Below the pieces are notes generated by a model. It was not told where the DNA came from. It did no database searches and saw only the letters and a program-made list of their open reading frames with translations. This document shows, piece by piece, positions 1 to 64,000 of a DNA stretch of 64,000 nt; position 1 is the stretch's first letter, and each line of letters begins with the position of its first letter. The stretch lies in the NCBI GenBank assembly GCA_951406725.2, contig OX597816.1, forward strand, positions 122,140,001 to 122,204,000, written 5' to 3'. A program made the translations under genes and the position numbers. This stretch comes from Octopus vulgaris. Its lineage: Eukaryota.

Positions 1-251
1 CACTGGTACGAAATGCCGCTAAGCATTTTGTCTGATGTGCTAATGATTTTGTCAGTTTGCTACCATATTTCTATATATTAAAGAAATACGGTTATCAATT
101 TGTGTTGCAAGATTCCTGATGTGAAATAGTTTGTTGAAACCGATATTGTTGTATTTCGGGACAGTCACTTTTTTTTGCCAAATAAACACACGCACTATAT
201 ATTTTTCTTCACTCGTTTATTAATGTTCCTATTTTAACTCATGTCCATTGT

Positions 252-291
252 CCGGAAATCTTTCGTCACGCATCTGTGACCTCTTCAGCTA
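252..291 (-). ncRNA. Minimal hammerhead-like motif
   Basis: Reverse complement reads CTGAAGA-G-GTCAC-agatgc-GTGAC-GAAA-gatt-TC-cgg. Stem I is degraded. Confidence 0.5.
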
Positions 292-382
292 CACTTTTCG
301 TTTTTGCGTGTGTTCTTGCTCCGCTTACTCCATTTTATTCTTCTAATGTATGTATCCTTATGTGTGCATGATTTTGTGTCCT

Positions 383-425
<43 letters not shown>

Positions 426-1044
426 TAGTTTTTAGCAGCAGTGCAGCCTTCCCCTCAGCAGCCCCATCCTCTCACCCCATAGTGCTGCTGCTGTCCTAAG
501 ACGCGAAAAATATGGTACAATTCCTGTATTCTTTTATGTATGTTCACCCACGGTATTGCCATCGTGGTAGTTGTTGTTATTACCTTCGTTGTCACCACCG
601 CTGCTGCTGTCGTTGATAATCGTGTTGTTGACATTGTTGTGGCTGTCCGTGAAATTTCTTGTATGTTTGTGTGCGTATGGGTTCGCTTCGTATGCTGTAT
701 GTATCTATGCCCTTTATATAGATTTATTTAGTCATTTTATCTAGCTCATATTTATCCCAGATATGTGACAAATATATTTATATGCTTATTTATTTATTTT
801 TGATACATCTATATTTGTGCAAAGTATCAATGGTAAGTGCATGTATGTCTATTGTGTGTGCGTGTTACTCTGTATGTTTCTGTGTATCCTGGAGTGAGAG
901 GATGGAGCTGCTGAGGGGAAGGCCGCACTGCTGCTAAAAACTATGACACACACACAAGCATAAACACACATATACACACGCACACATACACAAATGCATG
1001 CGCACATAAGGATACACACCTCAGAAGAAAAAATGGAATAAGTG

Positions 1045-1084
1045 CCGCTGAAGAGGTCACAGATGTGTAACGAAAGGTTTCCGG
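1045..1084 (+). ncRNA. Minimal hammerhead-like motif
   Basis: ccg-CTGAAGA-ggtcacagatgtgtaac-GAAA-ggtt-TC-cgg, with stem I ccg/cgg. Confidence 0.55.
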
Positions 1085-1996
1085 AAAATGGACATGAGTT
1101 AAAATAATAAAATAAGAACATTAATAAACGAGTGAAGAAAAAATATATAGTGCGTGTGTTTAATTGGCGGAAAAAATACCGTCCCGAAATACAAGTATAA
1201 GAAAATAATAATACTGATTTCTTTTGAGACGGTGAAAACGCATGGTTTAATGATTAAGGTGTCTGATTCATTATCATGAGGTTGTGAGTTTAATTTCTGG
1301 TTTGGACAGCACCTTGCGTCCTTGAACAAGGAACTTTATTTTTGTGCTGTTCCATGCTATTCAGAAACAATAAGCACTAGTCGGATGCTGGCGCAATTCT
1401 CACTCCTTCCATCTCTCACGTCTGGGATATTCTTCTCGGTCAAGAATAAGAGGGCCGAGAAGTTGTCTTTGATCGCAACTACATAAATACTTAAAAAAAT
1501 TAAAGAAAAAAATCATATTACCAAGCTATACATGTTCGTAAGTGACAGCTGATTGTGCTGCACTTTCGTTCATCAATTTCAAGACTAGGGTCAAAGCAAG
1601 CCGAGACGACTAGATGTAGATCAGGGATGTACTGAGATGATCAGGGCGATCTACGTAACCCACTCCGAAACGCATGTGACTGAGTATAGAATACTCCCTC
1701 TGCTCTAAACAAGATACTAATTCATCGCAGGGATAAATCCCAGCATTTGGTGGTTTTTAATTTCATCTGACTTGATTGGAACTACGTGAACTGAAACGTT
1801 TAGATCAAGAATATAAGGTGCACTTGCTTTGAGAATCGAAACCATGATCTTAACGATCGTGAGTCCAATATCCCTGCGCCCTTAGAGACTCATCTTAGAA
1901 AGTGCATGAATGTACCACAAAGATTTAAAACGTCAACTGACTCTCATTAAATACTACTTAACCTTTTCTTTCTTTCTATTTTGTCATTTTCTCTCC

Positions 1997-2032
<36 letters not shown>

Positions 2033-2684
2033 ATACTTTTATTGCTGTGTGTCATCCTGGTCTTTTTTTCATTTCTTTATCCTTTTACCTCTGCTACCTC
2101 GCCGGCATTTTTGACTACCGACCTGAAAATTTGCAATTCTTTATCATCTTCCTTTCTTTTGTCTTACTATTTTCTTGTTTGCTTTTCCAATTTTTTCTCT
2201 CCTCTCCATTTTTGTCCTTCAGCTCTTTCTTCTACACATTTAACTTTTTTCTGTTCACTTATCGTTTTATATGGAAACTAAATAATTCTAAACGCCATTC
2301 GTGCGACAAGCAGTATGTAATTACATGTCAGTATATTTAATTAATGGAAGATTAAAAACGAAAGTAGAATAAATTATGCGATGAAAAATAAACAATATTA
2401 GTCGATGAGTAATTATCTTTTCATTTCACTCCATCTCCGCCAATTACAAGAGACAATCTCGCATATAATTCCAATTTAACGTGACATTTAGACATTAGTG
2501 AAGTATAAGCCTCACTGTAACATGCCCATTTGGTGGCGAATGAATAAAAGTAGTTGTTCACTGACTTCCGAATCAGAAGTTGCTTGAGTAGACCTAGGAT
2601 CAAAAGTATTCCATCTGTGTCTATTTTGTTTTAGCCGTATCTAGAACTACTTAATCCACCCTGTTCTTCTGTCTTAAAGACTGT

Positions 2685-2968
2685 TTGTTTGTTTGTTCCT
2701 TCTCGATTCACGCCTGGCTCATAAGGGCCGGTTTCCCCGTTTCCTTGGCGTATAGGTTCCCTACCTGGACGGGACGCCGCAGGTGAGCTGCAAGATGTAG
2801 GAGGAAAGAATGAGAGAAAGCTGTGGCGAAAGAATCAGCAGAAGTTCGCCATTACCTTCTGTCGGACCTGTGTGGAGCTTAGGTGTTTCTCTCGGTCTGA
2901 CATTCGAACACGCGATCCCTCGATCGCGAGTCCGCTGCTCTAACCACTAGGCCATGTGCCTCCACATT
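2685..2968 (-). mobile_element. tRNA-Arg-like SINE
   Basis: Reverse complement head ggcacatggcctagtggttagagcagcggactcgcgatcgagggatcgcgtgttcgaat has A and B boxes. The element ends in a short (AAAC)n tail. Confidence 0.7.
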
Positions 2969-3304
2969 TAAGACTGGAGGGTGTTTATATTGATGTAAGA
3001 CCTGGCTACTATTGTGAGCAGGTCAAGCGTTAACGGAGAAGCCTCTGTGTTGATTCAATTGCAGAAGTTGAGAGACGCGTTAGCGCGTCAGAGAAAATAA
3101 TTTGATATATTTATTTACACCTCTTTCTGTTTCGAGTTGAAGATCTGACTCTATTAAGTTTGCATTTTCTCCTTGTGCATCAATGAAATAAGAACTAGTC
3201 AAGTATTGATGTTTATAGAAATAACAGTTACTAGAATCTGTGTCCTACAGCCTATGTTAGAAACCATTATCAATTTCAGCACCCTAATATAACTTTTCGA
3301 CTTT

Positions 3305-3503
3305 CTACGAGAGGCACGAGGCCTGAAATTTTATGGGGAGCGGGGCAATCCGATTTCATCGAACCTAGTGTTTCACTGGTACTTAATTTATCAATCCCGA
3401 AAAGATGAAAGGCAAAGCCGACCTTGGTGGGATTTGAACTCATAACGTAATGCTGCTAAACATTTTGTCCGGCGTGCTAACGATTCAGCCAGCTCACCGT
3501 CTT
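3305..3503 (-). mobile_element. SINE family B copy (other diverged copies at about 1-65, 9290-9462, 25340-25530)
   Basis: Matches the core gaaaggatgaaaggcaaagtcgacctcggcggaatttgaactcagaacgtaa of the 27338-27568 copy. Confidence 0.75.
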
Positions 3504-5061
3504 GACCAGCACTCTAATATAACGGCAGCAACGTAGCAAAAATTGGAACGAACCATAAAAAATGCGCTAATGTATTTAATACAGAGTCCGCCCCCACCCA
3601 AAAAATGTATGCACACTTAAAAAATACGCAAAAAACCCCCGAAACGTAGAAATATTTTAATACTAAATTTATTCAAACATCACAGGATTAATATAAGTTA
3701 CCTTTAACCAACACAAAAGCGTTGCTAAAAGTGGTGCTCCGTGGGGGAAATTCAACTGGGACTGGTTTTGTTTTTTTTTTGTCTCTGGGGTCGATCCCAT
3801 CCCTGAGAAATCGAGTGGTAAAATAATAAAACAACAAGAATACTCTCATGTAATGTTTACATTAGTTAGGCATGACTGCGTGACTTAGTAATCTGCTTTG
3901 CAATCCAAATCGTTCTATGGTCTTGTACCAGAAGCCTCAGACTGATCCATACTTTGTGAGTGGAATTTGATAAAAGGCATTGTGCGAGACTGTATGCACG
4001 TACGCGCGCATGTGTGTAATTAATGGTGCAAAAATCAAAAAGAAAAAGAATAGTCCCTGAAAAGCTGGTGCCCTTCGAGAGAAGTACTTTCCATTAGGAA
4101 CACTCTCTTAATACTTTCGCCGTTAGAAATGCAATGATCCAGAGATTGGCCCCCACGGAAGCCAACTAAATACTGTTTTTCTAAAATGAATATAAAGATG
4201 TTTTTTCTGGGGCTAAAAAGGATAATACATATGAATAATAAATAAATAAATAAGTTAGATATTGTAAGTCATTATGCGTATATACAACTCTAAGAAACCA
4301 TATGTTCAGTGTATTGTAAAAAATAATTTGAGTAAAAGTAAAAAAAAAAAAAGATAATGTCTGCATTTAATGAAAAAAAGAAAGATAATGTTAATGTTTA
4401 TGTCAGGGAATTATTTTGAGAATATTGCGTCTGAAATGTATAATCCACCTATCCATCCATCTATCCATTCATCCATCCACCCATCCATCCATCCACCTAC
4501 ACGATCAAGAGTCTTCACTAACAATTATTACTGTTTAAAAAACAAAAGAAGAGTCTGGTGTCAGATTGTTGATATAACGTCATAAATCTGAATTCAGAAA
4601 TAGGCTATTAATCATTACATCATAGAAATAGTCTATTATAAATGTATTGTTTATACCTGTTTCAACCACAGAAACGATTAAATATGGTGTTTCAGCCATC
4701 AGTACCCAGTCACTTTTCAGATCTGCAGCTAGGATAAATGATCCAGTTTGTACTTCTTTTAAGATTAGATTTAGTTTTGGAAATATGAATATAATTTGTA
4801 ATAGGTCCAGCTATCACGTAGAGGGCCTTCTCTTATTCACGTTTCTTGTTTTTGTGTTTTATAGTGCACGTGTGTGTGTGAATGTGTGTGTGATGAAGGA
4901 AGGGATACATTATTCAGGTCCTGAATATTACACAGTGGTTTGCATGAACTGAATAATGTACTCCTTCACCTGTATCTGTTTATGCCTTGATTGTTATACT
5001 ACACCCCATGACTATGTCCTTAACTGCTAAACGACTCCCACTTATGTTTCAACATCATTTT

Positions 5062-5550
5062 TATTAAATTAAGAGAAAATGTTTCTCGAATGATAGAAAT
5101 GATTGAACAATTTCAAAAACAATTCTCATATTTTCTATTGTAATTCTGAATACATTATTTGTGAAAAGTAGAGTTAGTGTATTACAAATAACATGGATTT
5201 GTTATTCAGAAAGATGATAAAGTACTATAAAAATGATGAAATTTCAAAATCATTATAAACGTTTCATATAATTTGTCTAGTGTCAGAAGAAAAAAATTAG
5301 GCCAGCTAACGTTAGCTAATTTATTAGAAATAAAAGAAAAATGAATTTTAATTAAATTAAGAGAAAATACTTTTCGAATGATAGAAATAATGGAAATTTT
5401 CTCTTACAGTTTAAAAAAAAAATCATAAATTTTCATATACATTTTCAATTGCAATTCCGAATACATAATTTGTGAAAATTAAATTTAATATATTACGAAT
5501 AATATGGATTTGTTCTTCAGTAAGATGATAAAGTTCTATAAAACTAATAA
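5062..5550 (+). repeat. Diverged local tandem duplication, period about 290 bp
   Basis: attaaattaagagaaaat...cgaatgatagaaat...aatacat.atttgtgaaaa...atggatttgtt.ttcag..aagatgataaagt.ctataaaa occurs twice. Confidence 0.75.
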
Positions 5551-7429
5551 AATTTTAAACTCATTCTTTTTTCATGATTACCCTGATTCAGGACATTCCA
5601 ATTTAGGACAGAAAATGGAAGTCTCCACAAAGAATGAAACTACAAGAAGAGACAGAGTTAACACAATATTTCTGAATATGATTGCATTACTGATTGGTTG
5701 AAAAGAAAAAAAAGGAGGGGAAAGGAATAACAGAGAAATAGTATTATGTTATTAGAATTGGAAAAATTATTTTGCACTAAATGAACTCCAACAAAAGAGA
5801 AGTTTCTGTCTGAATGATTATGGTATTATATTTAATAAGAACTAATATTACCACCCATTCGCCTCGTACATCCGTACACACACCGGCTGATTTATCTGCT
5901 TTCAAAGTAGGATAATTTCTAGTCATATAGCTGAAAACTTCATCAGAAATGTCATTATTAAATCAAGATTTAATAATAATCCAAAATATATAATTAAGAT
6001 CTAGAATAATGAAAAATATGAAAAAAATCTTATTTCTTTGTTGCATATTCTACAATACTAAAGAGATGTCTAATTTCGTATTCAGTTCATCTAGTTTAAA
6101 TTGTTCTCAATCTTTGGTGCTTCAATCCGTTTGCCTAGGCCTGTGTTCAGGCCTGTCATCAGACTTTCATGCCTGGGGGTGCATCAGAGTGGGCACTAAT
6201 TTGCATTGCGTGAAGATTTTTGTATTTTCTAAATATGAGGGTGCTCTATTAAATAGTGAGCGAGCAGTACCACCCAGTGCATCGCCCTGGCGACGGCTAT
6301 GTTAGTCAGTCTTCACAAAATGTATTGCAGGAAACGTTTTGTAAACTGTATTTTTTTAAATCTGAGGGTGTAGTGCCGTCCAGTGTTCTTCCCCTTAGCT
6401 ACAAGCATGCCTATGTTCCTATCAATGGAGCGATATGCACAGTCTCATTGAATAATCTTGCATTTCCTCATCAACAGAATGCTTCTTTCATGATCTTCAG
6501 CATATCTCGCAATTTCCGTTGAGTCCTTTGCTGCCAAGTTATATCCAATCTTAGGAAAGGCCAGTACTTACTTTGAATGTCGGGTCTGATCAGGCGAACT
6601 TATAATAAAAAGTGCTCAGTCGTGGCCATCGTATTTACTTATATGCCTAATATATCTTTCTTTTAAGATTGTTGAGATTTAAGATTCTTTAGACCCTTAA
6701 AGCCTGTTATTTGTAGGGGATTTGGTTTGTATTAATAGCAGGTCAAATAACCATTGAAAAAGTCGGACACCGTGAAACAGTTTCCTTAGTTATTGCAGTT
6801 TAGCTGCGGCTAGGTCTGATCGAGTAGACCTATGAAAAGAGGTATTCAAACTCCGAAAATTCAGTCTTTTGTTTATCAGAGACAGGAAATTTTGCAACTA
6901 TTTCTTACACTCCGATCGAAACTCTAGTTCCCTTTTATAACTGCAGACTGCACATGCGCACACATAGACGCGCACACATTGCTAAACGAAGAGAGAGAGG
7001 GAGAGAGAGGGGAGGGAGAAAGAGATGGAGAAAGAGACGGAGAGAGAGAGAGAGAGAGACGAAAACAATTAAAAAGAAAGGGAGCGACAAAGACAAGAAG
7101 AAAAAATACAGAGAGAGAGAGAGAGAACGAGAGAGAGAGAACGAGAGAGAGAGAGAGACAGGGGGGGGGAGAAAAAGAGACCGAAGAAGAGTGCTGAAGT
7201 CAGCATTTAATCAGTGGAAAGTATGAGACAGAAATCCGGATGAGTGGGAAAACTGAAAATATTTTAAATCTTGGTTTATTATAAACATCGTGCGTGACTC
7301 TGTGTGAGTGTGTGTTGTGTGTGTAAGCGCACGTGTATATGTGTATGCGTGTGTATAAATGGTTGCATAAATACATGGATGTATGTGTACGTGTGTGTGT
7401 GTATGTATGTGTATGCGTGTGTGAAGTTA

Positions 7430-8067
7430 ATTGTGACGTCTCATGAGTGCTACTGGTAACATGGAATCCATTACAACCTGTTGCATAGTCGGGTCGTTGA
7501 CGACTAAACCGTCAACCCCACTAAGCTTGCCTGGTGAGGAAGGTTGCTAGAAGACCTATTGAAAGTTCAATGACTATCTTGCAATAGCACGGACCTTCAG
7601 AAATTCGGGGCTGGTGTTCGGCTTACTGGAAGACCATTGCGAGAGAGGCACCCCTCAGCTATTATTAAAGCATGTCTCTAAAAGTCATTGATATAAACCC
7701 AGATATGTAGGGAATAGCATTGAATATTTTGGAGATCTTTTGCATATGTTTAAGACCATGGCGCTCCCACATTCCTGAGCCTGCGGACGATATTGACAGT
7801 GAATATCGTCTCCTAGCATGTCTCAAGATCATTTTAGTAAGGGGGTAGGTTTTGTGATGGGCCGTGCAAGCTTTATTGGAACTAAAATTTTAGGTTGTGC
7901 AATCGCCGGCGAGGCGACTATCGGGTGGGCGTCGCGGAGATCATAGAAGCTGCAGACACGAGCGAACCCGGATGAAGTCGACTTCTAGTACAATAACAGC
8001 ATGCACTGGAATTGCCGGTATTTTGCATTGTAATGGTCAGCGATGGTCTTTCTCGGTCATGAGTGAA
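7430..8067 (+). mobile_element. Non-autonomous RTE-derived bipartite element
   Basis: Homologous throughout to 30245-30870. The head is shared with 60330-60486(-), and the 3' end (ctcggtcatgagtgaatagccatcat) resembles that element's tail. Confidence 0.55.
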
Positions 8068-8529
8068 TAGCCATCATACACACACACACATGCGCGCGCG
8101 TGTACACACACATATAAGCAATAATACAAATTGGTTGAGGTTCACTACAGCTGTTTCACACGTATTCTTCATTGATGAACAAAATAATTACATCAGGTAC
8201 AATAACCATTTTCTTCAGGTGAAACCATCTATGTTATTGTTTATATTTCACCATACTCGGAACCTTCCCTGCGTTGGATGATGAGTCTATAGTCGACCGT
8301 GGAATGCGTGCCAGAGTGTATCCCTGTGTGGTGTGTGTTGTGCATTTGGTCAATGCTTGTGAATGTATACATAACTGGAAGGACAACTCCGTATTTACCT
8401 TAGAAAATACGTGTGTGTCCATACAGATTATTAGTGCAGAGGTGCGTCATCCTCGACCTCACCTTGGTGCCTTTGTTATTTAAATACCTTGATTCTATCC
8501 GATCCTGAAAATCTTATAAAATTTTAATA

Positions 8530-8578
8530 CAAACATACATACATACATATATATATATACATACACACATATATATAG

Positions 8579-8609
<31 letters not shown>

Positions 8610-8692
8610 TATATACATACATATATATATATACATACACACATATATATACATGCACACATATATATACATACATACATATACATACATAC

Positions 8693-8723
<31 letters not shown>

Positions 8724-8724
8724 C

Positions 8725-8770
<46 letters not shown>
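8530..8770. repeat. Compound (CATA)n/(TA)n microsatellite, representative of dozens of TA, CA, GA, TATC, CATA and CCAT tracts
   Basis: Directly visible, and the source of the [12 protein letters not shown] ORFs. Confidence 0.97.
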
Positions 8771-8771
<1 letters not shown>

Positions 8772-9689
8772 AAATAATGTATAATCATGTATAATCAAAT
8801 ACACGTTTCCTCGCAAATTTTATCCATATAATTTTGATTTTTTCTTTTTAACACGCGTTCAAAGCACTCTTAGTGTCGACTCTCGTCTATTTACAATCGG
8901 TAAACATTGACATACATGACAGAAGCAAATTAATTATTAAACAAAATAAAAACAATCCATTATTTGATAATACAGTAATCTTATGTAGCTTTTCACAAAA
9001 ATTCTAAATTAATCATGGAATCCATATAAATACAGCAAAATACAAAAATAAGAAAAATTCAAACTCAGATTAACATTACAGATAGCGCTCTACCATTTCC
9101 AAATTAAGACCTCTTGTTAGATACTGCAAAAATAACATTGAAGTTTACGGGGAAATATCTAAAATTTGGCAATAATAAAGTTAACGCATTTTCCTTCATG
9201 ATTTGTTATGATACCAATTGATAACAACAGAAGCTGTATTGTATATGGCTATTTCATTTAGACAAGATATTAAATGGCTAAACAATGATTTCAAATTTTG
9301 TCATAAGGCCAGCAGTTTTAGGGGCAGCGACCCCATCGAGCCCGGAAGGATAAAAGGTAAAGTTGACATCAAGGGAATTTGAACACAGAACGTAAAGAGC
9401 CGTAAAAAATACCGTTAAGTATTTTGTCCATCTCACTAACATTTTTGTCTGATCACTGCCTTAAAACGGCTAAACATTTAGAAAATAATAAAACTTGATC
9501 ACACGTGATGCCGAAAACCTGAAAAAAGTTGATATCTATCAATTTTATTATTACCTTGTAATCCCGGGAATATTCACAGATCTGTGTACCACTAACGCAA
9601 CCCTCAGGCTGAAGTAGATATGACACACGGGTCAGTAAGTATATATATATATGCTAGCAAATGCACCCGTCCTTTGGACGTGTAATTAT

Positions 9690-10282
9690 TATAATGGTGC
9701 ACTCCTGTGGACGGTTTAAGTTGAATTAGCTCGCAGTTAGAAGTCGTTTCAAGTTGATAGGCGTAAAATGTATAATTACCATTTTCATTAGCAGCTTATG
9801 ACATGATATTGACGTTAAAGTGGTTATTTTGGTTCTGAGAGTATTCTGTACTAAGGTTGGGGTAGTGTTTATTATTATTATTATTTCTACTAACACCGCC
9901 GTCGGTTCTATTTTTGTTTCGATTTGAGTAGAAAGTATCTAATTTTTGCACTATTTAAGATTGTAGGGCTTATGGAAGAGTAATAATTTTGAATGTCAAT
10001 TTGCAAAAATTTATGATTATTCCTTTATTTTATATTAGAGAACCATTCTATTGCACTTTAGGTGTTTGTCCATAACTCCAGTTTAATTTTCTTCTTAAGG
10101 GTTGGTGTATATTTATCCAAGATTGCTTTGCTAAGCTTACCTAAATCCGACTTATTGGGGCTAATTAATCTGACCTGTGTGTTATGTAAGTAATTATCTT
10201 TATGTCATGCTTTGTATTAAAAAATAAGATGTAAACGTGTTCCAATCGATGTGCTGGTTAATCTGTGGTTTTCTCCATTTTC

Positions 10283-10285
<3 letters not shown>
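9690..10285 (-). pseudogene. Penelope-like element reverse transcriptase fragment (disrupted, absent from the ORF track)
   Basis: Manual minus-strand translation gives HKDNYLHNTQVRLISPNKSDLGKLSKAILDKY...LELWTNT*SAIEWFSNIK*RNNHKFLQIDIQNYYSSIS. This matches PLE RT motifs RLINPAKSELG..SK.ILD and FDI..FYPSI. Confidence 0.75.
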
Positions 10286-10324
<39 letters not shown>

Positions 10325-10439
10325 TAAAAAGAATTCCAACCTTGTCTGATTTTCACGTTTTATTTACAATCTTATAATGATATATTATAATTGAATAAAA
10401 TAAAATGAAATAGTAGAATGTTAAATATTCATTCTGATT

Positions 10440-10482
10440 GAACTAGTACTTTCATGCATTGAATTCTGCAATCTTCGGGTTC
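10440..10482 (-). ncRNA. Minimal hammerhead ribozyme motif, left arm
   Basis: Exact mirror of 12331-12373. Confidence 0.7.
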
Positions 10483-10977
10483 ATGTAGTAGTGTTGACAG
10501 TCATGCTTCACAATTTTTGACTGTAGCAAGATGAGTGATTCTGTGCTATAAATACAGCTGGGTAGGCTCCAGAGTGCTAGGTTTTGCAAACTGTATTCTG
10601 ACCAATCAGTGTGTAGTATCACTCAATTACTTAAGCTGATTGGTTGGTTGAGCTGATTGGTTTAGGCATCACGCTTTGTTGGACAGGTCAAGAGTCCTGT
10701 ATCTTGACCCTGGCCGAAGCAGCAATTGTTGGGTTATTTTTAGAAATGTTGTAAATATCCTTTGTCAGAGATTTTTATATTTTTATATTTCAATTGTCAT
10801 CATCATCATTGTCAGCACCTTAATTATTGTTGCTAGTGGTGATGGTGGTGGCAATAGAACTTTTAACCCTAAATAAGATAATTTTCCTGCTATCTTCGTC
10901 TTGATCACCTTTAGTATTGTTGTTGTTGTTAGTGGTCATGGTCGTAGCAGTGGAAGTAATACCTCTAAGTATTATTA

Positions 10978-11425
10978 TTATTGCTTATTTAGCTTGGGTT
11001 CGAATTTATCAATAAAATTCTTTTCTCTGATTTTCCTCTCGATTTCACTTGGGCTGTGTAATTTATAGAATGGAAATATTATATATATTTTCCGACCACA
11101 TGTTGCTAGGTGGTTACTCAAAGGTATCTGACGGACCTCTGGGTCTCTAATCTGTTGCCGGTGTACACGTGAGCGTTCTAATAGTGCGTTTCCCGTCTGA
11201 CCTACATATATTTCTTCACAATTTGGGCATTTGATGCAGTAAATTAAATTTCTGCTTTTGCAGTTCATATTCGCGTTTGTGAATATTTTCCCGGTTTTTG
11301 TGTTTATATATTGACCGGTATGTATGAATTGGCATGTGCCACATCGGCTATCATTGCATTTAGATACCGTGAATGTTTGGTCTTTGTTGCTGAGGTCAAA
11401 TTTTGCCGTTTTCATGTTTTCAGCA
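10978..11425 (-). CDS. PLE GIY-YIG endonuclease domain with Cys-rich linker (5'-truncated, left arm)
   Basis: KTAKFDLSNKDQTFTVSKCNDSRCGTC...NCKSRNLIYCIKCPNCEEIYVGQT...ERSRVHRQQI...REKNFIDKFEPKLN. Shows LIY-CxxC-YVG, conserved R, H, E and N, and a Neptune-like Cys linker. Confidence 0.85.
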
Positions 11426-11835
11426 ACAAAGACCAAACATTCACGGTATCTAAATGCAATGATAGCCGATGTGGCACATGCCAATTCATACATACCGGTC
11501 AATATATAAACACAAAAACCGGGAAAATATTCACAAACGCGAATATGAACTGCAAAAGCAGAAATTTAATTTACTGCATCAAATGCCCAAATTGTGAAGA
11601 AATATATGTAGGTCAGACGGGAAACGCACTATTAGAACGCTCACGTGTACACCGGCAACAGATTAGAGACCCAGAGGTCCGTCAGATACCTTTGAGTAAC
11701 CACCTAGCAACATGTGGTCGGAAAATATATATAATATTTCCATTCTATAAATTACACAGCCCAAGTGAAATCGAGAGGAAAATCAGAGAAAAGAATTTTA
11801 TTGATAAATTCGAACCCAAGCTAAATAAGCAATAA
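11420..11835 (+). CDS. PLE GIY-YIG endonuclease domain (right arm, identical copy)
   Basis: Same protein as the left arm. The N-terminal residues of track ORF 11311-11835 are only antisense read-through of the other arm. Confidence 0.85.
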
Positions 11836-12152
11836 TAATAATACTTAGAGGTATTACTTCCACTGCTACGACCATGACCACTAACAACAACAACAATACT
11901 AAAGGTGATCAAGACGAAGATAGCAGGAAAATTATCTTATTTAGGGTTAAAAGTTCTATTGCCACCACCATCACCACTAGCAACAATAATTAAGGTGCTG
12001 ACAATGATGATGATGACAATTGAAATATAAAAATATAAAAATCTCTGACAAAGGATATTTACAACATTTCTAAAAATAACCCAACAATTGCTGCTTCGGC
12101 CAGGGTCAAGATACAGGACTCTTGACCTGTCCAACAAAGCGTGATGCCTAAA

Positions 12153-12266
12153 CCAATCAGCTCAACCAACCAATCAGCTTAAGTAATTGAGTGATACTAC
12201 ACACTGATTGGTCAGAATACAGTTTGCAAAACCTAGCACTCTGGAGCCTACCCAGCTGTATTTATA
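12153..12266 (+). promoter_or_regulatory. Putative pLTR promoter: three CCAAT boxes and a TATA-like box (mirrored at about 10547-10660)
   Basis: CCAAT at 12153 and 12170, ATTGG at 12207 and TATTTATA at 12259, about 65 nt upstream of the HHR. AATAAA at about 12449. Confidence 0.45.
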
Positions 12267-12330
12267 GCACAGAATCACTCATCTTGCTACAGTCAAAAAT
12301 TGTGAAGCATGACTGTCAACACTACTACAT

Positions 12331-12373
12331 GAACCCGAAGATTGCAGAATTCAATGCATGAAAGTACTAGTTC
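12331..12373 (+). ncRNA. Minimal hammerhead ribozyme motif, right arm
   Basis: gaac-CCGAAGA-ttgca-gaattcaa-tgcat-GAAA-gtac-TA-gttc. Stem I is gaac/gttc, loop III is the palindrome AGTACT, and the core has a U4>C change. Confidence 0.7.
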
Positions 12374-12520
12374 AATCAGAATGAATATTTAACATTCTAC
12401 TATTTCATTTTATTTTACTCAATTATAATATATCATTATAAGATTGTAAATAAAACGTGAAAATCAGACAAGGTTGGAATTCTTTTATTAATATATTCTT
12501 CTATACACAATCACACACAC

Positions 12521-12554
<34 letters not shown>

Positions 12555-12717
12555 GACGGGTTTCTTTCAGTTTCCATCTACCAAATCCACTCACAAGGCT
12601 TTGGTCAGCCCGAGCTATAATAAATACACACTGCTGAGGTGCCACGCAGCGGGACTGAACCCGGAACCATGTGGTTGGTAAGCAAGCTACTAACCACACG
12701 GCCGCTCCTGCACCCAT
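12555..12717 (-). mobile_element. SINE family A, 5' half
   Basis: Matches the head ggagtggctgtgtggtaagtagcttgcttaccaaccacatggttccgggttcagtccc. Confidence 0.8.
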
Positions 12718-13327
12718 GGAAATTTTATTTTCATCTTCGACGTATTTAACTGCTTTTAACGACGAGACAAATATACGCCGGCTATTTTCCGATAAGACAA
12801 CGGTACCGCATTTCTATTTTTAAACTGGTAAATGTACTTTTATTGTTGCTTCGGTATATTTACTTTGTTAGGAGACATTAAATATTGGAGTGATAGCTTT
12901 ATTGCTTTTTGGAAGAAAAAATATATATCAATTGTTTCAAACATTTTTGCTGAGCATTCAAGAACTGCTCACTGACAATACATCATAATATCAAATTGTT
13001 CATTTCGAATATAGATTAGCTATGCGTAAGTCGATTACTTTAGATATATAAAGAGTATAAATAAGTCTGTGTGATACTGATACCTTCGTGATAGGAATTA
13101 ACGAAACAATGTATAGTGATATCTTACATATAAGAACTAAAATTAGGTGTTGAAGCTTGCATATATAATAATAAAATGAAATAGAAGACTGAAAAGAAAT
13201 CACTGATAATCTGCCTTGGCAAATGGGTAATATAGAATGTTCGCAGCATGAAATAAGATAATCATAAAGAGTTACTTTAGTTCTTGATGTAGACAGCCAA
13301 TAAAATTTAATTGAAATTAATAATGAG

Positions 13328-13371
<44 letters not shown>

Positions 13372-13612
13372 AGTATATACCAGCCAGTATACATCCATCC
13401 ATCCATCCATCCATACATACATACATACATACATACATACATACATACATACATACATACATGTATAAATATATATATATATACATACAATATATATATA
13501 CATGTATATATTTATTTATATATATAGAGATACATATATCTTTTCATACATTTTTAATTTTTAATTTTTAATCTTCGAATTTTTAATATACATACATACA
13601 CACACACACACA

Positions 13613-13820
13613 CGTTAGCATGCCGGGCGAAATGCTTAGCGGTATTTTGTCTGCCACTACGTTCTGAGTTCAAATTCCGCCGAGGTCGACTTTGCCTTTC
13701 ATCCTTTCGGGGTCGATAAATTAAGTACCAGTTCACTGGGGTCGATGTAATCGACTTAATCCGTTTGTCTGTCCTTATTTGTCCCGTCTGTGTTTAGCCC
13801 CTTGTGGGTAGTAAAGAAAT
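13613..13820 (+). mobile_element. SINE family B copy
   Basis: cgttagcatgccgggcgaaatgcttagcgg...gagttcaaattcc (B box)...ccttgtgggtagtaaagaaata. Confidence 0.85.
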
Positions 13821-13858
13821 ACATATATATATATATATATATACAGACGTATATGTAA

Positions 13859-13923
<65 letters not shown>

Positions 13924-13949
13924 CACATATATATGTATGTACATACTTT

Positions 13950-14295
13950 ATGGGCGCAGCCGTGGCAGTATGGTAAGAAGCTTGCTTCCCAACCACTAAG
14001 TTCCGGGTTCAGTTCCACTGCGTGGCACCTTGAGCAAATGTCTTCTACTATAGTCTCGGGCGGACTAAGGCCTTGTGCGTGGATTTGTTAGACGAGTGAT
14101 CCAGTTGATCAATGGAAGAGCCTGCTCGTGAAATTAACGTACAAGTGACTGAGCATCCCCTTAACGTAGTTCTCAGGGCAATTCAACTTGACACAGAATG
14201 TGATAAGGCTGGCCCTTTGAATAATAGGTACTAGTCATTTTTGCCAACTGAATGGACTGGAGGAACGTGAAATAAAGTGTGTTGCTCAAGGACAC
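13950..14295. mobile_element. SINE family A 5' part (+) followed by a fragment of another SINE (-)
   Basis: The family A head runs to about 14093. A segment ending aaataaagtgtgttgctcaaggacaca then resembles the 31240-31583 SINE core. Confidence 0.65.
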
Positions 14296-14622
14296 ACACA
14301 CTAACACACACACACACACACACATAGACACATTTATATGTATGTGGGTGTATACATAAACACATTCACACAATGTTATGCATTATTACGTACTGTATGT
14401 AGTAATAGACATATTGGAGAGATGAACCATATTACTATGTTCAGGCATTTGTCTGCATTTAACAATAATTTCATTCCTCCCACTTTTATCCTTATAATTA
14501 AAATGTTTGACTTTGCTTTTTTAATACAAGTGCAAACCGCCGGCGCCCAAGCATCGGCAACAAGGAGACAATGCAGTCCTACCTTACACAATCTATAACA
14601 TCATAAACAGAAAAATATAAAC

Positions 14623-15003
14623 ATAGGTGTAGGAGTGGCTGTGTGGTAAGTAGCTTGCTTACCAATCACATGGTTCCGGATTCAGTCCCACTGCGTGGCA
14701 CCTTGGGCAAGTGTCTTCTAATATAGCCTCGGACCGACCAAAGTCTTGTGAGTGGATTTGGTAGACGGAAACTGAAAGAAGCCCGCCATATATATGTATG
14801 TGTGTGTATATGTTTGTGTCGGTTTGTCCCACCAATATCGCTTGAGAACCGATGCTGATGTGTTTACGTCCCCGTAACCTAGCGGTTCGGCAAAAGAGAC
14901 CGATAGAATAAGTAATAGGCTTATAAAGAATAAGTCCTCGGATCGATTTGCTCGACTAAAGGCGGTGCTCCAGCATGACTACAGTCAAATGACTGAAACA
15001 AGT
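14623..15003 (+). mobile_element. SINE family A, full length
   Basis: tRNA-like head, internal (TG/TA)n, and tail ggtgctccagcatgactacagtcaaatgactgaaacaag. Confidence 0.88.
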
Positions 15004-15050
15004 GCATACATACATACAAACATACATATATACATGATTCATACATACAT

Positions 15051-15896
15051 GCCCAAAGAAGTCACACGGCACTACTGCAACGTATCATCAGATGAAAGGA
15101 TGAGCGTATATGAGAAGACCATGCATGGATATGTTAGTAGTAAGTTTAGATATGATAGCAACTATGATCATCAAAGCGGTTAATCATGGACCAATAACCG
15201 GATTACTACTTCCCACTTTGAAGAGTATGCGTTTGGAATCCAGGTACAAGAAATATCAACCAAATCCCTGATGCACAAAAGGTACAGAGATGCAGACTTT
15301 CTGGTGTTTACACTCACATCATAAGCATCACGTATTATCTACCAATGAAGCATGATGTCGTAGCTAGGACACTGTTAACGAGACCCGTCGAAAGGATAAC
15401 ACTGAGGACAAAGAAATAAGAACCCACAGTATGGTAGAAGTCATAGCCACTCATAATAGAAAGGAGTACTGGTGGAATGTCCCAGTGAAATGTAAATACA
15501 ACAGACCTGATATAAGGATTTGGAAGAGAGTTTTACCTGTAATTATAGGGACGCTGGAATATGTAACAAACTTCCTAAATACCAATCTTGAGAAATTAGT
15601 CTTCTCAAAACCAGAAAGGAGAAAGCTGATTCGAAGACTACAAATCTAATCCACTACTGGAAATGCAAAAATTAGTAAAACGTCCCAGAATTTTATCATT
15701 TAAGTATATATGAGCATGTCTAGATATGCAACTATATGCATGAGAAAACACATAAATATGAATCTGCAGGTATACTTACATACATATAAAATTACTGTGT
15801 TGTTGATGTTGAAATTCCAATGAGGGAGTCTCGGATCTAGGTAATGAACCGGCTCTTTCTCTACTGACAAGAAATCTTGAAATAAAACTAAATAAT
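15051..15896 (+). mobile_element. R4/Dong-like (RLE endonuclease) non-LTR retrotransposon 3' remnant, internally deleted
   Basis: Translated pieces MHGY, SWTNNRITTSHFEEYAFGIQVQEISTK, HDVVART, YWWNVPV-CKYNRPDI and PVIIGTL. Flanked by (CATA)n on both sides. Confidence 0.65.
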
Positions 15897-15934
15897 TACA
15901 TACATACATGTATGTTTGCATTTATATATATATA

Positions 15935-16692
15935 AATACAATTATGCATCTTTCCAAGTGCATATTGCCAATTTGGTAATAAAATGCAGACAGCTAGCTG
16001 GATGGGTCTTCCGAACTTTCAGAACAAGAGAGAAGGAGACACTGATGGTCCTTTGGAAGACATTCGTCCTCAGCCGCTCGGACTACTGCTCCCAACTATG
16101 GTCACCACACAATATAAAGTTAACAGCAGAACTCGAAGCAATCCAACGAAGCTACACTAAGAAGATCGTTTCAATGCAACATATCAGCTACTGGGAAAGA
16201 CTGAAAGTATTAAAACTCTTCTCCCTGGAGCGAGGGTGGAAGAGATATGCAGTGATATACATCTGGAAAATCCTGGAGTGTCTTGTCCCGAATTTTGGCA
16301 TTGAAAGTTACCCCAACAGCAGAACGGGGCGCCACTGCAGGATGCCAAAGATCCCAACATCACCATCAAAATACAGGACCAGATACTGCAACAGCTTGGG
16401 TTTCAGAGGACCACAGCTCTTCAATATCCTTCCTAAATACCTGAGAGACCTGCATGGTGCGGATATGGGTTTCTTTAAAACTAAACTGGATCTCTTCTTG
16501 TCAGGGGTTCCAAATGAACCTACCCCTCAACAGGAATCACAAATGCGGGAAGCGGCGTCGAACTCCCTTGTTGACCAAGTGCCACGTATCAGAGGTGGTT
16601 TCACATACTAGTGTAGCTCATTCAACGGTTGTGCCCCAGCATGGCCGCAGCTTTCGGGCTGAAGCATTTTAAAGGATTTTAAGGATTTAAGG
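15935..16692 (+). mobile_element. CR1-group LINE 3' fragment
   Basis: ORF with FRTF...LWKTFVLSRSDYCSQLWSP...LEAIQR.YTK...SYWERLK.LKLFSLER. The 3' tail is (AAGGATTT)n-like. Confidence 0.85.
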
Positions 16693-17119
16693 ATATATAT
16701 ATGTAAATAGAAAATAATTAACAAAATTATATGAGTATGGCAAAATCTTATAAGAAATTATTACTACAGATAGCCTTCTCTATTTCCAACAGAAAGATAA
16801 TTTTCTAGTTACTGAAATAAACCTGAGATTGAACGCCGCGATTTTAAAAATCAGTTATGATAATAGTAATAGATTTCAGCCCACGATAAAAGAAAAAAAA
16901 CATGGGCTATAAATTGCTACTTTATTCTTACGATAAGACGTAAATCATTTTCAAGCGTGTAAATTGTAACAAAGTAAATTTTCCTAAACAAAATATATGT
17001 ATAAAAAGGAAAAACATAAAAAAAGTTTAATAAAAAAGATAAAACTACATAATAGTTGTGGTTACGTTAATAGAAATCTGAGTTGTTTTCCATATACTAA
17101 ATTATAAGTATATACACAC

Positions 17120-17184
<65 letters not shown>

Positions 17185-17239
17185 ATACATATATGTATGT
17201 ATGTATATATATATATAGATAGATATATATATATGGTTC

Positions 17240-17380
17240 GAAATTGTACAAAAAAAAACAACAGAAACAAAAGATAGAGAGACAGCTGAGGGAACAACAA
17301 ACAAGGTGTATTAGCTTGATGCTCAGGAAAAATGGAGGGTCTTTGACGTTTCGAGTTTACGCTCTTCTAGAGGAGGGAAT
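17240..17380 (-). repeat. Short (TA)n-adjacent repeat family with a degenerate HHR-like core (also about 19020-19200, 25042-25230, 60690-60760; opposite orientation about 40885-41000)
   Basis: Shared aaacaaaagacg.agacaggtgt..gaacaacaagcaggtgtattagtttga.gctcggg..aatg...ttttacgtttcgagc..acgctcttc. The 25131-25166 reverse complement reads CTGAAGA-gcgttggctc-GAAACG. Confidence 0.6.
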
Positions 17381-17574
17381 GTGGTGAGAAAACGGATAGG
17401 GAGAAAAAATGGAGAGAGAGAAAATCGTGTCTGGATTAACGGTTGCACGTGTTGAATTGACCGGGAGGAAGGAAGTGGTTGGAGACAAGGCTGGGGAGGA
17501 ATCAACAGTAACTTGACTAAAGAGTGTGTGCGCAAGCATATGTGTGTATGTGAAGATATGTGTGTGTGTTATAT

Positions 17575-17957
17575 ATTCTTTATTCTTTTACTTTTTGCAG
17601 TCATTTGACTGCAGCCATGCTGGTGCACCGCCTTTAGTCGAACAAATCGATCCGAGGACTAACTCTTTTAAAGGCTAGTACTTATTCTATCGATCACTTT
17701 TGCCGAACCGCTAAGTTAGGGGAACATAAACACACCAACATCGGTTGTCAAGTGATGGTGGGGGACAAACACAGATACACAAACACACACACACATACAC
17801 ACACGCACACATATAGTTTCCGTGTGTCAAATTCACTCACAAGGCTTTGGTCGGTCCGAGGCTATAGCAGAAGACACTTGCCCAAGGTTCCACGCAGTGG
17901 GACTGAACCTGGAACCATGTTGCTGGGAAGCAAGCTTCTTACCGCACAGCCACGTCT
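17575..17957 (-). mobile_element. SINE family A
   Basis: Reverse complement of the 14623-15003 type. Confidence 0.85.
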
Positions 17958-19671
17958 GTATGTAATATATATATCCCGACTTTTGTTAACAGTAAGCTTG
18001 TATACCTTTTTTGCGACTGTTTCCTTCCTTCTCTCTCGTCCTAATATTCCTTTTCTAGCAACTCTACATACTCTTTTCCTCTCTCTCGTCTTCTTACACT
18101 TATTTGTAGACGTTCACCCTTTCTACCCCTGTTCTCACTCTCTCCCTTCTCCTTTCTCCCCTTCTATCTATTACTCACACGTGACCGGTGATTGTTTTTC
18201 TATCTTCTGCCTTTTTGTCGCCGGACGCCTAGTGTGCTGTTCAAACTTTTTCTCTTCTCAAAATCTGTTCTTTTTGTCTCTTCTAAATTCTGTTCTTTAT
18301 ATCCATTTGAGGATTCTCTTAGGCGTTAGTACATCATTTTGATGTTTGGTTCCAAGGCTTCATTTATTTATTGTCTTCGTCTTTCGTTTCAAATTACTGT
18401 TGTTTACTTTCGTACGTCCACCCTGTATTAATTTTTTTGCTCGAGCCCTAATACTCCGCAAATCTAGCGGGTGCCGCTGTTATACGAAGTATCTAGTCTT
18501 ATCGTTAAAGGCATGAAACTAGGTATTTGTATTTTCGGTCGATAACTGACGAAATATTAGGGTTCTAGTTAGTGTCTGTCCTAATTGTCCGTTTTGTAGT
18601 ACTTAAGGCATTTTTCCTTTGTGGAGTAACTGAACGCCACGCATCCCGAATTTGTTAACAGTAACGTGACGCTGTGTAGACATATGGAAAAACGCACATA
18701 GTTTGATGCGGCGCAGGACTGGCAGGAACTGGCTGACACCGGTGCGGGTCTCGAATACGTCGCAGTGGAGCGTGAAGAGGGATCCTCTACCAAGGAGTGA
18801 GCGCTCGGAAGCGGACAGGGGGTGGTTGGGTGGTATAGTGACAACAGCGCGTGGGAACAGAGTGGTAGGGTCAGTGGGGTCAGGAAGAGGGGTGTATAGG
18901 TGTGGGGAGGAGGGTTGAAATGGGTAGGTGGAGATGGGGTAGGGGTGGGAAGGTCAGGATGAGCGTGTGCGTGTGTGGAGGGTGCAGGGGATATAATATA
19001 TATATATATATATATATAGTTGAAATTTATAGAAAAACAGAAGACGATGACAAGTGTATGAACAACAAGCAAGTGTATTTGTTTGATGCTCGGAAAAATG
19101 TAAAAGCCTTTTACGCTTCGAGCTACGTTCTTCAACAGAAAGGAATAACAAAAATAAACAATGAGAGAATGAAAAACACTTATATATTTCAGCGGTTTAA
19201 CATGGCGAAAGATTGGAAGAAAAATAGGTTGAAAGAAAGAGAGATAATAATAAAAAAAGAGGTTGAATGAAAGGGAGATAATAAAGTGTAAGTGATCCAA
19301 AGAAGAGGTGTGCATGCCTTTGTGCGTGTGAGAATTGTGTGTGTAAGTGTGAAAGTGTGTATGTGTGAAGAGGTGCGAGTTACTCTGACATGTGTGTGTG
19401 CGTGTGTAACGTGTGTGTGTATGTTTGTGAGTGTAATAGAACGTATAATAGAACAGGAGGAGTAAGTGGTGGAGAGGGAGTAAGTGAGAGTAGGAGTAAG
19501 TGACATTCTTAGCTGTAGCTGAAAAACACTCAGGGATTATTCATATTTATTTTGATATTTTCCTTAGACGATATTTCAAGTTCGGTAGCGGAGTATTTTG
19601 CATTAATTATTTAGTTTTATTTGCTAACTTAAGAATTTATAGCAAGCTCTTTCAAATCACAACGATTGCAA

Positions 19672-20013
19672 TAATAACAAGAACATTCAGAGAGTGCAAA
19701 CCTCCGCCAAGGCAACACAAAGTCCTCTCAACGATTAGCGAGATATGATTTTAAATAAACTCGACTGCTCTCACAAACGAGAATACTAAAACTGAACCCA
19801 ACTGTTCTCAAAAATTAAGTAGAAAAACAGGAAAAATAATCCAGAATCCTTGTCCGGTAGCGGATCGATCCTTAAATCTTATCAGTTCGTGCCAGTTACG
19901 AGGCCAAACATACCTGAAAGTTTCATCCGAATCCATCCAGCGGTTCTTGAGACATCTTGTCCGCGGACAAAGAAACAAACAAACACAACTGAAAACAACA
20001 CTCCGCCTTAGGC
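19672..20013 (-). mobile_element. Helentron/HINE-like non-autonomous element
   Basis: ctccgcc..aggc motif near both ends. Reverse complement end ggcggaggtttgcactctctgaatgttcttgtt resembles recalled HINE termini. Confidence 0.45.
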
Positions 20014-20759
20014 AATCATACACTTTTGTAACCATCGGTAATAACTGGAAATATGACATACAGACAAGTATTATAATTTCACTTTTATTAAATTACCTGC
20101 AGTATATTTCTAGATTAATAAAATACATGAATCATACCCATCATGTGATGGATTACACGCTAGTTTATCAATTAAATATACACTAAGCTATACACATTCA
20201 AATGGGTTCATTCTAGAAGTGCACTTAATGTTTATGTTACCCAATTTTCATTTTCAAATGAATAAAACTGATATATTTTCGTAACTCTTATGTTTTTGTA
20301 AACATTCACTTTGATTACATTTTCCTGTTTTAATGTTTAACATGTTGTTCCTTATTCTCTTAAAAGTATCGTGTTTTGAAAATTATTTCAATTTCAATGA
20401 CAAAAAAAGGAAAAAGAAATGTATAGATTTTCATGTTCTTTTAGATGACTTGTGGTTGTGAGCAGGTGTATGAAAGAGATAAATAGATAAAGAGAGAGAG
20501 AACGAGAGAAAGAGAGAGAGAGAAAGAAAAGGAGCGCCTGTGTATATATACTTTTACGTTTCTATATGCGAATTGTTATGTATGAGTATTTTTGCATGTG
20601 GCTGTGTACATGAATATGTATATGATGTAAATTTCAAAGTGAAATTAAAGTAACATTTGAAAATGCAGACTTCAGATTTTAACATATACACTGAACCGCA
20701 AAAGAAATGCGATTTTTCAAATGTCATCTTTATATGGTAAATTCTGAAAATTTATTTGA

Positions 20760-21970
20760 GGATGTCAGTGTAAATATTCCAAGACATGCTGGTTTATGGC
20801 TGAGACCCAGATTGCAGGTAACCTTTCAAATTTCCCTGAAACGAGATGCCAAAACGCAGCTGCGTCGAATGCTGTGGCTGGCAGTCGCAAACAATTGTCA
20901 GGAAAACCGATATGCACGTGCATCTCGTGGAGGTTATGGGTAGAAAAATCTAGCATTCGCAATTTGCGCATCTGTAATCACTTACCGACAAACCGTCGTG
21001 TTTTGCCTCGATTCGTGGCTATGCAAGCTGGAAAGATTGCTCTTCCGCTTTTTGTGGACGGGCTCTATTTGATGTCAATAACCGCTAAAGGGTGGGCTGG
21101 GGATGCCATGGCAAATGATGCGCAGGCATGCGCTGAGGCTGAGACATCTTTGGCGCTACCTGGATAGTGAGCGGGTGTGCTCTCGTCCAATTGTTACTTC
21201 CTGGTTTCGGTGAACTGGAACCTTGGATTAAACGCAGACCAAAGCTGGAAGCGTGGCAAGCTGAGTGTCGTCAGGCACTGGCGCTTCTCTTCTGGACGGG
21301 TAATGCGGCAGCGAGGGTTCCACCTCGTCATTCTATAGAGTGTTGGTAGAAGCCAAGTGTGACGACGCTCTAAGGGGAAAACCTGGGCTTCGATGGTGGT
21401 CAACTTGCCAGCCTGTTCCGAAGAACATTTGGGCCAGGGCCTATGGATAACTTCCAAAAGTCCCTGCCTTGGTAATGTTACCGAGAAGCCTTACCAGTTC
21501 GAGATAAACTCGCCAGGCACAGCTCTTCATGCTCGCCCACTTGCCCAAGATGCGAGCAGAGCAGTGAAACTGTCTTGCACGCAATTGTGCAGTGACCGAA
21601 GCTTTCGGAAGTGTGGGTTTATGTTGAATAACTGCTGTCACGTTTGGGAAGCGTACAACTGTCTTCCGAGTTTATAATAAAGATTGTTCCACCGACCTCG
21701 CTGAACATGGAGGGGAAGGTCTGTTTTGTCTCTGTAGTGGTTGTGGTGAAAGAGGTAGTGTGAAGAACATCCATGGAAGGATTAGTAACAGGCGTCTTCA
21801 TCTCCAGCCTTGGTTTGATAAACTTTTTTATTTTCCATCTTAAAAAGGAAAATAAGGCTGGATAGGAGACGCTTGCCACTCAGTATATATAAGAAAAGAT
21901 GGAAGAAAGTGGCAAGCATGTTGAGAGTGACTGTGCCTGCTTAAAGGAGAACATAAAAGACTTACAAAGG
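20760..21970 (+). pseudogene. Tx1/L1-like ORF2 C-terminal fragment inside the Tc1 element
   Basis: Manual translation gives LERLLFRFLW, PLKGGLGMPWQMMRRHALRLRHLWRYL, the zinc knuckle CPRCEQSSETVLHAIVQ* (21542-21595) and LINFFIFHLK...KKRWKKVA. Confidence 0.72.
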
Positions 21971-22020
21971 GTTCAGTGATGGAACGGGGTTTGTGGAGTC
22001 ACACCCGTCCCTCACTCTCT

Positions 22021-22891
22021 CATTATCACCCGTTTATTATATGTCATCATAAAATAAAACTTTTAATTAATCTTGTCATTTCATTCGATCTCCCGATCGC
22101 TTTGTCAGTTCTCTCTTTGTTTTAACCGTTATGGTAAATATAAAAAATCACTTCGCAAATTAGACGTCGTGTCATTCATTTCCCTCACTTTGTGTTGGAT
22201 TTGTCCATTTTTACCGGTGTGTATACTTGCTTTTGAATTACTATTGAATTGTATTGTTGAATTTTTTTGTTATCATGTTTTTATAATACTCGTTTTTTCT
22301 GCTTTGTGGCAGAATTGTTAACATTTTCCCCCTTGTTTGAAGGGGGAATTATTGAAGCTTTTGTTCATTACGTTATGCTCAAGTGTAAGCTCGACTGATG
22401 TCGACTCTTCTGAGGAGTACGTTGAAAAACTGAACCAGGAAATGTCGACCAGAAATGTCGACCAGAAATGATTTGGAAACTGTGAACAAGGAAAATGAAG
22501 TAAATAATTTTGCGGCGTTAGCGGAATATCGAAGAAGGAACTTAACATAGTAAAAAAAAAAGAACTTGATTAATTCAAAGAACTACTGCAAAAGGAGGGG
22601 CATGAAATTAAATTGACCCTTGCCCCCAGTGAAATGACGCACATTGCTACAAAGAAGACCATAATTTTCAAAATGTTTGCAGTAAAACAAAAAAAGGTTG
22701 GATATGGTTCCGAAAGGACAAGTGGAAAAATGTTTAAGGCATCATTATCATCTGTTTATTATATATCATCATAAAATAAAACTTTTAATTAATCTTGTCA
22801 TTTCATTCGATCCCCCGACACCTTTGACTGTCCCCTCTTTGTTTTTACCGTTATGATAAATAGAAAAATCAATTCATAATTTGGACGCATC
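22021..22891 (+). repeat. About 150-bp direct repeat pair (22021-22170 and 22743-22891)
   Basis: Identical core tcatcataaaataaaacttttaattaatcttgtcatttcattcgatc in both copies. Confidence 0.85.
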
Positions 22892-22899
22892 AGGTATGA

Positions 22900-23930
22900 C
22901 CTGATTGTTAGCAGCGCAAAGAGAACAAGCTATCGGCTGATTGCAAGCAAGGCAGCGTGCCCTGGTTGTTGCGAAAGCTTACAATGTCCATCTTTTGTCT
23001 GCAACAGCGATACAACAACACCAACTGCACTGCAGACGGTTCCTGCAGAAGGCACCTGCGGATGATCACGCACCGGCAGGACCGCTTTATCCATCTGCAA
23101 CACCTCCATGATCACTTCAGACCGGCCAGCGCGACGGCTCGCGAGACCATTGGCATTATACAGCGACCCATCAGCGACGACACGGTACAACATCAACTGG
23201 TCGCCAGCAACCTGCATTGCTGTCGTCCTCTTCTAGGGCCCGTCCCCACCGCCCGCCACAGTCAGGCACAACTACAGTGGGCAACACAACGACGATATTG
23301 GCAGCATCAACAATGGAGGTCGATAGTCTCTGACGAGAGCTGGTACTACGTTTCCAGCCCAGATAGCTGAGTGAGGGTTGGGCGTAGGAGGGGTTGAACG
23401 TTACGAGGACGCAAGTGTTATGGAGAGAGATGCGTGGGTGGCCAATGCATCATGGTTTTGGGTGCCAGAGGCCTGAGTCAGAGAAGTGGGCCCTATGTGT
23501 TCCAAAATTTTGGTGCAGGTAGAGGGAATGGCATCACAGCGCAGCGCTACGTTGACCAAATCCTAAGACCTCATATCGTGCCTTTCTTCGCGCATCACCA
23601 TGGCTACATGTTCCAGCAGGACAACGCTCACTCTCACACAGCCACACAGCCAGGATCACCATGGACCTCCTGCGTCAGCACAACATCAGAAGCATGCCGT
23701 GCCCGGCTGTCAGCCCGGATTTGAACCTAATTGAACACCTGTGGGATGAAATCCAGCGACGGCTGAACTAGATGGACCCAAGGCCGACAACTCGTGTGGA
23801 ACTGGAGGCAGCTTTCCTCAGGGTGTGCGGCACAGGTGCCAATGGCTTTTGGGAATCACCTCATGCATTCCATGTACCGATGGTGTATAGTCGTTTCGTT
23901 TTGAACATCCAGTGAGGACATACACGGTAT
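22900..23930 (+). pseudogene. Tc1 DDE transposase, frameshifted
   Basis: Pieces QDRFI...WRSIVSDES, IMVLGA, RYVDQILRPHIVPF...FQQDNAHSHTA and SPDLNLIEHLWDEIQRRL. Confidence 0.88.
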
Positions 23931-24220
23931 TGAACATGTCACGCCCTACAATCTCGATGTTCTAGATCCGCCCGCTACCAGAACACTTGAGAACGACTTA
24001 TAGTCTGTGATCAAAATGCATCCAAGAAATTGACTATATCAGATTTATCAAAATTCATCTCTGACATAATGAAATCGAAACCTATTTCACAGCCACACGC
24101 GTTTCGCGTTTCTTTTGCGGTTCAGTGTATATGAAGTCTACATATTTAATGTGTAAAATAAGCAATGAGATTGTTTGAAATCCACACAGCCGAAACTAGG
24201 GTTAATATGCACTTCTTCTA

Positions 24221-24317
<97 letters not shown>

Positions 24318-24318
<1 letters not shown>

Positions 24319-24923
24319 AAGGATTGGAGATAAACACTTTCCTCTCTGGTCAATCTCTCATCAACTTCTTCAAGTACCATTTGAAAAGGAAAGTGAGAGT
24401 AGAGAGGCAAGTTTTGTCTAGCGAATGTTTTAAAAAAGATGGGTGAATGTAGCAAGGATGGCACGTATGAATGACGAAGCCACCTTGAGCATAATCCTAT
24501 GAACCCAGAAATTGAAAACAGAGGGTTACTCACTTGCAAACAAATGTGGTAACATATAACAATATTGACCAAGGTTACCGTGGTCTTTTTCGTAGGCTTT
24601 TCTTCCCACGGATAAACCTTACTTGCTTTCCCCTTTACACCATATATCATAACACTGTGATCGTTCCTTTTTTTTTCCTCTTCCCCCTTTTTTTCCCCTT
24701 TTTCTTCTTTTTTCATTTCTCTTTTCTTTTGTTCCTTTCCTTTTCTTTTTTTTTCTTTTTATTCTTTTTATTTTTTATTCTATTTTTTTGTTCTTTTCTT
24801 CCCTTTTACGATCCCTCTTGATCGAAAACCTACGCCACCCCCTTTTTTTCATCCCCCAAAAGAAAAGCTCTACCTTGTAACTTGTCCCATCTGTGTGCAG
24901 CCCTGTGTGGCCAATAAAGAAAC

Positions 24924-24925
<2 letters not shown>
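24318..24925 (+). mobile_element. Tx1-like LINE 3' end inserted in (TATC)n
   Basis: Translates SGQSLINFFKYHLKRKVRVERQVL...WVNVARM, homologous to 21810-21930. Has a T-rich UTR and AATAAA near the end. (TATC)n lies at 24221-24317 and 24926-25025. Confidence 0.7.
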
Positions 24926-25005
<80 letters not shown>

Positions 25006-26544
25006 GTCTGTTTGTCTGTCTGTCTGTTTCATATATATATAATTGAAATTTATAAAAAAACAAAAGACGGAGACAGGTGTATGAGCAACAAGCAGGTGTT
25101 TTAGTTTGCCACTCGGGAAAATGAAAAAGTCTTTTGCGTTTCGAGCCAACGCTCTTCAGCAAAAAGGAATAAGAGAAAATAAACAGAGAGAGTAAGATAA
25201 AAACCTGTAGATTTAGCGATCAAGTATGACATATATATATAGGAGGTCGCCAACAATTACACATTAAGTATATATACATATCACTAATTTGAACAAATAC
25301 TGCTTCCATCGCTAATAATGATTTTATATTTTGACAGAAGGCTAGCAATAATATGTGAAGGGTAAGTGTATTACATCAACCTCAGAATATAACTGGTACG
25401 TATTTCATCTACCTTTTATGGATAAAAGGCAAAATCAACCTCGGCAGAATTTGAACTCTGAACCTAAAACCTAAATGCTACAAAGCATTTTGTACAGCAT
25501 GCTAACGATTTTTGCCAGCCTTCCACCTTCTTCCGTCTCTAACAATGAGATTTTGTTCAGCCTGCCAGCTAAATGCGATATCATTGGCCATTCAATCATT
25601 ATTTAACTATATCAGATAGCAGCTGATGTTTGATTGCTGGAAGTGGTGACGTAGATAATTGCTGCTGCTGATAATTGATTGCGTTTTTAACAAAATACAT
25701 CTGTGATAGGTAATTTCTCAAGGCAAATAGCACAGTTTATAAAGTTTTCAACTATTCAAACTTTGAAGTATGTAAACATACACACACACACGCACGCACA
25801 CATAGACACACACTCTCATATATATATATATACTTCCAAATTGAAGGAGTGGAACACGTAAAATCCGTGCTACATATGTTCCTAGCTAGCAGATCCTTTG
25901 ATGCAATGAAGGGTGCTCAACTAGCTACCGATCAAGTCGAAGATATCTTAATTATATGAAGGTTACATTGTCGTTAAGGGATCCCAACTCGCCGAAGATA
26001 TAATTTGAAATGAGTGTTGAATCCTGAAGGACAGAGTAAAACAAAGAAACAAAAAAACAAATAAAAAACAAATGTTTGAAGAAACAAAATGGTCAGTAAA
26101 TAAGAAAAGGTAAAGAAGAGGTCAAATATATAGGAGTGGGGAATTCTCTGAAGTTGTTAAGAATATTGAAAACGAGGGGGGGAGGGAAAATTTAGTGTAG
26201 ACGGTAGCTGACTTTAGGGAAAAGGTCTTTGCAAATATTAAGCTGGGATCACTTCACTAGGTCAGAAATCAATGGAGTAACGCCACAGCCGTTCACCACG
26301 TCCCACGAAGTTTCGGACTCAGAAGTCAGCTATAACATATACATACACATCATATATACGTATAATGCATACATATGTATATGTTATATATATACATACG
26401 TACCCCACCGCACACACACACATATTCGTACACAGTACTGTATATCCGGTTTCTTAGAATAATTGCATCATGTCCGTAGGTTTGGTCATGTCGATTTCAA
26501 ACAACCTCACTCTCTATTTTGTGAATTTAATATGTTGACCCTAT

Positions 26545-26772
26545 ACTCTTTACTCTCTTTTACTCTTTTACTTGTTTCAGTCATTTGACTGCGGCCATGC
26601 TGGAGCACCGCCTTTAGTCGAGCAACTCGACCCGGAGACTTATTCTTTGTAAGCCCAGTACTTACTCTATTGGTCTCTTTTGCCAAACCGTTAAGTGACG
26701 GGGACATAAACACACCAGCATCGGTTGTCAAGCAATGCTAGGGGGACAAACACAGACACACGAGCACACACG

Positions 26773-26847
<75 letters not shown>

Positions 26848-27012
26848 GACGGGCTTCTTTCAGTTTCCGTCAACCAAATCCACTCACAAAGCATTAGTCG
26901 GCCCATGGCTATAGTAGAAGACACTTACCCAAGGTGCCACGCAGTGGGACTGAACCCGGAACCACATGGTTGGTAAGCAAGCTACTTACCACACAGCCAC
27001 TCCTGCGCCTAT
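26545..27012 (-). mobile_element. SINE family A, full length, young
   Basis: Complete head, (CA)n(TA)n linker, body and (GTAAAAGA)n tail. Confidence 0.9.
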
Positions 27013-27337
27013 GTGTATGTTAAAAAAATAAACTCAGCATTTTCGGATAATCAGGAAATTTCATTTCGGAATGTACATTCTGTACACATTCATGTACACA
27101 GGCACATATAAAAACATGTACACATTTGCATAAAGTAACACAAAAGCGCACGTGCACGCACACCTCACACGCACGCACACAAAACGTATAAAGAGATGGA
27201 GAAATCTGGAGGAAAAAGTAACAAGATAATGTAATGATTATCTCCAGTGATTTTTTATATTTAAATCGAAATTTAAGTAGACGCTGATGCTCTCCACACT
27301 GTCTCCACTGAATGATAGATAATGCTTTGCATTATAT

Positions 27338-27568
27338 ATTTCTTTACTGCCCACAAGGGGCTAAACATAAAGGGGACAAACAAGGACAGACAAACGGATT
27401 AAGTCAATTACATCGACCCCAGTGCGAAACTGGTACTTTATTTATAGACCCCGAAAGGATGAAAGGCAAAGTCGACCTCGGCGGAATTTGAACTCAGAAC
27501 GTAACGACAGACGAAATACCGCTAAGCATTTCGCCCGGCGCGCTAACGTGTCTGCCAGCTCGCCGCCT
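27338..27568 (-). mobile_element. SINE family B, full length
   Basis: Reverse complement begins ggcggcgagctggcagacacgttagc, contains a B box, and ends gtgggcagtaaagaaata. Confidence 0.88.
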
Positions 27569-28079
27569 CATGCTTTGCATTATATTCACTGGAGAGATAT
27601 ACAATATTTATTGTTAGAAGTGGTTTGTAATTACTGAAATATGAATAATTAGACACTTCAAAGTTTGTCACTTGTACTGGAAAATGTATTGTACTGATGT
27701 GACTTACAATTGGAAGAGAATGTTACTCAATACTAATATGAAATTGATTGAAAAGATATCAATGAACCGCTTTGATATCAACACACCTGTGACCACCCTT
27801 AATTTTATGATACAAGCTTCCTACTTTAAATTTATCTAAATTAAAACCTTTCAGGAATGTTTCATGTTTATTTACTTTCCAAATATTAGGTTAATAACGA
27901 CACGAAGTTATTTTACTAAATTCTTTATTTTTTAAATTAACGGAAACAAATAGAGTTGCATGTATCGCTTGTAAGCGAAATGACTGACTGTTAGGAATTG
28001 CTGCAGGATTTTGAAAATGAGAGGGTATTTGTAAGATAACCTAAATTGAATTGAACTTTAACTGAAATGAAGACGCAAA

Positions 28080-28300
28080 TGTAATGAAATGTTATATTAA
28101 TTGATAATCATAACTTTGAGCGATTGGTTTGAAGTAGAAGTTTGACCTAAAGCTGAATGAGAACGTATCAAAAATTTGAAAGGTCTGCCCGAAGAGATGG
28201 GAATAGGTATTGAATGGCAAGAACTGGAAAACGATGGCTGGAAATGGAGTAGAATATATTTCCTCTAAAGTTATGAATAAATACTATTGCAACAATCACG
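28080..28300 (-). pseudogene. Possible Helitron Pif1-helicase remnant
   Basis: Frameshifted RFPVL...GQTF resembles the helicase motif QFP...AMTINKSQGQT. Confidence 0.35.
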
Positions 28301-28884
28301 AGAGAATCATTGTGTATGAATAGAGTGTAGTGGTATGTTCTTTCGAAAACTGGAAGAAACCGTCATTGGAAAGTTGAAAGGACTGGCTTGAAGAGACCAA
28401 AATATGTTTTAAAAGAAATGCTATGCATTTCCGATCACATAATGAATAATTGTTATAACTATAATGAACAAATGTGAAGTATAGCGTCAAACGCTGAAGA
28501 AAGGGGTTTCAGTTGTGATAGTCCTGTTTGTTTTTATATCACTATCTAAATATTAATATGCTAAGGCCCAATGCATTGCGCTGTGACATGATTAGTTGAA
28601 GGGAGAAGTGAAGATTGAGATAAAAAGAAGCAGAGGGAAGTGTTAAGTAATAGCTATTAGTAGTTAAAAAGTTAGTTGTAGGGCGGGATATATATAGAGT
28701 GTTAGAAACACAATGTTTAGCAGAAGTGCGAAGTTCTTGTAGTGAAGTTAAAGTAGTGTAGATAGATAGAGAGAGAGAGAGAGGGGGTGGGCAGTTATAT
28801 TAAGAGGTCAAATATATAGGAGTGGTGAATTCTCTGAAGTTGTTAAGAATAATGAAAACGAGGGGGGGGAATTTAGTGTAGACG

Positions 28885-28945
<61 letters not shown>

Positions 28946-29546
28946 AAGTGAGTGTTGACTGAAAGGAACGTAGGTATGGAAAGCAGTTACTTGGTCTTTA
29001 AACGTAGTATAATAGAATATTGTGAGAGACGATAAAAATAAAAGTAAAGTTGTTACAGGTTTTAGTGTTCAACCGTTTCTATCATATATCTTCAATCTCT
29101 CCATATATCTATGTGAATAGGTTGATTAATTGACGGGTAGAAGATAGAAAGATAGAAAGATGGGTGGCTAGATATATCAACACATAGGTCAATCAAAGTG
29201 AAATAGCCGTAGCAAATAGCTGAGGGTGTCACTTTTATCTTTTTATGTGTAGAATCCTTAAAGGCCGAGGCCATGCAATTATCTAATTTATTTTTGCTTT
29301 GTGTTATTTGGTTTCAATGTTTAGCCGTTTTTTTTTTGGAACAGACACCTACACCAAGAGAAATGTAAGTAGAATATCATAGATAGACAGATAGAGCATT
29401 CCTTCGGTATTGGTATATAAATACAACAAGAGGCTTCCAAAAAGGAAAGCCTTGTGCTAGAAAGAGCAGTAGAAAGCTCAAACCAACAATTAAGGATAAA
29501 TTCTCGAAAGGAATGAAAATTAAAAAAGGTTTAACATCTCAATTAT

Positions 29547-29618
29547 TTCCCAGACCATGGTTTCTAACTATTTCCAGCAAAAAAACATTTGCTGAAGGCC
29601 AGTCTTCATCAGTGGGAA
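29547..29618 (-). ncRNA. Type I hammerhead ribozyme
   Basis: Reverse complement: ttccca-CTGATGA-agact..ttcagcaaa/tttgctgga..agtta-GAAAC-catg-GTC-tgggaa. 6-bp stem I and palindrome ACCATGGT. Confidence 0.82.
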
Positions 29619-29742
29619 GCCTTTGGATTTCAGATATACATACAGCCAGATCCACATGTAAAACTAACTGCCTGTATATCCTAACTTTTCAGACCACTGC
29701 GCAGACGCAGTGTTCGATATATAAATATAAATATAAATATAA

Positions 29743-29798
<56 letters not shown>

Positions 29799-30244
29799 GT
29801 ATATATATAAACAGAGAGGGATAAATTAGATAGATAGTTAGATAAATAGATATATTTATTTATTTTTTTGTTGGCTGATTGCTCCTTCAATACTGACTAT
29901 GTGGATTTTTACGTCTCAAGGATATAAAAAAAAAATATAGTTTCATCATACAGTTTTCAAAATAACCGTGCAATTCCCACAGTTGCTACTAGCTTATGTT
30001 ATTTAACTTACTCTCTACTCAAGCCGGTAGGCATAAATAAAATGTATTGGCTGCTACTTCCAGTATTTCAAAAGACTAAATTTTTGCGAAGTGTTTTGAG
30101 CGATCTTGTCTCTCTATATCTTTCCTTCCGTTTCCGTTTATGGTTTGTATGTATGTATGCATGCATGTATGTATGTATGTATGTATGTATGTATGTATGT
30201 ATGTATGTATGTATGTATGTATGTATGTATGTCAGGTCATCTGT

Positions 30245-30870
30245 GCAGTCTCTCATGTTTACTGCTGGTAATATGGAATCCAGTACAACCTGTTGCAAGA
30301 TCATATCATCGGTGACTAAACCGGCACACCCTCTAGATTTGCCAGGTGAGAAGGTTTGCTAGAAACCCAGCAGAACTAAAAACAAGCCGTCAAACGAACG
30401 GATGAACCTAGTGTAAGTTCAACATCTATCTAGCACAGACCCTCAGAAATTTCGGGTTGGGATCCAGCGTGCTGGAAAGCCACTGGGAGTGAGGCTCCCC
30501 ACAGTTTTTGTTAAAGAATGTCTCAAGGAAAAGGTCAATCTGATATAAAGGCAGATTTGCAAGGAATGACGTTGGACATTTTGCTTTGCACGTGAGATCA
30601 TGGTGCTATCCCATTCCTGAAGCGGCGATATATATTGACACTGGATATAACGCCCAGCTTGTCTTTAGATCATGTGAATGAGGTGGGGAGGGTCTGTGAG
30701 GCGTTATGAAAGCCTTATTGGAACCAAAAGTTTAAGTTGTGCAATCACCGCTGTGGTGACTATCCTATACCTGGTCGTGTAGAAAGAGGCCGCGGCGGGC
30801 TAGGAAGCCGAGGGTGCGAATCCGGGTGAAGCTGATTGTTGGTGCAATATCTTCGTGTACAGACATTACT
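30245..30870 (+). mobile_element. Non-autonomous RTE-derived element (sister of 7430-8067)
   Basis: Shared blocks ccagtacaacctgttgca...gactaaaccg and ttattggaac.aaaa.ttta.gttgtgcaatc.ccg. Confidence 0.6.
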
Positions 30871-31045
30871 GACACTTCGCATGGGAAATGGTGAGTGATG
30901 GTTTTCTCCAAGAAGAATCAAAGAGTCCATTTTCATTTCGCTCACGAACATGTCGTTTGGATAGAAGAACAGACTGAATAATATTCTGAGAGACCATTGA
31001 GGGAAAGTCGGAAATGCTATTGACAGCAATTACGCAAAGGAGACG

Positions 31046-31193
<148 letters not shown>

Positions 31194-31239
31194 GAGAGAG
31201 AGAAAGAGAGAATGAGAGAGAGAGTAAGAAACGAGTAAA

Positions 31240-31583
31240 TACCCACATCGGTCATGAACGATCATGGGATTGCACCTACAAAGTTACACTCCGAGGCACC
31301 GGTCCGGGCAAGGTTGATTATAGAAGAACAACAGTTGCCCATACATCATATCAGCCTCCCCTCTATACGCCACCAATGTTATCCAAAAGAAAGGCAAAGT
31401 CTGATACAGCTTGGCACCAGTGACGTCGCAAATCATTCCTACAGCGGAATGAACTGAAGCAACATGCAATAAAGTGTCTTGCTCAAGAGCACAACACACA
31501 GCCCGGCCCGGCCCGGGAATCGAACTCATTACCTGATGATTGTGAGCCCAACGCTCTGACCAGTGAGCCATGCGCCCTCACCA
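31240..31583 (-). mobile_element. tRNA-derived SINE with conserved core and RTE-like tail
   Basis: Reverse complement head gcgcatggctcactggtcagagcgttggg...gagttcgattccc, then core ttgagcaagacacttta. Confidence 0.75.
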
Positions 31584-31713
31584 TATATACGCACATGCGC
31601 GCACACACACACACGCACATATACCTACAAACGTACATATACATATATATATATATACACGCATACATATGTTTGCATATAGAAATACTCTCTCTCACAC
31701 ACACACATGCACG

Positions 31714-31777
<64 letters not shown>

Positions 31778-32152
31778 CACGAGTGTGTATATACATGTAT
31801 GATTGTATGCATTTATTTACATATATAGGCGTACATGAATGGATGTATGTGTTTAGGTATATATATGTGCGTGCATATATGTATAAAAGTCTTTTTCTAT
31901 GAATGCATGAATGTAAATGCATATTTAGATGGTGTTTCAGATTAGACGTACCACATCTTATTGGAGATAAAAAAAAACCTAATACTTTTTTCCTTTAGTG
32001 GTCTTCTTGTCTTTCATACAACAAAAAAATACGATGTTAAAAAGATATTTCAAAATCTTAATGTTTTTACATTTTTGCTCTTATCTGCTATAATCTTATT
32101 GTTTCCTATCAGTTATGGGCTGCTTAAAACAAAACTCCGCCTACGTATAAAC

Positions 32153-32183
<31 letters not shown>

Positions 32184-33083
32184 TGTATGTATGTATGTAT
32201 GTATGTATGTATGTATGTATGTGAGTACGTATGTATGTGCGTACGTATGTATGGATATAGATGTTTGGTGTATGTGTGTATGACTGCAGGTTTCTATGCA
32301 TGCTTGTGGATGTTGCTGTTTGTAAGTAAAGTCTTACAATGAATATACTAGAAAGCAAGAAAAAATTGTAACAATAATGAAGAAAAATGTGTTACCAATA
32401 TGATATGACAAGCAGCATTATTAGATGGAAAATTTCTTGTGTTTATTCTGTTCAATGGTCTATAGAAAGTATCAAAAGAACATCAATGTTCGAGATTAAA
32501 AAAAGTGCTAATACGATGCATTACATTGGATCCATTACTTTAAAAATGTAATGCGTCTAATTGCCTTAACAAGATTTTCTTTTTACATGTGACACATTAA
32601 AATTTGGGAGACATGAAAATCAGATTTGTTTGCAGAATATTGGCAGCTTGAAAATGAAAGGAATGTACTTGAAAAGCCTGTCGATGTTATTTCATATCAT
32701 TGTTGGTAGATACGCGTGGGAGGAATTGAAGGAAATAGGAACATAAGGAAGAGCTCTGATATTAATTAATATTAATTGTTGTTAGTGACATGGGTGCAAA
32801 TAAATGGTCGATATAAAATTAGATGAGAACGTAATTGAATGTTGGAAGGACTAAGTGAAGAAGTAAAAATATACATAGAAAACGAAAAATATATAAAAAA
32901 AGGGAGAAAATTGAATTTCATCAAAGGAATTTGCAGAAAATATATTTTAAATAACGTAATAAATAATTAGTAGCAGTACTCGAGGTAATTCCGCAGTTAT
33001 TTTGAAATCTGTAAAATGGTTAGTTTACAGATAACCATGAAACATACGTACATACATACGTGCTCAAGCACGTGCGCACATAC

Positions 33084-33141
<58 letters not shown>

Positions 33142-33981
33142 CATTTATCAATAAATACAAAAGTATAAGTACATTTATATTTATAGATCTCAAGAGTTCT
33201 TGTGAAAGGAGAAAGGGGTATGAGAAAACGTGGTGATTACAGCTGTGGTCGTATCAAAAATGTCGGTACGTTTCATAGTGTTTCATCTCACCTTCACATT
33301 CGAGTAACTTTTCGCTCTCAACTTCATGTTTTTTTCTACATGTTTACTTAAAATTCACACGCTTTCTAAGAAGCAAGCTTCTTTGAAACATCCGACTAGC
33401 TTTCTTTCTCTTTTCCCTCTCCCTCACCCTCTCCCTTTTCACTTCTACTCTTTGACGTTTCAGCAAAACCATTAATGCTACCACTGCCACCATCATTTAT
33501 AACTATCATTACCTTTTTATGTTTTCTACATTTTAATCTCCCCTTTTCTCACACATATACAACGACATCAACTCAACTGCACGTATGAGTCAGTGTGCAT
33601 GTGCACAAAAAACAAGTGTGATTATGGAAGTAACTATATATTTGTACTGACACATATGTTTTACTTTCTTGTATTTTTATTCTCCTTATACTAATTTTTC
33701 TTAATTACTCCCTGACTGCATCTATAACTTCGCAACAGAATCTGTCCCTTGGCATTTCTGCCCAACAGCTTAAACCTACGGTCACTAACATGTATTAAAT
33801 CCGAGCGAAACAGAGTTCATTTACATGAACTGGCTAGACGCTTCCGCACCGAGGGATGCACAGCAACTAGGTGTATATTTTACCGCCTGCGAAGGATCGA
33901 TGCAGGATGTGTCGAAACGATCGTCGTGAGCAATAAAGTTTCCGGTGTATTCCACCTCCCGTCTCTATCATTTGTTTTACA

Positions 33982-34028
<47 letters not shown>

Positions 34029-34457
34029 GTGTGATAGTTTTGTAAGGCATGTGTGTGTGTGTGTGTGTGAGCGTATGCTAATTGAGGAAGTTTAATCACT
34101 GTGTACGCATACTGCTAAGAAAATGAGAACTCTAAATAGTATTTATTTCGGGAATTGGAAAGATTAAATATTTTTCAATTCGTTACTTTGATTCCGTGTT
34201 GCATACATTGGATGCTGTTTGTAATAGAGGAAATTCGTGGTTCGCTGTCTAGGAGAGGTTGAAGGCGTACTGGGGTGAAGTGCTATTGGAGGTCTGAAGT
34301 GGCAGGTGCATATACGAGGGTGTCCTTGGTGAGTGAGCAGTGGCTAGGCAAACAATGTGTTGTCAGTGAAAGGAGATTAAAATCCGATTACTGGGTTTAA
34401 TAAGTATTTTGGGTGATATTGAGTGGTACGGTAAGTGATTGGCTTTTAATCGATATA

Positions 34458-34538
<81 letters not shown>

Positions 34539-34806
34539 ATGCGCGCAATGGCCCAGTAGTCAGGGCAGGGGACTCGCGGTCGTAAGATTAACAAACTCCA
34601 AACATACCTAAATTCCATATATATAATCACAACGAATGCGAGAAAGTTCTCCCAAAAAGTTAAGGAATTGTTAAAAAAATTCTCTACACCCAAGTTAACA
34701 AAGAACTTACTAGAACTATGAACTAAAATTGATATTATTAAAGAACTAAAAAATAATAACCAACAGTGATTAGAACTACCAGTGAAGTCATTCTTTTTCT
34801 TTTTTC

Positions 34807-34968
<162 letters not shown>

Positions 34969-35673
34969 ATATATATATATATAATATAATTTAGTGCACA
35001 ATATATGGGTTTTACTAATCCTGTGGTACTTACAAAAAGCTCTATTAGTGGACCAAGCTACAAACCACATAGTAAACCAATACATTGGGGTGTAATGTAG
35101 AGTCCAATGACAATGAAGTTCAGTAAATCCAATCAATGAAAATTATTTCATGAGAAGTATATAGAACAGAAAGAAAGTTAGGAGGTATGAGATTAATATA
35201 TTTATTTCTCCAGCTGATATCTATAAGATTACGATTGTTTCGTTGCTAAAATGATGGAAAAATAATTTGTTTTAGTGTATAGTATATTATTTTACATGTC
35301 TGCACTAGTCTATGTGTTATAAAATATTAGCTTGTACATTTTACAAGATAATGTATGTGTACAAATCTAGCTCTTCAAATCCACGCAGTTTCATGATTAC
35401 ATCCATTCTTCGACCTCAATATACACATACAAAAAGTCATCATCGAAATATTAATGTCTACCTTAATATTTCAAAGATGACGCATATAACTCATCGTTAA
35501 AACTGAATCCTATTTTAACTCGAGGTCTGAAATTGTTGAAACGTATAACAAACAGTTCGGTAAGTAAAAACAGTGTTATTAAACTTTACCGCGACGAAAA
35601 GACTGGAATTTGTAACGTAAGGCAGACTACCTTGATCTTGATCATCTCGGTTTTATTATCTGGATAAAGAGTT

Positions 35674-35745
35674 AGTTCTATGGTGTAAATAGCTAGCACC
35701 CTGGATTTGAAACCAGGAATCCGAGTTCAAACTTCGGTAGAATTT
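35674..35745 (+). tRNA. tRNA-Gln(TTG)-like sequence, probably a pseudogene
   Basis: AGTTCTATGGTGTAAATAGCTAGCACCCTGGATTTGAAACCAGGAATCCGAGTTCAAACTTCGGTAGAATT aligns with metazoan tRNA-Gln. The acceptor stem pairs 7/7 (one G-U). D loop GG is lost and the anticodon loop is irregular. Confidence 0.7.
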
Positions 35746-35845
35746 AATTCTTAGTCATTCAACTTTTAAAAATGAAATTAAATACATTATAAAGATCATT
35801 GTCTGAAGCAAAATGTCTTTGTACCGCATGAATTTTAAGAATAAT

Positions 35846-36092
35846 AAAGTTTATTTGCTAACATAATGTGGCAGTCCTGACTAGGACCTTGTTACTACTT
35901 TTTAACCCCAGGAAAACATCTTTTCCAGCTGGTTTGTCGACACCTGAAGACACACACACACACATGAACACACAGAGAACACACGCAGATCATGTATCGA
36001 TAAGCCAGCTGGAAAATATCTTTTCCAGGGGTTAAAAAGTAGCAACATAGTCTTAGTCAGGACTGCCACATTATATAAGCAAATAAACTTTA
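35846..36092. repeat. Foldback repeat (about 95-bp arms), same family as 52493-52621
   Basis: aatgtggcagtcctgactagga...ccagctgg mirrored as ccagctgg...tagtcaggactgccacatt. Confidence 0.85.
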
Positions 36093-36657
36093 CTATTCAG
36101 TAGTTACTACATAGACCTCAAACAGTTAATTTTAAGAATGAATCCACGCTATTTTAATGCTGTTATACATAAATGCATACACAAATAAATATATACATAC
36201 AGTCAATATTCCTGTAGGTACCTGTATTCCATCATAATTTAAATTTTTCATGCTTATTCTTCTGACAGTTGAATTTGACATAACGATGATATCACCAATA
36301 GAAGTGTTAAGACAAGTGTGGGATGGTTCTTGGTATAATATCAAATATCTTCCTCCGTTATTGCATTTCATATTTTAAGTTGGTAATATTCATATATTGT
36401 TTCACTATTATCTCTTTGTCTATCTTGAACATAGTAGATCTGTGAATTAAACATTAATATATTAATGTTATTGTCAATTTATACAATGACATTCTTATAA
36501 ATTTATTGTCTAACCTCTCAGGTGGAAATACAGCCAAATCTATATTTTCAAAGCAATGAAATAATATAATATAAACTTTAACACACATGTCCGTCATAGC
36601 AGACACAAATATACAAATTCAGTAACTAGACCCGCATACACATAAGTGTGTGTGTGT

Positions 36658-36698
<41 letters not shown>

Positions 36699-36903
36699 CG
36701 GTGTGTGTGTGTGTATACAGTGATGCAGTGGTCTCTAGCATTTACATGATACAGAAAATGCTTATTTTTTATTTTGTTACAATTTTGAATGTATTTTTCA
36801 ATTCTATATTTGGTGTTTCATAGTAAATATCGCCATCCATCCATCCATCCATCCATCCATCCATCCATCCATCCATCCATCCATCTATCTATCTATCCAT
36901 CTA

Positions 36904-36961
<58 letters not shown>

Positions 36962-37006
36962 TATGTGTGTGTGTGTGTGTATGTGTGTGTGTGTATAGTA
37001 TAAAAA

Positions 37007-37305
37007 GTAGTGGGTAAGGTCAAAACAATGCGAAGTAAATGCAAGGTAAATCGCAAGAAACAAATATGTGAATTAATGTAAACTTACCTTGTCTTCAATA
37101 TTTCGGGGTTTTGACCCCATTTCCAAGAAATTGACGAATGTTACCGATGTGTCTGTGTGTGAGCACATAGGCAACATTCGTCAATTTCTGAAAATGGGAT
37201 CATAACTCCGAAATATTGAAGACAAGATAAGTCTACATTAATTCATATATTTGCTTTCTTGTGATTTACCTTGCATTTACTTCGCATTGTTTTGGCCTTA
37301 CCCAC
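37007..37305. repeat. Foldback module (about 140-bp arms) with degenerate outward HHR-like cores
   Basis: gtgggtaaggtcaaaacaatgcgaagtaaatgcaaggtaaatc is mirrored at 37263-37305. The right arm has ctgaaaa-tgggatcataactcc-GAAA-tatt-gaag. Confidence 0.85.
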
Positions 37306-37671
37306 GATCTTTTACACAATATGTTTTACACCATGCTTCATAGTAATTATCCCATTATAATATATACATATAATATATAGATACATATATATATATATAT
37401 CTACTTCATGTATTTATATATATGACAATTTATAATAAACACACACACACAAATATACAAGTTTATCAAGTCTATACATGCATTGTAATAACGTATTATA
37501 GTGTATATCTACATACTTATCACCCAATAGTGTGTTACAACGATTGTAAGCAATGTGTCTATATAATATGTTCGTGAGCAGAAAAATAGGGAATATTTGT
37601 ACATACGCATTTCGGCTCTTGTTTAAATCTTCACCAGCAACTAACTACTCTTTAACTATCTAACGAACACA

Positions 37672-38806
37672 TCTCTCTATATATAAACGGCAGTTTGTCT
37701 GTCTGTGTGTCTGTGTGTCTGTCAGGTTCTACCCTCACCCTGATCACGGCTTTCAACCGATTCTGATGAAACTTGACACACACATAGCCCAATGTCATAA
37801 TTCAAAACTAACGCAGCGAAAATTTTGCAAAGTTCCCCCAGTTCTGAAAAAATCGATAAAATCGACATGGGGTCGAGAATCTAAGCTTTTTTATATGCAA
37901 CACATTTTCTGTTGTAGTTTTCGCAACTTGCAATCGATTTTCACCAAACTCATGGTGAAGCTTAATGTTACCCTAAGAAACTTAATTCTGACGTTAGTTT
38001 TCCATGCAATACCTTACCATAAAAAAAAATCGATAAAATCATGCCATTTTGGGAAATCGCGTTCAAATTCAAGATGACATATTTTCGACAATATCTTTAA
38101 CAAATTGGCAGTATCTTTTTTAAAAATTCACAGCGAGCATTATGTCTGCTCCAAGGAGCTATATGGCCCTTTTTATTCCAATAGGATACTTTATTACTGG
38201 AAAAAATCGGTTAATTAAATCATATGTGACACACATAGCAAACCGATTTGTCTAGGGGACGCAACTCGACCTTTTTAACTCGGAACACGTGGGGTAAGTA
38301 TCCCAAAATGTATAAAAATGTACAAAAACGGCAAAAAGGCGGGCATCAATGTGAGTGACAACAACGAAAAAGTCAAAAGTGACCAAACTGAACAAACGAA
38401 TGGAAAAGGTTTTTTGGTGCACACGACAAAAGCGGTTTATAACAAACCAAGAGTTTGCAAGTACGTCGAGGACCCTTAGGGTACGTCAAAAATTTAAGGT
38501 AAAACGTTTGGGGTGGTAGTTATAAAGAAAGTGTAAACAAAAAAAGTATTCGAATAACTTGCGGCTGCAGCAGCTATTAGCAGAAGTGGCGGTGTTGGGG
38601 GTAAAGTCTCGAATGTAATTTCTTCCTGGTAGGAATTGGTTAGGTTGAATTATCGATAGCTGTTTGATAGTTATTTGGGAGTGAAGAGAAGACATTGCAA
38701 CCTACACATGCGCCTTTGTTCCCTAGAGGGAAAGGACTAGATTGGGATTAGTCGTTGCCTACTAGGGGCTCTTACATACCCGGGCAACGCCGGGCTATGC
38801 TGCTAG
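37672..38806 (+). mobile_element. Non-autonomous Helitron
   Basis: A|TCtctctatatataaac start, internal (TGTC)n, 3' hairpin cccgggcaacgccggg and CTAG|T end. Confidence 0.85.
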
Positions 38807-39242
38807 TTGCTTATAAAGTTTTAATCGGGAGTTAAGTAAATTGAATCAACCCATCACATAATGAAAGCTACGGCTTTAAAACTGTTCAGACTTACCCCTC
38901 CTTCGTATTTCTTATTGAAAACGGCTAAAGAGCTAAAAATGCTGCGTCTGGAAATCCGACAGAGGGCAAGACTGGGCGGCTATAGTGTTTTATTAACCTT
39001 TTAACGTAAGAGAGAATTCTTTCTCCGCAGTAACGCAACTCCAGTGAAATTGTCTTTACAAATTGAAATATGTTATAAGAATATTCTAACTAACGTAAAT
39101 TTCGCTTATTCCTAAACACTGCTTCACGTTGTTACAGGTGAACACACACACACATACACACACAATATACGTTATACGTTTTAATTTGTGCTGAAGCACC
39201 GCATTTTGTCGAGCAAATCAATCCCAGAACTTATTCTATTAT

Positions 39243-39299
<57 letters not shown>

Positions 39300-39331
39300 T
39301 CCTCTGTATATTTATGTATATTTATATGTAT

Positions 39332-39377
<46 letters not shown>

Positions 39378-40069
39378 ACACACACACACATATATGCATT
39401 AATACGCGTATACACTGATGCCAAACTCACACATACTTATATTGTTTGGAACAGAAATTATCAGATTATGAGCGTTTTTAGAACATCCCATCGTTAAGGA
39501 AGTGGCTATTGGCCTAATGTAAAGCTACCGTTTTTATCCTATCTGAGAATCATGAAATAGATACTGAGTTGCTTTCATTATCACTGTATTTGAAACATAA
39601 AAACGTTAAAATTCGGTTTCTTCCGGCAATTAGAAAGAAATTAAAATTTTGTATGTTCTAGACATCATTATCGGTGGTTTATTAATTTTTTGATTTATTG
39701 TATTTCGCGATTAATATAGCTTCTAGGATTAATTTATAAAGTTTCCCTTACACTCTATATAGGAGAGCTGTGCTATCAACTATTATTTTTATAAATATAT
39801 TTTAGCATTGTGATGTGTATTGGTGTGGCTGCAATGGATCCTTGTAAATACGAGAACATGTGAAAAGATTTGGTAAGAGAAAACGAAAAAAAAAGCTCTT
39901 CTTCTTAATGATAACACTTTCATACAACATAGACATACATACACAAATTCATACATAAATGCATAGGTACATAAATACAGACATACAAACGAATATAAAC
40001 AGATATGCACACACACTCACACGTATGTATATATACACACACACACATATATATATGTATATGCATATA

Positions 40070-40128
<59 letters not shown>

Positions 40129-40241
40129 AAATATTAGGGAATAAATCCAAACTTACAGGGTAAAATCAGATTTAGGATTAAATCCAATTTTATAGTATAA
40201 ATATATTATATTATATTATATTAAATTAGAGATAAAACCAC

Positions 40242-40443
40242 TGTCAAAAATTGTGAAGCATGACTGTCACCACTATTACACGGACCTGAAGATTGCAGGA
40301 TTTAATGCATGAAAGTACTACTTCAATCAGAATGAACATTTAACATTCTATTATTTTATTTTATTTTATTATATTATATTATCTTATATCATTATAAGAT
40401 TGTAAATAAAACGTGAATATGACATGGTTGGAATTCCTTTTAA
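40242..40443 (+). mobile_element. Second, diverged copy of the 3' end of the 10317-12496 PLE, including an HHR at 40282-40324
   Basis: Aligns to about 12292-12492. Reads ggac-CTGAAGA-ttgca..tgcat-GAAA-gtac-TA-cttc and ends at the same point into (TA)n. Confidence 0.88.
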
Positions 40444-40508
<65 letters not shown>

Positions 40509-41048
40509 GATAAATATTATAATTATCCTATGAATGGGGATTACAGTCACAAAAAAAATATGGGATTTATGGAAATTCGCGTAGCAATGCATGAAAATAT
40601 TTATAAAATTTCATCCTTGGGTTGTTATTTTTACTATATATATCCAATGTTATTTCGGTAAGATCGGTACTACCCCATAAATTTTCTCTTGGAATTTGGA
40701 GTTACTTGGCAGTAGCCGGCATAATGATGTGGGAGGTGTCGTGCGCCCACTCAAAAAACTTATCCCGTAAACTAAATTAAAGGATACACACCCGCGCACA
40801 CACGTACATATTTATACATATACATGCATGTACATGTACATATCTATATTTATGATTGCATGTATGTTAGTACATATCTGTATCTGTTGCTCGAAACGTT
40901 AAACCAGCTTTCTTTCCATCCCTGAGTGTCTGCTAATACTTTACATGTACCACGTCCTCGCGTTGTTGTATTTTTTGTGTTTGTTCATCATCTTTTAGGG
41001 ATTTACTACACACACACACACACACACACGCGCACACACACACAAACA

Positions 41049-41127
<79 letters not shown>

Positions 41128-42553
41128 CGTTGCAGGCGCGTAGCGAAGTGGGTAGAGCGTTTGGCTCACGATTATATTTTCGTGGGTTCAGTTTCTTAGT
41201 CAGATCTCGCGTTATGTACTTGCGTAAGGCGCTTTATTCACACCGCTCCAGTCTATAAGCTGAAAAGGAGCAGCTGTGATCAGAGTTGACACGAACTAAG
41301 CACCTCAACCAGACCAATTTACTGAAATTACACACTTAGCTTCTTAACATATCACGATCCTTAGGCCTATCCTAGTTTATGTAACATATGCAGAAGTATA
41401 TCGATAGGTGCCATTTCAGGGTAGCTTTCTTATGTAATGTACTGGTTAGTACTCAGGACTCAGAATCCAGCAATACGAGATCGAGCCTCAGCTGTGGTTT
41501 ATACTTCTCCTTAACTTCAATTTTTCTGATTGACCTTTTTGTAAAAATCATTTCACTTGTTATTTCTTTCTTGGTTAATGTTGAGAGGAAGTTTGAATTG
41601 TGAAATGGCAATTTTATTTCTGCTCCTAAAGTTATAAATATCACAAACATCACAACTTTCCAGTTTACCACCTATAAAGAAGTAGTGCTTGTGTTCAATA
41701 AAAGAAAACAATCTAATTTTGTGAAATTTCAACTTTGGTATTTCACGAAAAATAATGGTAATTCAGAACTGTGCTGTACTTAGATAACTTGTGCGAACTT
41801 TTCTATAGATGAAATTAGAAAAATATATTTCCAAAATGTCGGTTGTATGATGTAAGATTTATCACTCTGTCTTATCTAAAAATTTTTACAAGTGTTCATT
41901 TAAAAATTAGCTCTAGATGTTTATGAAATAATTTATAATTTAAAGCGTATGAATAACTGAGTGAATAGAGAAGCAAGTACCTAAGCGTAAAATCGGTAGA
42001 TTTTGTACTCGTTTTGGCTTTGCAATATGTCAATGGACAAATTATTTTCCTACTCAGACAGCTTTTTACATCTAAGTGTAACGAAATAGCGCAAAGCAAT
42101 AGTAGTTTGACACTTCGGGTAGATATAACACTGTTGATCAGAGATAACTATACCTTAGTTAACATCTTCCTGTGGCAAACGCTACATGCAAGATAGTAGC
42201 CTTTCCAGAGATAGATATGATTCTGCATCGCTAGAAATAGCAATCGATTCTCCGTCAAATCACAACTTATCTTAAAAATAAAATGGAACCATTTGGTTTG
42301 ATATAGTCCTAAATACACAAAGTTTAAAAATAAAACAGTTAAATCATTATTAGAATATCTTCGTCTACGGGCATAGTCGGTCATGATTGACATGGGTCTT
42401 AACAACGATGATACGATAAATTTTTGCTGACTCTATTCTGTTCCCGAAGATGTATATTTAGATCCATACATAGTGGGTACATATGTACATTATATATATA
42501 TATATATATCTACACACACACGTAAATTCATATACATATATAGATATACTATA

Positions 42554-42598
<45 letters not shown>

Positions 42599-42639
42599 GT
42601 AGATATACTGTATATATATGTATATATATACACATATAT

Positions 42640-43022
42640 ATACTCTTTACTCTCTCTTTTACTCTTTTACTTGTTTCAGTCATTTGACTGCGGCCATGCT
42701 GGAGCACCACCTTTTAGTACTTATTCTATCGGTCTCTTTTTGCCGAACCGCTAAGTGACAGGGACGTAAACACACCAGCATCGATTGTCAAGCAATGCTA
42801 GGGGGACAAACACAGACACACAAACACACACACATATACATATATATACATATATACGACAGGCTTCTTTCAGTTTCCGTCTACCAAATCCACTCACAAG
42901 GCATTGGTCGGCCCGGGGCTATAGCAGAAGACACTTGCCCAAGATGCCACGCAGTGGGACTGAACCCGCAACCGTGTGGTTGGTTAGCAAGCTACTTACC
43001 ACACAGCCACTCCTGCGCCTAT
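42640..43022 (-). mobile_element. SINE family A
   Basis: Near full length, with a small internal deletion relative to 26545-27012. Confidence 0.88.
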
Positions 43023-43290
43023 ATATAAGTATATATATATGTATATATACATATATATATAAGTATATACATATATGTATATATATATCTATGCATATAT
43101 ATGTATTTATATATATATATATATATATGTATACACAAATATAAGAGAGTGACCACTATACCCTTTTACTCTTGCGCTAAAATTAGATCCGCTATGGTAT
43201 TAGCCACTAAAAATTGTTTCCAAGGAGAATCAGCACAACATTTTACGTAAACAAGCAGGGCAAATGAAAAATAACAAAACTATAGATTAA

Positions 43291-43363
43291 CTCTGGACAA
43301 TTGTTTCGCTATTAATGTATTATGCAATTTTACTTACACAACATCCATAGGTCATCAGCAGAA
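43291..43363 (-). ncRNA. Type I hammerhead ribozyme in the (TA)n-flanked island 43145-43598
   Basis: Reverse complement: ttctg-CTGATGA-cctat...atagc-GAAAC-aatt-GTC-cagag. Palindrome ACAATTGT. First stem II pair is mismatched. Confidence 0.72.
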
Positions 43364-45864
43364 TTTGTCTTGAATACAATTTATCAAACCGCACGCTGAA
43401 TTTTAACATAACGTCAAAACACCCGTGTGGTTTAATCGATTATACTCGCAGTTATGATTCAAATTCCCTCGCTAAAAGCGCGCTAAGACTTCCAGAAACA
43501 AATACTTATTGTATCCCTGGTTTTTATGCGCTAAGCCACTTGTTGTTAAATTGATGGTATTATTAAATTATTATCCAATTTTTCACCCTTATTTTTGATA
43601 TATATATATATGTATATATATATATTTATGTATATGTATATATATATGTATACATATATATGTATATATGTATGTATATATATATATATATATATCAAAG
43701 CTTTCCTCCACGCCACCCATATTCTTGGCTTGTATTTTCAGGTCAGCCACAAAAGAACAATGCGTTAGTTTGGTGCTACTGCTTTTCTGAGGGCCAATCT
43801 TATATCCGTCAGATTTCCTAATCAGAAAAGACAGGGGTTTACTAAAAGTTTAAATAATATCTCAAAGAGACTGTCACACCGAATAATACCGAGGTGATAC
43901 TGTATCCTATCAATGACAATAGAATCACTTCATGTATTTAACTTTACAAAGGTGGCCCAGGACGAAGTGAGGTAGTCTATGATCCTGATAAAGTTCCTGA
44001 TATCGAGAAATTTAACCAGTCGGAAGGACTCCAGCATCTACTATCGGAGAACAAGTCAGTTGATCGTACGTATGTACGTATGCATGTATGTATGTATGTT
44101 TGTATGTATTTATGTATGAATGTATGTGCATGTATGTATGTATGTATGTATGTATGTATGTATGTATGTGAATGTGAGTATATACATATTGCAACATTTA
44201 AAGAGTCACCGACCAATTTGAAACAAATGTCTTATAATATTTACATTAAAATCAAAACAGTTATTTCATAAATAAAAACAAAATACGCTTCGTGGAGATT
44301 TGACATCGGATTTCTCGTTTCAGAGTTGACATATTCTCTGATCTGTAGTATTATTGTTTAGCTTCAGTCAGCCCTGACTAAGCAGACCTAATGTTAAGCG
44401 TATTTCAGTTGCGAATATTTGTTTTTTTTTAAAAGTATTCAGGACTCCATTTTGTAATGTTCTATTTTCTTATTTAAAATAATAGGGAGTGATTTGATGG
44501 AAATTTGCCTGCTATTTCTCGCAGGTTGAGCAAAGTTGATTCTCGATCTATAAGGGTCGTAGTGACGGATGATATTTTTTATCTTTACCATCCAGCCTGT
44601 TCCTGTAGAACAGGAAAACTATACAGTGGGAACACTGTCGCTTCACGATAGTCATTTCCTGTGATTCTCTCTCATCGTCTTTACTATGTAACGTTTTTCA
44701 TAAAACATGCATTGCAACCATCCAACAAAAGGTTAATCTATCAAACTGAAGTTTTTTCTTTATTATCTGTCACCACTGGAGTTGACCATCAAAGACATTT
44801 CACGAATTACACTGAAAAGTTTAAATAATATGGATTTTCAAATACAAATTTGAACAGAATAACTATTTTAGCAGAAAGCTAATTTGTCTTTAAACGACAT
44901 TAAATATTTTCGAAAATGGCTAAAGGTGTGTACTGGAAAAATATGTGAATTCTAAAGTTGCAGGTAGGTTAGCTTTGAGAAAGTGTTGTAGTAAGAAACG
45001 AATATTTCAAGTTATTTTGGGATAATTAATAACATTTCATTATGTGATTCTCGCCTTCGGTACGCCTGAGCTACACACACACAAATTTGATGACAAACCC
45101 GCCCCCACACAAAATATTTCTCTCACTTTTACCTTTCTTTGCTTCACAGAGACTCGTACTCATTCACCTAAACAGTTACACGCATTAACATAAACATACA
45201 GACTCGCGCACACTCACACACAGACACATATACTTACAAACGCAGATATTCCACACATTCAACATTCGAGCAATTTAATATTGAAATGAAAAGAAATTTT
45301 ATTGCAAATCCTTTTTCTCTTCCGTTTACTTTTTTGTTTGTAATTTCATACTGACAAAGAAATAAAGAAAGAAAGAAAAATGTCTCGTGCTCATACATTA
45401 AAATTGATGTAGGTTGGTAGCTATTTCAAGATTTTAAAAACCTAAAATAAAGATCTGAATCGGGAAAATGTAATTACGAAAATTAAATTTTTCAGATTTC
45501 TGGCCCTTATTTCGGTTTCCGACAATACCTCTGTATTATTGATTTTATAATTTGAATTATAAAACGTGATAAAACCAGATATTTAAAATTTTCATTGTTT
45601 AGAAATTAAATAATTCTGAGTTATCACCTGCGTATTACAGAGTATGCATGTAGAAATAAACATACTGTTAATGCATTCGGAGTTAAAAAACAAAGTAAAT
45701 TAATTGAATGAAATATAGGAAGAGATATAATAAACATTTACAAACGTTACTGTTTCTACATAAATTTGACGTCATCAATAAATTACAACGTCATAGTAAA
45801 ATTTTTCGAAATAATAGACAACACATCATGAAGAAAATAAAAATAAATAAACCTAAATATATAT

Positions 45865-46240
45865 TGGTTTCAAAATTGGTTGGTACTTATTTTATCGACT
45901 CCAAAAGGATGAAAGAGCAAAGTCGATCTCGGTGGAGTTTGAGCACATCGTAAAGACGGACGAAATACCGCTAAGCACTTTGCCTGGCATGCGAACGATC
46001 CTGCCAACTCTCTTTATTGCCTGGGGGTGGGGGTGGGCTAAACATAGAGAGGACAAACAAGGACAGACAGGGGGATTAAGTCAATTACATCGACCCCAGT
46101 GCGTAACTTATTTAATCGAACTCGAAAGGATGAAAGGCAAAGTCGACCTCGGCGTAATTTGAACTCAGAACATAACAGTGGACGAAATACCGCTAAGCAT
46201 TTCGCCAGGCGTGCTAAAGATCCTGCCAACTCGGCGCCTT
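45865..46240 (-). mobile_element. Two adjacent SINE family B copies
   Basis: The core gacgaaataccgctaagca occurs at about 45959 and about 46181. Confidence 0.82.
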
Positions 46241-46663
46241 TAAACCTAACTATATATTAACCGTTGTATTCATAAAACATGTTTCTTTCTTTCTTTATTT
46301 CATACAAAGGTAATTACTCAAAAGAAATATAAAAAGTGCAGTTAGAAATTTATTATATTTCCAGGGTTAAATGTTTGATCAAATTTATTGTAGAAAGACC
46401 TCCAAGTAAAGTATCAACAAACGACGTATTCCTAACAAGAAAACTGGATGAAACGAAATGATAAAGGGTTAAATTTTAATCAGAATATTTGAAGGTATGT
46501 ACATATTGTGTTTTGATTACATATTCTAGTTCATTAACCTCTTTATCAACATCAAAGTTATTGATAGAGTATGGGAATCTATGACAGTCAACAAACTTCT
46601 ATTTTCTTCCTTAAATTGAATCCCTATATTTTCTGAAAAGGTCTTAGTGGATTTAACCGATAT

Positions 46664-46735
<72 letters not shown>

Positions 46736-46769
46736 GAACCAGATTTATCAACTAGCAGTGTTTTAGTAA

Positions 46770-47300
46770 TCAATTTGAAGAAAATCCATTGCACGAGAAT
46801 AAGTGAGGCAAGGACCGCTTTTCACCTGTTAAAAAAAGTATGGAGCGCAAGTGTAATTTCAATAAACAACAAAATAAGAATTTTTAACACTAACGTAAAA
46901 GCAGTGTTATTGTATAGGGCTGAGACATGGCGAACAACAGTTAAGTTAAATAAGCAAATGCAATCATTCATCAACAGATGCTTGCGTAGCATACTTAAAA
47001 TTAGATGGCCGAACACATAAGCAATATGGAGCTATGGCAAAGAACAAATCAAGTTTCGATTAGGGAGCAAATAATTAGAAAAGTTGGAAGTGGATTGGTA
47101 GCACAATTAGAAAAGAAGCACCAAATGTAGCGAAAAGTGCTTTAAAGTGGAAACCGGATGGCTATAGAAAGAGAGTTAGGTCAACACAAAAGTAACTAGA
47201 GAAATGGCAAAGTATAAGTACAGAAGTGAAAAATTATGCGACATGGAATTCAATTATAAGTGGCCTATACGCCGCGTTGGGGGGTTAAAGACAGAAACAA
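46770..47300 (+). pseudogene. RTE-clade LINE 3' fragment
   Basis: ARTAFHLLKKVW...KIRIFNTNVKAVLLYRAETW...FINRCLRSILKIRWP. Confidence 0.82.
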
Positions 47301-47806
47301 AAAAATGAACCAGATACAACAAAGTTATTTATATGTCAATTCTATAAATCAATAATTAACATTTTGGACTTTAAAATTAAGTTAACTAAGTTCGAATCTT
47401 GATAAACATTGCTGTTATTTATTTATATATTCACTTGACATTTTATTCATTCACGGTAGCGAGTATTTCGCTTAGCGTACAACGTGTATTGAATCTGAAA
47501 AGACATCAAACGTCAGACAATAACAAATCTGATTTTTTCCTCATTTTGACCTGTTGTTGTTAAGAACACATTCATTGATTTTCAAAACAAATTTTTTTTT
47601 TATTAATTTTCAAATTTTAAAAGAGAATATGTCAAGTCTGAGTAAAAAACTGACAAGTAAAAATAAAAACAAAGGAAAAATAGATTTAAATTTTGCCATC
47701 ATGCGTAGAGGTTAAGCGGCATATATACTCCACCCACAGACGTATGTATGTACGTATATATATGCATGTATGTATGTATGTATATATATGCATGTATGTA
47801 TGTATG

Positions 47807-47851
<45 letters not shown>

Positions 47852-47927
47852 ATAAGATCGATATTTAAATACCGATATTATCAGTTGGCCATATATAGGA
47901 ATAAAAAAACTTTCAAAAGTAATAATT

Positions 47928-48149
47928 ATTTAAAATTATAATTAAGGGTATCTAAGAGTATATATATATATATATATATTATACCACCACGATATGAAAA
48001 TAGCAGTCGAAACCTGACATAGGAATAAAACCACATTAAATGTTCATATATCACTAGGCTGTGATATAATGTGGTTTAATGTGGTTTTAGAGTCAAGTTT
48101 CGACTGCTATTTTCAGCGTGGTGGTATCTCTTAGACACCCTAAATTATA

Positions 48150-48153
<4 letters not shown>
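47928..48153. repeat. Short foldback between (TA)n tracts
   Basis: ataccaccacg..tgaaaatagcagtcgaaac and taaaaccacattaaa are mirrored at 48075-48127. Confidence 0.8.
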
Positions 48154-48204
<51 letters not shown>

Positions 48205-48772
48205 TTACTTGGAAATGGATGCGTCGTGTTCAATTAAATGATAAATTATAAATAATATATACAATATATATATATATTATTTATAAAATTTAAGATTTAT
48301 GGCGGGTCAAAGTTGGGAACACAAAATGACAGTGGAGACATACAAGGAAACCTAGCGAAAACAAACATGGAGGGTGGTTATACCAGAACGATAGGAAAAT
48401 AGTGAACGCTGGGAGAAAAAGTTTTTGAAGAGAAAAAAGAGAAACGATAGAAGAGAGAAAGAAAAACACGCCGTTCTCTTAAATGTCCGTGCAGGAAAAG
48501 AAAGATGGTCACAGTAGGAAAAGAATGATGGACGGTGGTCACGTGTGGGCAACGAGAAAGAAAGAGAGAGGGAGACAGAAAGTGAAAGAGGAGGAGTGAG
48601 AGAGAGAAAGAGGAGGAGCGAGAGACACACACACATAGAAAACGGTGAAGGAAGGAGGGGAGAAAAAGGGAATCAGAGAAGGAAGGAAGAAGAAAACAGT
48701 ATAGAGTAGAGTCGCATCAAAAAGGTGAAGATAAACGTACTTGGAAATGGATGCATCGCGTTCGATAGAATA

Positions 48773-48834
<62 letters not shown>

Positions 48835-49029
48835 AACGGCATATATGGGTACAGGACATCACCAACGGTGCATGAGAGAAAAACGAGTGAAGTACGTAAA
48901 CAACAAGGAAAAAATGGAAAGAAGGACCAGTAAACATAGAGAAATGGTCCTTCATCAGTTTTTGGCTGCCTATCTACTCCTCATTTCGAGCATTTCAATG
49001 ACAATATAGGTCTTGAAAGACAGTTGCTC

Positions 49030-49135
<106 letters not shown>

Positions 49136-49174
49136 GTAAATTGATCAAAATAAAAACATGATGCCAAGGATTCA

Positions 49175-49252
49175 GCGGTACATATGTTTCGGGCCTTTAT
49201 TAGACAGATTTATAACAATGCATAATGTATGTCTGTGGCCTTCTTCAGCCGC
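49175..49252 (-). ncRNA. Type I hammerhead ribozyme, left arm
   Basis: Exact mirror of 50689-50766. Confidence 0.8.
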
Positions 49253-50688
49253 GCACAACAACTTCCACAAGGACATGTGTTACATCAAAAATTCTTGGTT
49301 GGGGATGCAAATCCTCTCATTCGCGTACGACATAATGCGGCAGCAGCATAGAATTGAAGCGTCCATCTCGTTCTTCTCTCAATGTAGAATGAGGGAATTT
49401 AGATGTTGAAGTAATGTAAATAAGTTAACAAATAAATACATATATAGACGTGAAGGGACCTGGTGATAAGAGTAAATAGGGGTAAAGATGGAGGGGCGAG
49501 AATTCAGGACGAAGGATAAAAATATATATAAAAAGTGTAAGTATAGAAAAATGTAAAAGTGTAGAGTATAAAGATATAAAGAGATATAAGGAGATATAAG
49601 GGGGTATAAAGAATATAAAAAAATATAAATGAATATAAAGGTATCAAGTTATAAAGTAAAAATAGAAATAGAAATAAAAATAAAAATAAAAGCAAAAAAA
49701 TAAAAATAGGAATAAAAATACGAATAAAAAAAAAATATATATATATATATAAGGATAAGGGATGTATAGTGGTTACGGACCGAACATGGTGGTCAGGAAA
49801 ATGACAAAATCCAGTTGTAGAATCAACAGGGGCGTCTGGGGACTTAGTGTGTTGTAAATCAGATCTGTTGAGAGGTTAATCTAGTTCCTTGAGTTAATTG
49901 GTCATCTTGTACATACATACCAGCATGGATACATACACCCATATACACGCGCACATATACGCACGCATACACAGCTCCAAGCATATAAGCATACATACGT
50001 ACTCACGTGTAAACATATACAGAAACTCATATACACCCACACACATGCGCATGTATACATACATACAACAGAATATGCGTATATATACCCGGACATTATC
50101 CGTGTACATATACATATATACATGTGTGTGTGTGTATATATGACCACCATGTTCGGTCCGTAACCACTATACATCCCTTATCCTTATATATTTTTATTAT
50201 TTTTTTAAAATTATTTTTATTCGTATTTTTATTCGTATTTTTATTTTTTTGCTTTTATTTTTATTTTTATTTCTATTTCTATTTTTACTTTATAACTTGA
50301 TACCTTTATATTCATTTATATTTTTATATTCTTTATACCCCCTTATATCTCCTTATATCTCTTTATATCTTTATACTCTACACTTTTACATTTTTCTATA
50401 CTTACACTTTTTATATATATTTTTATCCTTCGTCCTGAATTCTCGCCCTCCATCTTTACCCCTATTTACTCTTATCACCAGGTCCCTTCACGTCTATATA
50501 TGTATTTATTTGTTAATTTATTTACATTACTTCAACATCTAAATTCCCTCATTCTACATTGAGAGAAGAACGAGATGGACGCTTCAATTCTATGCTGCTG
50601 CCGCATTATGTCGTACGCGAATGAGAGGATTTGCATCCCCAACCAAGAATTTTTGATGTAACACATGTCCTTGTGGAAGTTGTTGTGC

Positions 50689-50766
50689 GCGGCTGAAGAA
50701 GGCCACAGACATACATTATGCATTGTTATAAATCTGTCTAATAAAGGCCCGAAACATATGTACCGC
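50689..50766 (+). ncRNA. Type I hammerhead ribozyme, right arm
   Basis: gcgg-CTGAAGA-aggcc.agac...gtct.ggccc-GAAAC-atat-GTA-ccgc, palindrome ACATATGT. Confidence 0.8.
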
Positions 50767-50887
50767 TGAATCCTTGGCATCATGTTTTTATTTTGATCAA
50801 TTTACTCTTCCACCTACACCACCAAACGGTATATACAGGTGCTTACAATTATCAAGTACTCACCCCGAATTTCTATATATATATATG

Positions 50888-50976
<89 letters not shown>

Positions 50977-51164
50977 TAAGCAATAAAGGGTTTAGCAACG
51001 AATTGCCTTACCACATACCGAATTTAGAAATAGCAGTCAAAGAGTTATAGCTATTTCTTCTACTAAAAAGGGAGATCTCAGTAAAAAACACAGCAATTGG
51101 AAGGCAGACACAAACAGGTAAGAGAGAATGAATTGACGGCAATCTATCATACAATTTTAAATTA

Positions 51165-51264
51165 TCTACGGACGCACGTTTCGAAATCAAGTTTTTAGGA
51201 AAGCATGAGAATTAAATATTAAATAATTCTACGTTACCCAAACTTCTTTTCTCTTCAGCGTAGA
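51165..51264 (-). ncRNA. Type I hammerhead ribozyme, copy 1
   Basis: Reverse complement: tctacg-CTGAAGA-gaaa[long stem II]tttc-GAAAC-gtgc-GTC-cgtaga. Confidence 0.85.
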
Positions 51265-51544
51265 ATACTATAATCATAAGTGATTATATATTGAATTTTG
51301 AGATACTAGAAGGCACCAACTCAACTCAGTATCAGAGCGAGCTAGAATCCGCAACTAGTATCACCAAACTCAACGTGTGAATGAAAGGATTGTGTCACCA
51401 GCCCCTTCCCACCCGCGTGTAGCCAAAACAAGATGATATGGTCATCTACTGAGATAAAATATGGTTATCCGTAATAATGAAGGGTGAAATTAATTAATTT
51501 GGAATAATTATCTTGACGGCAATCTATCATACAATTTTAAGTTA

Positions 51545-51644
51545 TCTACGGACGCACGTTTCGAAATCAAGTTTTTAGGAAAGCATGAGAATTAAATATT
51601 AAATAATTCTACGTTACCCAAACTTCTTTTCTCTTCAGCGTAGA
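51545..51644 (-). ncRNA. Type I hammerhead ribozyme, copy 2
   Basis: Same motif as copy 1. Confidence 0.85.
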
Positions 51645-52140
51645 ATACTATAATCATAAGTGATTATATATTGAATTTTGAGATACTAGAAGGCACCAAC
51701 TCAACTCAGTATCAGAGCGAGCTAGAATTCGCAACTAGTATCACCAAACTCAACGTGTGAATGAAAGGATTGTGTCACCAGCCCCTTCCCACCCGCGTGT
51801 AGCCAAAACAAGATGCTATGGTCATCTACTGAGATAAAATATGGTTATCCGTAATAATGAAGGGTGAAATTAATTAATTTGGAATAATTATCAATTACAC
51901 CAAGTAGTCTTCGGCATGTAAAAGCCTCATTCGAGGAAAATTTAAGTAATACTAAGCAATAAAGGGTTTAGCAACGAATTGCCTTACCACATACCGAATT
52001 TAGAAATAGCAGTCAAAGAGTTATAGCTATTTCTTCTACTAAAAAGGGAGATCTCAGTAAAAAACACAGCAATTGGAAGGCAGACACAAACAGGTAAGAG
52101 AGAATGAATTGACGGCAATCTATCATACAATTTTAAGTTA

Positions 52141-52240
52141 TCTACGGACGCACGTTTCGAAATCAAGTTTTTAGGAAAGCATGAGAATGAAATATTAAAT
52201 AATTCTACGTTACCCAAACTTCTTTTCTCTTCAGCGTAGA
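52141..52240 (-). ncRNA. Type I hammerhead ribozyme, copy 3
   Basis: Same motif, with one substitution in distal stem II. Confidence 0.85.
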
Positions 52241-52327
52241 ATACTATAATCATAAGTGATTATATATTGAATTTTGAGATACTAGAAGGCACCAACTCAA
52301 CTCAGTATCAGAGCGAGCTAGAATCCG

Positions 52328-52417
<90 letters not shown>

Positions 52418-52492
52418 AAGCAAAGAAGCCAGTTTTAAATCTCTGAATGAGATCTAAGTAGTAAACATACTTCATAGTGAAATTTATTTGCC

Positions 52493-52621
52493 AACGTAAG
52501 GTGGCAGTCCTGCGTAGGACCATGTCTCTACCTTTTAATGCCAGGCAAACAGCTGGAAAATATATTTTCCTGGGTTTAAAAGATAGTGACATGCTCCTAC
52601 GCAGGACTTCCACCTTACGTT
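52493..52621. repeat. Foldback repeat, same family as 35846-36092
   Basis: aacgtaaggtggcagtcctgcgtagga mirrored as tcctacgcaggacttccaccttacgtt. Confidence 0.85.
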
Positions 52622-52638
52622 GACATTTAGATTTTACG

Positions 52639-52719
<81 letters not shown>

Positions 52720-53129
52720 TGTTGGTGGTTTATTCAATCTGTAGTGAAAGTTTCTATTGTTTACATCGAGAAAATGTAAAGGTTCACTTCAAGAAAGGGA
52801 TTGTAAGGCTGCAAATTACAACTGTACGAATTATCCTATAAGTGAAAAGTTTGTTTTATTTCTGTGGTGTGAAATTCTGCTAAAATTCTCAAAGGCTAGT
52901 GTATGTAGAGAAGGTAATCTGAATGAAAGCAATTAAGTAAAATTGAAAGTCAAAGAAGGCGAAGGAATGTCCTAGCTGTTGAGCTTCAGGAACATGTGTC
53001 GTATCGTACCGTTCTCCAAAGCCACCATCAGTGTCTCCTTTTGTTCAGGAGCAATCTGATGTATCGGTGAAAAGTCAATGGTGTTGGAAAGCATAAAGAT
53101 AAAAGTATTAGTTGAGAAAAAGTTAACTG

Positions 53130-53690
53130 ACATGGAGGACTGGAAACTATCTGAATACTAGGAAAGAGTTAATTTTACCATAATGATTCGCACCGGGTAT
53201 CAAAATACCGACATCATGACTGTTGCTCAGTGCTCTGTGAACACTATAAAGGCTGTAAGATGTGACAAGAACAGCTGCAACGGAGACTACGAAGCTGTGG
53301 CTAGCAGGAAGGACACAGCAGGTGTTCTGATTGCGTTTGACTCTGGAATTCAACCAACAATTGATGAACTATGCCTTAGTCTCAATTCAGACGGTTATGT
53401 GAAGCTACTGGAGGCCGTGGTTAAACCCCGACTGAAGAGGGTTGCTACAGGAAGGTCATATATGCGGCAGCAGGATTCGGCTCCTAGCTATACCACCAGA
53501 AAGAGTCAGAAGTGTTTGTCGCAGAATTTCTACTTCACCGGTCCCAATTTCTGGCGTCTTAATTCCCCCAAATGTAATCATATGGATTACTATGTATGGG
53601 GAGCTGTTGAGAAAGACGTCTGCTATATGACATCACAACCCATGCCAACATCACCACAAACACCTTGTAAACATCGTCACTATATAATAT
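53130..53690 (+). pseudogene. maT (DD37D-like) transposase remnant, internally deleted
   Basis: YVKLLEAVVKP...QQDSAPSYT...WRLNSPKCNHMDYYVWGAVEK, with 36 residues between the last two Asp in this copy. Confidence 0.78.
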
Positions 53691-54422
53691 AAGAAATATT
53701 TTTAGATGCAGTTTTGTCAGGGCCAAAGAGACTGCAAGAGAATGTTTCTGTTAGCATATACCATATGTATTTTTCTGTCAGAGCCAAAGAGACTACAAGA
53801 GAATGTCTCTGTTAGCATATGCCATTTGTATTTTTCTGTTTCTTACTGAATGTCAGATGTGAATATATAAACGGAGTGTAATAAAATAATAACAAACCAA
53901 CGTCAATGTTTAATTCTTCTCATAAGGATTTCACAACTGAAGTATGCTGTATTGCACCATTCTCTCTGAGACTAGTTTTGATTTACTTACATCACTTTTT
54001 ATTGTCATTTTAAAACACAAAATTTGCTTTTATTTTGCTTCCATTTTCATATTATAAATTTGATAAACATAAACTTACCAAACGTATTAGTGTTAGACAC
54101 ACGCACACATACACACGCACACTCCGACAAACGCAGGCGCACGTGGATACACACAGACACAATGTGTGTGCATCTTAACATTTATATAATAAAATATACT
54201 CAATCATACTTATGTGTATAAGTTCATACATTTTTACATATATAATTATATGCATTCATATAGAAAGGTGCACATATATACAATCATACTGATAAATATA
54301 AATATCATAACAAAAATATTTACATTTCCAAATACATACATACATATACACCTACATACATACGTACATATATTTATATGTATGTATGTATGTATATGTA
54401 TATTATATATATATATATATAT

Positions 54423-55683
54423 ACCAGCAGAGATACACAGCGTTGCCCGGTCACATGTAATTGAAGAATTAGACTTTTCTGTTATATTTTCTGTAATGAA
54501 CTGGAATATCTATGTTTCGAATTTCATCAAAATTGCAGATGAGGGTTATTTCCCCCTTTACACACCCTAAAAAAATTGCAATCGTGCCACATGTATCTCA
54601 TACTACTGATTGAACAGTTAAAAAGATTTTGCTCCTGAAAAATGAAGGTCATTGGGCTCTAAAATGTGAGAGTTAAGGCCCCTGTTGGGCGTGGGCATCT
54701 TAATGTCAACAAGAGAATTTGTATTGTTGAAAATATTTTTAACTTGGGTATTATATCTATTGTTTGAATTTCTTTGAAATAGGAAATATATGTTCACTGG
54801 GTTTGTAAAGAAGAGCAAAGCTACAGGAAACCAAAAGACGAATGATCACAATAAGCAGTCAGTTACCCTACCCTAGTCGTTACCACTCCCAATGTAGGAT
54901 TCCTCACCATCCAGGTGACAGGCACAGCCGTAAGATGCATTGCGAATCTATAGCAATTGGAAGGGCGTGACCCAACTGAAATCAACATTAACAACTGTAT
55001 GACGTGAGGGCTAAGGAGAAATTAAAGTGTCACCTCTGGAGTTTGCAAATGACCACTAAACTGATACGTAACTAGACAGAATAAATTTAAAATCTATAAA
55101 TGTCTTTGAATAACCAGTCACTCATCTGGGAAGGCCTTGAAATCAATGTTAGCAACTGGGGACTATGTGTGACCGAGTGATAATAAAAAGACTGAAAGGA
55201 GGTCTGCAATCAAATAACTTTACTCAGCACTTTGCAACTGAATTAGTGGAGGCAAAGATGCTTCTCATTTACTTGACAATTTATGCACCACATTCCAGAA
55301 ATCACAATGTAAGTGTAAGTCAAAGCAAACTGTTACACTGTTGTACCATTGAACTAGAAATAATGCCCAACTTTTATGCTCGGGTAACCCTACAGCTTCC
55401 AAGAGCACAACTGTATTCGTTTTTGCTTAGATAAAATGACAAAATTGTGGGTGTTAAGTCCCCATGGAGGGGTCTTTCTAACTTTGTAATAAGATTAGAT
55501 TTTATAAATATTACTTCATTTGTGTCTAATATCTATGGTTAAAATTTCATCAACAGCAAAAATATATGAATTGTCATGGGGGTTATGACCCTTATGCATA
55601 GAATATAATTTCCAAATTTCATAAAGATCTATTCAGTACTTTTGACCTAGTTTTGGAACAGAAAAAGAAATATATATATTAGA
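54423..55683 (-). mobile_element. Degenerate Helitron-derived element
   Basis: Reverse complement 3' end ccgggcaacgctgtgtatctctgctgg resembles 38779-38806. Possible 5' TCTAATATA and helicase-like scraps GLPEHK and NGT. Confidence 0.5.
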
Positions 55684-55702
55684 AATATATTAGAACTAGC
55701 AG

Positions 55703-55748
55703 CCTGGAGACATGCATGTTTCTGGGTCTTGCCCGTCGTCAGTCCAGG
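55703..55748 (-). ncRNA. Type I hammerhead ribozyme (inverted copy)
   Basis: Reverse complement: cctgga-CTGACGA-cggg-caaga-ccca-GAAAC-atgcat-GTC-tccagg. Confidence 0.85.
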
Positions 55749-55925
55749 GTAGCGTGTCCACCCCAGCGGTGATACTTACCAAGCCCTTGCAAATATATCT
55801 ATTTACAGTGAAATTTATTCACTGGTCACCGTAATTAGAAATATTGAATTTCTAAATCTCTACGGGACTGTCACGTTATGTTGACTTTATACAACCACTC
55901 TATCGCTCCACCACCGCTCATGTCT

Positions 55926-55969
55926 CTGGACTGACGACGGGCAAGACCTAGAAACATGCATGTCTCCAG
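55926..55969 (+). ncRNA. Type I hammerhead ribozyme
   Basis: ctgga-CTGACGA-cgggcaagaccta-GAAAC-atgcat-GTC-tccag. Confidence 0.83.
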
Positions 55970-56279
55970 GCTGCTAGTTCTAGCTGGTGGGGATGCTTGC
56001 CTCCCCTTTGCAAATATAAGGACACAGGAAATGTGTCAAAGCCGACAGGAAGCGTCGATGCTTCCTAGGGCTGTATAGCTTTGGTGTAATTCCCTCTACG
56101 GGACTGTCACCTTATGTTGACTTTATACAACCACTCTATCGCTCCACCACCGCTCATGTCTCGTTCAGACATTTAGAAATTCAATATTTCTAATTACGGT
56201 GACCACTGAATAAATTTCACTGTAAATAGATATATTTGCAAGGGCTTGGTAAATATCACCGCTGGCGGGGACACGCTAC

Positions 56280-56325
56280 CCTGGACTGAGGACGGGCAAG
56301 ACCCAGAAACATGCATGTCTCCAGG
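56280..56325 (+). ncRNA. Type I hammerhead ribozyme
   Basis: cctgga-CTGAGGA-cgggcaagaccca-GAAAC-atgcat-GTC-tccagg. The core differs only at the free N7 position. Confidence 0.85.
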
Positions 56326-56482
56326 CTGCTAGTTCTAACTGGTGGGTGCTTGCCTCCCATTTGCAAATATAAGGACACAGGAAATGTGTCAAAGCTGACA
56401 GAAGGCGTCGATGCTTCATAGGGCTATATAACGGTGGTGTAATTCCCTCTAAGGGACTGTCACGTTATGTTGACTTTATACA

Positions 56483-56584
<102 letters not shown>

Positions 56585-56630
56585 GAAAGAATGGAGTTGA
56601 ACGACGAATTAACAAAATTCCTTTATTTTA

Positions 56631-56712
56631 TTTTCGACATATGTTTCGAAGGCTGCATATTCCTAATTTCGAAGGAATAAGGGTGCATTATGCCGCCTTC
56701 TCATCAGGAAAA
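56631..56712 (-). ncRNA. Type I hammerhead ribozyme in the (TA)n-flanked island 56581-56801
   Basis: Reverse complement: ttttc-CTGATGA-gaaggc...gccttc-GAAAC-atat-GTC-gaaaa. Fully canonical core, with AATAAA just downstream. Confidence 0.88.
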
Positions 56713-57110
56713 GTAAGGAACTTATGTCAGCATCAAGATGCACAAAAACTTTTCGGTTAACCGAATTATCCATAATAAGATAATTCATTCAATTACTCAA
56801 TTATATATATATATATATATATAAACACACACACACATACAAAGATAAATTGATAGATACAACTGAGTGGGCAAACAAAAAAATGAGTCACAGCCTAGCG
56901 CTTTTTTATGTTGATAAGCCTAGTACTTATTCTATAAGTTTGTTCTTGTTAAACTAGTAAGTTATGTGGATATAAATAAATGAACAGCAGTTGTGAAGCA
57001 GTGATTAGGGCGAAACACAGATACAAAGACACACACATACACTTACATAAATACAAACATATATATACGATTCATTTATTTCAGTTCTTGTCTACGAAAT
57101 CCATATATAT

Positions 57111-59808
57111 TGTTGTTGGCATCCTTTTTGTCTCAGGAGACAATGGAGTTGCGCATAAAATAATCTAGTCCGGCTTTTACATTTCATGTCCTAATACATC
57201 TCCTGATGTGGATGTGTAGTCCTATCCTGGACAAACACTCCCTCCTGCAGGTGCCGCAAATGTAGCGAAGACTTTGTCATAGTTTCTTGTTGACGTATTT
57301 TCTTGTCTTTCCATTTCTTCTCTCTCTCTATGTCACTCCTTTGTGTTCCCTATTTTACGATACGTCGCCAATCTCCACGGTTGCTGGCAACTGCTTCCCA
57401 GTTGGTAATATTGATGTTGCAGGCATTCATGTCCCTTTTGTAAACATTCTTGTATCGTAAGAACGGCCTTCCCACAGCCCTAGTGCCCCTAGCAAGCTCT
57501 CCGTTGAGTATGTCCTTGGGGATCCTGCCATCTTCCTTACGGCTAACATGTCCAAGCCATCTCATACATCTTTGTGTGAGGAGTGCAAACATGCTTGGTA
57601 TTCCTGCTTGCTTGAGGACATCTTTGTTGGGGACATGATTCTGCCATTTGATGCGAAGGATTTTCCGGAGGCAGCGCAGGTGAAAGATATTTAGGCGACG
57701 TATGGCGTCGTATGGCGTGTGTACGGCGTCCAAGTCTCACTTCCATACAGTAGAGTGCTAAGTACACACGCCTGGAACATCTTCATTTTTGTGGTCTTGG
57801 TCAGCTTATTGTTGTCCCATGTCCGTTTGGAGAGTTGGGCCATCACAGTAGCTGCCTTGCCAATGCGTATATTGAGCTGAGCATCAAGGGATAGGTTGTA
57901 GGTGACGGTAGAACCAAGATAAGTAAACTTCTCCACCTCCTGTAGTCTGTGGTTTCCAATATGTATGTTTGGGATGTCCGATGTAGCCTGACCCATGATG
58001 TTGGTATTCTTGAGGCTGATAATTAAGCCAAAGTTGCCACATGTTTGCTCAAAACAGTTGATGAGCCTTTGTAGGGCTTCTTCTGTGTGTGATACCAGAG
58101 CGGCATCATCAGCAAATAGCATCTCCTTAATCAGGACGCTTCTGATTTTGGTCTTGGCATGCAGACACGAGAGATTGAACAGTTTCCCATCACTTCTACT
58201 GTGCAGAAACACTCCATCATCTGATGTCTCAAAGGCATGTGACAGCAGCAGCGAGAGGAATATTCCAAATAATGTAGGAGCAAGGACACAACCTTGCTTT
58301 ACCCCGTTTTTTTATTTGGAAGGCGGCTGATGTTGAACCATTGTGCTGTATGGTGCCTTGCATATCATCATGGAAAGATTTGATGATCCTCAGTAGCTTT
58401 GCTGGACATTCGATTTTTTGGAGCAGAATGAAGAGGCCTTTTCTACTTACCAAGTCAAAGGCCTTTGTCAGATCAATGAAAGCTATATATAATGGCATTT
58501 TCTGCTCTCTGGACTTCTCCTAAAGTTGGCGCATGGAGAATATCATGTCAGTAGTTGATCTGCTTCTTCTAAAGCCAGGCTGCGATTCTGGATAAATTGA
58601 AGAAGCAAGCAGTTGTAGCCTGGACAGGATAATGCGAGCAAATGCCTTTCCAACAGTGTTTAGAAGAGATATTCCACGGTAATTGTTACAATCACCACGG
58701 TCACCTTTGTTTTTTTTTAAAGCGTAATGATGTTAGCATCCCGCATATCCTGAGGGACTGTACCCTCTTTCCAGCACTGACACAGAAGCTCATGAAGGTG
58801 CCGAAGCAGGATGGTGTTTTTGCCGGTTTTGATAATCTCTAAGGGGATGCCATCTTTTCCCGGAGCCTTGTTACTTGCTAGGAAGTCAATAGCCTCGGTG
58901 AGCTCTGCTATAGATGGCAGACTGTCAAGTTCGCACATGACTGACAAGATCTTGAGACCCTCGATTGCAGCCTCAGCTACCGTGGTCTCCCGTGAGTAGA
59001 GATCCTGGTAGTACTCCATCCATCTATCCATTTGATTGCTTTGGTCCTTGATGATATCTGTAGTAGTTGATTTCAGAGGGGCTGACTTGGTTGCGGATGG
59101 ACCAAGGGCCTTCTTTAAACCGGTATACATCCCACGGGTATCGCCACTGTCAGCAGCTGACTGGATACTCAGACAGATTTCCTGCCAATACCTATTTGCA
59201 CAGCGTCTGGCAGTCAGTTGGGTTTTATTTCTTGCCTTTCTGAGTTCTTCGAGTGACTTTGTATAAGAATCACTCTTGTATTGCATCAGTGCTGCACGCT
59301 TTGCTTTGATAACTGTTTCCAGCTCTGACAGCCCAGCATTGAACCAATCTGGGTTTTGCTTTTCTCTCATGCCGAAAGTATCTATTGATGTGGTATACAA
59401 AGCTTCCCTGATATAATTCCACCTACTTTCAGTAGAGAAGGTTGGCAGCTACTGAGAGCAACCTTGATAGAAACAGCAAAACATTGTCGCAGTGTAGGGT
59501 CCGATGTTCTGGCAGTGTTAATGCGTGGTCGGCCCATTTTCTTGGAGTGATGGACTTTTTTAGGCAGAACCCTCACCATGTTCTTTATTAGTGAATGATC
59601 TGTGTCACAATCCGCGCTGTGGTAACTACGGGTCAGTTGAACAGAATTCAGAAAGGATCTTCGTGTAATGATGAGATCCAGCTGATGCCAGTGGTGAGAT
59701 CTTGGATGTCTTCAAGATGCCTTGTGGGATGTCTTGTTGGCAAATAATGTGTTAGTGATGCACAGGTTATGGTATGTGCAAAATTCAAGTAGTCTCTAGC
59801 CATTGTAA
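57111..59808 (-). mobile_element. RTE (BovB-like) LINE, 5'-truncated and frameshifted
   Basis: ORF pieces NKAPGKDGIP, AFIDLTKAFDLVSR, EMLFADDAAL, FTYLGS, LLYGSETW and WLGHVSR. (CAA)n tail at about 57111. Confidence 0.93.
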
Positions 59809-59896
59809 TTTATGTTAGCCATACCAAAACACATACACTTACATATATACATACATATATATACGATTGATTTGTTTCAGTTCCTGTCCTCGAAAT

Positions 59897-59957
<61 letters not shown>

Positions 59958-59960
<3 letters not shown>

Positions 59961-60486
59961 TGGCTTCCCCCTCGTTATCGAGTATGGTCATTGCACGAAG
60001 CTGAATCAATGTTGTTATCGTGCAATGCCTGTGCAAGAAGGTTTTTTTTAAAGTGAGGAAAGGCTGTGCACTGAGTCAATTCCACTGACTAAGCAACATC
60101 AGCCATAATCCGAAAAGAAGAACAAGTCAACATCATCGGTAACCACTGAGCCGCAGGTTTTATGTCGGAGTTATCCCAGTTACCTGAATTACCTTCTCCT
60201 AGAAGGATGTCCTAATAAAGACTATGAGTCCTTCATTCCCGATGGTTTAACTGCGCGATCGGGTATTCAGTCCGATCATTTCTATGTCCCGCGCATGATA
60301 CAACCTTCAGACATTTATTGGATGGCCGTTGACTCTCAAGAGTTCATCCGCCCTTTGACGGGTTTTGTTTTTCATCCCGCAGGGTGTCCAATAAACACCC
60401 TCCTCACCAAGCAAACTTGCTGGGGTTGCCGGTTTAGTCGCCGACGACCTGACCATGCAACAGGTTGTACTGGGTTACATGGACCC
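59958..60486 (-). mobile_element. Short non-autonomous RTE-type bipartite element
   Basis: Head shared with the 7455 and 30267 elements. The 3' end gcaatgaccatactcgataacgagggggaagccacca is RTE-tail-like and runs into (TA)n. Confidence 0.6.
60429..60486 (-). ncRNA. Candidate minimal HDV-like ribozyme
   Basis: Reverse complement: g-gtccatg(P1)-taac-ccagt(P2)-aca-acctgt-tg-catggtc(P1')-a-gg-tcg-tcgg-cga(P4)-CTAA-accgg(P2'). Several mismatches. Confidence 0.4.
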
Positions 60487-60571
60487 TAAGTAAGGCATGT
60501 GTAAAATTTGAATGAAATTGGTTGTGTATTTCTAAAGTTTTAGGGAAATAAACAGACTCACAGACACACAT

Positions 60572-60638
<67 letters not shown>

Positions 60639-60835
60639 TATATATATATATACATATATGCATACACACACATACATACATATATATTTGGTATTTACAA
60701 AAGAAACGAGCAAAAGATGAAGACGGGTGTGTAAACAGCAAACAGGTTTATTAGAGATACTCATACCCATGGAAGAAGCAAATTTGCTTCTTCCATGAGT
60801 ATGAGTAAGTATCTCATTTATTTCTTTTGCCACAT

Positions 60836-60890
60836 GTATCACTGACGAAGAGAGGGCTCTTAGTAGCTAACTCTGAAATCTGTCCGATAT
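60836..60890 (+). ncRNA. Minimal hammerhead motif
   Basis: gtatca-CTGACGA-agag..gct..agc..ctct-GAAA-tctg-TC-cgatat. First stem I pair is mismatched. Confidence 0.62.
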
Positions 60891-61147
60891 GGTAATAATG
60901 GAATTTTTTAGAAATTTCTGTCGACCTTTTTCGAGTAGCGTGCATATTGTGAAAAAATTATATGGTTAATGGACAATATGTCCAATTTTTCGGCATATTT
61001 GGCATTAGAATTTTTTTTCCTTTGCCCTCATTTATGAATTGTTTATAAATTTAACCGTTAAAGGTATTTTTTAATATGCTGGCCATTGATAAAATTTTTT
61101 TCGAGAAAATATTTTTTTTTTTTCGAAAAGAATTTTATCCTCACATT

Positions 61148-61236
<89 letters not shown>

Positions 61237-61885
61237 ACACATTCGACGCTTCCAAAAGCAAAACAAATGCTTGTTTTCATATTTTGTTGTATATATAAAT
61301 ATATATATAGGCAAATTTGTTGTTGAAAATCCACCTAAACTTGAAAAACGTGTAATTGTTTAAAATAAATTTATTTACATATATACCAAACTAGTTTCAA
61401 CAATTCTTTTTGTTTATCAATGGTAAAAATTTAGAATTATGAATTAGAAAATCAGATTTTAATGTTTCAATGTTGACAAGTTTAAATGTTCATAACAGTC
61501 AATAATATAAAAAGTGTGCATCTACTTGTTTAAATGTACAAATGACCCTTTAAGAGAATCTACCAACCAGAAGACTGATGACCGTCCCCACAGGGAAACC
61601 AACCAGGCAGAACGACAAACTTGATCACCAGAAAAACAAGATGTCACCAATATTTAACGAATCAAAAATCAGATCCGCTCACGAAAAAAATTATGAATAC
61701 ACCGAATTGCAAAACACACCGTTACAAGCGAAAGTTCCTCCACACGACAGAAAGAGAATTAGAGAAATTGTAAACCATACCCCTTTTTTGTTACTATTTT
61801 CATTTCTTCCTTGTTTTTTTCTCTCTAAAATCAGTATAACTGAAACTTTGATGATATTTTTTTTCTTGTCGATCAACATTTAAAC

Positions 61886-61943
<58 letters not shown>

Positions 61944-62550
61944 CTATCTGTGTGCAGTGTTCGTACATGCGAGAATGTCTATACAATCAAATACATACAC
62001 CTTTGAATTCGCAAATATATATCTGACTGTATGTTATGTCTCTGAATATTCCTGCTTCTATATAAGCACTTCTGTCTTCTGTTTACATGTAACTCTCTTC
62101 ATTCCAATTTTGTCTCTATATGTGTGTTTCAATTTCTCCCTGTTTGCCCATGTATGTCTGTATGAGTGTCTGCATGTGAAAGTGCATGAGTATGCATTTG
62201 TCTCATAACTATATATTTACTAGCAAAGCCATCAGATGCTATCTAGATATTGTGTCAAAGTAATATAAGAGAGAAGCATGTGATCTTAGGTAGAATTAAT
62301 TGCTATGCGAAACATACTTTGTGTAACCAGCGCATTAAACTCTCACTTATTGTATTATACCAAGAGTATTAATATCACATAACAATAGGCATCAACAAAG
62401 GGATATTTTTTTGTTACTTTTACTATACTGGCAACGTTGGATCATCTCACTCTCCACGTCGCCACCTCTCTCCCCATCTCTGTCTGTGTCTGTGTGTGTG
62501 TGTGTGTGTGTATGTATGTGTATGTGTGCAATACGCAGACAATGAAATAC

Positions 62551-62607
<57 letters not shown>

Positions 62608-62726
62608 CATGTCTTTCATTCTCTGCGTATTGCACACATATGAAACTAATATTTGTTTATAGAATATAGACAATGAAAGATGACGTAAACAAATAAAAGA
62701 AAGAATGAGAAGGTTTAGGGTAAGGG

Positions 62727-63180
62727 TGGCTTCCCAACCATATGGTTCCGGGTTCACTCCCACTACGTGGCACCTTGGGCAAGTGTCTTCTACTATAGCC
62801 TCGGACCAATCAAAGCCTTGTGAGGGGATTTGATAAACGGAAACTGAAAGAAACCTATTGTAGGGACCGCTCGGACTCTCACCTTCGCCATGAACAGTAT
62901 TTAATCTTCTCTCTTGGCTATTTTGCCCCTCCTCTCTTCATCTGACACCTACTTTCTCTCCTCACTCCTGTCCACCTCTCCTCCTCTCTTTATCTTACTC
63001 CTACTTCCTCTCTTCACTCCTAACCACTTCCTCTCTTCATTGAACTCCCCACCGATAGAAGAGACCGATAGAATAAGTTCTAGGCTTAGAAAGAATAAAT
63101 CCTGGTGTCGATTTGTTTGCCTAAATGTGGTACTCCAGCACAATCGCAGTCAAATGACTAAACAAGTAAAAGAATAAGAG
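62727..63180 (+). mobile_element. SINE family A split by a pyrimidine-rich insert
   Basis: 5' half at 62727-62860 and 3' half at 63060-63180. Confidence 0.75.
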
Positions 63181-63890
63181 AAATATAATCGTATTAAGAA
63201 TTTAAAAAAACTTATCAACATTCACTAACATAATTTCATTATGGATAGTGGCTTCGATTTTGTTCCATACTGAAAACTATTTCTTTTCGATGTAAATTAA
63301 AAAAAGAATAGATAACACACTAAGTAGAAAACATAAAAATAAAGCTGTCAGTGCCGTTGTTTCTTTAGGTTTCACCTTCAGTACTACCGTTGGGAATTTG
63401 GCTTTGGAAAAATATACAATTCCAACTTACAAGTTTGAAAATAACTTTGAAATTTTCACGACGAATTTATCAACTGATATGTTAACGGCAGCCTATATTT
63501 CAACCACGGGAGCGAGTGCAATATTTAATCCTATCTAAAGCATCAGACAATTAAAATTACAGATCACACATCGTTTTGATACTAGAATAAATTCTCTTTC
63601 GCCAACTTCAAAAGAGCACACAAAGCAGATAGAGAGACCGGATACAAATTGCCGTTACGTCGAAATTTAACAACCAACCGGAAGACAGTAATACAATTTT
63701 CCACTAGACTTCTATCAACTTATCAAACCAGAATTACTTCAACGTATTGCCTCCGTTAGAAGATTATGTCGAGCACGAAACTTGAAGTAACGAGAAATTA
63801 AGTCACTGGATTACAAATGAAAGAACGAACGAAATAACATTTGTGTGTGGGTGGGTGTGTGTACATGTACATATTTATATAGATTTGTAC

Positions 63891-63964
<74 letters not shown>

Positions 63965-64000
63965 TATACATACATAAATATATATATATATATATATATA

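What the first reader, a model, noticed from the sequence alone, without database searches (positions are those of the whole stretch)
50975..52330. Circularly permuted 596-nt tandem array with three long-stem-II hammerheads
Seen: HHRs spaced 596 and 380 bp apart. The array starts and ends at different points of the monomer, and the 380-bp unit arises from a jump at 51512/51513 that skips 216 bp. Copies are near-identical, with (TA)n on both sides. Inference: more than two rounds of reverse transcription around a circular or multimeric RNA with one template jump. The monomer is longer than the typical animal retrozymes I recall.
Basis: partly seen in the sequence, partly recalled or inferred. 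Interest (0 to 1): 0.78.

Follow-up and report, generated by a model that had tools for sequence, protein, structure and literature searches.

The report
Ribozyme repeat copied by Penelope machinery
This is one copy of a young, non-coding 596-base repeat with a predicted self-cutting RNA motif, and its many genomic copies end at the same two fixed points inside TA runs, so it was likely pasted by a Penelope-like jumping gene's enzyme, probably reading round a circular RNA.

Summary
In detail: three type I hammerhead motifs (minus strand) 380 and 596 bp apart, a locus-unique 216-bp skip, (TA)n on both sides. It is not a local duplication: the exact ribozyme core occurs 275 times in the genome, a sister core 795 times. 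The "random permutation" reading needs correcting. In 56 loci taken in genome order, 3' ends sit at two fixed sites about 200 and 300 nt past the predicted cut (26 of 30 single-orientation copies), 5' ends are scattered, and 18 of 19 classifiable inverted copies use one site per arm. That is the published Penelope-like (PLE) two-site priming and "tail" signature, here about 100 nt. Units within an array share one haplotype (334 of 335 checks), which favours one template read repeatedly, likely a circle; a few arrays fit a linear multimer better. No homologous autonomous PLE and no usable RNA evidence were found. 596 nt lies within published retrozyme sizes. Verdict: a non-LTR retrozyme with unusually direct genomic evidence of PLE mobilisation. 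The scan noted related PLE-end and tandem cases in other genomes.

The parts
50874..50975 (.). (TA)n target run, left; shared with a neighbouring inverted element
   Evidence: sequence
50973..52330 (-). whole insertion, r413-596 / r1-596 / r1-38 // r255-596 / r1-198 (50973-50975 overlap the TA run)
50973..51170 (-). 3' end segment r1-198; ends at site S1, the commonest end of the family (inferred priming end)
   Evidence: 30 of 82 outer ends exactly at r198
51166..51263 (-). type I hammerhead 1, predicted cut 51171|51170
51512..51513 (-). jump r255 to r38, skipping 216 nt including S1 and most of the conserved domain; unique in the genome
51546..51643 (-). type I hammerhead 2, predicted cut 51551|51550
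51551..52146 (-). complete 596-nt unit, cut to cut; non-coding (longest ATG frame 37 aa), 35% GC, predicted rod-like fold z = -6.3
51836..52050 (-). conserved structured domain r97-311, shared with sister families at 67-92% identity; holds both end sites
51940..51959 (-). site S1 (r188-207) in the complete unit, predicted single-stranded, AU-rich
51834..51857 (-). site S2 (r290-313) in the complete unit, predicted single-stranded, AU-rich
52142..52239 (-). type I hammerhead 3, predicted cut 52147|52146
52330..52418 (.). (TA)n run, right; 5'-truncated end of the insertion at r413

Best explanation
The array is one insertion of a young, non-coding, hammerhead-bearing 596-nt tandem unit (a non-LTR retrozyme) that is likely mobilised in trans by a Penelope-like RT-endonuclease, which would nick (TA)n and start copying at one of two fixed internal sites of the RNA, probably on a circular monomer. 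Shown: family, fixed ends, TA flanks, inverted copies with one site per arm, one haplotype per array. Inferred steps: (1) a tandem locus is transcribed on the hammerhead strand; (2) paired hammerheads (self-complementary loop III) cut out a monomer that is ligated to a circle; (3) the PLE protein binds the conserved r97-311 domain and primes at S1 (about r198, mostly) or S2 (about r293-308), using 2-4 nt of TA-like microhomology; (4) RT runs through the ribozyme junction one to five times and stops at a random point; (5) if both target strands prime, one from S1 and one from S2, a head-to-head inverted copy with a tail of about 100 nt results. In this locus RT started at S1, ran about 2.6 rounds and lost 216 nt once. 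I put PLE-type two-site priming at about 0.9 and the circular template at about 0.6.
For: Ends: in 56 loci (all loci of the first 100 of 275 exact core matches, contigs C1-C5) 26 of 30 single-orientation copies end at S1 (22) or S2 (4), against 7% of the unit by chance, p = 8e-26; 2 of 30 5' ends do. All 26 inverted copies have 3' ends outward; of 19 with both ends at a site, 18 are S1+S2. In 40 further loci incl. subfamilies at 80-99%: 14 of 14 single copies end at S1/S2, 20 of 21 classifiable inverted ones are S1+S2. 53 of 56 have (TA)4+ within 30 nt on at least one side (counted; no genome-wide control). An autonomous PLE of the same genome shows the same two-end pattern, 32 nt apart, and purified Poseidon protein primes at two internal sites and extends both strands (PMC11167929). 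In 9 of 35 two-arm copies neither arm is contained in the other, so the arms were templated separately. One template: 334 of 335 site-by-array checks concordant, about 156 discordant expected from a mixed pool; 15 locus-private variants in every unit of 12 arrays, 8 spanning both arms. RT crosses the cut site 230 times and about 4 of 186 arm ends stop near it, about 2 expected. Hammerhead: 9 of 26 pairs change on both sides, 0 of 500 shuffles reach the score, slid controls collapse; loop III stays self-complementary in three versions.
Against: No autonomous PLE with a homologous pLTR or domain was found among three large young families and about eight smaller ones, so the driver is unnamed. 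Seven variants are mixed within arrays; in three (L113, L257, L002) the terminal units of both arms share a base that an upstream unit lacks, as a linear multimer (or later gene conversion) would give. Private variants could come from unsampled or lost source loci (70 of roughly 150 loci examined). For Poseidon, uncut RNA was the main substrate and ribozyme cleavage was dispensable in vitro. The active hammerhead fold is 4.6 kcal/mol above the local minimum, and 8 of 9 frog retrozyme dimers did not cleave in vitro. The covariation rests on about three related subfamilies, not 11 independent events; in the conserved domain only 2 of 22 pairs change on both sides.
Confidence: 0.7

Rival explanations
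1. Same PLE two-site priming, but the template is an uncut linear multimeric transcript of a tandem source locus; the hammerhead is weak or idle and no circle is needed.
For: Mixed variants shared by the terminal units of both arms in L113, L257, L002, and runs of variant units in L255, L028; hammerhead cleavage dispensable for Poseidon insertion; no pile-up of ends at the cut site.
Against: Arms cross up to 5 junctions while no long master array appears among the first 100 matches of either core; truncation alone would shorten arrays each generation; 15 private variants present in all units need a monomer-to-multimer step somewhere, and their spectrum differs from single-unit changes (A>G/T>C 11 of 21 against 16 of 71, p = 0.01, post hoc).
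Confidence: 0.22
2. The unit is simply the terminal repeat (pLTR) of an autonomous PLE, and the arrays are its truncated ends.
For: End signature identical to PLEs; other windows of this scan resolved this way.
Against: Copies long enough run head-to-tail into the next unit, never into an ORF; tblastn with PLE proteins found no ORF continuous with the unit in the loci tested; sister families also have 556-562-nt non-coding periods.
Confidence: 0.05
3. Local DNA-level tandem duplication (satellite growth, unequal crossover) or mis-assembly made the array.
For: Homogeneity within arrays can also come from local duplication and conversion; the 216-bp skip is unique and not bridged by any laid contig.
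Against: About 150 dispersed loci with fixed 3' ends, TA flanks and S1+S2 inverted arms that share private variants; units here differ by four private substitutions, which a collapsed assembly would not give.
Confidence: 0.03

Closest known systems
Animal non-LTR retrozymes (Cervera and de la Pena 2020, PMC7229834; Li, Clavereau and Pollet 2026, bioRxiv 10.64898/2026.07.22.740005)
   Same: Short tandem arrays, one type I hammerhead per unit with 2-bp stem III and self-complementary loop, no ORF, low GC, highly self-paired predicted circle, PLEs present in the same genome.
   Different: 596 nt (above the 150-450 bp of the 2020 paper, inside the 51-972 bp of the 2026 preprint); 69-nt stem II region; (TA)n targeting; the parts of these papers that I read report no fixed priming sites, inverted arms or tail, and leave the mobilising mechanism open; circRNA not shown here.
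Endonuclease-bearing PLE insertions with inverted pLTR and tail (Arkhipova 2013, PMC3846280; Craig 2021, PMC8557442; Frangieh 2024, PMC11167929)
   Same: Two internal end sites downstream of the hammerhead, 5' truncation, head-to-head inverted copy, AT-rich/(TA)n targets as in Neptune and Naiad clades.
   Different: No RT or GIY-YIG ORF; tail about 100 nt rather than 30-40; ends show 2-4 nt TA-like microhomology, whereas Poseidon primed at non-homologous AC-rich sites; no matching autonomous pLTR found.
Minimal PLE hammerheads (Cervera and de la Pena 2014, PMC4209133)
   Same: 5-6-bp stem I, G-C base of stem II, palindromic loop III suited to dimeric cleavage.
   Different: Stem II region of 52-76 nt with several covarying helices instead of 7-8 bp.

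Membership tests
non-LTR retrozyme | tandem repeats each with a type I hammerhead | tested here: met
non-LTR retrozyme | no protein-coding capacity | tested here: met
   longest ATG frame 37 aa sense, 13 aa antisense; no PLE ORF continuous with the unit
non-LTR retrozyme | dispersed multi-copy family, GC under 50% | tested here: met
   275 + 795 exact cores; GC 35%
non-LTR retrozyme | no LTR, primer-binding site or polypurine tract | tested here: inconclusive
   array architecture shows no LTR-flanked body; PBS and PPT were not searched separately
non-LTR retrozyme | target-site duplication longer than 4 bp when present | tested here: inconclusive
   ends lie in (TA)n, which hides duplications
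non-LTR retrozyme | self-cleavage and accumulation as linear and circular monomer RNA | not testable with these tools
   only contigs of runs not on record as RNA were available
autonomous EN+ Penelope-like element | ORF with RT and GIY-YIG endonuclease between pLTRs | tested here: not met
PLE-type insertion signature (works like) | two fixed internal 3' end sites (tail) | tested here: met
PLE-type insertion signature (works like) | 5' truncation and head-to-head inverted copy | tested here: met
   26 of 56 loci inverted, all 3' ends outward
PLE-type insertion signature (works like) | terminal sequence homologous to the pLTR of a resident autonomous PLE | tested here: not met
   none among the families sampled; sampling is incomplete (150 of 6136, 18451 and 13090 candidates scored)
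plant LTR retrozyme | type III hammerhead in LTRs, 4-bp duplication | tested here: not met
   type I topology, tandem units

The most novel reading that the evidence does not exclude
These arrays are a genomic record of a PLE RT dimer priming both nicked strands of (TA)n from two fixed single-stranded sites on one circular RNA, telomerase-style inside a conserved folded domain. That would explain the inverted-repeat-plus-tail structure of PLEs in general, and would make these 556-596-nt circles an old, self-diversifying lineage (at least four families) that recruits PLE protein by RNA shape rather than by a copied pLTR.
Probability: 0.35. Interest if true: 0.75.

Novelty: new variant of a known kind. 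Interest (0 to 1): 0.52.

Why it matters
Which enzyme moves animal retrozymes, and whether the template is a circle, are stated as open in the papers read. This family carries the PLE two-site signature in about 150 very young copies and names the exact sites (r198, r293-308) and RNA domain to use in the existing in vitro PLE system, so both questions become directly testable. The one-site-per-arm rule (38 of 40) also offers a simple account of PLE inverted repeats and tails. The element class itself is known.

Tried and rejected
Rfam scan: no hammerhead family hit, one tRNA-like hit elsewhere. Search for the autonomous partner: GIY-YIG family search, 781-aa family, 775-aa family, about 1070-aa family, profile of the conserved domain over all loci held, walks through sister families B, E, C: no homologous pLTR; hits beside ORFs were separate insertions in shared TA runs. 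L147 looked like a partner end but has no ORF. Idea that the jump crosses a helix r35-40/r251-256: pairing probability 0, rejected. Idea that the 380-nt unit is a subfamily: 1 match, rejected. Idea that 5' ends pile up at the cut site: 13 apparent cases, 9 were alignment artefacts, rejected. Fold-back copying of the first cDNA as the sole source of inverted arms: fails for 9 of 35. A-to-I editing as source of private variants: A>G 5 of 21 against 5 of 71, p = 0.045 post hoc, T>C as frequent; not claimed. A possible intron (donor near r151, acceptor near r318) was noted by eye; no joint in contigs. Expression: no RNA holder listed; a 551-nt contig in X1 and a 709-nt contig in X15 span the junction but could be DNA; no evidence either way. 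Look-up of earlier scan notes by sequence and place found nothing.

Full report
1. Observation. The array at 50973-52330 is real in the sequence. Self-comparison gives offsets 380, 596 and 976 with 2-3 mismatches each. Three hammerhead cores lie on the minus strand at 51258, 51638 and 52234, each with a 6-bp stem I, 69 nt of stem II region, a 2-bp stem III and a GUC triplet. With r1 as the first base after the predicted cut, the insertion reads r413-596, r1-596, r1-38, then r255-596, r1-198, between two (TA)n runs. The jump skips 216 nt, has AATT near-microhomology with 2 nt lost, and is unique in the genome. Rfam does not detect the ribozyme, probably because of the long stem II (inference).

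2. Family. G000 is a 2.8-Gb genome. The 596-nt query gave 2011 candidates, 40 scored, 98-100% identical. The exact 25-nt core occurs 275 times and a sister core 795 times, controls 0. The first 100 matches fall in 56 loci, so about 150 loci is an extrapolation. Subfamilies at about 97% (594 nt) and 88% (583 nt) and more distant families B, C and E (67-80% over r97-301; periods 556-562 nt for C and E) share a conserved domain and the same end points. Across 11 hammerheads of subfamilies A and B, 9 of 26 pairs change on both sides, no shuffle reaches the score and slid controls fall from 95% to at most 46% paired; the sequences are related, so this is about three events per pair at most. Loop III is self-complementary in all three versions (duplex -8.8 to -13.3 kcal/mol), the design described for dimeric hammerheads (PMC4209133, passages). 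The circular monomer folds at z = -6.3 against 40 shuffles and has no ORF.

3. Ends are fixed, not permuted. In the 56 loci (two of them, L030 and L221, are near-duplicates), 30 are single-orientation: 22 end at S1 (r188-207), 4 at S2 (r290-313), 4 elsewhere; their 5' ends spread over r1-578 with 2 of 30 in S1/S2. The other 26 are head-to-head inversions with both 3' ends outward: 18 S1+S2, 1 S1+S1, 7 with one or both ends elsewhere. Forty further loci, partly chosen for several ribozymes and including subfamilies, gave 12 S1 and 2 S2 single copies and 20 S1+S2, 1 S2+S2, 5 with one other end; 38 of 40 against one half gives p = 7e-10. The exact ends (r192, 198, 202, 207; 293, 301, 308) are TA-like words, and both sites are predicted about 80% unpaired against 37% for the unit. 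A young autonomous PLE in this genome ends at two points 32 nt apart in the same way. Frangieh 2024 (PMC11167929, main text) showed that a purified PLE protein nicks AT-rich DNA on both strands and starts at two internal RNA sites that delimit the genomic tail; Craig 2021 (passages) and Arkhipova 2013 (passages) describe tail, inverted copy and (TA)n bias. So the family works like a PLE insertion.

4. Both arms come from RNA, one template per array. In 9 of 35 two-arm copies neither arm is contained in the other, which a fold-back copy of the first cDNA cannot give; two primings can. Of 75 loci, 5 were dropped (internal deletions, complex structure, duplicate); in the other 70, nine polymorphic sites are concordant within arrays in 334 of 335 checks, about 156 discordant expected if units were drawn from the pool; 15 variants private to one locus are in every unit of 12 arrays, 8 across both arms; 62 private variants are in one unit; 7 are mixed. 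Junctions are crossed 230 times and about 4 of 186 arm ends stop near the cut, so the template is continuous there: a circle or an uncut multimer. For the circle: private all-unit variants, arms with up to 5 junctions, no long master array among listed matches. For the multimer: three arrays whose terminal units on both arms share a base missing upstream, and dispensable cleavage in the Poseidon system.

5. Partner. None found. Three large young PLE families (781-aa, 775-aa, about 1070-aa ORFs; RT and GIY-YIG confirmed for the first two) and about eight smaller ones have other hammerheads and no similarity to the unit or its domain. Each search scored only 150 candidates, so this is not proof of absence.

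6. RNA. No listed run is on record as RNA; contigs span the junction but may be DNA. No conclusion.

7. Comparison with what is known. Cervera 2020 (PMC7229834, results and discussion) defines animal non-LTR retrozymes (150-450 bp), shows circles, and only proposes PLEs as driver. The 2026 preprint (introduction to discussion; supplements not seen) reports 51-972 bp units and pLTR relatedness and leaves the mechanism open. This family meets the sequence criteria of a retrozyme; cleavage and circles are untested. Six searches (listings only, apart from the papers named) showed no paper reporting two-site ends in a retrozyme or the one-site-per-arm rule for inverted PLE copies; the library lacks most subscription journals. 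Earlier notes of this scan describe PLE-end and tandem cases in other genomes.

8. Verdict. Observation confirmed, interpretation partly supported. A new variant of a known kind: a long-stem-II, (TA)n-targeted 596-nt retrozyme with a roughly 100-nt tail, whose copies give unusually direct genomic evidence for PLE-type, two-site priming and suggestive evidence for a circular template. Interest 0.52.

Noticed in passing
window 49136-50870: Adjacent inverted insertion of another family, arms 99-100% complementary, with its own hammerhead-like motif (+ strand 50689-50770, about 52-nt stem II region, palindromic loop) and a right arm about 65 nt longer than the left (tail); shares the TA run with the array.
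   Followed up: partly
window 10316-12542: 5'-truncated inverted copy (98%) of the young 775-aa PLE family, GIY-YIG end on both arms, one arm with the 32-nt tail.
   Followed up: yes
L064:768-4468, L220: The 781-aa and 775-aa PLE families have a long upstream frame (up to 479 aa) overlapping the RT-EN frame in another phase, though PLEs are described as single-ORF; frameshift or intron not resolved.
   Followed up: no
window 47850-48150; L065:1-120 and 1870-2080: Short inverted elements between TA runs sharing the motif of the conserved domain and a long/short arm pair; a further distant family.
   Followed up: partly
window 56707 (-) and 60842 (+); L038:45, L028, L027: Other hammerhead-like motifs, several with 44-54-nt stem II regions; long stem II seems common in this genome.
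   Followed up: no
window 52420-52645: Small inverted element between TA runs directly right of the array.
   Followed up: no
L329, L336, L313; L284, L286, L297: Sister retrozyme-like families C (560-562 nt, young, about 1545 candidates) and E (556-560 nt, variant hammerhead core, about 1757 candidates; L297 also has a 266-nt period).
   Followed up: partly
window 35674-35745: Weak tRNA match (34.9 bits), possibly a pseudogene or SINE head.
   Followed up: no
window 53162-53692 and 57350-59448: Decayed transposase-like and LINE-like reading frames, judged by eye from the translation.
   Followed up: no
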